NCBI GenBank assembly: GCA_964016885.1
Contig: OZ024746.1
Coordinates: forward strand, 11,842,001-11,906,000
DNA: 64,000 bases
Direction: 5' to 3'
DNA from: Eledone cirrhosa
Lineage: Eukaryota
The notes beneath the pieces were generated by a model. The model saw only the letters and a list, made by a program, of their open reading frames with translations, did no database searches and was not told the DNA's origin. Below are positions 1-64,000 of this stretch, in pieces (position 1 is the first letter of the stretch; the number at the start of each line of letters is the position of its first letter). Both the position numbers and the translations under genes were made by a program.

Positions 1-159
1 TTTCTGTTCATACTGGTCATAACTTGCCACTCATACTGATGTTAAGGTATTGTTCTCAAAATAAATAATATCAAACTCTCATAGATTCAATATTATGTGA
101 GATAAAGCTTTACTGCGAAAATGCAATAGTATATATAGAATAATGTAAATGCTAAAGGA
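1..159 (+). mobile_element. Right part of a piggyBac-like non-autonomous MITE (family A), cut by the window edge
   Basis: Near-identical to the interior of 1580-1778; ends AAATGCTAAAGGA followed by TTAA. Confidence 0.75.
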
Positions 160-349
160 TTAAGTCTTGAGTTCTCTTTAGATACATTCATAAGGGAATG
201 ATCAGTCCTATTGTTTCTGGGGAAAGGAATAAATAGTTTTGACATTTATATCTCTCTGAATTACATTATCAGAGTCAATAAAATAGCCAACCTTGAGAAT
301 TGAAGCTGGGTCATTGATTCTGTCTGTCAGAAATATTTACTACCTACAC

Positions 350-507
350 CAGTAATCTGTGGCCCACGAGACGTATGTGGCCTGTTTGGCTTTCTGAATG
401 GCATACCTAATTTCAAAATTGCCCTGAAAGTTTTTAGTAGTGCAGTCCATCTTATAATGAACCACATCCTATGCAGCCCACTGCTTGAAAAGGTTTACCC
501 ATGCCTG
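350..507. mobile_element. Degenerate hAT/Charlie-like MITE remnant
   Basis: Repeated TGTGGCCC/GCAGCCC subterminal motifs and a right end GAAAAGGTTTACCCATGCCTG typical of hAT MITEs; left end and TSD unclear. Confidence 0.35.
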
Positions 508-1579
508 ACCTACACTATATCATTCATTTACTGTTAGTATTGAATACTAATGCTTCTCATGCTTAAGAACTGAACAACCATTGTGATCAAATCCTTATTG
601 TATATAGCATCTCTATTCATCTCTGTAACTGAAATATTTACAGCATATGGATTAATGGTAATCAACTCACTCTTAGGTTCTTGGATTCTGTCAACAATCT
701 TACAATGTCTACTACAAAACAATCAAATAAAGATAAGATTTATTTACTACCTACTCCTGTAGAGATAACTACAATATCAAAAGCTTACTATAACAGTTAT
801 AAACCAAGTATACTGTTTCACTCAACTTCAAGTCTACTTTTATCAATTCTGTATAAATTGTGTTTGCTTGTATAAATGTATGTATGTATATACATATATA
901 TATACGTCCCACCCTTGCAAGCAGGGAAAAGCGGACGTAAAATGATGATATATATATAAATAATGTATGTATGTACATACCTATCTTTCTATCAATCTTT
1001 AACTGATATATATATCAACAAAGGATGTAAACATTGGCATGAAAACTGTGTTCTTCCAGCAAAGTTCCCCGAGATAGTTGTTCTACACCAAGATACAGAT
1101 ACTTCCTTGACACACTCACTATCAGAAATGCAGTGAACCAATGATAAGACCAGTGGAAACCTGTGACACCATCCATCCACCCACTTGCTCCAACCACACC
1201 TCCTCATGATCTGCCCTCTCCCACAACATATGTCTCCTTTTGGACCATGCACAGCCCACAATGTCAGACACCATCAACTTGTTTCAAAGCTACCTTCATG
1301 ACCCAACCACCACCTGGCAATGTCTGTGCCAAGCCTGAACCCTCATCAATGCCTCCCCAGCAACACCAAGGACACTGAGCCCCTCAGTGCTCGAATGTGA
1401 TAGTGCTGGTACTATACATGTATCCTCCACAAACTTGGGGTCATATTTCTATAAAAGAAACCATCATAGTTCACTCTAAAGTTTTTGAACATGCAAATAT
1501 GATGATCATCAGATTTTAAAGAAAAGACATCCATTTTATGTTTGTAGAAGTAAGAATACAAACAATCCAAGTTAATTAA

Positions 1580-1778
1580 CCCTTTTAGCATTTAACCTGG
1601 CCATATCCAGCCAGAATTCTCTCACCCCTTTCTGTTCGAACCGGCCACTCATACTTCTGTTAAGGTATTGTTCTCAAAATAAATAATATCAAAATCTCAG
1701 AGATTCAATATTATGTGAAATAAAGTGTTTACTGTGAAAATACAATAGTACATATAGAGTAATATAAATGCTAAAGGG
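1580..1778 (+). mobile_element. piggyBac-like MITE, family A
   Basis: TTAA-CCCTTTTAGCATTTA ... TAAATGCTAAAGGG-ATAA: terminal inverted repeats with CCC/GGG ends and a (mutated) TTAA target; at least 7 full or partial copies in the window. Confidence 0.8.
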
Positions 1779-2899
1779 ATAATCATATTCTACCTATCAT
1801 TACTTACCTTTACTAAAATAAAGAGATTCTTATAAAATCCACTTAGTCGAATTTCTTTCATAATTTATTCATAGGACATCATGATATTGAACAACCAGTA
1901 GATGAGTCTATAGTAAATAATAATTGTACCATAGTCAATATACTTAACTCTCTGTACCCCAGTACACCTAACTAGGTTAGATGGCTCATCACAGTATGCA
2001 CAGAAAAGCTAATAAGTGTTTCATTAATTTGAATTACAGGTGTCATGTATCCATGTTACAAGTGCTAATAATTCCATCATCACCATCACTCCAGAGTAGA
2101 TTTTAAAAAAAAAATTATTCATGTAGAAGTTCATATCAACATTTTTAATGTTTTCCATATCAGCATGGGTTGGATGGTTTTTGTTTGATCGATTGTTTGT
2201 TTTGATGGATTTTTTTGTTTGTTTGTTTTTTACAGCTGGAAGACCTTCTTAACAATAACCATTCAACTGTAAAGTAGGAGTGAAACTTCCTACTGTCTTT
2301 GTCTGACAGGAAAGAAAGTGCAAGCAAAGATATGTCTCTTTCACTATCATACAATATAATGGCTTTAATTTGAATTAATGACTATGCTGTCAGAAATCCA
2401 GCACCTTAATTCCACAGCCATTTCAAAACAGATTTCTTTCACATTATATAACCTGTATGTACTCCAATCAGTATGACTATTCTAGTTTATAAACATCATT
2501 ATTTATTTTAGTGAAATGGGATCTAGATTAAAACTGAATATGCTGTAACATCTATCCCAAGAAAGATAGTGCATGCTTTAAAAACATACACATAAAAGCA
2601 AGGCCTCTGAGATAAATTTCCAAGGCAAAACAAGACTACTTATGGGCTCCAATCAAAATTCAAGTGGGCTGAGAGGCTTCTTTTAAGGTCAAATGTTAGG
2701 TATTCACAAGGTTTTTCTTGGTTCTTTGTGCTCTGAACTGATGTACTAGCTGAACAACAATCAAATGTTTGCAAACAATATACTACTATATTCACGTACT
2801 TATGACAGTGAAGTGACATAGTAGATAAGGTGTTGCAATATTGGTTTACATGTCATAAGTTCATATATTCTTCTTGAGAAAATGCAACTGTGTAACAAA

Positions 2900-3160
2900 A
2901 CTTAGAATACTATACAGAATTCTCTGGTTTTGGCCTGGAAAACTATACTAAACAAAATAGGACTGAGGACAGAGCCTTAACAACCTTTACTTGCACAATA
3001 GATTCTTCACTGAACTCATTGCTAACCCTCACTTTAGTGATAGCATCTCAGTACATAGCTTACATCACTCTCAAGTCATTCATCAACACCTAGTTTTCTT
3101 AAAGTCCACCAGACTAAAAAGCATTGTACTCTGTAAAAGCATTCTCCAAAACAAATACTA
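2900..3160 (-). mobile_element. Decayed RTE-clade LINE reverse-transcriptase fragment
   Basis: Reverse complement reads LENAF-RV...VWWTLRKLGVDE...GSVLSPILFSIVFQA with frameshifts; homologous to 33350-33665 and 35850-36070. Confidence 0.75.
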
Positions 3161-3185
3161 GATATAGTGAATTATTTTTAACTAA

Positions 3186-3503
3186 GTGCCACCAGTACTA
3201 GAGGGGTTGTCAGGACTGAAGTACTTCCTATTGAGCCACCAGCACTAGAGAGGTTGTCAGGACTGAAGTACTTCCCAGTGTGCCACCAGTACTAGAGAGG
3301 TTGTCAGGACTGAAGTACCTCTCAGTGTGCCACCAGCATTAGAGAGGTTGTCAGGACTGAAGTACCTCTCAGTGTGCCACCAGCATTAGAGAGGTTGTCA
3401 GGACTGAAGTACCTCCCAGTATGCCACCAGCACTAGAGAGGTTGTCAGGACTGAAGTACCTCCCAGTGTGCCACCAGCACTAGAGAGGTTGTCAAAACTG
3501 ATG
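3186..3503. repeat. 47-bp minisatellite, about 6.7 copies
   Basis: Unit GTGCCACCAGCACTAGAGAGGTTGTCAGGACTGAAGTACCTCCCAGT starting at 3186, 3233, 3280, 3327, 3374, 3421, 3468. Confidence 0.97.
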
Positions 3504-3879
3504 TTTCTTCTACAGTCAGTTTCTTTTTTCTTTTTTCCGAACTACTGTTCTCTTTGATGGGGTATCATCATTGAAGCCTTACGAAGGCCATATCTCCTCC
3601 ATGCAGTTTTATTCTGAGCTACTGCTCCCCCAGATGGGTTGCCTTCACTGCAGCTTGTGGAGTCCATGTTTTCCTCATGTAAACCTTTAACAGTATTATG
3701 CCTTTAAAGTGAAAATTCTTGATTATTGCATTGTAAAGAAAAAGGGAATGAGAACTAGGTAGTTCGTTGAGGACAGAGCGAGAGGAAATACAGGTCATAA
3801 AGGAATATGACAGTAGGAAAAAAAGAGAGGGGAGCATAGACAGGAAAAGATGGATATGTAAGGAGACATATGGATGCTT

Positions 3880-4150
3880 TATTGTTGTGGTGGAGACCTA
3901 TAATGAATAAATGTGGGGTGAGGACAGAGCTTCCTTTAGCGAATACTTACTTGTACACTAAATTTCCCATTAATGTCATTTCTGGTCCTAACCTTGAATA
4001 CAATACTCAAAATCAAGGCCTTAGTTCACCTCCTAGTTTCTTTAGCACCCATAATACTATATATGGAACCTTGACAAAGTTCTTTTCCAGGTTAATTGTC
4101 TCACCCAAAATATTGCAGTAATCCAATCCAAACTGCATCTTTTGAGAAAC
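3880..4150 (-). mobile_element. Decayed RTE-clade LINE RT fragment
   Basis: ORF 4013-4246 contains MQFG...LEKNFVKVPYIVLWVLKKLG (cf. LEKAFDRVP..LWW.LRKLG); further on, SVLTPHLFII in another frame. Confidence 0.65.
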
Positions 4151-4803
4151 ATTTTGATAATAATTGCTAACATTCCCGCAATTATTTCCAATACATGAGC
4201 CATTTATTTCAAGCATCATTAAATATATTAATTGTCTCAGGTGCATCTTTTTTCTCCTTATAACAATATTGCAAGTTAATAATAATAATAATGGTGCTGT
4301 TGATAATGATGAGAAATGTAATTATAATAATTTATCGTTATTATTATGTTATATTTTTAATAGATTTCTTACATAAATATAAAGTTTAAAAGGAAAATTG
4401 GATTAAATAATTTCACAGTTCAGTATAAAATTAATTTTCAAATCTTAGTCCTTCTTCAACTCATGCATATTCAATAAATATATAATTCATAATCCATACC
4501 AAAACAAATTTAACCATTCAATATATTTCTTCTTCACCCACTTATTCCTGTGAGGGACGTGGGGGAAGAATGCTCAAACAATATATTTCTAAATATTAAA
4601 ATGTTACTGAAATGTGAAGAAAAGAAAAACAAACAATTTTCTTTTTAATAAAACTTTATTGGAGAAAATTCTGACATGAGCAAACAAAACAATGTTCTTT
4701 ATTACATAATATTTGGAAACAGCAAGGTCATCAAGTAACATATATACCGTTTTATAAGTTACAGTTTTTCCACTAAAAACATTGGGTGCCAAAAGCCACA
4801 TGG

Positions 4804-4955
4804 GATTTATCTATTGAACCTTGTTCTAATGAAATACACTTCCTCTATGTATTTCAATTTTTTTTTAAATAATCAAGAATTTGGATTATTTAAAAAACTA
4901 TTTGAAATGCATAGAGGAAGTGTATTTCATTAGAGCAAGGTTTAATAGATAAATC
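4804..4955. repeat. Long inverted repeat (about 70-bp arms, loop under 10 nt)
   Basis: GATTTATCTATTGAACCTTGTTCTAATGAAATACACTTCCTCTATG... is mirrored by ...CATAGAGGAAGTGTATTTCATTAGAGCAAGGTTTAATAGATAAATC. Confidence 0.95.
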
Positions 4956-6046
4956 ATATAAAAATAATCAAGAATTTGGGCATAAACAACAAGCAAATGT
5001 TAGTCATATAAAACCTAAGTAGAGTGCAATAACAAATCTAGAATGTACTTTCATAACCTCCCAACAAACCCAAATCTCAAATACCCAGAAAACAGGACCT
5101 ATGGATTGCAACTAGTTATCTTCCAGACAACCTACATGCAAGTTTTCCTTCACTAGGGCTGATTACAAGACTACAAAATAAACTTGTCTTGAATATACTG
5201 TCTGAAAATATCATAAAATGGTCATGATTGGAATGCTTTTGATCACAGATTTGCTCAATTAGCACTGACCTAGCGCTAACCAAGTCATTTGCTATCCTAC
5301 TGTTTCAAGCTATTAAAAACTAAAGTCAAAAGTTAATGAAATAGAGATGCATAAAACATAATTTAGTGTATATGTCTGTGTGCATGTGTATGAGTAGAAT
5401 GGTGGTAAGTTACCAGTAAACTGAGATCTGTGATTATTTTATTTCCTGGTGGAGCAATTCACTTTGCTTCATGATGTTTTACATCAAAATCAAGAAGTAA
5501 GAATTAGCTTTCTCAGACTTAAACTAATGAAATTATGTAGTATCCATTCAATAAAATCATCAGAAAGATTCAGTTGGTCTATATCATCATTGAAAGCCTT
5601 TGAAATGTTGGAGAACATTTTTTCCTAAAAGCGATGTCATATTAAACACAAATAAATAGAGTAGAACAATCCTACATCCACTTAGACTAAAAACTAATAA
5701 TAACTAAGCAATGGAGTGATATGACTGATAAAACAACATTTTGTTACATTACTTAGTGTTCAGAGTTCAAACCCTAACAAGTTCAACTTTTTTTCATCTT
5801 TCCATGTATCAATGAAATAAGTGAAGAACAGGGGTTAATTTCATTGACTATAGCCTGGCGTCCATGTTAGAATATGAATTAATACCAATTTGTTAAGTTA
5901 GTATAAACAGTAATGTTGAACCTAACATTCTCAATTCAATCATCTATACTTTCACTGATGAGACTTAGCTTATGTCTAATCTGAAATTATAATATATATA
6001 TTGGTTTCCACCTGTTTGTGATGGGGCTGATTATGTTGATAGGACT

Positions 6047-6079
<33 letters not shown>

Positions 6080-6081
<2 letters not shown>

Positions 6082-6460
6082 CATCATTTGATGTTGGTTA
6101 GCAAGAGTCGAACAAGTTGTCAAAGACAGAGTCACCACTTAGACAGGCTGGAGCTCACATTTCACTAACATATGTTCCTGCACTCTACATTGTGCATTGG
6201 ATGCATTTTATTGTGGCACCAGCACTAGGGTGGTTGTCAGGTCTTTGGCACAGCTGAAGAGTTCTAACTCTTTTTTTAGTGGGTTTTCTATGGTTGGATA
6301 CATTTCCTATCATCTTAGCAGAGTATACTGGGTACATTTATCATATAGATCAACAACACTAGAGAGATTGTCATACTCTTGGCACATATAAAGAGTCCTC
6401 TTGACACTTTTTTGGCATAGTTTCTACAACTGAATACCATTCCCTCACCAAACACCTCTT
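6080..6460 (-). mobile_element. Dispersed SINE-like repeat with internally repeated module
   Basis: Module CACCAGCACTAG(A/G)GAGGTTGTCA..TCTTTGACACAACTGAAG..TTTCTACAGCTGGATGCCCTTCC recurs here and at about 10640-10870, 24580-24790, 28088-28560, 44309-44705, 52920-53240. Confidence 0.65.
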
Positions 6461-8659
6461 CAATCCTTACAAAAATATATTTTAATAAATTGTAACTTCA
6501 AATAACAAAGACTTAAGGGTTTTAGTTAGATCAATAGAGGTCAGCACTGAATTAAATTAATCGCATTCAAGGAAGTGATGATTGGTTTCAAAACCTATTT
6601 GCTTAACCCTTACACTTGAAAAGATTAGAAAAATGGACTAGTTAAGTATATATTCCAACAATTCCTACAAAGAAACAAATTTGTAGACATATCTAATTCA
6701 TGCTGATAACTAGATAAATATAAAAGTAATATTTAAGTCATTTTGAAGATTATGGAAGTACTAAAAATATCAAAGTTATGAGCTGTTACTGAGCATAATC
6801 CATTTTTAAAGATCAATTGATTTGTTTGACAACTCGAGATTATAACATCTTCACATAATCACAGATTTAACATTTTCATGTACATGTGTGGGTGTGTTTA
6901 CGTAACTACATATCAATACATAAATACACACACATAACTACATATCAATACATAAATACACACACATAACTACATATCAATACACACACAACTGGTGAGA
7001 TCTTTCAACTGACAATGAAATTAAGATAATTCAAAATGTCAATTATTTAATAGAACTGTGACATTTAAATTGATATTTTCAAGCAGTTCTATAAAAATGG
7101 AAATATGTTAAATGTTTATTTAAATATGTTTTTTCTTTCCTATGAGCAGCAGCTGTACTGCAACAAACTCAGGATGAGAATTTCAAAAATATGAACTTAT
7201 GATTTTATCATTTTTAAAAATCACTTTCTCTTTTCTTTGTTGTTTTTTTTTTACATTTGCTGCTGAATAGTTGTCCAAATTTGGATGCTTGCATGACTAA
7301 TAATTAACAGTTCACAAGTTTGACAGCTAGATTTCTTTCGTCAATCAACCATAATAAAATGCTTATTTTTTAGAAGCAAGTAAGCTGATGCATAACTATT
7401 TGATAGAACTTGAAGGTTATAAAGGCTAAGCAATTAAAATCCCTTATGAATAGTACCAAAATTGTATCAGCTTTAATTTCATTTAAAAAATTTTTTTTAT
7501 TTACATTTCCTTTAAATTCTGAGTCCAAATCCCATAGGATCAACTTTATCTTTCACCCTTCTCGAGTCAATAAAAGAAAATACCACTTAAATATTGAGGT
7601 AGATTATAATAATTTGTACACTTTCCCAGCATTTATGGCTTTTTGTTAATGTTAGAAATTATTGTTAAAAAGCTTTTTATAATTATTGTTAAAAAGCTTT
7701 TTATAATGAAACAAATTATTTTATCAAATGCTTTTTGTTTAATAGAACTTTAACAAAAAAAAAAAAAATTTTTTTAAATCATTGCATTAAGAAAAATCCA
7801 ATCAGATATCAGACAAATTAAAGACAAAATGGCTAAATTGAGATACAAATCTTTGCAACAGAGTTGGTTGGCAAAGAACTTCTCACTTTTACAAAGAATA
7901 TAAAACTTTTAAAAAATATATTTTTAGAAAAAAAAAATTCTTACTTATATTTGTATTTTGTGTAAGCTTAGTCGAGATTTTCAACACTATTTAATATAAA
8001 ATTGTTTTTTTTTAACTTTATGAGTCTTGACTACAGTTAAGAGGAACCCTAGAGGTTACTTCAAGAATATAGTACAAGTAAATCTAAAGACCCATGGTTG
8101 AGCAATACAACAGTGCAGATATATTATACTGGGACAAAACCTTGTAAGGATTATAGCTAATTAAATGACCACAGTATATTACTGGTTGAATATTAAGGTA
8201 AGCTACTCCAGCATAGAATGAGATCATCCAAACCTCACAGCATCATATAGATGTGGACATTTGCTTCATCAAATCCTCTACCAATGATGTTAAAGCAGTT
8301 GGAGTTTTGCAAAGTTTGGTGGGAGACCAAGCTGTTCTCACAAAAACCTTTCACTCTTGTCAAAGGTATTTCATGTATATGGTGGGACTAAAATATATGA
8401 CTAAGAAAAAATATAGAATATTCACTAATATATGGATATATACAAAATTAAACAGGTTTCAGCAAATACTGGCCCAGTCAAACTTAATAGAGCCACCTGT
8501 AGCATTTTAGCAATATTAAGACACAACACAATCTATAATGTTTCTCTTCAAACACACTCCTTGATTTCATTAACATACATTTCAAATAAAACCTAAGGAA
8601 ATGCAAAAAAGACAACTATTGGATTAAATAAGAAAAAAACAACAAACCTTTAGCAAGAT

Positions 8660-9035
8660 TTCTAATTGGGATTATCACTCCCAATTACCATTGCTTAGGT
8701 GCCTTTCTAGAGATCCAGCCACCTGACACACACAAGTTAGCTTGGTTGCTCCAGGTAGAGTTGCTACTGCTCTGAATTGAGAGATCACAGCTCCGATATT
8801 ACAAATATGTAGTCATAATCTCTAAGGAAAGAATCACTAGACAGATTTTATGGGTAAAATCAACCAGCAGAAGTATATCCTTAGCAAGATAATTGGATAA
8901 CATCCATAAGATTGGTTGGTCTCACCTGGGGATCCAGCTGAATCAGTTGGAGACAGTTGCCTCTGACAGGACCTGTTAGAAGGCATGCTTAAGGAGACTA
9001 TTTCCATGTCCCATCCAATAATAAGTGGGCAAAGA
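8660..9035. mobile_element. Two short RTE-LINE fragments (about 8660-8740 minus; about 8925-9035 plus, 3' end)
   Basis: First matches 48130-48205; second matches the reverse complement of 34655-34765. Confidence 0.6.
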
Positions 9036-9225
9036 TATATTCTAGTTGAATATCTGAAGCAATAGACAGGTGAGCAGATAAACAGCACATGACAACCTTT
9101 AATCAACTGGTTCATGCTGTTACCGTTGGCCACTATATACACACATTTTAATCGTTAACAGTTAAATGATATCTTGAACAAAAAACAATTTAGTTGAATG
9201 TCCACCACACACACAAAATAATAAT

Positions 9226-9398
9226 TGTTTCTACTTTAGGCACAAGGCCAGTAATTACCCAGTGCATTACTGGTACTTTATTTTATCGACCCCGTAAGGA
9301 TGAAAGGCAAAGTCAACCTCGGCGGGATTTGAACTCAGATCGTAAAGGGACGTAACTATGCTGGAAAGCATGGCGTCCGACCCTCTGCCAATCCACCG
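9226..9398 (-). mobile_element. tRNA-derived SINE with 16-bp target-site duplication
   Basis: Minus strand has B-box GAGTTCAAATCCC and core GTTGACTTTGCCTTTCATCCTTACGGGGTCGATAAAATAAAGTACCAG; TSD CACACAAAATAATAAT at 9210-9225 and 9399-9414. Confidence 0.9.
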
Positions 9399-12300
9399 CA
9401 CACAAAATAATAATGCAATTACAAAAGTTTTCAATCCACATCTAGAATTTCAAATATTCCAGATGATTTTAAAAAAAAAATGTATATTGATATTTCTAGA
9501 CTATTAATCTCATTTTTAATATTCTGATCATTTTCATGCTCACCATTGTAACAGAAGAAAAGACAAGATTGTCTCCCTAAATAGGAATGAGAAACAATCG
9601 GTGAAGAAGTTAGCAACCCATACCATGTCAACAGCACTACATTGTGTCCTTGATCTTAACTCTCAACAGCAGAGTTTATCATTAATAGGTCATGGCAGCA
9701 GTGTAGATTTGACAAGTAATTTGTAAGTTTATATACAGTGCCAAATCCTCCAATTCTCCCACAGCAAATGAGAGCTGTGGTAGACTAGCATCCTGTCCAA
9801 TAGGAAATTTGCTATCCTTCATAAACTTTAACAAACACCAATCCAATGGATCTCTTTTGATTTGTCATGAAATGCTACATGATAAGACTATTATTATCCA
9901 GGAGAGATTTACCTTTCATTTATTTAGTAAAAAGAAATCACTATCAGTACTAGAGTCCTTAATCATTTCCTTTTTTATAATACTTTTAATATGAGGTTTT
10001 GAGAAAACACATAGAAAGAGAAATATGTAATATTTTTCTTTTATTATTGTAAATAAATTAATATTAGACAGTTTTATGAGAAAAGTAAAACTACAGCCAT
10101 CACTCACAACTAAATATGATTCAATAGTATGTACCATGATTTTGCTAAGGGTTTTGGGTGCCCATGCACTCCCTTTGTCAAGTGAAACATCCAGGAGGAA
10201 AGAGGGCTGCACCAGCACTAGGGTGGTACTTTCCTTACCGAAAATGATGGAGGACAAAGTGGACCTCTGAGGGAGAGTGCAGAGACCCAGATCAAATGTC
10301 CAACACTCTAATCAACTGCCTCATTATTAGAGAAGCTACACGATACTTTAGACTATTTCTCAATTTCATAATCATCTTCACATATATTCCTACATACATA
10401 TATATTTTACTACTTAGTTAAGGAAGGGCAGCGCACCTGACCTTTTTCAGAGCCTCCAAGACAGGCGATGGTAGGAGTTGAATTTAGAACACAAAGACCC
10501 AGCACAAATGCAGTAAGGTGTCTTGTTTGACACTAATAATTCTGCCAATGTTACTCTAGTTTGGTAGTTTATGGCATCCAGCTTCAGAGAGTTCGCCAGT
10601 TGTGTCATCAAAGATATGGCAACTTCTCTAATGCACCCAATACACTCTGAAAATTTTAGCCATAGAAAACCTGCCAAAGGGTTAGAAGGACTCTTTAGCT
10701 GTTTCATAGACATGGACACCTCCCTAGCGCTGGTGCCACGATAAAATGTACTCAGTAGACTGCAGGATTGTATGTAAGCAAGATACAGGTTCTTGGCATA
10801 TCAGGGAGATCTGTAGCTCCACCAGTGCTGACTCAGTCTGTGAAGACCCATCCAATCCTTGCTAGATAATGATGAAAGGTAAAATTGACCTCAGTGGGAT
10901 GTGAACATTTTGTCCTACACTAACAAATTTGCTAATTCGCAACCAATACAAAATATGCACACATCTATCCTCTACCCTATGAATGGACACACACACAATT
11001 ATTTATAATTTCAACACTTTACCGTCAAATATAAATTTAATAAATTAAAATTAAAAACCATTGTTGCTTCGATAACTGAAATTATAATCGATTAAATATC
11101 TTTCTCAGAAGCAATGGAAGAAAATCTTTTTTTAAGGGTGGGGTGGGGGGCACAAAGTTTCCAGGAACTAGCTCCAGATCTGTGAGAGAAATATCCTCCT
11201 GGGTAGGATATCAGACTATCACAAGAGGAATTCCAAAACAATCTTTAAAATTGAATTAAATTTAATACATCTAAAATTGCAGTTAAATTTAGTCAACGAT
11301 TTATAATTTTGGGGGTTTACTGGCCTAAAAAAAAAACAACTGATTTTTAATTTTTATTTCTTTCCTACAAATGAAAACAAGTTTACTTCAGTAATTATGG
11401 AAAAGGCAAAAGAAAGAAAAAAAAAATCTTATTAATGGAAAGCTTAAATAAATTAACGAACAATATTAAAAATCAAACAAAAAAACAAAAGTAGCTTATT
11501 AATTGATTCAGATATTAGGTAGCGCAAGTTTATTTGAAGATGGTTAATTTTGCTGGAAGGTCCTAAGCTTGTTTAGAATGAGTGCGTGATATGCATGTAT
11601 ATCTATTTAGAATCATGAGTGTGCGCTAATGTTAGTCAAACCATCCATTTTCCTATGTGGAGCAGCAGCAGCAGTGAAAACAAGGTCAAAACGAAGAATA
11701 AAAGCCAGTCGCGCAATCCGATCACTAACAAATCGTCTGCAGAACTTTTTAACTTGATTATATATTTTATATTATACAGTAAATAAAATTATTTTAAAAA
11801 TAGAAAAATAACCCCACTAATATGTATATATATTTCTATATAGATATGTGTGTGTGTACATACACATATACATGCTACGCCATCTACGAAAGCGGTTTAC
11901 ACATTGCTTTCTTGTGAGATTCGAAAAAGTTTTCTATTCAATCGAATATATTATACTGAAATCGTGTGTATATATAGGTATATAAGAATTACACTTCTTA
12001 TTAAAATATTGTTAAAAATTTAAAGATTACTGTTTTTTTAATAATCTTTATTAGCTAGAACATTTGTAAAAAGAGAATGGAAGGCTAGCTGTTGTAGAAA
12101 TAATGGTAAATTGCATAATGATATGCCAAGTTTTGAAGGTGACTAGGAATATTGCTTTGTATGGATCGATAAGGATGGTAGGTTGAGGACAGCGGCGGGC
12201 GGTTGGCACATTGTGTGTGTATGTGTATGTTTTCTGTATGCGTGGTATTTATGCCAACAAGCCTTATCTTAGCACAGCATACTGACTGAAACACAATCAG

Positions 12301-13689
12301 CTTGGTTTATGGACGGAGAGTTCTAAGATAATATATAAAATCATAAAATAGGATGCTGACAATGGATAATCAACACATTTAGAAATTACAGCGAATTTCT
12401 CCCTTCTTTCTTTCTCAAAGTGCAGACTAACAAAAAAAAATCTCCATGTATGTTTAAACAATTCTATTAAAAAAAAAAAAAATCATAGAAATGGAACATA
12501 TGAATTTTTTTTTCAAAGAGTTCATATAGAATCTGAATTAAAACTGGCTAAATCGTTATCCTTCAGTAATAGAATAAAGGCAAAGTCTAAGGGGAACAAA
12601 TGTCTAAATTACATATATAATATAGTATATATATGTTGTTCTCTGGAGGATTTTATCTATTGCCTCCCTTCCTTTAACGGTTTTTAACATTTTTAAACCT
12701 ATAAAATCTCATCTTTCATTAAGACTATTTCTAATTTTAATCATATACAGGTAAAAGAAAAAAATATAAATTATCTTCAAATTTATTTCGAATAATACGA
12801 GCATACATTTCTAAACACAGACATATACGGCAAGCCTTAAACAAGACTATATTTTCAAGTTTTGCCTATATAACTCAATATATCACATCGCGCTAAAAGT
12901 ACAAGTTCTTGAATGGAAAATATTAGTATTTCCATATTTATTTTTAGTTCGTTTAACTGCTAATAATTTAATTTACTCAGATACAAAATAAATCTTATAT
13001 TCCCTCCCCGCGGTTTTTTTTTTCCAAAAAATTTTGCCATCAAAATGAAGGTTATTAAACCAAGAAATAAGACTTATTTATAAACAGCTCAGAAAATCCA
13101 CCGTCAGTCATTGTAAATTGAACACACGTGCTGCTCAAGCTTTAGAACACTTCAGATACAAATTGACACTCGTTCGAAAAGACATTGTTCATATTAATAA
13201 AAAAACACACAATACATACACACACATATATATATGTATATATATCGCTTAGTAAATTAAGAAACCGGGAAAGAGTAGCATTTGAAAACAAAATTGGGTA
13301 TATGTTAGACAAAAAAAAAAAAAATCGAAGTAAACAAGTTTTTTCTTCAAAGTGCCAAATGAAGTAAAGTGTTTAAGCGAGCAGTATTATCGTATTCGCC
13401 TTTTTCAAATCATCATCAGTGGAATTATGGCGTCATTTGTAGCGAATTTAAAAGAAAAATATTTTAAAATAATAATAATAATAATAAATATGAAAAAGAA
13501 ACAAAAGCAAACAACGAAAATAAATAAATCAAAACAAAATTTCTAGCTTCATTCCCCACCACGACCATCTCCTTCCATCATTTTTGCTACATTTCCTCCC
13601 CTTCCTCAATCTAATACATGAAGTGTAATTACACACTCACAAGTCAATCTGTCTTTCCTCCCTAATTCTGTCTACTGTTTTTTTTTCTA

Positions 13690-15389
13690 CGCCTCCGCCT
13701 CCAGTTTTAAACATCACCTTATCGAGCCTACTCCCCTTCGCTGGTATCTTACATTACCTCCCTCCTCCTCCTTCAATACTATTAACCAACCGATGCCGTC
13801 TGTGTGGAACAAACATATACAGCGAAGTCCCTTTTATTTTAATAGGCCGTTCAGATTGAAAACTATGTTTCATATAGAGAGAGACAGTCAGGCAAAGAAA
13901 GAGAGAGAAAGAGCGTAGCCTATCTCTCCAATCTCCCTTGTGAAATAGTGAGAGGGGAAAGAAGCAACAAAGAGAGCGCTACTAAGTCAGTGAGAGAGGG
14001 GATGAAAGTAGGACTGTAGTAAATTAGTAAAGGCAGTAGAGAGAGTGAAGGGTAGCAGTAAGAGGCACTATAGCCATCACGTCACCCCCTGCACCAGCAA
14101 GCTTATGTAGCAGCAACGATATAAGCGACACACACGCACCCATCCACCTTCGTATACATACAAGGCACGTAGGTACACACGCGCGCGCGACATCGCCCGT
14201 CACCGCCGTCGCCAGCTCTTCACTAAGCGTAGCAGTGGGCAACAGTAGTAGTAGTAGTAGTGGTATTAACATTAATATTACTACGCTGCCGCCACCGCTG
14301 CTACTACCACTAGAAGTAAGCAGGCATACAACAGTACAATATCTAGAGCCGCCACTATAAGCAGCAATAGCAGAGAGCGCCGTGTACAGCAGCCGACCAG
14401 CTGCCACCACCATCACCACTAACTCCTACCTCCACCACAATCGCCGCCACCATCATCATTTTGGTACAGTCCATTACTACATCACCGCCGCCACTACCGT
14501 TTGCACACAGTATATTGCTTGCTTACACCACCACCATCACAAGAAAACCCGCCAGCTCCTTCTTCATCAAGCGCCAATTTTCTCTTCATAACAGCCAGTA
14601 TATATCGACAGGATTTTTTTAAAACGAGATAGAAAAAGAGGAAACCAAAATCTAGGATAAATTTACAAAAAAAAAAAAAAAGAAAATTAAATTACTTAAA
14701 AAAAAATATAAAACGGATTAAATATATAAGAACAAGTTCAAAAAATAGTTATCTAAAATCACTTCAATTTTATGAAAAATATGTAATAAATGTTTCACCA
14801 TTCGAAATGCGCCATAGTTTTTTTGGTTGCTTGCCATCTACAAGAAACATTGGAGGAATGAATGAATACTCAATCAGTTTTAAACAATCAAGTGAGTAAA
14901 ATTAATTCCATTAAGTTGTTTAAAATAAAACTATTAATCTGAAGTGAAAAACGCCACACAAGAGTTTTTCTCCGTCGGTCACATTATCTTGGTCGTTGGT
15001 TGGATATACTCACTATTCTCCATCTCTCTCACTCACTCCCTCACTCAGGCATTAACCACCCTCACTCACTTAGGTAAGTGACTCTCTCTCTATATATACA
15101 TATATTACTACTTCAACCGGCCGTCCACCGCTCACTTGCTCTGTCGGCGGGACCGAAAAAGGTAAGGGAGAGCGCAGGCGCATAACTACTAATACGCATC
15201 TTCGTTAACGTCCGGACATTAACGGAAGTTACCGAAAGTTGAAATAAGAGCATCCGGGCAGTTGCGGAAGTTCTCGAGACTGGACGAATTATTCCGGAAG
15301 TTTCCGAAATTTGACGGCATCTATTTCCTTCTTGAGAAGGGAGATAAGTAATATTGTGAGGAAGTTAAACCGCCAACAATCACAGGAAC
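13690..15389 (+). promoter_or_regulatory. CpG-rich promoter / 5' leader region of the HMGB gene
   Basis: Marked local rise in GC and CpG (e.g. GCGCGCGCG near 14180), CCAAT near 13928, CRE-like CACGTCAC near 14078, CGGAAGT ETS-type motifs at 15223, 15265, 15295. TSS cannot be placed from sequence. Confidence 0.65.
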
Positions 15390-16067
15390 ATGATGAGCAA
15401 TTACAGTTATACGGAAATGGCGCGGATGAATGTTGTGGAACCTCCGCGGCGGAAAAAGCGTTTGCAGGACGCTAACAAGCCAAAGAGGTCCACATCGGCG
15501 TATTTCTATTTTATGGCCAGTTGCAGGGAACAAGCGGCCAGAGCTGGGACCCAAATTACCAAAGTTACGGAGTTTACCAAAGAATGCTCTGCAAGATGGA
15601 GGAATTTCTCAGCCGTGGAAAAAAAACCGTTCGAAGAAAAAGCCGCTCTGGACAAGGCACGTTATGATCGCGAAATGGCTCAGTACAAAGGCAAAGACAT
15701 GGTTGACCCGAACAAGCCAAAACGGCCGCAGACTTCATATTTTCTATTCTTGGCCGAGTTCCGGAAAATGATGCAGGGTAAACTTGACCATAAAGACATT
15801 CTGCGGAAGGCAGGGGAGCAGTGGCGAAACATGACTGATGAACAAAAGAAACCCTTTGAAATAAAAAGTCAGGAAGAAGCCAAGAAATACGAAATTGCTA
15901 TGGCTGAGTACCGAAAGCGACAAGGGGGTGTTGTGATGCTCGACGGCGGTCCCGAGGAGAAAAGAACAAAGATAGAAGCTGGTGTGGTTGGGTATGGGGA
16001 AGATGTCGAGGAGGAAGAGTTGGACGACGAAGATGATGAAGAGGGAGATGAAGAAGATGACGAATGA
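15390..16067 (+). CDS. HMGB: High-mobility-group box B-type protein (two HMG boxes plus acidic C-terminal tail), 225 aa, single-exon CDS
   Basis: Box A DANKPKRSTSAYFYF...CSARW...EKKPFEEKAALDKARYDREM; box B DPNKPKRPQTSYFLF...GEQWRNMTDEQKKPFE...KKYEIAMAEY; tail EEEELDDEDDEEGDEEDDE; in-frame TAA upstream at 15366. Exact paralogue name cannot be assigned. Confidence 0.96.
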   Translation: MMSNYSYTEMARMNVVEPPRRKKRLQDANKPKRSTSAYFYFMASCREQAARAGTQITKVTEFTKECSARWRNFSAVEKKPFEEKAALDKARYDREMAQYKGKDMVDPNKPKRPQTSYFLFLAEFRKMMQGKLDHKDILRKAGEQWRNMTDEQKKPFEIKSQEEAKKYEIAMAEYRKRQGGVVMLDGGPEEKRTKIEAGVVGYGEDVEEEELDDEDDEEGDEEDDE

Positions 16068-18898
16068 AGGAAGGACAGAGAGATTTGAGAGATAACGCTC
16101 ACAAACAAAAAGGCGGGGGGTATAAAAAAAAAACAATTCCTTTTTCTTTCTCGAATTCATTTGGTAATAATTTTTTTCTCTAAATCTTAACTTGAGAGTA
16201 ATTAAAAAAAAAAAATAAATAAACAAACAACTTCGAAAACAGCACTTCAGGCAAATCATCTTTAAGATTTTAGTTTAAAAACAAACTTTGAAAAAAAAAA
16301 GAGATCTTTCATTCTCTCTCTCCTCTCCTTCTGAAGAAGAAACCTAATTTATTTTTTAAAAACTGTCGTCGTCTTCATCTTACCTCTTCGTTCACTTTGT
16401 TGATGCGAAGGGAAAATAATAACATTTTGTTATGTTTTTGTTTGCTCTTCCCAAATTTGCATCCTTGAAGTCTGCCTTTTCTTTCTATCCTCTCCCCTTA
16501 CTAACAACCATGTCACCGTTATTTTTGTTTCTTTCCTCCTTAGTTTTCTGACTGAGAAATATTCTGAGTCAAATATTATTGCATACTTCTAACGTTGGCT
16601 CAAAATATTTCTAGTCAAAATTTCAAGTAAATATGTATTTTTTAATATATATTTATATATATATATATTAATATATGTATATATATATATATATATTAGT
16701 CTTTGATCATCGCTACTTAACCCTTATTCAGCAAAAAGAAAAAAAAATGAAACAAAACAGCCAAAATTTATATTATAACAATGTGGCAATTGGTAGAACG
16801 GATTTGATGAACATAAAATACGAAAGAAAAATATACCAAATTCTCATAAAAGTGAATTGGAATGAGCTAAAACGGAAGACTTCTTCAACAGGAATCAAAA
16901 ATGTTAAGTTTGTTCTTCAAAGGTATAAAGGAGTCTTTTTTTTTTTTTGTTTTTTCTGTGAACATTATTGAATCCAGTGACTTGAAAAGAAAAAAAAAAA
17001 TACAAACATAGACAACATTTTCTTTTTCCGGCAAGAGAAATTGTATTTCTTGCCCGGCCGATCGTTGTTGAGACGTTTGGCTGGACATTATCATCTCTCT
17101 CAAGTGCAGCATCTGCATCCGACCTGCCTTTGTCTCCTACAGACTTCTTGTGTTGTTTCTACCAATGACTATTTTCCCAGCTCCCCTTAACAAAAAAAAA
17201 AAGAATTAATCCATCGCTCCACACAACCACCAAACAAAACACCAGTTAATTTATAGGGGTCATTTAGATGTTTCTCAGAATGTTCTCGTTTTTTTTCTAT
17301 CTATACCTTCATTTCTTTCTAAAGTTTTATATATCTGCATTATCATTTGTAAGGGTCAATCAATATTAAGAGAATCTTGAAGGTAAGCAAAATACATCCT
17401 CACTAACCACATTCCTTAAAACAACTTAAAATAAAATACAAGCAAAGCGATTTTTTTTTTTATTTTTTTTTTTTTTTTATTATTATTATTATTTTAGCGA
17501 GATATATTTAAGGAAAATTGAATACTGAGAAAGAAAAAGAATTTAAGATGAAAAATTTATATTAAAAAAAATCCCCCCCTCCATCTTAAAGAAAAAAAGC
17601 GGGAGTTTACGATCTTCCGCGTTTTTCTTTTTTTTTTTTTTTTTTTTTTGCTGATGTAAATAGATTTTTTTAGAAAGAGTAAATATTAAAAAAATTCAAA
17701 AGCACAACAAAAAAATTATAAAATACCCCCTTCAAAAATCTTCAAAAAAAAAATTATGCAATACAAACTAAATATCAACTCATTCATTTCAAGCTAATCT
17801 GGACACTATGTGTGGACATTAATTTTTTTTTCCCTCTGCATTTTTACAAATAAAAAAAAAAAAACAGGAAGGGATTGTTTTTTTTTTTTTGTTTTTTTTT
17901 TTATTTCGTTAAAAATGCTGTCTGCTAGGCTATGTCTCGGTTATTTAATGACCACATGCAGTGAGTAATGTGCTCTGTGGTAGCTGTGTATATATATATT
18001 TACCTTTTTTTTTTTTTTTGTCATGTATCATTATAGACTCTTCTATTTTTTTTTTTTTTTAATTACTTACAATTAGCCCTATTATACTCCAATTCTATTA
18101 TTTCCTCCTCTTCTGTTTATTTTTGTTGTTGTTGCGAGCGCCGTAGAGTATAGGGTGAACCTCCGACGTACCGAGTTCCTCAATTTCGGTTCGAGGTTGA
18201 AGCAGTTTTTACTCTTCGTCGCATAGAAATGGCATGAGCGCCAGGAAATCTTCTTTTCCTCTTTCCTCTCTTCTTGTAGAATCTTTTAAACAACATTTTT
18301 TATTTCCTTCTCCCTTTATTTTTTCCTCGTCATTTTCAATCATTATTCATCCATCGTGTGTCTATATGAAAAAAAAAAAGAAAATAACAAATATCAACTA
18401 AGTTGTACTGTTATATTAACTGCCATTTAAAAAGTAAACAAGAAGCTTAATTTAAACATAGACTACTTAACTACTTGCTGGTTGCGAAGATGTTTCTACA
18501 GATGTCGAGCATTAAGGAACTGTTTACAAAGGAAGTCTTACCCTTAATTCCGTCAGCACACAACACTCGGGTCCATGTGTGTGTCTCTCTATACACTTTG
18601 TGTCGTGGCGAGGGGAGGAGAAATATCTTCCACGGTACACTTAAAACCCCTCCTGTTTTTTTAAGCCCCTATATATATCTACCTCTATTCTCTCCTTACG
18701 ATGACAATAGAAATAATATTGTTTGGGACAATAATTAGGATTAAAGTAAATAATTGTAAGTTAAAAATTAGTTAAACATCTCTTTTAGGTAGAACAACGA
18801 ATAATTGAATACCAAACCAAAAATGTTAGATGCTTCAAGGTGTTTTTTTTTTCTTTTTTTTCTTTCTCTTAATTGGTCCTTTTTTAAGTTTATTCATG

Positions 18899-18904
18899 AA
18901 TAAA
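18899..18904 (+). terminator. Candidate polyadenylation signal of HMGB (3' UTR about 2.8 kb)
   Basis: AATAAA followed by T-rich and GT-rich tracts, at the end of the poly(A)/poly(T)-run-rich UTR-like sequence. Confidence 0.5.
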
Positions 18905-18989
18905 ACTTTTTATATGATTTACTTGTTTCTCATTATATATATAAAGTTCTAAAGGTTCTTTAATTTAATTTTGTCAACTAACTTGTTTG

Positions 18990-19022
<33 letters not shown>

Positions 19023-19788
19023 TGTGTTTGAAAGTAGTAATGTTGGTTTCACGGTTAACTAGCCTTTGGAAAACGAAACCACCTAAAGATATATGAATTA
19101 AAGGTTTTCAAGTGATGTATGACTAAATTCATTATTTTTATCCGATATATATACACACATACACATACATAACTGTTGGCTTTCCAAATTAAACGACTAA
19201 TTTAGTGTTGAGAATTTGCTAACCTTCCTATAGACAGAATTTGTGTAAATCTATCAAGTGTCAACAAAATAGTTGAGGGCGTTAGTTATGCTGTAAGAAA
19301 TTAGGGTTCTATTCCTGTTCCCTGAATCTTCATCTAAAGAATATACAATATACATTTTCATTGATCTTACTGTTTTGTATTTTCTTTTTTTATTTTATCC
19401 TTTCATTTTTCGCCCATATTTTAGTTAAGCATTTTCATAACCATCCACAATTCCTTAGAGTCTAATGATTCTATTTCCCTTGCTATGTAAACTGCTGATT
19501 TTTAACATCGTATGGTTGATGTTTTTGGAAGGTTTGGGGGGGGGGGGGACTTAAACTAATTTATTTTAATTGATTTGTAGGTGGATATTTCTGTTTGAAT
19601 TTGCATACATTTCATATTTGGAACAGCCTGAAAGAAAGTATGTTGTTTTATTATATATGAATATATATTTAGGGTTGACTAAGCTCTTTAGATTTCAAGG
19701 TTTGTGGAATGAGATATCACACTAGAAAGATGTGATGTTTTCTGGTTTCCTCTTTATAGAAGGAAAAAGAATAGTCAGAAATTTGATT

Positions 19789-19824
<36 letters not shown>

Positions 19825-22686
19825 CCTCCAAATTTGATTTTTTTTTTTTTTTTTTTTTTTTTCAGTTTTTATAAATATAAAAAGATATCAAAGATAAACA
19901 GGAATTATCTGAATTGAGTCCATAACTTCTAAATGTCTTCTTCGGATTATTTACTGTCCTTTTGTAAATAAATTCGGTACTATTCAGTTAGGTTATGTTG
20001 ACTGCATTCCTTTGTGTGTATGTACATATATTATATATATGCATACATGTACATAAATAGCGGTTATCTTGCTTAATAAAAGTGCCATTTCTTTCCGAGT
20101 CAGCATTATCTGGTCAGATTAAGACATACAGTGGTAGTTCAGGAATGAATGGCTGTGTTCAGCTTTTACCAACAGGTAAACGTGCCTTGGGGCGAGGTTA
20201 ACTTCTGCAGCGGTTGAGGTTTGACCCATGCACTCGATGTAAATTCTAGTTTTTTTTTTTATATATATACAAATCATTTTGGACATTGAGTTTATAGAAA
20301 TATATTTCTAGACTTTGTTTTTCAGCATTTTATCCCAATATGTTTACCTACAGGGTACATGGATAGAATCGATGGTAATATCTGCTGCTTCTGAATCCGT
20401 CATTCTTATATGAAAATGGCAACCAATTATGATACTCAACAGTCAGGTTTCTGTATCTTATGAGTGCTCTATAAGTACCAATTTATCTTGAATATTCTGC
20501 AGCTAATATTATCGATCTCTAAAAATAATGAATAGTCAAGGTAGTTATAAAAATAGAATCGAAGGGGCCTCTGAATTATGTGTTCAGAATCAACTGGGTA
20601 CCTGATTACACTCCAACGATAAAGGAAGTTATACTGAACTGATCTTGTTTCTAAAAATTAGTTAACTAGGGCTCGGTGAAGTATGTTTTCCATTCCAGCA
20701 ATATAGAGGCCGATTCATCATATCTATCCAAGACCTGCATTGCTAACAAATTTAGAGTTAAACATTTGTAATATTCTGCCAATGTCAACTTTAGTATGGT
20801 TCAGTTGTCTTCTCTTTGTTCCAGTTCTCATTTATTTTAAACGGCTACTTCCATTTCTTATGACGTTTGTTTCCTTCATCTTTACTGAGCTTTTGTCAGG
20901 ACATCTCTTCTCTTCACTGGTGTTTTCTTGGTCTTTCTCTTCTGTTGACCTATGGTAAACAAGGATGGGGAATTCTCAGTTTGCTAAGTGGAGGAGAGTG
21001 AGAAGAAATTCTAGCTAACATCAAGCATTTGACAATGTAGTTTACCTGACTATTGCAATTCTACTTTATTTTTTTAGAGGAGTCCATAAACATAAGTTGT
21101 TCACTTAGACATTTTAATGTTCACTGAATTGCATGAAATCTTAGTATATTCATTAATGGTTAGTTCAATGTTATGGGCAATTGTCTTCCATACTTTAAAA
21201 AATTTTTATTTTTATTAATTTTTCTGTTTCAGCTAAATGAAACTGATTGAGAAAATAGATGAGAGTTGGTAAAAAAAAAAAATGAAAAAAATAATTTTTT
21301 CTAAGATTTCTGAAGCAATAAGTACTTGCTAGTTGTACTTCTCTTTGGGAATGCCTGAGATCTGACTAGATCTTCAGTATCCTGTTGTATAAGTTGTATA
21401 TGCTTTCATTGTGCACCATCTCAATGACGATGATAAACCTCTGTGCTGCCGTAATCGTGGGACCGGTGATCTTTGGTCCTGGACTTGTATTTGTCATGGT
21501 TAATAAAGATTTCATTTGTCCAACTCAATATCTCACCTCTTTTACTCTTTAGACCAGTTAAAGGGAGGGTTTATAGAGTAGATGGCTTGCCAAAAAAAAA
21601 AAAAAAGGCCTCATGCAACCACATTTTGTGGAACTGTTGTATCAAAGAATAAATACAACCAATATAGCACGGACATTTTCTTGTTTTCTTTTTTTTCCCT
21701 CCTCTGAGTGGCCATATATCTTGTTGGCCAAGGGTTTACTTGAATGTCAGAAGTAGATCAATTTGTTGGGTGCTTTATTTCAGAATTGTTTTATTTTTCA
21801 GATGCTTGACTTTCATTTGAAACCCCCCCTTCATTGGACGAAATTATTAGTTATATTATCTAGATTAATAGAATATTACTTTTGTTTGTGTTTCATATAC
21901 AAATCCATTTAGTTTCTGCTTTTAGTTTAATTTCTAAATGTTTACCTTGTATTTATATACTACTAGGTATCAAGATATTGTGTATTGTATGCTAATTGTT
22001 GTTTTTCTTCATAACCTACTACATGTATTTATTTCACCATACAGCTCTTTAAGATTTCAATGAGAACATGGTCAAGCTACATTATTTATGCTAATGTTTT
22101 GATTTTTATTTAGACAAATAGCAACATCATTTGTCAATGTTTCCACTTACCATGTGGTAATTTAGTCAGTTTAGTTACTTAGTGCATTTTTTTTTTTTTA
22201 TGTGCATTTCATTAAAACCTTATATTCTGAATTGTTTTAAAACCCCAGCCCCCTATCATACAGAGAAATCATATAGAGTTTCTCTCAAGTTCTTGCATTG
22301 TCACATTTTTCTCATGTTTAGAAGGCAGGTTTCTTGCATGTACCAGGACACTTAACTTATATAACCCATATAAATACCTCTCCATTTTTACCACATGACA
22401 AGACTGCCTGTGAGACAAGAAATATTACCTCTCAAGACACATGAGTTTACTTCTGTCTTTTCAATGACATTTCGTTTTAATACTTGATTGGATGACATGG
22501 AAGTCTTGATTGGTTTATATTTTTGCAGTTTCTGAGCAAAATAAATCCTGAGGTGTGTTCTCTAAAAAGTTGACTAGATAAAGATGGTTAACCCCAGCTA
22601 GGATGTATATTATCAATTACGACAAGTGAAAGTATTCATTACATTTTGTAATTCATTCTACAATATTACATGATAAACACTTCATC

Positions 22687-22692
22687 AATAAA
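22687..22692 (+). terminator. Candidate distal polyadenylation signal
   Basis: AATAAA with downstream TTTTTATTTCTTTT and TTGTTTGTGTGTTT elements; TE insertions resume about 600 bp later. Confidence 0.4.
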
Positions 22693-23298
22693 ATGGTAAT
22701 TGTCAAAACTTGAATGATTTTTATTTCTTTTAATTGATTTCATTGTTTGTGTGTTTAAATGTTTCCCCAATTTCAACAGGAAATAGTCAACTTCAAGAGC
22801 AACATGGAAGTTTGATTCCAATTTGAAGCTACATATTTTCATAACTCACTGGTTTCACATCAGAGTAATTATTTATACTCTTAGAAATATATGATCCTAT
22901 TGATGCAACTTTCTCACTGATAATGGTTTTGATTTCATTAGCAGTATTGTACTCATGCATTATGTAATATCAGAAACGACTATGATATTGGCTTAAAAAC
23001 TCAGGTTTTCAGTTATATTCTTTCAGAAATTCTAAAGCAATTATTTTTATCACATAAAAGTTGTCTTTGACGAAAATATGCTGCCAGCATTGCAAATAAA
23101 TTAATAATGTTAATGTGAAGACATGTTTTCATTATCATTTATCCATGTTAGGATGGGTCATTACATAGGTTCCAGTTATATATATATTATACGTAATATT
23201 AAAATTTGTCATGAATATACATGTCATCTCAATTGAGGTAAACATATATATATAGAATATCGTTCCCTAGGGATATACACAACCTCAAGCCACTTAAC

Positions 23299-23590
23299 CC
23301 TTTCATATTTACATTACTCTATATATACTATTGTATTTTCAACCTCACAATATTGAATCTGAGATTTCGATATTATTTATTGGATTGGCAGTATCGGTAG
23401 AGGGTCGAATTTCATGCTTTGACGCATAGTTACGGCCCTTTCCAATCCGAGTTTAACTTTACCTTTCATCCTTACAGGGTTGATCAAATAAAGTACCAGT
23501 AATTGCTGGCCTTGTGCCAAAAGTAGAACCAGCCAGTTTGAACGGGCAGATATGATAGAATTCAGGCCGGATATGGTCGGTTTAAAGGTT
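23299..23590 (-). mobile_element. Family A MITE interrupted by a SINE
   Basis: TTAACCCTTTCATATTTACATTACTC left end, MITE interior resumes near 23530 and ends AAAGGTTAA. Confidence 0.7.
23381..23530 (+). mobile_element. tRNA-derived SINE (same family as 9226 and 25207), internally deleted, nested in the MITE
   Basis: GGATTGGCAGTATCGGTAGAGGGTCG...CCTTTCATCCTTACAGGGTTGATC...GTACCAGT is the reverse complement of 25207-25387. Confidence 0.85.
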
Positions 23591-24165
23591 AAACAAGGAT
23601 TTTGGTCAGGCTCATGTTTAAATTGCTTGAGAATGTAGATCCCAAGGGATTTTATCGACCCATCAGTGATATGTATAAGATATATCATCACCGTTTTACG
23701 TCCATTCTTCCATGCTAGCATGGGTTAGACGGGTTGTCCTGTTGTGGGCAGTAGCCGGTCGGCTGACCATGCCTTGCTCATACGGGAACTGATTCTGACT
23801 TGATTTCTACAGCTGGATGCCTTTCCTAACACTAACCTCATTTACAGTGAGTGCTGGGTGCTTTTTTTTTTTTCCATGGGGCCTACACATATATATAATC
23901 TCACTCAACATTGAAAGGCTTCTGTCTAAATTCACTGGCAGTCTCTTTCACTTGGAATATACTATTTATTAGTTCAGAAGCTGGCTGGAATTTGTAACAT
24001 GTGTAAAAAAAAAAAAATGTTTATATATGGGTATGAAATGTCAATTTTCTGTTAGTGTGTAACCTTACATTGCTTCTATTTTTTTTTTTTTTTGTTTCAA
24101 ATAATGATTGCATGGTTCACATGTGAGTGCAATGCAAATTATAGGATTGAAAAATTAGTCCTTAA

Positions 24166-24326
24166 CCCTTTAATGTTCTGTTGAAACTGGCTATAACTGG
24201 TTGCTCAAACTGATAAGGTATTGTTCTCAAAATAAATACTTTCAAAATCTCATTCAATATTATTGAGGTAAAGCCTTTACCATGAAAATATAATAGTATA
24301 TATAGAGTAATGTGAATACTAAAGGG
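24166..24326 (+). mobile_element. piggyBac-like MITE, family A (internally deleted)
   Basis: TTAA-CCCTTTAATG ... TACTAAAGGG-TTAA with both TTAA copies intact. Confidence 0.85.
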
Positions 24327-25206
24327 TTAATGTCATCAATCTTCAATAAAATTTATTTCAATCATTAGATACTTAAAAACAAAGATTGTCTGAATTGTAA
24401 ATATTAATAGAAAGTACTTTATTTTTTAAAATACTTCATACCAGAGATGTGAGGTTTTATCATTGTATTGTCTAGCTGTGTATATATATTAGAGATGTAC
24501 ATCTATTCCCGAAAATATAGTCTTGTATTCTGGCCTGGTATATAGTTTGTAGTTGACTTGGTTTAAAGTGGGCGTTTTGACTCCTCTACTAGTTGTGTTG
24601 GTGCCACAATAAAATGTGTCCAGTTTACTATGCAGGTAGCATTGCGACCACATAAAATGCACCCAATACACTTTGAAATGGTAGTGTTGGTACCATAAAT
24701 GCACCCAGCTGTAGGGATGTCGAAAATGGTATATGAGCATGGCATGGTTCCCCACTTTGACTTGTCTAGTCTCCCATGCAAGCGTGGATATAATCATGAT
24801 CATTCCATGCTGGCAAGGATTGGATGGCATATGATCCAAGAAAATAGTTTGGGTAACCATGTCTCGATGATTTTAAAACTTGACTGCTTGTCCTCACATG
24901 TGAACATGCAACAAAGAGTTGACCATGAGGAAAAAGACTTGGATTTGTCAATTCAACTCAGTAACCTAAGAGACTGCAAGATTTTGAATACTGGAAACTA
25001 TCATACATAAAATGAAAATATCTCCCTTGGCATAATCAGTCATATTGGTGGCTTCAATCATCAAGTCTGACACTTACAGAGTTGCTTCATCCAAATTCCA
25101 TAGTTTCACAAATGTTCCCACTTTCGTTTACATATTGTAGGTTGAAGAGATTGGAGAAACTCTGTTGAATAATTGACAGCATTATTTACATTGTTAATCA
25201 ATTAAT

Positions 25207-25387
25207 TGTTTCTATTATTGGCACAAGGCCAGCAATTACCCAGTACATTACTGGTACTTTATTTTATCGACCCCCGTAAGGATGAAAGGCAAAGTTAACC
25301 TCGGCGGGATTTGAACTCAGAATGGCAAGGGCCGTAACTCTATGCGTCAAAGCATGGCGTCCGACCCTCTACCGATACTGCCAATCC
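25207..25387 (-). mobile_element. Young tRNA-derived SINE with perfect 19-bp TSD
   Basis: TSD ACATTGTTAATCAATTAAT at 25188-25206 and 25388-25406; near-identical to 9226-9398. Confidence 0.92.
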
Positions 25388-26298
25388 ACATTGTTAATCA
25401 ATTAATGCCAGCTGGATTGACCTTGTGATATTAACTTTTTAATATCAAACAACTCTTAGTTTTACAATACAAAATTATTTAATAAATGTTTATATTTATC
25501 TGAAAACCTTCCACTAATTTGATATGACATTTTATATATTGCCTCCAAATTCAATCATCATTTAATATTAATCCTAACCCTAACCCTTCCCTATTAGCAA
25601 GAGTTGGACAGATCTTCACTGACCAAATCAGTACTCAAGCAGCGCTACTGACCTCAGATGGGCTGATGGTAACGAAAAGGTTAATGTCATTTTGGGGAAC
25701 CCTGAGGACACACTCTTAAAGCCAGTGTTTCTGTAATTCTGTGAGAAGTTAGTTTAAACTTTCAATAGCAATTCTCAAAGCTGAAGTGTTTCCATATAGG
25801 ATTCTTTGAAGCAACATCTCAATTCATCAGTAGCTGTACTCTTTGGAATGATGGCAGAGTTTGCCTGAAATCAGCAGAGAGCAAGACTGACTCCACCCTT
25901 ATGATCTCATTGTTACCTTTGAGAACATGTAAGGTGTGATCATAGGCAGTGTATTTCATGAGAAATATGACAATGTGTTTCAGTTAATTTTGAAAATAAC
26001 CAAAAATTAGGACTTTCATTAGTAAGCTGATATTTAAAACATTACATAACAAAAATTTCTAAAATGATAATGGAAGGTTTTAATGTAAGAATAAGTATTT
26101 TAAAATAAGCAGTTTCTGGCACTTGGCTATCAGAAAGGCTTCAAATCCATGTTTGGGACTTTATTGAGTACTATCAGCTTAGCCTGCTTCAGAGCCTTGT
26201 ATTATAGATGTATAGGAAACTACATACATGTGGAAACTGAATTTGACATGCAGAGAAAAGGTTGGTGCAGGTACATGATTTTTACATATTTGAAGCAG

Positions 26299-26332
<34 letters not shown>

Positions 26333-27240
26333 TTCTGAAATCCAGGAAAACTATACGAATGTACACATGTATGCATATACATAACAATAAAAGGACAGTT
26401 GTCTACTCAAAATTTAACAATGCCACTTATTAAAAAAACAGCAACAATGAATTAAAAGCAAAGAGAAAGAACGGGGGAATATAACTATAATTTCCAGTGT
26501 TTAATCTCTGTTCATCCTTAGAATGCTAAAAATATTCTCAATGAATTAAATAACTGATACACTTGCAAAAACAGGGACTTATAAAAGTGAGTGTTTATAG
26601 AGTTTCTATGAAATAATGTTTTCCTGGATTATACATATAGGAAAACAAATGTTTCTTTTTCTAAAATCACTACTTAGTTTAATAATATATTTGTAATGTT
26701 TGGGCATGAGCAATGTTAAGAATCATTTTAGTAAAATGCAGGTGTAGTGATTTTGATTTATTAAATTTTTATTTTCAAAATTAGTATTTATTTCATTTTG
26801 TATAAGCACCATGAAAAAAAGTTAAATTTAAAATATTTTACCGGTGTAATATTACCTGATGTTACCCACAGTGACAGAAATAACTCCCAAAATTACCCAG
26901 CAAACAATGGGTAACACACACACACACACACACATATATATGTATAAATTTATAAAAGAATGAACAAAGTTTGACGTGAAAAATGTTTCTTTATCTCCCA
27001 ATGAATCTCCCCAATTTTCTGTTTTTCTCTTTTCTTCCACTCCCACCCCATTAATACCTTCAGTGTTTTTCCACATCTTTCAAAATATTTTTACAAGTGT
27101 GTGCAAGTCAGAATTTTTTTGATTCCCCCTTAGATCAATCTGGATGTCTGTGTCAAATTTTGTGATGATTTGTTGAGAAATGGGAACATAGATTCAAGAC
27201 AAACAGACAAACTTTTATGCTTATTACATAGCATATATCT

Positions 27241-27440
27241 ATCATCATCATCATCGTTTAACGTCCATCTTCCACGCTTGCATGGGTTTGGACGGGAGTT
27301 TTCCCACTTGAGGCAAGATTGGTTGTCCTGCTCGTATAGGAATGTCTGGCGGGTTTTCTACGGCTGGATGCCCTTCCTAACACCAACCACGTTTACAATG
27401 TGGACTGGGAGGTTTTTACCGTGTTACCTACACGGCCACT
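27241..27440 (-). mobile_element. SINE 3' portion with (GAT)n tail
   Basis: (CAT)n-CGTTTAACGTCC tail plus TTCTACGGCTGGATGCCCTTCCTAACACCAACC module shared with 42340-42467. Confidence 0.75.
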
Positions 27441-28087
27441 ATGTCTGCAACAAATATATTGTTTCTGAACTAAACATTCTTAAAAACAGATTTGCTGTTG
27501 GCCACATTAATTATATATTTCCTCATTTATAAGAGCTTTTTTAACAATCTTTACCAATACAATTTGGTAGTGGCTGCCATCATAGATTTATGAATCTGCT
27601 ATAGCACAGCAAATGTATATTTAATTAGTAACTAAGATCATCTCAGTATGAATTTGTTCTCTAAATATTGTTTTAAGTTTTTATATGAATGAATGTGTTA
27701 TTAAAAAGTATAGAAAAAATGGTTCAATTCTATTTATTCAATCTAATTTTGTTGTATTAAAAATTATGTAAATTCTTTATTCATACATTTAAATAAGCTA
27801 TTGTTATGGTCTGATAAGATTTAAGATTGTTTAGAATGGCGGGAAACCCCAGCTTTATGTAACGTAGTGTATATTCTTTCTCTCAGTAGATGTACTAAAT
27901 TCTTTAATTTTGTTAATATCAGTTTTTACACATGTTGAGAAAAGTTATATTAATTGTATTTTAGTCATTTTCATTTTAATTCTCTATGGGGAAATGAAAT
28001 ATTTGTAATGTTTCATAAAGCTGAACAAAGAATATTTATTCCATGCTGTTAGTTTCATTTTCTTGCTCTCTTAACCCATTCTATAAT

Positions 28088-28560
28088 CATCATCATCATC
28101 ATCATCATCATTTAATGTCCACTTTCCTTGCTAGCAAGAGTTGGATGGGTCTTCACAGACCAGGTCAGTTCTGAAGCAGGTACTGGCCTCCTAGACAGGC
28201 CGGGGGTCCACATCTGATGTATAGTTTCACATTCTACCAAGTGGCACCAGCACAAGAGAGGTTGTCATGTCTTTGACACAACTGGAGGGTCCTCTCAAGC
28301 TTTCTATAGCTAGATGCCCTTCCTATCACCAACCACTTTACAGTGTGTACTGCGTGTATTGTGTAGACCACCAACACTAAATAAGTTGTGCCATTGACAC
28401 AACTGAGGGATCTTCTCAACCATTTTAGACATGGTTTCTACTGCAAAGTACCCTTCCTATCACCTCCCATCTTAAAGTGTGTACCTGGTGCATTTTCGTG
28501 ATACTGTCACTAGAGAGCTTGTTGGTCATAGTCACAACTGAAGAGCCCTCTCTGTATGGC
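28088..28560 (-). mobile_element. SINE-like dispersed repeat with three internal modules and (GAT)n tail
   Basis: Closely similar to 44309-44705; (CAT)n tail at 28088-28110. Confidence 0.75.
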
Positions 28561-29179
28561 TTGTGAAGGGGCAATAGGGGAGGAGGACAGGCATTAGCTG
28601 TATGGTGAGTGTGATGATGAGTAAGGGGAAGAGGTGACTGATAGTGTATGTGGAGAGGAGTTGTAATGATGGAGAAATAGCTATGGGGTGGTAGGGGAGG
28701 GGGTGCACAGCGGGATAGAGAATGTAGCCAATTGAGTGCAATAGTGAGGATATCTAAGGGCTTTAGAGCTGGGTGGGAGTGGTGTTGAGGATAACTTCTG
28801 GGGAATGCTAATCTATATATATATATTGCATGACGTACATTCATTTAGTAACATAGTTAATCAAATAACTATTTATGCTTGAGAACAGCATTATTTAATT
28901 AATTTCCTTGCCAAATGAATGCATGTCATGCAAATTCAATTATCATTTCAGCTATATTCCACATCCTGTTTGACATATATAGTGATGCTGTAAATAGAAT
29001 CATAAGAGTAATTATCTTTTGATGAGAAGACAATAATCTCTGAAACACTAAAAAATGTTTTGTGTAGAGAAGGAATAGCAAAAAGTGTATTTACACTTCG
29101 TTTCATGGAAAGGCTTCTAATTACAAAACTACAGTTTTATCTACATTAAATTTGTTTGAGATCTTTAACTAATATTTAA

Positions 29180-29390
29180 CTCTTTAGCATTTACATTACT
29201 CTATATTTACTATTGTATTTTCACAGTTAAAGGCTTTATATAATATCGAATAATACATAATATCGAATCTATGAGATTTTTATATTATTTATTTTGAAAT
29301 CAATGCCTTAACATCAGTATAAGCAGCCCGTTACAGCCGGTTTGAACAGAAAGAGGTGAGATAATTCTGGCCGGTTTAAATGCTAAAGGG
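29180..29390 (-). mobile_element. piggyBac-like MITE, family A
   Basis: TTAA-CTCTTTAGCATTTA ... TAAATGCTAAAGGG-TTAA. Confidence 0.85.
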
Positions 29391-32300
29391 TTAAGCTGAT
29401 CATGTAAACAGTTTTATTGAAATATTTATAACATTTATTTCATAATAAAGTGATGGTTATTGAAAGTTTTCACATTGACATAAAGCTCTATATTAAATTC
29501 ACTGGAATTTTTAGCTTACTCTTTTTCTTTTTTGTGTTCTTGATTATTATGAAAATTTGCAGCATTAGAGTAAACACTTTTAATTATTAATGTGATGCAG
29601 TCATACTGCTGTTTTGGTCTTTTCAAGAATGTCTTGCTAATGTAGTTTTATACAGTACAGGACATTAATAGTTAAGGCAGTCTTATTCTCTCTCTTAAGT
29701 AATGTCATTAAATTGCCAGTTGCTGAGAAATCAACAAAAAATTATTGTTTAGCTTCAGATCAAACATATAATAAAAGATGTTCTGGCTACAACTATCAAT
29801 TATTTTGTGTGGTGGAGTGAGACATATGTGTGTAGTTGAGGAGGTCACTTTGTAGCCATGAAGTTTCAAGTTTAGTTCCTCTATGTGGCACCTTGAGCAA
29901 GTATCTTCTACTATACATAGCCTAAGGTTGGCCAATGCCTCAACTGGAATTTCTTAGACAAAAACTGTGTGAAGCCTATTGTGAGTACAGCTCACACCTG
30001 CACAGTCTCCTATGTAGCTGTATGTACACATATACTGGTTGTTACAGCTCACACCTGCCTTCTGTGAGGTATCCCAAGGGTGTTTTAATGACAGGCACCC
30101 CCTGTCCCATGCCACCCTTTTTCCAGGGACCGAAAGTGGGGTTCAAACTCAGAATGCCCAGAAAAGATACTGCAAGGCATCTCACTCAATGCTCTTACTA
30201 ATTTATCCCCTATATTGACCTTCAAATGATGAAAGTTGACCTCAATGAAATTTAGAAATGTTTGAAATTTTCAAAGAAACGTTACATTGTGGAGGTGCTT
30301 CTAACATTGCTATTGTGTACATTCACTGTTATAATGTCCCATAACTTAGCTGTCCAACAAATACAAACTGATAAAACAAGTACCAGTCTTGAAAAAAATA
30401 AGTACTTGGTTCCATATGATTAACTAGATCCTAACATGGCCACAGTCTAATGACTGAAACCAGTAAAAGAATAGAACTATGTTGTTTAGTGTCTTGTCTT
30501 TTTTAAAGTAATGAAGAATGGAGGGCACATTTAGCTGCTATTTCTAGCAGGTTCAGTTACTGTTAGCTTGCCAACAACAAAATATTTTGATAAGTAGCTT
30601 TTTTTCTCATTTTTATTATTGATTGAATCATGTACACTCATTTCAATTTTTCTTTTGAATTCAGATTCTTTTGTCCTCATTCTTCATATAATTAATATCA
30701 ACTTTATTTTCATTCTATTTCTAAATAAAATGCACTGCCTGTGTTTTTCAGTTAATTTTCAAAGGAGTTTGGAAGCATTTGGTAAAGAAATGCAATTTTT
30801 TAGAAAACATTTATTTGTACATTAAGCTTGTGTTTGGAATAACCACTTAAATGGCATTTTTACTGAATGAAATCTTATATCATCATTGTTGTAATAACAA
30901 GGTTCATTTAAATATGAACATTTTAATGCATGTAGTTTCAGGCAGATTCATATTAAACCAGATAAAATCTGTAAGTTAATTTTTTTTTGTGTAGAAAAGA
31001 ATAAAATTTTATTTAAATATTTTTCAATAAATAGAATATAGAAAACATTGAAAAAAAAAATCCCTGCTGAAGTATGAAGATGAAAACTAATACCATTTAT
31101 TCTTTTACTGTTTTTTTAGTCTATTCCTCCCATTTTTTTCTTTTTAAATTTAAAATCAATAAAAATGCCAAAAGCAAATGTTACCCTTAGCGTAGAGGGA
31201 GATAACTCGGTTGGAACTAAACGCTATAAGGTATTTTTGTTTACCGCACCGATTTTGTTCTTGTCCATGCCAATATACATGTAATAGCCTTCCACAAAGT
31301 CTATATCAACTAAATATAAAGCTCTGATAGAAGACATTTCTGCTATGTGCTGCACAGTAAGAGTTAACCAAGTACCTCATGGATCTCAAGTGAACCTCAT
31401 AACTACACAGCCATGTCTGTGTCTGGTTAACACTTTATTTAGACATTGATGTTTTTTTCTCTTTGCAAACAGCTAAGAGTGGGGAGAATGTACGGGGTTT
31501 AATGAATATTGCAATTATTTTTATAAGTTGTGGTTGCTTCATATATGTATATATGTGTGTGTGTGTGTATGCTCTTTTACTAGTTTCAGTCATTAGACTG
31601 TGGCCATAAGAGAGAAAACGTTGAATCACATCTTGATTGAGAGTTGAATAAAGGCTATGAATCAAATAACATTATCCCCCATGGACATTACTACTTTAAG
31701 GTCACTGATCTAAATTTAGTTATTCAGTGGAATGTTTTAATGGCTCTTCACTTATTTCCACTGCAAAAGCTGGTGTAAGATTTAATTTCTCACTCTGCCT
31801 TTCTATCTATCATCATCATCATTTAATGTCTGTCTTCTCTGCTAGCAAGAGTTGGGCAGATCTTCACAGATTGAGTCAGTACTCAAGCAGAGATACTGAT
31901 CTCTGATGGGCTAGTGACCTACATCTCGCTTACATACATTTAATGATGAATATATATTTTATAAACAGTCAATTGTAACTAGCTACTAGCCAAGGTGTCA
32001 TTGATTCACACCACAGTGTTGTCATGTGGCATGAACACAATATTGCTCTGACCAATGTCAACGGCAATATAATGATAGCGAGGACTACAGACTACAGATG
32101 AAAAAATAGACCACAAGCTGAGATGTAACAGTAAATCTGTCAACAATTAAGTATAGGAACTTTACCCGGAGCCTACAAACTCAAACAGTCAGAAGGTTGA
32201 TACAACTACTACCTGAACTTACTAATAAAAGAGATTCAGAAACTCATGTCTGCTGGCTTCACAACTGGATGGTAATACATGAACAATGACATTTCCCCAT

Positions 32301-32527
32301 GATTGCATAACTTCACCTATGAATGTATGAACATCTGATCAAGTCACATGCATAAGCAGGTAACTGAAATATATATCATGCAATAAAGCAATTATGGTGA
32401 AGTAACTCCGTCTTAACTACTATAATTTGATATATATATATGGAAATTAAATTAGAAGCTTTTGCTGTATTTTTTGTAATCAAAAAGTATGGTGAATAAT
32501 TTTGCTTGCCATCTTCTATACACACAT

Positions 32528-33665
32528 GCTTTATATGTATATATATTATCATCATCATCACCGTTTTTCGCCTCCATTTTTCCATGCTCGAATGGGTTGG
32601 ATGGGTCCTTTTCAGTACAACATCTTTCTATTTGCCACGTTCCTTTGTTATCTCCTCTGTGAATCTCATGAATTTGAGATCAGCACTCACTATATAAGCT
32701 TTGGTCTTCCTTAACTGTGGCTTTCCTGCTACTGGGATTTCCTGACACTTCTTCACCCAGCGATTATCATCCATGCGCATGACATGCCCATACCAATGCA
32801 GGCTTTTCTCTTGCACACCACTTCAGATTCCTCTTAAACAATTTCTCTCAGTCACTGCCCATGTTTCATTACCATGCAGAATCTAAACCTATGCTAGCGT
32901 GGAAGATAGACGTTAAACGATGATGATGAATCACACTTCACACACAGGTGTAAACAGCCATCCTTGTGTACATAGGGAGAAGCCTTTTGTTGTCAACAGT
33001 GGGAGTAGTTCTCTAAACTTCTTCCATCCTATCCTTATTCTAGCTGTTATACTCTCAGATCACCCTCCTCCACTGTTAATTAGGTCACTAAGTTAGCAGA
33101 AGATATTAACAATTTCTATGGATCCTTCATTTATATCACTTACACTCTTCCTGTTACCTCTGTGCATCTTCTACATACAAAGTCTTCTTTCCTGTTATCT
33201 CACTACATCTCTTGTGTACCTCATTTAAAGTTTACACCTACTCTTTTTTCTACATATTGACCAGGGCCACTTCCTTGAAGGAATTGGGGTTCTATCTTCT
33301 TTCCTATTTACTAGCACTTTAGTTTTGACTAAGTTTACTCTCAGATCTTTTGATTCCAAAATCCGTTTCCAGTCAGAACTTATTTTCTAGTCATCTTATG
33401 GATTCAACTATAAGGATCCGATCATCTGCATAGAGAAGTTCCCATGGACAGCCAGTTTTGAACTTCTCTGTTATGGCCTAGAGAACTATAATGAACAGTA
33501 GTAGGCTGAGAACTGAACCCTGATGAACTCCTACTTGTACCTGGAATTCCTCACTAAACTCACTTCCTTGACAGCTCCTCTATACATGGCTTGCACTGCT
33601 CTCTCAAGCCATTCTTTTACACCTAATTTTCTTAAGGACCACAAGATAACAAAGCGTGGTACTTG
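32528..33665 (-). mobile_element. 5'-truncated decayed RTE-clade LINE (RT core to 3' (GAT)n tail)
   Basis: Minus strand encodes VGVHQGSVLSLLLFIIVL, PWELLYADD and LHWYGHVMRMDDNRWVKKC, and ends in ...CATGGAAAAATGGAGGCG...TGATGATGATGA. Confidence 0.88.
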
Positions 33666-34642
33666 GTATTAAAATACATTTCCTCTACAATCATTTAAAC
33701 AAAGTCCCCACCAATTTAGGGGCTCTTAGTGAAAAGCGAGGAGATCATTTCCACATGGCAACAATGGAAAAAAGTACAAGAGATGCTGGAACATAAATAT
33801 TATAGCAGAATATTTTTAGTTATTAATAAGAGAATGAAACAGAAGTGATTATATATCACAATCTAAGAAGAAAAAGTTACTGCATTAAACAATGTACTTA
33901 CTGAACCAATCTTGTTTCTATGCTTATTCTACAGTTTTAGATGAATGGAATTTGTTGGCTGGGTTATGCAATTCTTCACACATTATTGTGCTATTTACTA
34001 TTATGTGTGTCATTTCAGTGACATTTGATGCATTTTACTATTTTTTCAGTAGCTGGGTAGTGCAAGATATTTGTGTAATAAAATATGTTAATTTTTAAAA
34101 TGAATTTTTACAAACTATATTCAATTTTTTATAAATATAACAGGGGAAAACATGATGATGGTGGTTGTGGTGAACCTTATGTTATACGTAAATGGGGATG
34201 AAAAGAGTTAGATCTTCCCATAAAACCCATAAAAATGACTACAGTGGCTATAATACCATATAACTGAGTTCTGCTCCACGTGCATTTCATACACGTTGCA
34301 TTGCTAAAATTCAAAAAGGCATTTCTGAAAAAACCTTGGCATATTACACAAATTCTAAATGCCAGTTTGATTTGAAATCAGTGCCTCAAAATTAGATAAG
34401 ATGGATATCTTTAATGGAAGAAATCAAAAAATGTTTTTCAAAATACAGCCCAGTGATTAATTTCAGAGAATCCTTCTGAGTTGACCAGATGTAATTCAAC
34501 TTTTAATTAATTAACCAAATATTTGAGATGGACTTAAAACAACAAAGACAAATATTGAAATAAATTTCATTTTATTTAAATTTATTCCATTGAGATGATT
34601 TGATTTTTAATAAGATTATAATTATTCATCCTATTAACATAT

Positions 34643-34800
34643 CTTCTTCTTCTCCCACTTATTCCTGAGAGGGTCGTGGGGGACAGAGTCCTCAAACATT
34701 CCTTCCAGCTGATCCTGTCAGAAGCAACCATCTGCAAATGATCTGGCTGGATCCCCAAGCGAGACCAGCAAAGCTCAACTAAAAGATGTGGTTGATACAA
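34643..34800 (-). mobile_element. 3' end of a LINE with (AAG)n tail
   Basis: LGIQPDHLQMVASDRISWKECL followed by GGAATAAGTGGGAGAAGAAGAAG; the same tail occurs at about 4527-4580. Confidence 0.7.
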
Positions 34801-35589
34801 GAAATGCTGAGCTCCCACTACTCTCCCAATTAGTTATATTTCATGTTTGGGGTGTTGTTAGATGACTGGAAGTAAATGTACATATTAAAAAAAATGTTCA
34901 TTTCAAAGCACGAGGTAAATAAACTGACAGATTATAATCTTGTTCTTTTTCTTTCTTTCTATATTTTTCCTCAATTTTTTTTTTTTTTTGCTATACATTT
35001 CTGAATTGAAGAGAAACAGACATTTTTGTAATCTTAATATTTGAAATTAAAATAAAATTCAATTAAAAAATGAATGTTGATTTGAATCTTGATTCAATTA
35101 TAATTTTATTTAAAAAAATTTCAATTAAAATTCCCAACCATTATATTTTAATTTGTGAAATGATTTCAATTTTATCAATTTCAGATTTGAATCTAAAGAC
35201 TAAAAAAAAAAAAAGGAAACCAAAAAATTTCAATGAAATAGATTATATGCCTAAATTATCATTATAAAATAGATTATATGCCTAAATTATCATTATTGAT
35301 AAAAAGTAATGTTTCCAGATTATTGATTTAATATATATTTTGTGTATATATCACAACTGATTGGCAAATATTAATTTACCAACATGCTACAAACATTAGC
35401 TCACAGACATCGTGTTTCCTCTTTCTGCCTCCCATCATCTACTTCTTTGAACCAGCTAGCTGTATATTCACTTCACCTTCACCCAACAAACACACCTGTT
35501 TCCACTTTGTTCATCACCCCTATCATGTTACCTTACAGAAACGATTATAAACATTTAGTCCAGTCCTTCTTTACCAGAACTGAAATTGC

Positions 35590-36200
35590 CTGGTACAGCA
35601 GTACAATCATAAATTACTAGAAGGTGCATATCGAGAATGATTAAACTATGGACCAAGTTAGGAACGTGATGGAACAAGTTCTAGCAACGTGATGGAAAAG
35701 TCTAGCACACTATGAGGGAAAGAGTCAAATTAGATGAGATGCAGATGCAGTTCGGTTTCATGCTTGGGAGGAGTACTCCAGATGCCCTCTTCTTAGTGAG
35801 ACAACTACAAGAGAAATTTCTAGCCATGAATAAGCTGCTAGATTTAGCTTTAGTTGCTCTAGAAAAGGCCTTTGACAGAGTACTTCAATCTGTCATCTGG
35901 TGGTCCTTAAGAAAATCACATGTAGAAGAATGGCTTGTGAGGATAGTGCAAGCCATGTACAGGAGCTGTCAGTAAAGTGAAAGTAGGTAGTGAGGTATTC
36001 AAGGTACAGATAGTTCATCAGGGTTTGGTTCTTAGCCCATTGCTGTTCATCATAGTTTTCCAAGTGATAATAGAGGAGTTTAAAACTTGTTTTTCATGGG
36101 AACTTCTCTATGCAGATGATTTGGTCCTTATAGCTGAACCCATAAAAGAACTAGAGAATAAGTTCTGACTATGTAAACCGAATTTGGAATAAAAGGGTTA
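35590..36200 (+). mobile_element. RTE-clade LINE RT fragment (pseudogenised)
   Basis: ORFs 35712-35975 and 35977-36168: QFGFMLGRSTPDALFLVRQLQEK, LEKAFDRV, HQGLVLSPLLFIIV, LLYADDLVLIAE. Confidence 0.93.
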
Positions 36201-36244
36201 ACTATATATATATATGTGTGTGTGTGTGTGTGAATCCATAACTC

Positions 36245-36520
36245 CTGATGGCGTTGTAGGTGTGACATATTGATATACAGCGTTTCTTGGGGAATTTTTA
36301 AACCTAGCAGAGCCCATTTTCTTTTCAGGTTTGAACATAGCCTATTTCTTACAGAGAAGGATAGAGAGTGAGAAAGAGATATAGAGAAAGGAAGTGAGAA
36401 AGAGATATAGAGAAAGAATCAATCCCAGTACTAGACTGGTAGTTTATTTATCGACCCCGAATGGATGAAAAGCAAAGTTGACCGAGGCAGTATTTGAACT
36501 GAGTGCAGAAAGCTGGAACG
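36245..36520 (-). mobile_element. SINE with extended 3' segment
   Basis: Core ATCGACCCCGAATGGATGAAAAGCAAAGTTGACC; whole unit is an inverted homologue of 45340-45620. Confidence 0.7.
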
Positions 36521-36555
36521 AATACATATATATATATACACATGTATATATATAT

Positions 36556-36745
36556 GTGTTCTTTATTATGGTTTAGTGGTGAGTCTTGTAACTCTAGAGT
36601 TTCACCCGTGTACTCACAGGATCATCAGGCAAGACTGTGAGTACACAGGTGAAACTCCAGAGTAACAAAACTCATCACTAAGCCAAAATAATTAATATTC
36701 AAACTCTACTTCTGTATCGAGTACTCACGTCCGTCAATATCACTA
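36556..36745. mobile_element. Head-to-head inverted pair of hammerhead-bearing element fragments (about 50-bp stem), between (TA)n tracts
   Basis: 36570-36619 pairs with 36635-36684; the right arm and its tail (TACTTCTGTATCGAGTACTC..CCGTCAA) are homologous to 39330-39440. Confidence 0.75.
36582..36636 (-). ncRNA. Minimal type-I hammerhead ribozyme motif (Penelope-like-element style), mutated
   Basis: Minus strand AGTCTTG-C-CTGATGA-T-CCTGTG-AGTA-CACGGG-T-GAA-ACTCTAGAGT-TA-CAAGACT: 7-bp stem I, CUGAUGA and GAAA core, 6-bp stem II, palindromic stem III. Confidence 0.72.
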
Positions 36746-36766
36746 TTTATATATATTTATAAATTC

Positions 36767-36767
<1 letters not shown>

Positions 36768-36797
<30 letters not shown>

Positions 36798-36857
36798 TGT
36801 ATGTATATATATATATATATATATATATACTTACATACACATACATGTGTATTTTTT

Positions 36858-36897
<40 letters not shown>
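36768..36897. repeat. Compound (TATG)n/(TA)n microsatellite
   Basis: Directly visible. Confidence 0.97.
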
Positions 36898-36903
<6 letters not shown>

Positions 36904-38495
36904 TATATGTATGTATGTTTATGCAGACATACATATCTCCCTCTTATATTTATATATAGATAAATAGACAATAGAGAGAGAGAGAATGAGAAAAAGATTG
37001 TTGCAAAATAAAATAAAGAAAACGATTTTGGTTGAAATTATTGTCAGAATAATGGTGTTATTCTGAACATTTGTTGTAACCACATAAATGCACCATAACT
37101 GGTTTTTCCAAGATAAGGAAATAACATGAAAATACTATTAAAAAATAGCTTTCGATAAAAAATATTTTATGTTGCCGAATTATATTTAGTGTAATGAATG
37201 ATTAATAAGTAATTTTAATTAATTTAAAGTTAATAACATAAGTTACTTAATTATTTACTGTGATATTGACGATTAATTAAAATTTACTATGGTTATGGTA
37301 TATTAATGGTGACGGTATGAATCGCAGAGGTTAAAATAATATGAGAAAAGAAATTAATATCATTAAACACTTAAACTGGTGATGTTTTCTTATGATTATT
37401 CGATTCACCTTAATAACAAAAACAAGTCTCAAATTGTAATTAATTTAATACAAATTAAATCTAAACAAAAAATTGAATATTGAAGATATTTTCTTCCCTT
37501 TCCTTTATTCTTCAGACTGGCATATTTCGATATACTGCTAAAATATTACAGTTGCTAAGAGAGAGGCAAAGCAGAGCGAATGCCTTGTATCGATTTTTAA
37601 TTTACTACACATTGTGATCTAATGATATCAGACTATACATGCACGTGTTATTGTGGAAATCTAAGCGATATGTGACTCACTTGATTATGGTTAGATCTTC
37701 ATTCAGCGCATTTTAAAAAACGATATGCCCTTTCTAGGTCCTAATTATATTCAGTAAAGCATATAGCCATATATGACCCTATATGAATGAATGGATTAAA
37801 TATGAATGAGTTGTGGGAAAAAGCAACACCAAAAACAATTTTAATGTTTTGTTTATATTTTGAAAAAAGAAAAATCAGACGAAGTACATATATTTTTCGA
37901 AAGGTATTTTTTAAAAGCACATTCTGTGATTGAGAAGAAAACAATTTAGTTAAGGTGAAAAGTAGAAATAAGATGTGAAATTCATTTGTCTCCAGATAGA
38001 AGAATATGAGTGTTGGTTTCAACTGGTAACGGAAACACCTTTCGGGGGGAGGTTCAATAAAACATTGCTTATTATTTCGTTACACAGCGGTCTTCTATGA
38101 AAGTAACTGTTTAACAAAGCGAATACAGCAGCTGGACATTGATTTAATATCATCTCTCTAATATCAAGCTTGGTTATTAAACAATAAATAAACTACTTTC
38201 TTTTCTTTTAACTGTTCCTAGTACAAACTCGTGATAAGTTGTTGTTTATTAACCCTAACTAAATATTCTATTGTATTATTACAGTTCACATGTTATTTTT
38301 TTTTAGACAGAAAAAATAGGCTTATTTACGCAAGTTATTAATGGATGAGTAAAGTAGGTAAGTACATTATATTCGGTTGTATTATATAAAATAAAGAGTG
38401 TAAAATCATTTCTCTACTCCTACCCCCATATGTCTGTGTTGAGCAGAGATAGAGTTAGTGATTGAGCCTCGTTTTGAAATAGCGCCAAATCGCTA

Positions 38496-38559
38496 ATGGC
38501 GGCCAGAGGAAAGAAGAAAATTATGAGTGCCACCGTGGATCATTTTTGTTCCATTACTG
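38496..38559 (+). CDS. UBXN7: UBX domain-containing protein 7, coding exon 1 (MAARGKKKIMSATVDHFCSITG), start of UBA-like domain
   Basis: ATGGCGGCC start, G|GTAAGT donor, phase 1; F..ITG matches the UBXN7 N-terminus and joins exon 2 in frame. Confidence 0.88.
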
Positions 38560-39313
38560 GTAAGTGATCGCAACTATAAATCCATCAATTCCATTATCAT
38601 TTAGTCCCCATGTTGTTCAGCCAAATCAGTTTGTACGAATGCAATGTCCTTGATAGGTTTTCAGTAATTTAGACTCGTGCAAAAACTGTCCTCATAGTCT
38701 TAGGGTTTTTTTTCTGTCTCATCTACTACTGATTTAACTCTATTACATTGTTCTTGCCATATCTCATTCTGCTGCTCAGAATAACGCACTTTCCGCAGGA
38801 TCTATTTTATATATAGAAAATGAATGCATATACTTTTCTGTTCAACTTTATTTCATGACTGTCAGAAGGGATTATGACATGGAGAACTGAACTAGCTGGA
38901 GTAGTTGTTATATATACAAGTTTTCGTCAATTTTATTCAGCGTTCATACAAAAAGCCTTTTCACTTATGGACATCTATGAAGTTATTTTTTCCTCTTTCT
39001 CCCTTGTCATCAACATTAACAGCTATTTAAATTCCAAGTTATGAAGTCTAGTACTGACAACTTGCTCGACATTACGTCATATTTATTTACCCTATAATAA
39101 GAAGGGACCTGTCTATAATTCTTGTGTAAAAAAATGTATCTTGTTTGAAGTTTAAGTGTGGTATTTTTATGCTATGCTAGAGACTATATTGACAGAGGAA
39201 CGTCGTGTTAGCTCAACTGTGTTCTCTCTTTATAATTTTATAGATCGGTATATATGACAATAATAGCCGTCCGTGTTATATATATGTATACACATACATA
39301 TGTAATATAATGT

Positions 39314-39363
39314 TCTTGTTTGATGACCCCGTGAGAAGCAGGCGAAACTCCTGCGTAACAAGA
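39314..39363 (+). ncRNA. Second hammerhead motif copy (C3 replaced by T), sense in UBXN7 intron 1
   Basis: TCTTGT-TTGATGA-CCCCGTGAGAAGCAGGC-GAAAC-TCCTGC-GTA-ACAAGA: 6-bp stem I and GUA cleavage triplet; the element continues to about 39450 and is flanked by TA/CA repeats. Confidence 0.65.
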
Positions 39364-42124
39364 CTCTCTATTTAGCCTTAATAAAACGAATAATTAAACT
39401 GTACTTCGGTATTGAGTACTCTTTTCTCTCGACCGTCAACTACACACGGATATATATATACACATACACACCTACATCCATTTGATTCCTTTAAATTCAA
39501 ATTTACGTAACTTGGAATCGAGCGGTGTATTTTACTGGTATTAGTTTTATAGATGACTATTTGATCTTAGAAGTTATTTAGTGTTTGTCGTCATCTATTA
39601 TACCATAAAACATTACATATAAATGATCAGATATAGGACAATACAAACTGCAAATATCTCACTTTCCGATAATGTTCATTCTCTAAGTTCCTTTCAATCT
39701 AAATAATTCATTGTCCTTGTACAAGTTTAGTTTTACTTGGTTGATATTGTGAGTGGCATCATGTTTCTTATAATTAAACCTGGTCAGAGCCTGCGACGTC
39801 CGGAATTTGTTCACTTTATTGATAGATATTTCAATAATTCTATCTTGATTGCGGCTTTTTTTATAATTGCTTTTTCTTTTCAATAAAGAGACATATCTAT
39901 GGTTTTGTATGGGGCGACAACTAGAGCTCTTCTTGTAAGGTATTTTTTTAAATTTTCATTGTAACAAATCCACACCAAACAGCCAGCGAGCAAGAAAATC
40001 TCTACATGGTTGCTCTATCTGTTAGAAATAACAGTTAAAACTAAACTTCCTCATAAATCATAGCGTTGTCTTACAATGTCCCTCAATATTAAAAAAAACA
40101 TACGGCGGGATGGTCACCGCTCTACTGCCTTTCATTTGAACTCACCTGGGACTAAGCAACTACATACAAACGTTTTTCCTTTGTAATTATTGTTTTTTAA
40201 ATACAAATAAGCTAGAATATTTTTTTAGTCATTTCACAATTGAATGTGAAATGTAGGAGTTGAAATAATATTGAAATATATAAGTAATTATTAACATCAT
40301 CGATTTCTCATAAGTGTCATAGTGTAATAATGACAAAAGTTTTTATATAAATTTGTGTTATTGTTTAATGAGCTATTGACAAGAAATTGTAACTTTGTAT
40401 ATTTATTTAACTTTAAACACAAATAATAATATTGTTAAATTCAGGTTCTGACTAAAGTTTTACGGAATATTGAAAAAAGATCGATTTAATGTTGCATTTT
40501 TTAAATATTTTCTGAGTACGGATACGAATACAGTTAACGAGAACTTGGTATAATCGAAAGTTGTCATTAAACCTGTCATAGCAATTAAATGTTAGAAACA
40601 CATGAGTAGCTTTTCATTGTGACTGACTCTGCCGACATTTGCTGCTTGAATAGCACATCGGCATTCTTACACAATTTTATCGAATTAGTTTGTAGACACT
40701 ATCTAGTCAGAGAGAGCGAGAGATGTTTAAAACTATTGGCTATTATTTGGAAAAGATAGAAGCATTACATTTTCCTTTTCTCTGAAAATATGTAGTGGTG
40801 CCCCAGGCAAAGACAACTCTCAGTGGGTTCATACAGCTTGTAACACATCTAGCTGCATTAATATGTATAGTTCACAGCAGTTTAATAATCCAATAATCCA
40901 ATGTTTTGATCGTTTACAGTGCTCCTTGTCACAAGGAAAAGAACCAAGTAACTCTTCCAGTTTAAATTTATTTTAAGAAATGTTAAGCTATTTAAGTTGA
41001 ATAAACGATATATAGTAGTTGTAGCAGTAACCTCATGTTCATAGTACAAACAAAAGGCGGTTGTACTAAATAGCATGTTATATATGTAATAGTATGGATG
41101 TATTTTAAGTTAAGAAGCTCTGAGTTTCTCACTAAAAACTGTCTTCATCTTATTGACTTCAGTGGGTAATAAATGCTAATCTCCCTTCAGGAATTTTGGA
41201 GGGCCTCATTTCTTTCCCTTTATAAAATCAACGGCAACAGTTTAATGTTCGTTTTATTTTCTATGCCGGAAGAGGTTGTTATAAAATATTTTGTCATCTA
41301 CCTTTGTGCAGCCTAGCATCCTAAAATCTGGTCTCACCACTTCCCACACCACCTTTAGTCTTTTGTACTTGTCATTGAAAACATTTAAGAAATTGAATTC
41401 TTTGTTTATTTAATTTTATAGTTTCTTCTATGCCCCAAAATGTCTTATTTTAAAATCTAATTACACAATCATCTTTTCTATTACCTTATGTTCCAGCAGT
41501 GTTCAACTGCATGTAGCCATAGAAATATTTTTTATTACATGTGAACAGTTACTATTGTTGCAAATAATACCCAAATGACATCTGTATATCAACTTGTGGC
41601 TACAATGTACTGTTGCTTGTGAACATAAGTACAATATATTATATATATATGAGTTTAGATCGATATCCAGTTGTATGTCATATTATGTACACATATATAT
41701 TTATGTTACAAACTTAGTTGTATTTATTGTTGAGTTAAAAAAAAAAATCTAATTTATATATTTATAGTTCTTACAATGAGACATATTTATACTGGTGTAA
41801 GTTTAATAAAATGTAATCCATTCTCTACATTGGATGACCCTGTTAATATAGGATGCTAGGCAATCACCCATGAATTTGCTAGTTTGCATTCAATAATAGC
41901 GTTACATGCATCAATGATTAATCTACTTAATGCCTAATTATTTTTAGTTCCAAGGAGGTACTGTGCTTCTTATCTTAAATCCTTCATCACTTTGGACAGG
42001 AAGCATTTAGTTTGATCAACTGGGTTACCTACTTGTGACATAAACATGTAATGGCCTGGAATTCTAGGCAGAATCAAAACAAACTATATGTTACTAGGCT
42101 AGATCTTTGAATTGCTGTTACAAT

Positions 42125-42467
42125 GGAGGCACATGGCTTAGTGGTTAGAGCATTGGCCTTGCAATCGAAAGGTTGTGAGTTCAATTCTCAGACCGGGTGA
42201 TGTGTTGTTTCCTTGAGCAAGACACTTTATTTCACATTGCTCCAGTTTACTCAGCTGTAGAAATGAGATGATAGGGACTGGGGTCCCTATCATTCCACTG
42301 CAAAGTGGTCGTGGAGGTGCCACGGCAAAAAAGCACCCAGCACTCACTGTAAATGAGGTTGGTGTTAGGAAGGGCATCCAACTGTAGAAATCAAGCCAGA
42401 ATCAGTTCCCGCCCCACCCTTGCAAGCAGGGAAAATGCGGACATAAAATGGAATGATGATGATGATG
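42125..42467 (+). mobile_element. Full-length tRNA-derived SINE
   Basis: A box TGGCTTAGTGG, B box GAGTTCAATTC, central CCTTGAGCAAGACACTT motif, 3' (GAT)n tail. Confidence 0.9.
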
Positions 42468-44308
42468 AATCTATCTGATGGGCTTCTACATTTTTTTTTG
42501 TCGACCAAACTTTTCTCACACGGCTCGGGTTGACTCAAGGTTATAGTAAAAGATACTTGTTCAAGATGTCACACGAGATTGAACCTGGGACATAGTGATT
42601 GTGAAGCGAATTTCTTAATTACCCAGCCATGCTTGAGATATGATACTCTTCTGAGGCAGTTCTTTAGAATTGATGAGGTGTTTCATCAGCCTACAGTGCT
42701 AACTTAGTTTGTCTTGTGGGAAAAGCTCCTTGTGATAGACCAACATCTTATCCCGGGAAAGATTTATCTCTCTTGTTTTTTGACTAGGCATTTTATAAGG
42801 GAGAGAATATAGTTGATTGAATCAATCCTAGTAGTGTGTTAAATCAAAGATTTGGACAAATTATCCCTAACACGTATTTCAAATACAACATACAAGTGTT
42901 GCATTAATCTTTTTCATCATTTGAAGGATTTATTTGACCAGTTTCTGTAATGTTAAGCAGCTTAGCCAAATGTTATATAACTTGTGACATCTATTTAGAG
43001 ATGCATTTAACATGGACACATGCAGCTTTGGTGAAAGAATAGGAACTACTAACTCTGTAAATGTTTGTCTTGTATCCCATCAATTCGTCCATCTATGTAC
43101 TTAGGTGCTGTATTATTGGAATATTATCATCGTTTTTATGTCCTCTTTCCCATGGTAGCATGGGTTTTGACGGAATGGTTTGAGACAATGTTTGACAGTG
43201 GAATACTCTTCTTGACGCCAACCATTTTAGTTGCCTTTTATGATACACGGGGATACTTTGTACCTTTTCTAAAACCAATATACACATTTGATTCTGGAAG
43301 GATGAGAGAGACAAAGTTGATCCTGGTTTGAATTTAGAATGTGGAATGAGACTAAAATACATTAAAGTTGCACTAATTTGAACAATTTAGTTTCATTTGT
43401 TTCGGTTAATCGACCTTGTATTTTTATCTCTCTAGAATTGATAAAACAAGTAATATGTTTAAAATAATGGAGTTGACTTAGTCAATTGTATACCTTGTTG
43501 GTCTTGATATGTATTTGGGGCCCATTATATCGTGTAGTCTTCCAAGTATTTGGTCTGTCAATAGCAACAATGTTTTTTACAAGATTTTATTTGTTTTTAC
43601 TAATATTTCATTTTTGGAAGGGCTTTGTTACCATACTTATTTAGTTTTTTTCTTCTTCTTCAAACTGGAACAGTTATAGTTAAGTCAGTGTTAACATATT
43701 TAACGTGAGGAGTATTATAAAACTAAATAAAAATGATGTCGAAGGAAAAAAAATCCGTTATATTATGTTTTTGTTGTTTTTAATTTTGACAACTACGGGA
43801 GACAACTCTGAACATATCAGTGAAACCTAGATGTAACCATACTTAGCGAAGTAGTGTGTACAATAATGTAAATAAAAATATTTACAGTAAAAGTTAAGTT
43901 AGTGTTTACAGAGTTTAATGCAGAAAGCATAAAAAATAATTATAGATGAGAGTCATTGGTTTAAATCATCGGAACAATTGTTAAATATTGTGTGTAAACT
44001 GCACCTTTATTTTACATACATCATTCTTTGTTTAGTTCTTGACTACAAATTATAGGCCGTGTTGGTAAATACTGCTTATATATACTTAGATAAAATTTCC
44101 ATCAAAATGATTCCAAACTAAGCATAAATTTTTTCACTGTAATATAAACATTTAAAGAGAAGTGTCTAAAGCACTGTTGGTAAACATCAGTGTTGAATGG
44201 CTACACTTGGCATTTACAATGTACCATATATTTATATGTAGGTCTAGTAGATAAGTTGCATCCTAAGGTTATATCTTTGTGGGGAAAAGGTGTGACTTAC
44301 AGTGCATA

Positions 44309-44705
44309 CATCATCATCGTTTAACGTCTGCTTTTCCTGCTAGTAAGGGTTGGACGGATCTACATAGACCAAGTCAATATTGAAACAGGGCTGATGACTT
44401 CCCAGACAGGCCAGGGGTCTGCATCTCACTTATGTATAGTCTCACGTTCTACTGAGTGCACAGGAGAGGTCATCTCTTTGACACAACTGAAGGGTCCTCT
44501 CTACACTTTGTTTTGCAAGCTTTCTACAGCTGGATGCCCTTCCAATTACGAACCACTTTACAGCATTTATTGTGTAGATAACCAATACTAAGAGGTTGTC
44601 AAGTCCTTGACACGACTGAAGAATCCTACCAACCATTTGTTTGGCAAGCTTTCTATGATTGGATACCCTTCCTATCACCAACCACTTTACAGTGTGTACT
44701 GGGTA
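44309..44705 (-). mobile_element. SINE-like dispersed repeat with internal modules
   Basis: Homologous to 28088-28560; (CAT)n-CGTTTAACGTC tail. Confidence 0.75.
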
Positions 44706-45339
44706 ATTACATAAATATATAATCTGCTTTTCTATGCTTGCATAAATTGGATGAGTCATCTCCATCACATTTCTCCATTTGTCATGGTTGCCCCCCCCCC
44801 CCATCTTGGCATAATCCTGATTTGTTTGACTACTACATTAAAGGGGCTACTGAGTGCATACCACTGTTATACACTAGAGAGGATTCTCTCACTGCAAGTT
44901 AAATGAACCTCTCCACCCTGTAGTTTCCAATCACTAGCCACATTTACTTTTATAATTGCAGTTCTTGTACTGGTGGATGGGTCTTTTGTAATATGGCAAA
45001 TTGTCAGTCAACTTGGTCCTGTGTTATTTCCTTTGCAAGGTTCACTTTCTTGGGGTCATTCTTCACAACTTCGTTCCATATCTTCCTTGGTTTCCTTCCT
45101 TGGGTTCCATCTACTTAAAATGCAATTTTTTTTACAACTCTTGTTCTCCTTATGAAGTCATACCAGTGGCATTGTCTTTCTTGCACACCACATCTGATTT
45201 CATTTATATTCAGCTTTTGCATCAATGTACTTGTGTTCTTATGTTCATGCACACTAACATTACACACCCAGCAGAAGATCCATGCTTCATTTCCTTTCAG
45301 CCATTGAACATTTTCTGCATCTTTCATATATGGGGCAAA

Positions 45340-45620
45340 AAGGTGGCGGATTGGCAGAGTTGTTAGAATGTCGGATAGAATGTTTTGTGCTAAAGTTTTG
45401 GTTTTCTATCTCTGAGTTAAAATCTCGATGAGGTCAACTTTGCCTTTCATCCATTTGTGGTCGATAAAGAAAAGTACCCGTCTAGTACTGGCATCAATTC
45501 TTCCTCTATATCTCTTTCTCACTTCCATTCTTTCACTCTTTCTCTGGAAGAAATCTGCTCTACCAGGTTTTAAAATCCCCTAGAAACACTATATGCCAAT
45601 ATGACACCCCTATGACTCCC
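45340..45620 (+). mobile_element. tRNA-derived SINE with extended 3' segment
   Basis: GGTGGCGGATTGGCAGAG head, GTCAACTTTGCCTTTCATCC..GTCGATAAA core. Confidence 0.8.
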
Positions 45621-45639
45621 TCATATATGGGGTACAGGT

Positions 45640-46065
45640 ATGGTGTGAAGAATGAAGTAGGGGAAGGAGTTTGGAGTTTGTTGATAGTTTGTCTATCTGT
45701 ATCCCCCCAATCCCAGAAAGACTATAAACTTGTTACATACACATTTGGTGGATCTTTTGTCAACTGTCGACTACCTGTTGGTACATGAATGAACTAGAGG
45801 AACCTAGAAGAGAAGGTTGTTACACAGCACCATCTAGTTGTTTGCGATCTGAGTATGAAAGGTGGTAGGAGAGATCAGCATAAAATATATCAACAAAGGC
45901 TGAAGGTATGGAGGTTAAAAGGGGCAACATTGAGTATGGTGCAAGATGATATATATGAACTTAAGAGTACTTGGAAGTCTTTGGAAGAGGATTTGTTGAT
46001 ATGAGTAGATGGACAAAAGGACCACCAAGTCACATGGAAACAGTGGTGGAATGATGCTGGAAAAA
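45640..46065 (+). mobile_element. Decayed LINE fragment (end of APE domain and linker)
   Basis: Reads QHHLVVCDL and TKGPP...WWND in broken frames. Confidence 0.55.
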
Positions 46066-46574
46066 AGATTAATGATTCCTAAAATGCATGTACATTTTTA
46101 GATTTTAAACTGCTATTTAAGTTTCTGTTATTTCACATTGCCAGAGACAGATGAACTTCGTTCTATCTGTAAACTGCTATAAGAAATCTTGTGAACAAGA
46201 AGTGAATTAATAAACCTTAAAACTAGTCAGATTGATCTCTTTTTAACCACAAAAAAATCTGGAGTTTAACCATGATGTTTACTTTTCACAGCAATGCTAA
46301 ATGGTGGATTTTCTAAGAACATATTTGTATGGTTTACCTCACATTTCTTCACCTTTGTTACATTTGGGAGTTGTTTTCCTTCCATTGCAGTACTTATTTA
46401 TAAGTTGTCTTGATTATAGACTAAACATAGTGACCCTGTGACATTATGAAATCTACCACTATTTTCAATGGTTGTCTGGTACCATATTAATTTGTGTATA
46501 TACCAGCATAATGCCCTTGTAGTTGTTTCTTTCTAGAACATCTTTTCCTTTATAGATGCTGTTGGTGCAAACCA

Positions 46575-46810
46575 CTATACCTAGTATTCATTGATATTGA
46601 AAAGGCCTTTGACAAAGTACTATAGTCTGTAGTGGGTTGTTGCTAAGAAAACTAGGTATAGATGAATAGCTTGTGTATGATTTGCAAGCCATCTACAGAG
46701 ATAGTTAACAAGGTGAGAGTTAATAATGAATTCAGTATCCTGGTTGATGTAAATCTGGGCTTAGATCTCAGCCCCAATGTCCTGTTTACTATAACTTTCC
46801 AGGCTAGAAT
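46575..46810 (+). mobile_element. Decayed RTE RT fragment
   Basis: VFIDIEKAFDKV...LRKLGIDE...LSPNVLFTITFQA. Confidence 0.75.
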
Positions 46811-46848
46811 AGAATGCATCCATTGAGTGACAGGATGCATTCTATTAA

Positions 46849-47079
46849 CTCTTTCATTACCATATTTCTAATGAGATACATTGTATTTGAATTAATGAAA
46901 AAATACTAATATTAATATTTTTACTTCAATATTAAGATAGTATTTGTAACATAATTTAATAAAAAGGTTTTTATATCAAATAATTTTAGAAAATTTAAAT
47001 TTAAGTAGGAACTATTTAAAACAGGTGGTTTTGTTGTCTAGGACCAGAGGTAGTTTTTGGTGGATTAGTATCAAAAGGG
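46849..47079. mobile_element. TTAA-flanked MITE, family B
   Basis: TTAA-CTCTTTCATTAC ... GTATCAAAAGGG-TTAA; inverted relatives at about 47430-47660 and 63340-63510. Confidence 0.6.
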
Positions 47080-47814
47080 TTAACACAATACCTTATTGAA
47101 CTTAGTAATCTGTGACTCTGAAGGAAATCTATTACCAATGGGAAGCAAACTTGTACTTATTTCATTGATGCAGAATCACTTGCTTCATTTCTAATTGAGA
47201 AAGCAAAATAATGTAATCCTAGACTGAATTCAAAATCTTTTCTGTGAATCATAGGACTGGCTTTTCCAATTTGGATGAAAGATACTCCCCTTAACTAAGG
47301 CAAGCTGGATTATTGCAGGTTTTTGAGGGGAACATTTGAATTCAATGTTGTAAGCCAAAGAAATACTTGACAATTCCCAAGTGCTGTTGATATTGTCAGC
47401 AATAATTTATAGTACCCATGAAACCAAATTAGCCCTTTTAACCTACCAGAATCTGACCCTATCTTTATGAAATAAAAGCACCCATTTTAAGGGTTCCTAT
47501 TTAAATTTGAATTTTTCAGCAATTTTGTATAAGAGCTATATGTTAAGTTAGTATTTTAGTAATGAAATAATTAACGGTTTTCGTAAACTCCTCAAAATTC
47601 TTTATTAATTAATTGAAATTAGGTGTATTTCATTAGAAATACTGTCACAACAAGGATTAAAGTAGCTGGGTTGATTTGGCCATTGAGAATTAAGTATTTT
47701 GCCAGAAGACATGACAATGAACAGGTGACAGTACGCACCCTTGGTCGAGTCTGACTCCCACATTGAATGGTTTTGATTTAGCACCATTTATCCAAACAAA
47801 TTCCTATAGAGACA

Positions 47815-49300
47815 TCACGGCAGTAACAAGCTGACCATCGATCTCATATTCCTGCAGAACCTTCCACAGCAGGTCTCGAGGAACACAGTCTGTCTACAAA
47901 ACAAGAATATACCTCTTGGCAATACTCCCATGATTTCTCGAAGATCTGCTGCAGTGTAAATATTTGGTCAGCTGTGCTGCTTCTGGGGCAAAAAACCGTA
48001 CTGTTCATCAGCTAGCTTGGACTCGACAATCTCCCTGCATCACTTTGCCAAACATTTACAATAGACTTTACCAGGGAGGCTTAACAAGGAGATTCCTCTG
48101 TAATTGGAACAATTTCTCCTTTATGAAAATTGGGATTATTACTCACAATTCCCATTGTTTAGGTGCCTTTCTGGAGAACCAGGCCCCCTGGCACACATGA
48201 GTCAGCCAGAGATTGCCTCTATTTAAGGCTTTAAACATCTTGGGTCGGATTTCATCTTCCCAGTGGCCTTGTTGCATTTGAGCTCTTTAACTGCTCTTGT
48301 GACTTCAACTACTGAGAGTTTAGTCACTGCTCACAGTTGCACCTCTGAGGAGAAGAGAACCCCAGACGCATTCCTGATAGCAGGTGTGGAGGAGGACTCC
48401 TTATTATGAAGCCTGCGGATGTTCTGCCAGAACACTTTATTTGCTGATCTGAAGTTGGATTTCAGCTTAAACCCAAAGTCCTCCGAAGTCTTAATTTTGG
48501 ACGCCTTTACTGTCTCTGCTGCGATTTTCCATGCCTGCTTGTAACACAAATGCAAAGAGGACTTATTTCCAAGCCAATCTTTGTAAGCCTCCTTCTTTGC
48601 TCGGATGGCATCTTTGGTCTCTTCACCGAACCAAGGGGTCTTCCTGCCATTTGGTGCCACACCAAGTCTCTTTCATCTGCAGCATTTAACAGCTGAAGCA
48701 GAAATTGCTGAGCTGAACAATCTTCACTCTGTCTCAACATCCTCAGTTTGCTCAGAGGGTTTGGATGCAATAATATCTGCATACCTGGTCTTGACTTCCT
48801 TATCCACCAATGCTTCCCACTTTATCTTGTAGGTTGACCTGTACCTGCCAGTTTTGTGAGCCTCTTTGGCTTTAGGTAATCTCAAGTTGCAGATAACTAG
48901 ATGGTGATCAGTTTACAGCTCTGCCCATCTCTTAACACGAACATCCAGCGCAGAATCAAAGAGATCTGAGATAATAAAATTAATTATTGATCTCTGACCC
49001 TGATTCCCCTTATACTATGTATAATTATGGATGTTTCTTGCTGGAAGAGTCCATTACTAGAACAGAAATCTAATAAGGCCACTCCATTTGTATTTAGATC
49101 TGGGTTGCCATTCCTTCCAATCACTCCTTCCCATGTCAGGAGATCAGTGCCAACATGTGCATTGAAGTCGCCAATCAAGATATGACTCAGACTTAACTAC
49201 ATTTAACACTGCAGTGACTTCATCAAAGAACGATCTGCATTCGGACCACCTTGTTTGGTGCATAAACTTGCACCACCCACTGAGAACTAAGCTTCAAGAA
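47815..49300 (-). mobile_element. Decayed RTE-clade LINE: APE endonuclease, linker and RT N-terminus
   Basis: [90 protein letters not shown]; many frameshifts. Confidence 0.93.
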
Positions 49301-50146
49301 ACAAATCCTCCCTCCTAATGGGGTCTTCATTTATGTATGCTTCCACACTGGCCAGCGCATACTTATGTACAAGCTTAAATCCAATGACATTACTATTACT
49401 GTTCTCATTATTATTACTTTTACTATTATTAATACCTTCATTTTTGTTTGTTTAATCATTTTACTTTTATTAACATAATTTTCCATACATCATAGCTGGA
49501 AATTATTTGGCTATTCTAAAAAGTATATATTAGTGTTTCATAGCAAAAATGTTTTTTTCATGGCATGAAATTGTCCTTCTTACTCCACATAATGAAGTAA
49601 TTATCCTTGCATCTATTTCGGCTATTGCAAGAGAGTGTCTTCACGTACTGCCATTATGTCTTCCTGCTTTCTTTTGGTCATAATGTTTTTTTGAAATATT
49701 TAATTCTGTATCTACAGATTGATTTTTCTCAGTTTCAGAAGAACCTGTATAGGGTGAAAGCAGAAATTCTTTGCTTAAACCTTAATCTGTACTAATAATA
49801 AATATTTGCTCAACAGGTTTATATATACGTATATATACAATCCTTATCGAGCCCTCCCTCCTAATTGTGTGTGTGTGTGTTAGCAACCTGTTCTGTTGAT
49901 CATATCAATTGGAACACTCGTTGACGTAATGGATGGAGTACTAGTTATATATGTGTGTGTGAGTAATGTATGTAATACACAGAAACACACACACCACATT
50001 AATTATCCAAATAATTAAAAAAACATTGCTTGTTCTGCAGTTGAATGAGTAAATACGATAAAACAGAATATTATTTATTCCTTTCATAAAACAATGGGTC
50101 ATATACTAGTTTATGATAATCTGAACAACTGTGTTTAATTTTGCAG

Positions 50147-50297
50147 GTGTCACTGCCGATGTTGGAGAACGGATGATTGAAGCATGTAATGGAGATCTCC
50201 AAATGGCTGTGGAAATGCACATGGATGGAAATACTGGCCTTATGCTTCCTAATTCCGAAAAAGGAAGTACAAGTACAAAATCAAACATTTCAAATAA
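50147..50297 (+). CDS. UBXN7: UBXN7 coding exon 2 (VTADVGERMIEACNGDLQMAVEMHMDG...), UBA-like domain
   Basis: TTTTGCAG| acceptor, AA|GTAAAT donor, phases 1 to 2; similar to the UBXN7 motif MLEACNNNLEMAV. Confidence 0.92.
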
Positions 50298-50523
50298 GTA
50301 AATACAGTTTTATTTTTGTAAATATAAAAAAAAATATTTGTTTAATTAATACCAAATAGATTACATGTTTTAAGTTAAATATACAATTTAACTTTAATTG
50401 GGTTGTCTGAAATATGCATTATGTATATATACTGTTTGGTGTGTATATATGTGATGTTTGTGCATGTATATACAATGTGTGTGTGTGTCTTTAACCATTT
50501 TCTCAGTTAGGTCCAAGCTTTAA

Positions 50524-50722
50524 CCCTTTAACATTTACATTACTTTATATTTACTATTGTATTTTCATGGTAAAGGCTTTACCTCACATAATTATCTCAC
50601 GTAATGTTGAATCTGAGATTTTGATATTATTTATTTTGAGAACAATACCTTAACATCAGTATGAGCAGCCAGTTTGAACAGAAAGAGGTGAGAGGATACT
50701 GGCCGGTTTAAATGTTAAAGGG
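50524..50722 (-). mobile_element. piggyBac-like MITE, family A
   Basis: TTAA-CCCTTTAACATTTA ... TAAATGTTAAAGGG-TTAA, perfect 14-bp TIR. Confidence 0.9.
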
Positions 50723-51503
50723 TTAAATGAAACTGGGTAAAGAGAAACAGTTTGGACTGTACATGTGATTCAAAGGCCAGTCATATCACATATTGTGATG
50801 CTGATTCTAGTTGAAGATTGTCTTAAGGGAACACGTGCCTGTGAAATAATCCTGAGGAAGTTCTGGTTGAATGGTTAAGAAGTTCCCTTCTGGTTGAATG
50901 GTTAAGAAGTTCCCTTTGTAGTCACAAAATCCTGGATTCAATCCCATGCAAGTGTTTTTTTTTACCCTTCATAACTTTGGGTTGACATCCACTTTGTAGG
51001 TGTAGACAGAGACTGTTGTGTGTAGACAGAGACTGTTGACACCTGTTGGATGTGATGTATCTATAATTTAATGGGCTAGCTTTGTTACAGATTATAACTG
51101 GGAATTACTTTAAGAGAATTAATGTTTGTAAGGTACTCAGCCATGTATATTCTAATTTAAAGAGCAGGTAGTTTATTAATATTATTAAAACTAATGACTG
51201 ATTTATTTCTATATATTCTGTATGTTTTAGTGTGTGTGTGGGCCAGGGGTCACATCTCACATGCATTCATACACACTATAGTGTATTAGGTGCATTTTAT
51301 TATGACACCAACTGGTGCATGGGCACACACACATGTATATATAGAGGCTGCACCTCTTAAATCCAGCAATGTTGGTACCAGGCTGTTGCTAAAACACCAG
51401 AAAACATATAAATTGATCCACAAGAAGTTCTATGTAAGCATCATCTTCCCATCTCATCCTACATATATATTGATGTCTTACTAAAGCTAGAACTAAGAAA
51501 TAA

Positions 51504-51935
51504 TCTATATATTAATACACTAATACCTACGTACCGTACGCCCGACTGTGTGTCACGCTTTCAGTAATATAAATAAAAGTCGAATGACGTCCGTGAGACG
51601 TGCTAAAACTATGGAAGGGGGGTGGTAAACAATCTACGAAAATCTACAGCGAAAGAAAATCAAAGAACGTTGCAACGTTTGGAAAGGAGAGAGAGAGAGA
51701 TTGGGGGGGGGGGGGGTTATAATATATAGAGAGAAGGGGGTTATAATATAGAGAGAGGGGGTTATAATATATATATAGATAGAGGGGATTAAATATATAT
51801 ATAGAGAGAGGGGATTAAATATATAGAGAGAGAGAGAGGGGTGTTATAATATATAGAGAGGGTGGTTTTAATATATAGAGAAAGGAATGGGTTTATATAT
51901 AGAGAGAGGGGGGTTTTAATATATTTAGAGATAGG
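51504..51935 (+). mobile_element. Possible Helitron-like 5' end followed by a (GA)n-Gn-(TA)n minisatellite
   Basis: Starts A|TCTATATATTAAT, CpG-rich stretch, then roughly 9-10 degenerate units GAGAGGGGGTTATAATATATA (51690-51935); no CTRR 3' end seen. Confidence 0.4.
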
Positions 51936-51944
51936 TTAACACTC

Positions 51945-52675
51945 TTACTATTTTCCATCAGCTTGGTTATGTGTTCTTGCAACAGCCAAGAACTGTGTTA
52001 CCATATTTTTGGAATTCTTAACTCCATTGGGAGCCTCCTCAGTTTTGGGGGCAAGAGGTTTTAGTGGCATACTATACCAAAACACGACTGATTTATCAGT
52101 ATTATACACTTTCTCTGAAGATAAGTTTTCCAATATCATTAAACCTGCAAATTCATCCACAAACTCTGTTGGAGGTTTCATGTCAGCATCAAGCGTTTCA
52201 TCACAAACATACACATTATATACCAAAGTAACACTTAAGCTTGTGCAAACAAACTTGTGAATATTTAGTCATATTCTGTGTACATATATATATGCATACC
52301 AGTGATTCTCCAGCACCCTGCATTGGGATATATTTTGTTGGACTAACAAAGGCCAAGTAATAATAGTTCACTGAAATTATATAATAGGCTGCTGTCAAGT
52401 TTACTTTTTTGCTATTAAACCTTCATGACACAAGCTTGTTTATTCACTAGAAATACATTATAAAGACAGAAACACTCTTTCTACTCCTCATTTATGATAA
52501 TATGGAGGTGAAAGCGTTTAAAACTAACTTCTTTAATACTGGAACTAACGGCATACATTTCAAATTGCTTTCACACAAATATTGTTGTCCAGTTCTTTCA
52601 TCATTTGTACTTTTTTTTGTGTTTTATGTTTTACTCTACCACTGACATTGGCCTTGATGTCTGGAGGTCATAATG
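51945..52675 (-). mobile_element. Tigger/pogo (jerky-like) DDE transposase remnant
   Basis: EFVDEFAGLMILENLSSEKVYNTDKSVVFW..MPLKPLA matches the CENP-B/Tigger YNADETGLFW region; HTH-like remnant near 52540-52670. Confidence 0.8.
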
Positions 52676-53247
52676 AGGGAGTAATGTAAACAAAATATGA
52701 GAAGAATTTCCCTAAATCACTGGAGCTGGAGCAACCACTGATATTTAGATATTCAGTTGATTGTAAATGACATACAGCACCACCTGTAGCTGCCCAATGG
52801 CTGATGGGGAAATTCAAAATGTTCTTTCACACTTTCATAATTGTGTTTGGATTAAGGGAGGAACTGGATTGGCACCAAGACAAAGCCCCCCCCCCCCCCC
52901 CCCCCCCACATACTTGGTAAAGTGGTTGGTGTTAGGAAGGGCATCCAACCTTAGAAGCCAGCTGAAGGGTGGAGAGGACCCTTCAGCCATGACACAGTAA
53001 CTTCTCTGGTACTGGTACCATGAAAAATGCACCCTGTACACTTTGTAAGGTAGCTGGTGATAGGAAGGGCATCCAGCCATAGACACCATGGCAAACAAAA
53101 GGTCAAGAGGATTCTTTAGTTGCATCAAGGGTTCAATAACCTCTCTAGTGTTAGTGACACGATAAAATGTACCCTGTACACTCTCTAAAGTGATTGATAG
53201 CACTAAAACGTATGTTGTTCATTCTGTAAAGTGGTTGGTGATATATA

Positions 53248-53355
53248 TTGAAGGACTTCTGTCCGAAACGTTGAAACCTCCTCCACTTCCACCAAGTGTA
53301 AACCTAATATAACTGAGTACAATTGCCTCCTGTGTTTTGTTCATTCATTTTCAAC
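53248..53355 (+). mobile_element. 5'-truncated hammerhead-like element of a second family, between (TA)n tracts
   Basis: TGAA-GGAC-TTCT-GTCC-GAAACGTT: stem II plus GAAA plus palindromic AACGTT; the CUGA half of the core is missing. Confidence 0.45.
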
Positions 53356-53699
53356 TATATATATATATGAGAGAGTTAGATAATTATAGGTTCATTCAGC
53401 AAAGCAGTGGAAAAATTAAGTTGAATAATATTTATTGAAAGCTGAGTCTACATGTGTCACTGAAAAGAAAGATCTTGAACAGTGATGATGATGATGATCC
53501 TGTATAAATTAAATATAAACATCATTATAAATAGACAACATAATTAGAAAGGAAAACATGGCACATGACACTCATTTTTCCTGTTTTGTTTATATCCACA
53601 TTTACAATTTAATATACATATATGGACGGGAACAAAAACACATACATGCACACACACACATATACACACATACTCACACTATATATATTTCTGGATGCA

Positions 53700-53995
53700 T
53701 GTATGGCTGAGTGGTTATGAAGTTAACTTTGCAATCATGAGGTTCTGGGTTCAATGCTACTGCTTGGTATCTTGAGAAAGTGTCTTTATCATAGTTTTGG
53801 TTTGACCCAAGTTTTGTGAGGGAGATTATGTTGACAGAAACTGGCAGCCCAATGGATGGATTGTACCTGTAATTCAAAGGTCCAACTTTGTGTCACCCTG
53901 TTTAGTCTTTCAAATTATGTTAAGGATACGTATGTCTGTGAAATACTCAACCACTTATATTCATGTGTTGGACTTTCAGTTGATTCAACACCTGG
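53700..53995 (+). mobile_element. Degenerate tRNA-derived SINE
   Basis: TGGCTGAGTGG A box, GGTTCAATGC B box; relatives at about 29820-29990, 50890-51160 and 42480-42630 (minus). Confidence 0.7.
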
Positions 53996-55020
53996 ATCTT
54001 TTTATGGCTGTATAATGCAACCTTGATTATAGCTTTGATTGTAGACAGGACATGTAAGTGTTTGGTTTGGATAGACTAGCTGTAACTTTGCAAGATTACC
54101 AGTTTTCTCAATTTTGTCTGGTAGTGCTGAGTGCCTTTTTCATCCAGCTGTGAGACTGGAAGTGAGTGTCAGATAGCAATGACTTTCTTTGAGTATTTAA
54201 GTCTTTCAGTACCGACCCTTATGAAAATACCTTCTTTCAATACCGACCCTTATTACCTTCCTGTAATTACCTATTTTTTCATGTTTAAATTATAACTTCA
54301 ATTAAATTTTCTTTTCTTTACCACTGTTAGACCACAATATAGAGACTCCAACTTTTATTACTTTTTGTCTGTATTTCTCCTTATATGTCCCCCTAAAAAT
54401 TCCAAAGATTATATAGGACACCTCCCTCTCTCCATCTACCTACACCTCTTCACTCAACTTTTCAGACTTTATTCCCCTATCTTAATATTTCTTTTCTTTG
54501 TTTTTACTTAAATAAGATTTCTCCTATGATAGTTTTATGTGAGAATCTTAAGTTGTACTCTTTGGAAAATGGATGAAAAATGAGGATGATACGAATCAAG
54601 GAAACCTCTGTGTTTGCTTGACATGTTAGAAATAGCAACCAATCTGCCTCAAATCATACAAAAAGACAGAATGATCATAACTAGAGTGCCTAGGTTTGCT
54701 AAATCAGCACTAACCCATCATTTTTATGTCCATTTTCCATTCTGGCATGGGTTGGACAGGTCATTACAGTCATTTATTTCTCATTCCAAATTATTGCCTT
54801 CCTAAACCAGATAAATAAACTAATAAATAATGTTCAAATTATTACACTAAATGCCCCAAAATGTTTGCTTATTTTGAAAATTAAATTGAAACACATGCAC
54901 TGCATACTTGTTGTTTATAATGTGATCTGGAAGCTTGAATCCAGGTTAATTTTAGCCATATTTTCTTTGAAATGTGCACTGCTTCCTATTAGATATTCTC
55001 TTTAAACAAGTATTCCATAA

Positions 55021-55212
55021 CCCTTTAATGTTCAAACCGGCCAGAATTCTCTACCTTTTTCTGTTGAAACTGGCTGTAACTGGTCAGTCAAACTGATGTT
55101 AAGGTATTGTTCTCAAAATAAATACTTTCAAAATCTCATAGATTTGATATGTGAGATAAGTATGCGAGGTAAAGCCTTTACCATGAAAATATAATAGTAT
55201 ATATAGAGTAAT
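55021..55212 (+). mobile_element. Family A MITE lacking right TIR
   Basis: CCCTTTAATGTTCAAACCGGCCAG start; interior matches 1580-1778 and 24166-24326. Confidence 0.75.
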
Positions 55213-56496
55213 AGATACAAATTAGTTATACTTGATTGTGTGTCTTTGTAAACCCTGATTTGCCTCCTGAACAACTCGTGTGTCCCTAATTTTCTTTGCA
55301 TGCTCCAAAAACATTTTCTTGGTTCAGCTTATATAGTCATGTCTACAACTTGTCTGTGCTGATCAAACTGAGAAATATTTAAGTATTATATTTCTGCTCA
55401 TTGCATTGTCATGTATATTCAGTATGAAAAGTTAATGGAGTGTGGTGACCCAAGGAAAGATTTATTGGAGTGGTTTCCAAGCACTACAAGCTAACAAAAC
55501 ACTAGTTAGTTATACATATACTTCATCTCCTGCAGAGTTGGGTTCTTTTTGTTTTTTCTATCACTTTCAATGACAATATCTAGTTTTGGATATGCCAGTT
55601 GTGTACTGCTTCTTGGACAAACTAGGCTTCTGTCTGCCACTGGTACCATGTAACTCAGTACAATCTGCTTCGTGGTCGAGTGGTGAGCGACTAAACCGGC
55701 TCCCACACCAGACTATAGTCTGGTGAAGAGAGTAAGTGGAACCTCAGCTGCACAAAACAAGAGCTGTTAAAAGGTAGATGAACTCCTCAGAGTCAACTGC
55801 TATCCACCCCAATTATGGGTTAAATGGCCTCACCACAGTGAGTACAGCTACACCTGTGACATGACCAAAACCAATGAGAAAGAGGTGAAGGTCAACCAGG
55901 GAGGGTTTTCTCCAACAGGAGTGAGAAGGCCCTGGATTAGATTGGTACTGCTTCATATTATCTAAACTTAATTCTGCTATTCTCCCAATACTTTCTGGCA
56001 GAAATGAAATGGACAGCTCATATCTATGCAAGTTTAGCTGGTCTCATATGAGATAGTATCTCAGAAGGTTTGTCAAGTGTTTTATTATGAAAAGCAACAA
56101 TCCTATTTTGTTCAAGAACACAAAATACTGCTCAGTCCAGGAATAGAACCCAGGATCTTATGATTGTGAGTCCAATATCCCAAACACTAAGCCATGCATC
56201 TTCACTTTCCAGCAGACCTCATACTAAACACTTAATTTAGTTCTTCTTTATGAAAAAACTATTTACATATCCTTCTAAAACTTACTCTTTTTTTGTTAGT
56301 CATCCATAATTAAAATTAAACAGATTTGTTTTCTAGTCTGAAGACTATGGGCAGAGTTTCTGTTGTTCAGGACTACTAGCATATAAAGATAAATTAACAA
56401 ATAAACCAATGCTGTAAAAACATTTTTATGTTATGTATTTTATGAACCAGCATGCAATGTTACTTTGTAAACTGATGTTTTAATATTTTTGATCAG

Positions 56497-56567
56497 CAGC
56501 TCCGATGAAGTTCGAGCACCTATTCCACAAAAAAGAGAGATACTTGTTGAAGATGCACCTGTATTTG
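56497..56567 (+). CDS. UBXN7: UBXN7 coding exon 3 (SSDEVRAPIPQKREILVEDAPVFG)
   Basis: EVRAPIPQK.EILVE motif; CAGCAG acceptor (alternative start 56500); G|GTAAGT donor; phases 2 to 1. Confidence 0.93.
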
Positions 56568-57419
56568 GTAAGTAAATCTGATAGTTTTCTTTCAATTTCA
56601 AATACCTCAGAAATACCCAACCTAATAAATTTCTACATTTACTTGCTTAGGATATACATTAATCAAAAAATGAAATTGGGAATTTTTTTTTCATCCTGTA
56701 TCTTGAAACAAATAGGATGGTGGAGTAGTTGGTGAGTATCAATTGGAATGGAATGAACAATTTTAATAAAACTGATTTATTTTAATCAGTACCCTAATCA
56801 GCTTACTTTGGTAATAACATCGGAAATAATCATGGTAAAAGCTTGTGGCAATTTTGGCTGCTTTTCACAACATTGATTGAAAAATCATTACATATCACCA
56901 CTGCAATAGTCAAAACTAATCTATAAATGAATTTGGATTTAATATTTAATTTTTATTTTGTGGAGAGGGTAAATCATTTGTCTCCTCCTTCTAACTTGTA
57001 TCCAATCTAGAGGTTTGTGTGTATGGATACCCATGTACATATTGTTGTGGCTTAGTAGTTTTATTGATGAAAATGTACATAACTCTTCTACCCTCAAGCT
57101 GAAAGCAAGAATAGAAAAAAAAGTCTTATCTCTTCCTCTTTTTTCCTCTCCTCAAGAATTAATATATTTCAACCACTAATCCACAGATGTACTGTTTCCA
57201 GCCTGCCTTTTCTACTACTTCTCCAGGTCCTGAACTAGCCACTCTCTAATTTTACTGCTTCAAGATGTCAATTTTTAAAAATTCCTCTTTTTTTTAATGT
57301 TGAAATAGAAGTGATACTTCTGTTCACCTAGGCTAGCTGAAGTAAGAGGAGCTATGAACTGACCTAACACATAGCATGTAGGATCAGCAATTTCTTGTAG
57401 TTTCTAACAATCATATATT

Positions 57420-58200
57420 TTGATTTTAGAGCAGTTTTAATCTCAAATAAGCATCTTTGAATGCATTTTACATGTTGCATCACCAACCCCCTTGCTCTCA
57501 TTTTCTCCTTTGAGTATCTGGTTTAGCATAGGTACATCATATTCCTCTATATTGTAAACATAAATGATTAAAGAGTTGGTTTTTGAAGGGCAGCTGTCTG
57601 TAAAACATTGCCCCAAAAAGGACCTCATGATGAGTATGAATGAATAGTTAATGTTCAATGTTAATTGTTGCAAAGCATTTGGTTAGAGGGAAATTATGAA
57701 GAGGAACAGAGTTCCAGAATGGTAGAGTTCTGAGAAATATTTGGGAAGAAGTCACTAGTTTTGGCTACAGGGCAATGAGGTCAAGTGTTGCAGGAGGTTG
57801 TTAAAGGTATGGCAACAAGTTGTTAAGGGTGCTACAAAGTTTTCTACCAATATCTTCAATATTTGAATTTTTCCAAGGTAACAATATCATCAAGTTATAC
57901 CAATTTTGATGGTGGCTTAAGAAAAAGTTGAAGAAAATCAAACAGCTTTACATTTCCCTTTAATGTTTCTACTTCTTATCAACCACTTCAGTCAAAGGTG
58001 GATGTTACTGAACCACTTTCTAGATCTTGCCAATCTCATCACTCAGCCTTCTGCAACACTGCACAATTTTCATCTGCTTTGTCTTATGTTTCTAACTCTG
58101 TCTTTCATGGAAGAGATGGATTCCAGCAATAAGCTTGATTCTCATATAAATCATTCCTGTTTAGCCTGCTTGAATGCATTAAAACAAATGTTACTGTGAA
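57420..58200 (-). mobile_element. Very decayed LINE 3' region (CR1/Jockey-like)
   Basis: Minus strand near 57710-57755 resembles the FFPRT..LWNSL C-terminal motif; otherwise weak. Confidence 0.3.
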
Positions 58201-59435
58201 TTTTACATAAACTCTTGGTAACTATTAATCATTCAACTAACGTAGCCCAATTTCTAAAACATAAGAGTTCCAACATCACTGGCTGAGATCTTAGTTCTTA
58301 TATTTGCTCTTGTGTTAAAACACTTCTATCTTATGATAGATATTAGCCACTAACAATGAGTGTATAATGACATTTTTCTGTTTGTAGTCCAGAAGATGAT
58401 GAATGCTGACTCCATAGGTTTGTATATGTTATTGATCCCCCCTCACCTGCTCTGTTTATTGTGAATGCCAGTATTTTATTTAAAACTATTGCCACTACAT
58501 CATTTTTGTTGGCTTCAGTAAATGTCTCACATTGGCTTGTGCTTGCATTGTTATTAAATTTCATGGTTTTTCATTTTCTTTCTTTTTTTTGTTTTGTGCT
58601 TATCACATACAAACCTACTCTTTCTTTCTTACAATTGACATTTATAATCAGCTTCTTTTACAGATCTGTAGATTGAACTTAGTAGTTTTAGTTTGTAATT
58701 CTTTTTGTTCTGAAGACAGTCAACATTGTTTCATTTATTGGTTATCACTGTTTAGTCAAATATTTCTGTTCTAATTTAGTTTTCAAGTGTGCATGGAAGA
58801 ACAGGTGAGCACTGCAATGTGGCTCTTGTACTCACACTGCTAAAGTCATAAATGTGACAACTCTCATCCTTTTTCAATCAGTACAGCTAAACACCCAGTC
58901 TTGGTCACAAAAAGTAAAGTAATATATCATGTGTGAAGAGTAATAAACTTTTATGGAGAAAATACTTTGAAAAATTTTAAATGGATTGTCAACTTAATTA
59001 TCAAAATCACAAAGTTTCAAGAAATTAACTAAAATGCTTTGAAGTAGTTTTTGTCTTATTTCATATAAATAAACTTTGTAGTTTAATATGAATTAGTAAA
59101 AGTAGAAATGGATAACGGGTACATATTAGCGATTTGTTCTCTTCAATTTATACTACATTGATGGTCATCATAAAAAATTATTTTGTAAAAAACTCAGTAA
59201 AATTACTGTCAAATGAATCCTCCATTTAATGTACTCTAATAATATTAAGATAGGTGTCATATCTAGACAACTTCTCTTATTGTCTGTCTTTGGTAGATGT
59301 TAGTTACTAACACTTAGTGAACTAGTCTATTTGGTTTAAATAGATACCAAGAAAGAATAGAATCCACTACTATAAGCAGTGGGTTCTATTCTTTCTTGAT
59401 CTCCACGGGCTGTTACTTAACTTAGATTTCTATAA

Positions 59436-59952
59436 TATCAAATAGATAGTACAAGCCTCACTATCAAACAGATAATACAAGCCTCACTATCAAACAAATA
59501 ATACAAGCCTCACTATCAAACAAATAATACAAGCCTCACTATCAAACAAATAATACAAGCCTCACTATCAAACAAATAATACAAGCCTCACTATCAAACA
59601 AATAATACAAGCCTCACTATCAAACAAATAATACAAGCCTCACTATCAAACAAATAATACAAGCCTCACTATCAAACAAATAATACAAGCCTCACTATCA
59701 AACAGATAATACAAGACTCAATATCAAACAGATAGTACAAGCCTCACTATCAAACAGACAGTACAAGGCTCACTATCAAACAAACAGTACAAGGCTCACT
59801 ATCAAACAGATAGTACAAGCCTCACTATCAAACAGACAGTACAAGGCTGACTATCAAACAGACAGTATAAGGCTCACTATCAAACAGATAGTACAAGCCC
59901 CACTATCAAACAGACAGTACAAGGCTCACTATCAAACAGATAGTACAAGGCT
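59436..59952. repeat. 26-bp minisatellite, about 20 copies, in UBXN7 intron 3
   Basis: Unit CAAATAATACAAGCCTCACTATCAAA; homogeneous first half, variant units in second half. Confidence 0.97.
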
Positions 59953-61328
59953 AGATAGTATAAAACTCTCTTTTCTCTTTTCTGAAGGAAGAATTGAACT
60001 AAGGAGCGTAAGCTTACATACAACAGGGAATTATATCACCCTTTGTTGTCTAGTTAAAATTAGGCAGCCTCAGCCCTTGGAAGTAATTTGCCTGTATATA
60101 TGGTGCTAGTGTCAGGATATGAAAACACAAGTTCTTGTCTGTTGGTCCATTATCCTACTGGTTAAGTCTATTATTTTGATAATGGAGAATTTGGTTATTT
60201 CTTGAATTTATGTTCTTATAATTGTATTTACATATAGAATTACATGATTTTGAACAATATAATTTGTTTTATTTCCACTCAACAAAACTCATGGGTTATG
60301 TGCTTAACACAAAACCACTTCACCATTTGATGGGTTTGGAAAGTGAAAGAATTGTAAATCATTGTTGCTATTTTTACACCTGTTTTTCCATGCTGGCATG
60401 GATTGGATGAGACTTTTATCTGTCTTCCAGTTTGGGTTTCTCTCCAATTATTAGCCTGCAAATGTTCAAACTTTAAGCATTAACTGTATCAACCTCACCT
60501 AGTTATCCCAATTACTCCAGTATAGATGATGTTGAAAAGATTATAGATAATATTGATATTATATCTCCAGACATCAGACTAAGATAGAAAGAACATCTGT
60601 TACTATGCTATAGGTTTACTTAAAGCAGAATTATCCAGGACTACACAACAAAAGATCTATCAGAAACATGAGTGGTAAAACACTTGTAAAAAAGGAGAAT
60701 TACAACTTCATAATTGCTTTCTGAATTATTTATAAAGTAAAGGTACAAAATTAACTTGATGAAAATCTGTTAAAGGAATATAAACATCAATTCATTCAAT
60801 ATTTCACCTTAATGAGCACCCAAAGTTAAAAAGCTAAAAATAATGATAGTTTTGGTGAATCTTCATTGTAATTTCAATGATAATTCAAGTAAACTACATT
60901 TTATCCTAATTTTCATTCCTTGAACTAACAACCTTGTTTACCTATGTTGGCTTCAGAAATAAATTTTTTTTTTTTTTTTTTTTTTTCAGATTTTCTTTCT
61001 TCCCACTACCTCATAAAATTTATACTATTTAATGCTGTCAGTTGCTTTTACTTACTAAAGTTCATCGCAACTTTAAAAGGGTAGAGAGAGAGAAAGTGAT
61101 AATTCTAATACTATTATTAACATTTCTTATTTCCAAACTTTAGTCTAGCTGTTATATAGATCTGCTAGAAAATAAATTGGCAAGAACAGAAACAAAATTA
61201 ACTTTTTTTTTCTGTCAAACAATTTACTTTTTTTTATGAACTTGTTATTAACATACCTGTTTTGCTTTAAATATAAATCAATCACACACACATGTACATA
61301 CATATACCTTTACATATATCTATTTCAG

Positions 61329-61394
61329 GTTTCCGAGGAAGACGACCCGCAAAGTCTGTTTTCGATGGCTTCCGAGATTTCCAGGCAGAGGCAC
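61329..61394 (+). CDS. UBXN7: UBXN7 coding exon 4 (FRGRRPAKSVFDGFRDFQAEA)
   Basis: TTTCAG| acceptor, C|GTGAGT donor, phases 1 to 1; FDGFRDFQ motif. Confidence 0.95.
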
Positions 61395-62321
61395 GTGAGT
61401 AGTTTGATTGTTTCTGCTTCAGCTAGGGTCTATTTCATTTAAAATAACAAGAGTAAGGAAATATGTATTTATTTGTTTTATTTTTACTAGTCTAAAATTA
61501 TTTTTAGACATTCCAGAACATAAGTATATATTTCTTTTAGCTTTTGTGCTTTCGGATTTGTGTCAAATCCTAAAGTTTGTTTGCCTTTGATGCTGTAATG
61601 ATTGCCTTAAACAACCACTGCTTAAAAAAGTACCTCCATTTGTTTTGTCATACACCCATGAGGCAAACTCATCTGTGATGCAGTTGTACTAGAATTCCTT
61701 TTGAGTTGGCATAAATGGCAAAGTGAGCAGCTGAAAACAATGCGTTTGTACAATCAAATCAGGTCTGGAATTGGTATCTGGTTTCACATATATGCTTTCT
61801 GCTGTTGGAATGGTAGCTGGGTGATAATCACCATGTTGGATCTCTGTCATCTCTGAGTATGATCAGTTTGGGGTTCTCATCAGAAAATTTGTATATTAGC
61901 TTAAAAACAGATCTTAGCAAAGTATTTGTCTATATTTTTGGCTGCTGCTGACACAACAAAAAGTACCCAGTCCATCCTGAAAGATGATCTTACTGGTGAC
62001 ATGACAAAAAGCACCCAGTCCACACTAACATGGTTGGTGTTAGGAAGGGCACCCAGCTGTAGAAACTAAGCGAAAATACAGATCCATATAAGCAAGATGT
62101 GGTCTTCTGATCTGAATTGTCTCATAACATGACAACTTGTCTAACCCATGCAAGTGTGGAAAATAGACATTAAGCGATGAGGATGATGGTTGTGAATGTT
62201 TCAAGTAGAATAGTTTATCCTCTTGTAGGCATTGCTTTATATTTCTGATATGAACCAATTTCAATGTAGTAACTCTTTTTAATTTATCCACATTGTGGTT
62301 CATAACTCTCAACAAATTACT

Positions 62322-62322
<1 letters not shown>

Positions 62323-62370
<48 letters not shown>
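62323..62370. repeat. (CT)n microsatellite about 20 nt upstream of the exon 5 acceptor
   Basis: Directly visible; produces the spurious LSLS/ERER ORFs. Confidence 0.97.
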
Positions 62371-62372
<2 letters not shown>

Positions 62373-62392
62373 ACTGTTAATTTTCATTTTAG

Positions 62393-62505
62393 GTCAACAG
62401 GAGGAGATGCTACATCGTAGTGCTACAGTAACTTCAAAGCACCAAACATTGGAAGATCTGTTTCGGCCGCCTATTGATCTCATATTTAAGGGAACATTTG
62501 CCAGT
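62393..62505 (+). CDS. UBXN7: UBXN7 coding exon 5 (QQEEMLH...TLEDLFRPPIDLIFKGTFAS)
   Basis: TTTTAG| acceptor, T|GTAAGT donor, phases 1 to 0; L.DLFRPPIDL motif. Confidence 0.96.
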
Positions 62506-62838
62506 GTAAGTTAACTTTTACAATACTGGCTTATATAATGTTACAGGCACACAGTAAATTGCCTATACCACCAATGCCCAATTGGTTTTAGATTTATATC
62601 CTGTAGTTGCAATGAATATTTGAATCCTCACCATTTTTATGTATGATTTTTCCATGGTGGTGTGTGTTGGATGAGAATTTTTGAGGCATTATTCAATGGC
62701 TGGATGGCTTTTCTGACACCAACCAATGGTATTTTATCTGATGCTCTACCAATTCTGCCAATCCGCCCACCCTTAGTAATATTGAAAGACATAGAAAACT
62801 TTATAATGATGATGATAATTTTTTTTCTGTTACATCAG

Positions 62839-62985
62839 GCCCGGGAAGAAGGAACCAACCAAAACAGATGGTTAATGGTTAACATACAAAATGTACAGGA
62901 GTTTGCTTGCCAAACTCTCAATCGAGATGTCTGGAGTAACAGTGCTGTCCGAAATATTGTGAAGGAACATTTTATATTGTGGCAG
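62839..62985 (+). CDS. UBXN7: UBXN7 coding exon 6, UAS (thioredoxin-like) domain (AREEG...WLMVNIQNVQEFACQTLNRDVWSN...HFILWQ)
   Basis: CATCAG| acceptor, CAG|GTGAAT donor, phase 0 to 0; hallmark UAS motif. Confidence 0.97.
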
Positions 62986-63082
62986 GTGAATTATTTTGAA
63001 TGATATTTCTTATTTTCTGTTACTCCCTTCTTTATAAGTAGGGTGAGAGTATTTTCTCTTTTGTAATGTTTGTATATCCCAA

Positions 63083-63083
<1 letters not shown>

Positions 63084-63141
<58 letters not shown>
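63084..63141. repeat. (TG)n microsatellite in UBXN7 intron 6
   Basis: Directly visible. Confidence 0.97.
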
Positions 63142-63143
<2 letters not shown>

Positions 63144-63569
63144 ACAGATAGAGGTAACATGGCAGAAAACCTAGGAAGAATTAGTGAGGTTAGATCTTGG
63201 GATGCTTGACAACAGGATGTTATAATGGGAATAGCAATTCAGAAATAGGGGAAACAGCATGGTGAAGGAATTATTGGAATGGTCTAGTATAGAAATTGTA
63301 GGAAGATGATTGTTACTTAATAGTAGTTTAGAAAATAAAATCTTTTGATACCAACCCACCCAAAACTGGCTCTGGTTCAATTATACCAAAACCACTCATT
63401 TTAAAAGGTTCCTATTTACAAAATAAAATTTTTCAACATAATTTTATATACGAACCATATGTTAAGTTAATATCTTAGTAATGGAATAATTGATAGTGGG
63501 TTTTTATATATTAATTCAAAATATTGACTGGAATTTTGATGTTTTTGTTGTCTTTTCTTTCAAAAATAG

Positions 63570-63660
63570 GTATATCATGACAGTGAAGAAGGTCGTAAAT
63601 ATATGCAATTTTACAAAGTGAATACATGGCCTTATGTTGCCATTCTTGATCCACAAACAG
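63570..63660 (+). CDS. UBXN7: UBXN7 coding exon 7 (VYHDSEEGRKYMQFYKVNTWPYVAILDPQTG); gene continues beyond the window
   Basis: AATAG| acceptor, CAG|GTGAGT donor; YHDSEEG..Y.QFY...PYV.ILDP.TG motif. Confidence 0.96.
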
Positions 63661-64000
63661 GTGAGTGAGAGAGTTGGTAATATAGAAGTATTTTTCTGCC
63701 CTTCACTACTTCATGTACTTACACTACAATTTGTAGATGTTACTGTTACACCTCATCAGCATACATCATCATCATCATCATCATCATCACTACCATTGCT
63801 GCTGCCACCACTACCATCTTCTGTACATTTACAGTGAATATGAGTTGATATCTTATTAATACAGCCATTGTCTTGTGCTTTTGCCTCATTTTTATTTGAC
63901 TAACAAATCTAACGTGGTAGGCATCCATCTCTAATGAAACATATCTAACTTGCTAGTTGAGTGTCTAGTGGTAGGAGAGGCATCCATCTCTAATGAAACA

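Follow-up and report, generated by a model that had tools for sequence, protein, structure and literature searches.

A head-to-head hammerhead insertion in Eledone cirrhosa is probably the double-primed 3' end of a decayed Penelope-like element

The 64,000-nucleotide stretch of Eledone cirrhosa DNA analysed here (the window) carries at positions 36,556-36,745 what is in itself an ordinary dead transposon fragment. It probably consists of two arms, inserted head to head, from the 3' end, with the hammerhead, of a decayed Penelope-like element (PLE). The copy is likely inert, and its arms would have been primed on both strands of a TA repeat from uncleaved transcripts of a TATA-plus-initiator promoter. 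Judging from the ends of family copies, we lean with some reserve towards reading ribozyme-only PLE fragments not as random truncations but as run-off copies of a transcript that would start at the first base of stem I under such a promoter; copy ends would then map the RNA 5' end, and the template would be uncleaved.

Results

Two arms are joined head to head at the locus

Both the hammerhead and the head-to-head layout of the original prediction are real and span 36559-36743 (Table 1). The type-I hammerhead on the minus strand has the boxes, the 7-bp stem I, the 6-bp stem II with its AGUA loop and the stem III that had been described, the 5'-truncated second copy lies on the plus strand and is joined to it through a CT overlap, and the three copies claimed for the window were recovered. 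The minus arm starts exactly at the consensus first base, an AG where family copies stop and a putative RNA start; the third copy begins one base inside the same 5' boundary. The catalytic boxes of the minus-arm hammerhead are intact. Its triplet, expected to be GUA, reads GUU (36592-36590), and the closing pair beside the cut site is broken, being a C-A mismatch. Stem III is self-complementary at the locus as predicted but not in the family, which has a central CA; the perfect palindrome here is due to a C-to-T change private to this copy. Positions 36563-36691 make up an imperfect palindrome with 82% self-match, for which a fold of -80.5 kcal/mol (z -14) is predicted. Since the two hammerheads lie on opposite strands, a sense-sense dimer is impossible there, and a read-through transcript is predicted to form one long hairpin. 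With its broken closing pair and its burial in this hairpin, the locus copy is probably inert.

The pattern CTGATGA-N8-30-GAAAC matched once in the window, where 0.35 matches were expected, and at least once in 28 of 100 shuffles. The boxes alone are therefore not significant, and significance rests on the family, for which a boxes-plus-stem-I pattern gave 189 exact genome matches and its reversed control none. An Rfam scan returned no hammerhead at E<=1, only microRNA-type hairpin matches below threshold.

A second, shorter TA run lies on the other side of the element (36524-36554). The UBXN7 context, claimed at about 1.8 kb, is plausible: the putative first coding exon of a presumably UBXN7-like gene starts at 38496. 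A Thioredoxin_7 domain follows downstream (62647-63000; Pfam, E 5e-13), and the third copy sits in sense orientation in the putative first intron. To the left of the element, in the region 35706-36200 / 36430-36520, are a decayed LINE reverse-transcriptase fragment with a weak RVT_1 match (E 0.11) and what is presumably a SINE-like repeat. Minisatellites were seen at 59436-59949 (26 bp x 19.8) and 3186-3501 (47 bp x 6.7).

Table 1 Features of the locus and its neighbourhood (window coordinates).
Feature	Position	Strand	Content or basis
Tail-less minus arm	36559..36636	-	Full hammerhead and about 25 nt of 3' sequence; 72/78 bases match the consensus of the 18-nt-stem-II subfamily
Type-I minimal hammerhead	36582..36636	-	Stem I, CUGAUGA 36628-36622, U-U apposition, 6-bp stem II, GAAAC 36603-36599, stem III
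Tail-bearing arm, 5'-truncated within stem II, without CUGAUGA	36635..36743	+	Aligns to consensus 18-134
Inversion junction, 2-base (CT) microhomology or arm overlap	36635..36636	.	Consensus alignment
One-sided optional PLE tail (3' extension), about 45 bases	36699..36743	+	Family arm-end mapping
TA/TATG microsatellite flank, target-site type	36744..36916	.	Repeat scan
Third copy, solo arm with tail, 17-nt-stem-II subfamily	39312..39450	+	Consensus alignment
Putative first coding exon of UBXN7-like neighbour	38496..38559	+	Sequence; 1.75 kb from the element

The family is large and decays neutrally after insertion

A DNA search of the species' own genome gave 1672 first-look candidates, with a query that favours palindromes, and all 40 places scored matched on both strands. 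A 21-base tail motif had 951 exact matches in the genome and none for the reversed control. The genome holds roughly a thousand or more such short pieces; given about 10% decay per copy, we infer from the exact-match counts that the true number is likely several thousand. The insertion in repeats that had been proposed was confirmed, with a microsatellite (TA, CA or TG runs counted) at 81 of 94 tail ends versus 87 of 400 background windows.

The family consensus has the CUGANGA, GAAA and NUH boxes and the three stems of a type-I hammerhead, and three stem II types occur. At position 10.1/11.1 the window's subfamily has U-U (17/17 and 19/22) and the commonest subfamily mostly C-C (46/55 and 51/67); all 28 ungapped arms carry a pyrimidine-pyrimidine apposition, and the G10.1-C11.1 pair was not encountered. 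According to Cervera and de la Pena (2014, PMC4209133), minimal PLE hammerheads conserve this pair strongly. The apposition had been regarded as unusual, an assessment that does not hold: it is present in 15 of 25 published Hydra-clade families, as counted from File S2 of PMC8557442, and is hence a clade trait already visible in print.

Of the conservation expected genome-wide, that of the boxes was found and that of stem covariation was not: among 364 cells there were 20 wobble and 51 broken pairs and no double change, as expected for neutral decay of copies from few masters. The hammerhead core is kept no better than its flanks (228/255 vs 492/564; 791/868 vs 1582/1702), and all boxes are retained in 10 of 36 sampled full arms. 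Together with the lack of double changes, these results indicate neutral decay after insertion. A consensus dimer is predicted to take a double hammerhead fold at -39.4 kcal/mol, compared with 2 x -17.5 kcal/mol. The family is probably uncatalogued, and the element is of a known kind.

Copies end at two 3' sites and at one sharp 5' boundary

Copy ends were mapped in the first 100 listed of the 951 tail matches, a sample from one chromosome that is unbiased for 5' structure and that came to 93 loci after six segmental duplicates and one unalignable locus were dropped. An inverted arm was present at 55 of these 93 tail-selected loci. Inverted arms end at +77..+83 in 34 of 55 cases and tail arms at +131..+138 in 82 of 93, giving two fixed 3' ends about 55 nt apart, with and without the optional tail. 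An inverted 5'-truncated copy combined with an optional 3' tail is what is found in endonuclease-bearing (EN+) PLEs.

The start of stem I (+2) is reached by 50 of the 148 arms; 46 of them stop at -4..+2 and four go further. The stop rate was 0.13 per base at -4..+2 versus 0.011 at +3..+75; because this interval was picked post hoc and arms that share a locus depend on each other, the binomial p (7e-47) is exaggerated. Arm ends already rise at +3..+10 (30/80), and in an aligner control none of 300 simulated full-length copies was shortened. Solo arms stop at the same boundary in seven of nine cases. Two other sources of the ends were rejected: stops at the cleavage site occur in one of 124 arms, so 5' ends defined by it are rare, and junctions of the stem-I fold-back type are rare as well (1/55).

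Among 22 long copies, 14 have a TATA-like box at -30/-29 and 19 an initiator-like TYAG at the boundary; this reading of the motifs takes the usual initiator consensus and -30 spacing as background. Another 19 box-bearing copies were listed by a pattern that itself requires the TATA-like box. The inversion junctions comprise 51 distinct ones out of 55, with two types recurring (four and two times), and fall into overlaps of at least two bases (19), near-blunt joins (9) and joins with filler (27). A second piece on the same strand was found at 4 of 94 loci, at irregular distances, and regular tandem arrays, which the original prediction had proposed to look for, were not seen; the family is therefore not a retrozyme.

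The parent is a decayed coding element

Some copies, a minority, continue on their upstream side into a long stretch without coding sequence, and an endonuclease remnant upstream is shared by five loci (other than L252, see below). In a search with the endonuclease alone, the hammerhead lay downstream on the same strand at 7 of 36 fetched 9.9-kb loci, counts that exclude the four seed loci, and at none of 40 control loci from other GIY-YIG PLE families, which links the family to a GIY-YIG/RT open reading frame. An inverted copy was present upstream at 5 of the 36, and 29 showed no downstream hammerhead within the fetched stretch. Endonuclease, untranslated region and hammerhead are colinear in L311, L315, L318 and L324, the 3' UTR being long in the first three (about 1.6-2.2 kb). 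L303 and L305 hold a near-full RT-linker-endonuclease ORF broken by stops and frameshifts, and all scored coding copies are broken. The window's own subfamily is tied to coding sequence by L305, L335 and L424 only, and the strictly matched UTR-bearing arms (28/28) belong to another subfamily. These data link an RT plus an endonuclease of GIY-YIG type at the C terminus to the hammerhead repeat, as in EN+ PLEs, and bear out the assignment to a Penelope-like hammerhead with an inverted partial terminal repeat.

RT and endonuclease domains and clade motifs were judged by eye against the definition and alignments given in the available parts of PMC8557442. Broken copies contain Hydra-type motifs, namely a CxCX5C linker, CxxC, and CxH near a terminal E/N (CNCRDQTQC, RCHLC, LNSREE, CLH), with no CCHH, and the RWK and DKT motifs appear in close, not identical form (MKWK in L305, NKT in L303 and L305). 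On motifs read in this way, the parent is a decayed PLE with Hydra-clade protein features. Pfam gave no match on the coding fragments, the domains being recognised by eye, and no homologue came up when a 147-aa RT fragment was searched against a protein database. In a protein search of the genome, in which 150 of 46133 candidates were scored, the closest matches (47-65% identity) all had stops, and the family looks extinct. Long open frames, with a length of 758 codons recurring, occur in a younger Hydra-like family at about 41% identity (e.g. G000:C2:273386884), which is a candidate for intact elements. A full tandem, with a terminal repeat in front of the ORF, was not found at either of the two longest ORF remnants, and only two copies reach the 5' part.

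An apparent parent was rejected: the Neptune-like endonuclease 1.5 kb upstream of the copy at L252 is closed off by a hammerhead-like motif and a TA run of its own, with the family nested beside it. The stretch upstream of L089 is another repeat, accompanied by the hammerhead at 2 of 29 other loci. GIY-YIG candidates number 10596 in the genome. The 70 loci taken from the Pfam search for GIY-YIG (30 short and 40 long, partly overlapping) contained none of the studied hammerhead. At least eight further hammerhead-like sequence types were seen near GIY-YIG loci (L182-L221). L196, L197, L201 and L205 represent a young Neptune-like PLE family with frames of 844-938 codons and a terminal hammerhead whose first box is UUGAAAA, reportedly the U3/A8 covariant core of Schistosoma PLEs. 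Six same-strand hammerheads of another family lie about 490 bases apart at L202:7268-9696 (G000:C3, near 308.737 Mb); they form a tandem array resembling a retrozyme, with a GIY-YIG match a few kb away.

Discussion

We propose that transcription would start at the first base of the ribozyme, under a TATA-plus-initiator promoter just upstream; the start is read from copy ends and motifs alone. Reverse transcription would begin about 80 or about 137 nt downstream, on uncleaved RNA. The element's enzyme would prime two short cDNAs, one on each strand of the TA repeat, both of which would run toward the RNA 5' end and off it, and the host would join their ends by short homology or filler, yielding a head-to-head palindrome with a tail on one side. 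Run-off at the RNA 5' end would leave many ribozyme-only copies without a TATA-like box, and such copies are likely dead ends. The ribozyme would have worked, if at all, in the master element, through the predicted stem III dimer.

The 5' edge could instead reflect RNA processing or structure rather than a promoter, through a TTAG splice acceptor where helix I begins, as in Drosophila Penelope, 5'-exonuclease trimming to the folded ribozyme, or fold-back of the cDNA through stem I. In D. virilis, helix I has the end of the Penelope intron at its 5' end (PMC4209133), self-priming has been proposed for head-to-head PLE palindromes (PMC3846280), and one subfamily has its edge just where an 8-bp stem I starts. 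We nevertheless hold processing to be unlikely: the AG, which splicing would take away, is still present in 12 arms, no shared upstream exon was seen by eye, the fold-back type is confined to a single junction, and solo arms, too, stop at the same place. Still less likely is a separate non-autonomous mini element of about 140 nt, SINE-like or retrozyme-like as had been suggested, with an internal promoter and amplified in trans, whose short copies would beget more short copies. Such an element would suit the great excess of short over long copies (4 of 148 arms pass the boundary), their common 5' edge and the two recurring junction types, and an origin of animal retrozymes in the terminal repeats of PLEs has been reported (10.64898/2026.07.22.740005). 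However, 51 of 55 junctions differ, the 94 loci showed no regular tandem array, and the short copies, which have no TATA-like box, are linked with a coding PLE, all three stem II types occurring also joined to upstream UTR or ORF.

A functional role of the locus, as a ribozyme or hairpin that regulates the UBXN7-like gene nearby, is very improbable. The boxes on the minus arm are intact, the read-through hairpin is predicted to be very stable, and the putative start codon follows 1.75 kb downstream of the element. Against this, the copy has decayed by 8% from the consensus, with a broken closing pair and a GUU triplet, its full hammerhead is antisense to the gene, the family core is kept no better than its flanks, and the locus is one of some 1000 or more copies.

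The studied family comes closest to the Hydra-clade C-terminal-endonuclease PLEs (Craig et al. 2021, PMC8557442; e.g. Hydra-2_Amil, Hydra-1/2_Ajap, Penelope-n_HM). Shared with them are the protein motifs (RWK-like, DKT-like, CxCX5C linker, CxxC, CxH), TA-repeat targeting with a hammerhead near the 3' end, the pyrimidine-pyrimidine apposition and an ACUC..GAGU stem III, and by eye the 3' sequence of Hydra-2_Amil resembles the tail of the studied family. The family's 10-mer 3' motif has no match in the supplement text of PMC8557442, where line breaks could hide one, which points to a distinct family, and the hammerhead of the listed octopus member Hydra-1_Obim differs. With the minimal PLE hammerheads of PMC4209133 it has in common a type-I motif in a terminal repeat, a palindromic stem III and mostly single, dispersed motifs with some opposite-strand pairs; that paper stresses G10.1-C11.1, whereas the studied family has U-U or C-C. 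Non-LTR retrozymes (PMC7229834; bioRxiv 2026.07.22.740005) likewise carry a type-I hammerhead in a small repeated unit, but they form direct tandem arrays, whereas the studied copies are dispersed, solo or head to head, and tied to a coding element.

For the green anole element Poseidon (Frangieh et al. 2024, PMC11167929), it was shown that cutting and extension take place on both strands of AT-rich DNA and that reverse transcription starts at two internal sites bounding the tail, with no need for ribozyme cleavage. The studied family shares two tail-bounding 3' positions and an AT-rich target, and cleavage, shown to be dispensable in Poseidon, would be so here. Poseidon belongs to another clade and its ORF starts inside the ribozyme, whereas inspection showed no open frame starting in the terminal repeat of the studied family; the available passages of PMC11167929 do not describe a 5' boundary for the short copies in the genome. 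Already described are truncated copies in inverted orientation, tails, pairs of hammerheads on opposite strands, and TATA- or initiator-like motifs in PLE terminal repeats (PMC8557442; PMC4209133; PMC3846280). The TATA-less internal promoter of Drosophila virilis Penelope (PMC2377424) counts against the TATA-plus-initiator model. Neither the sharp 5' boundary of short copies nor the studied family was found in a literature search that covered available passages of articles including PMC7229834 and PMC6765202; the passages of PMC13282606 do not mention hammerheads or this family.

The family pattern bears on the open question of the purpose of PLE hammerheads, since copy ends pile up at the first base of the ribozyme and avoid its cut site. 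As genomic evidence from a second clade, it supports internal priming on uncleaved RNA, and it points out a short promoter with a start site, both directly testable. If the run-off reading were general, it would explain why animal genomes hold so many solo minimal hammerheads, and the job of the ribozyme would shift away from generating the template's 5' end.
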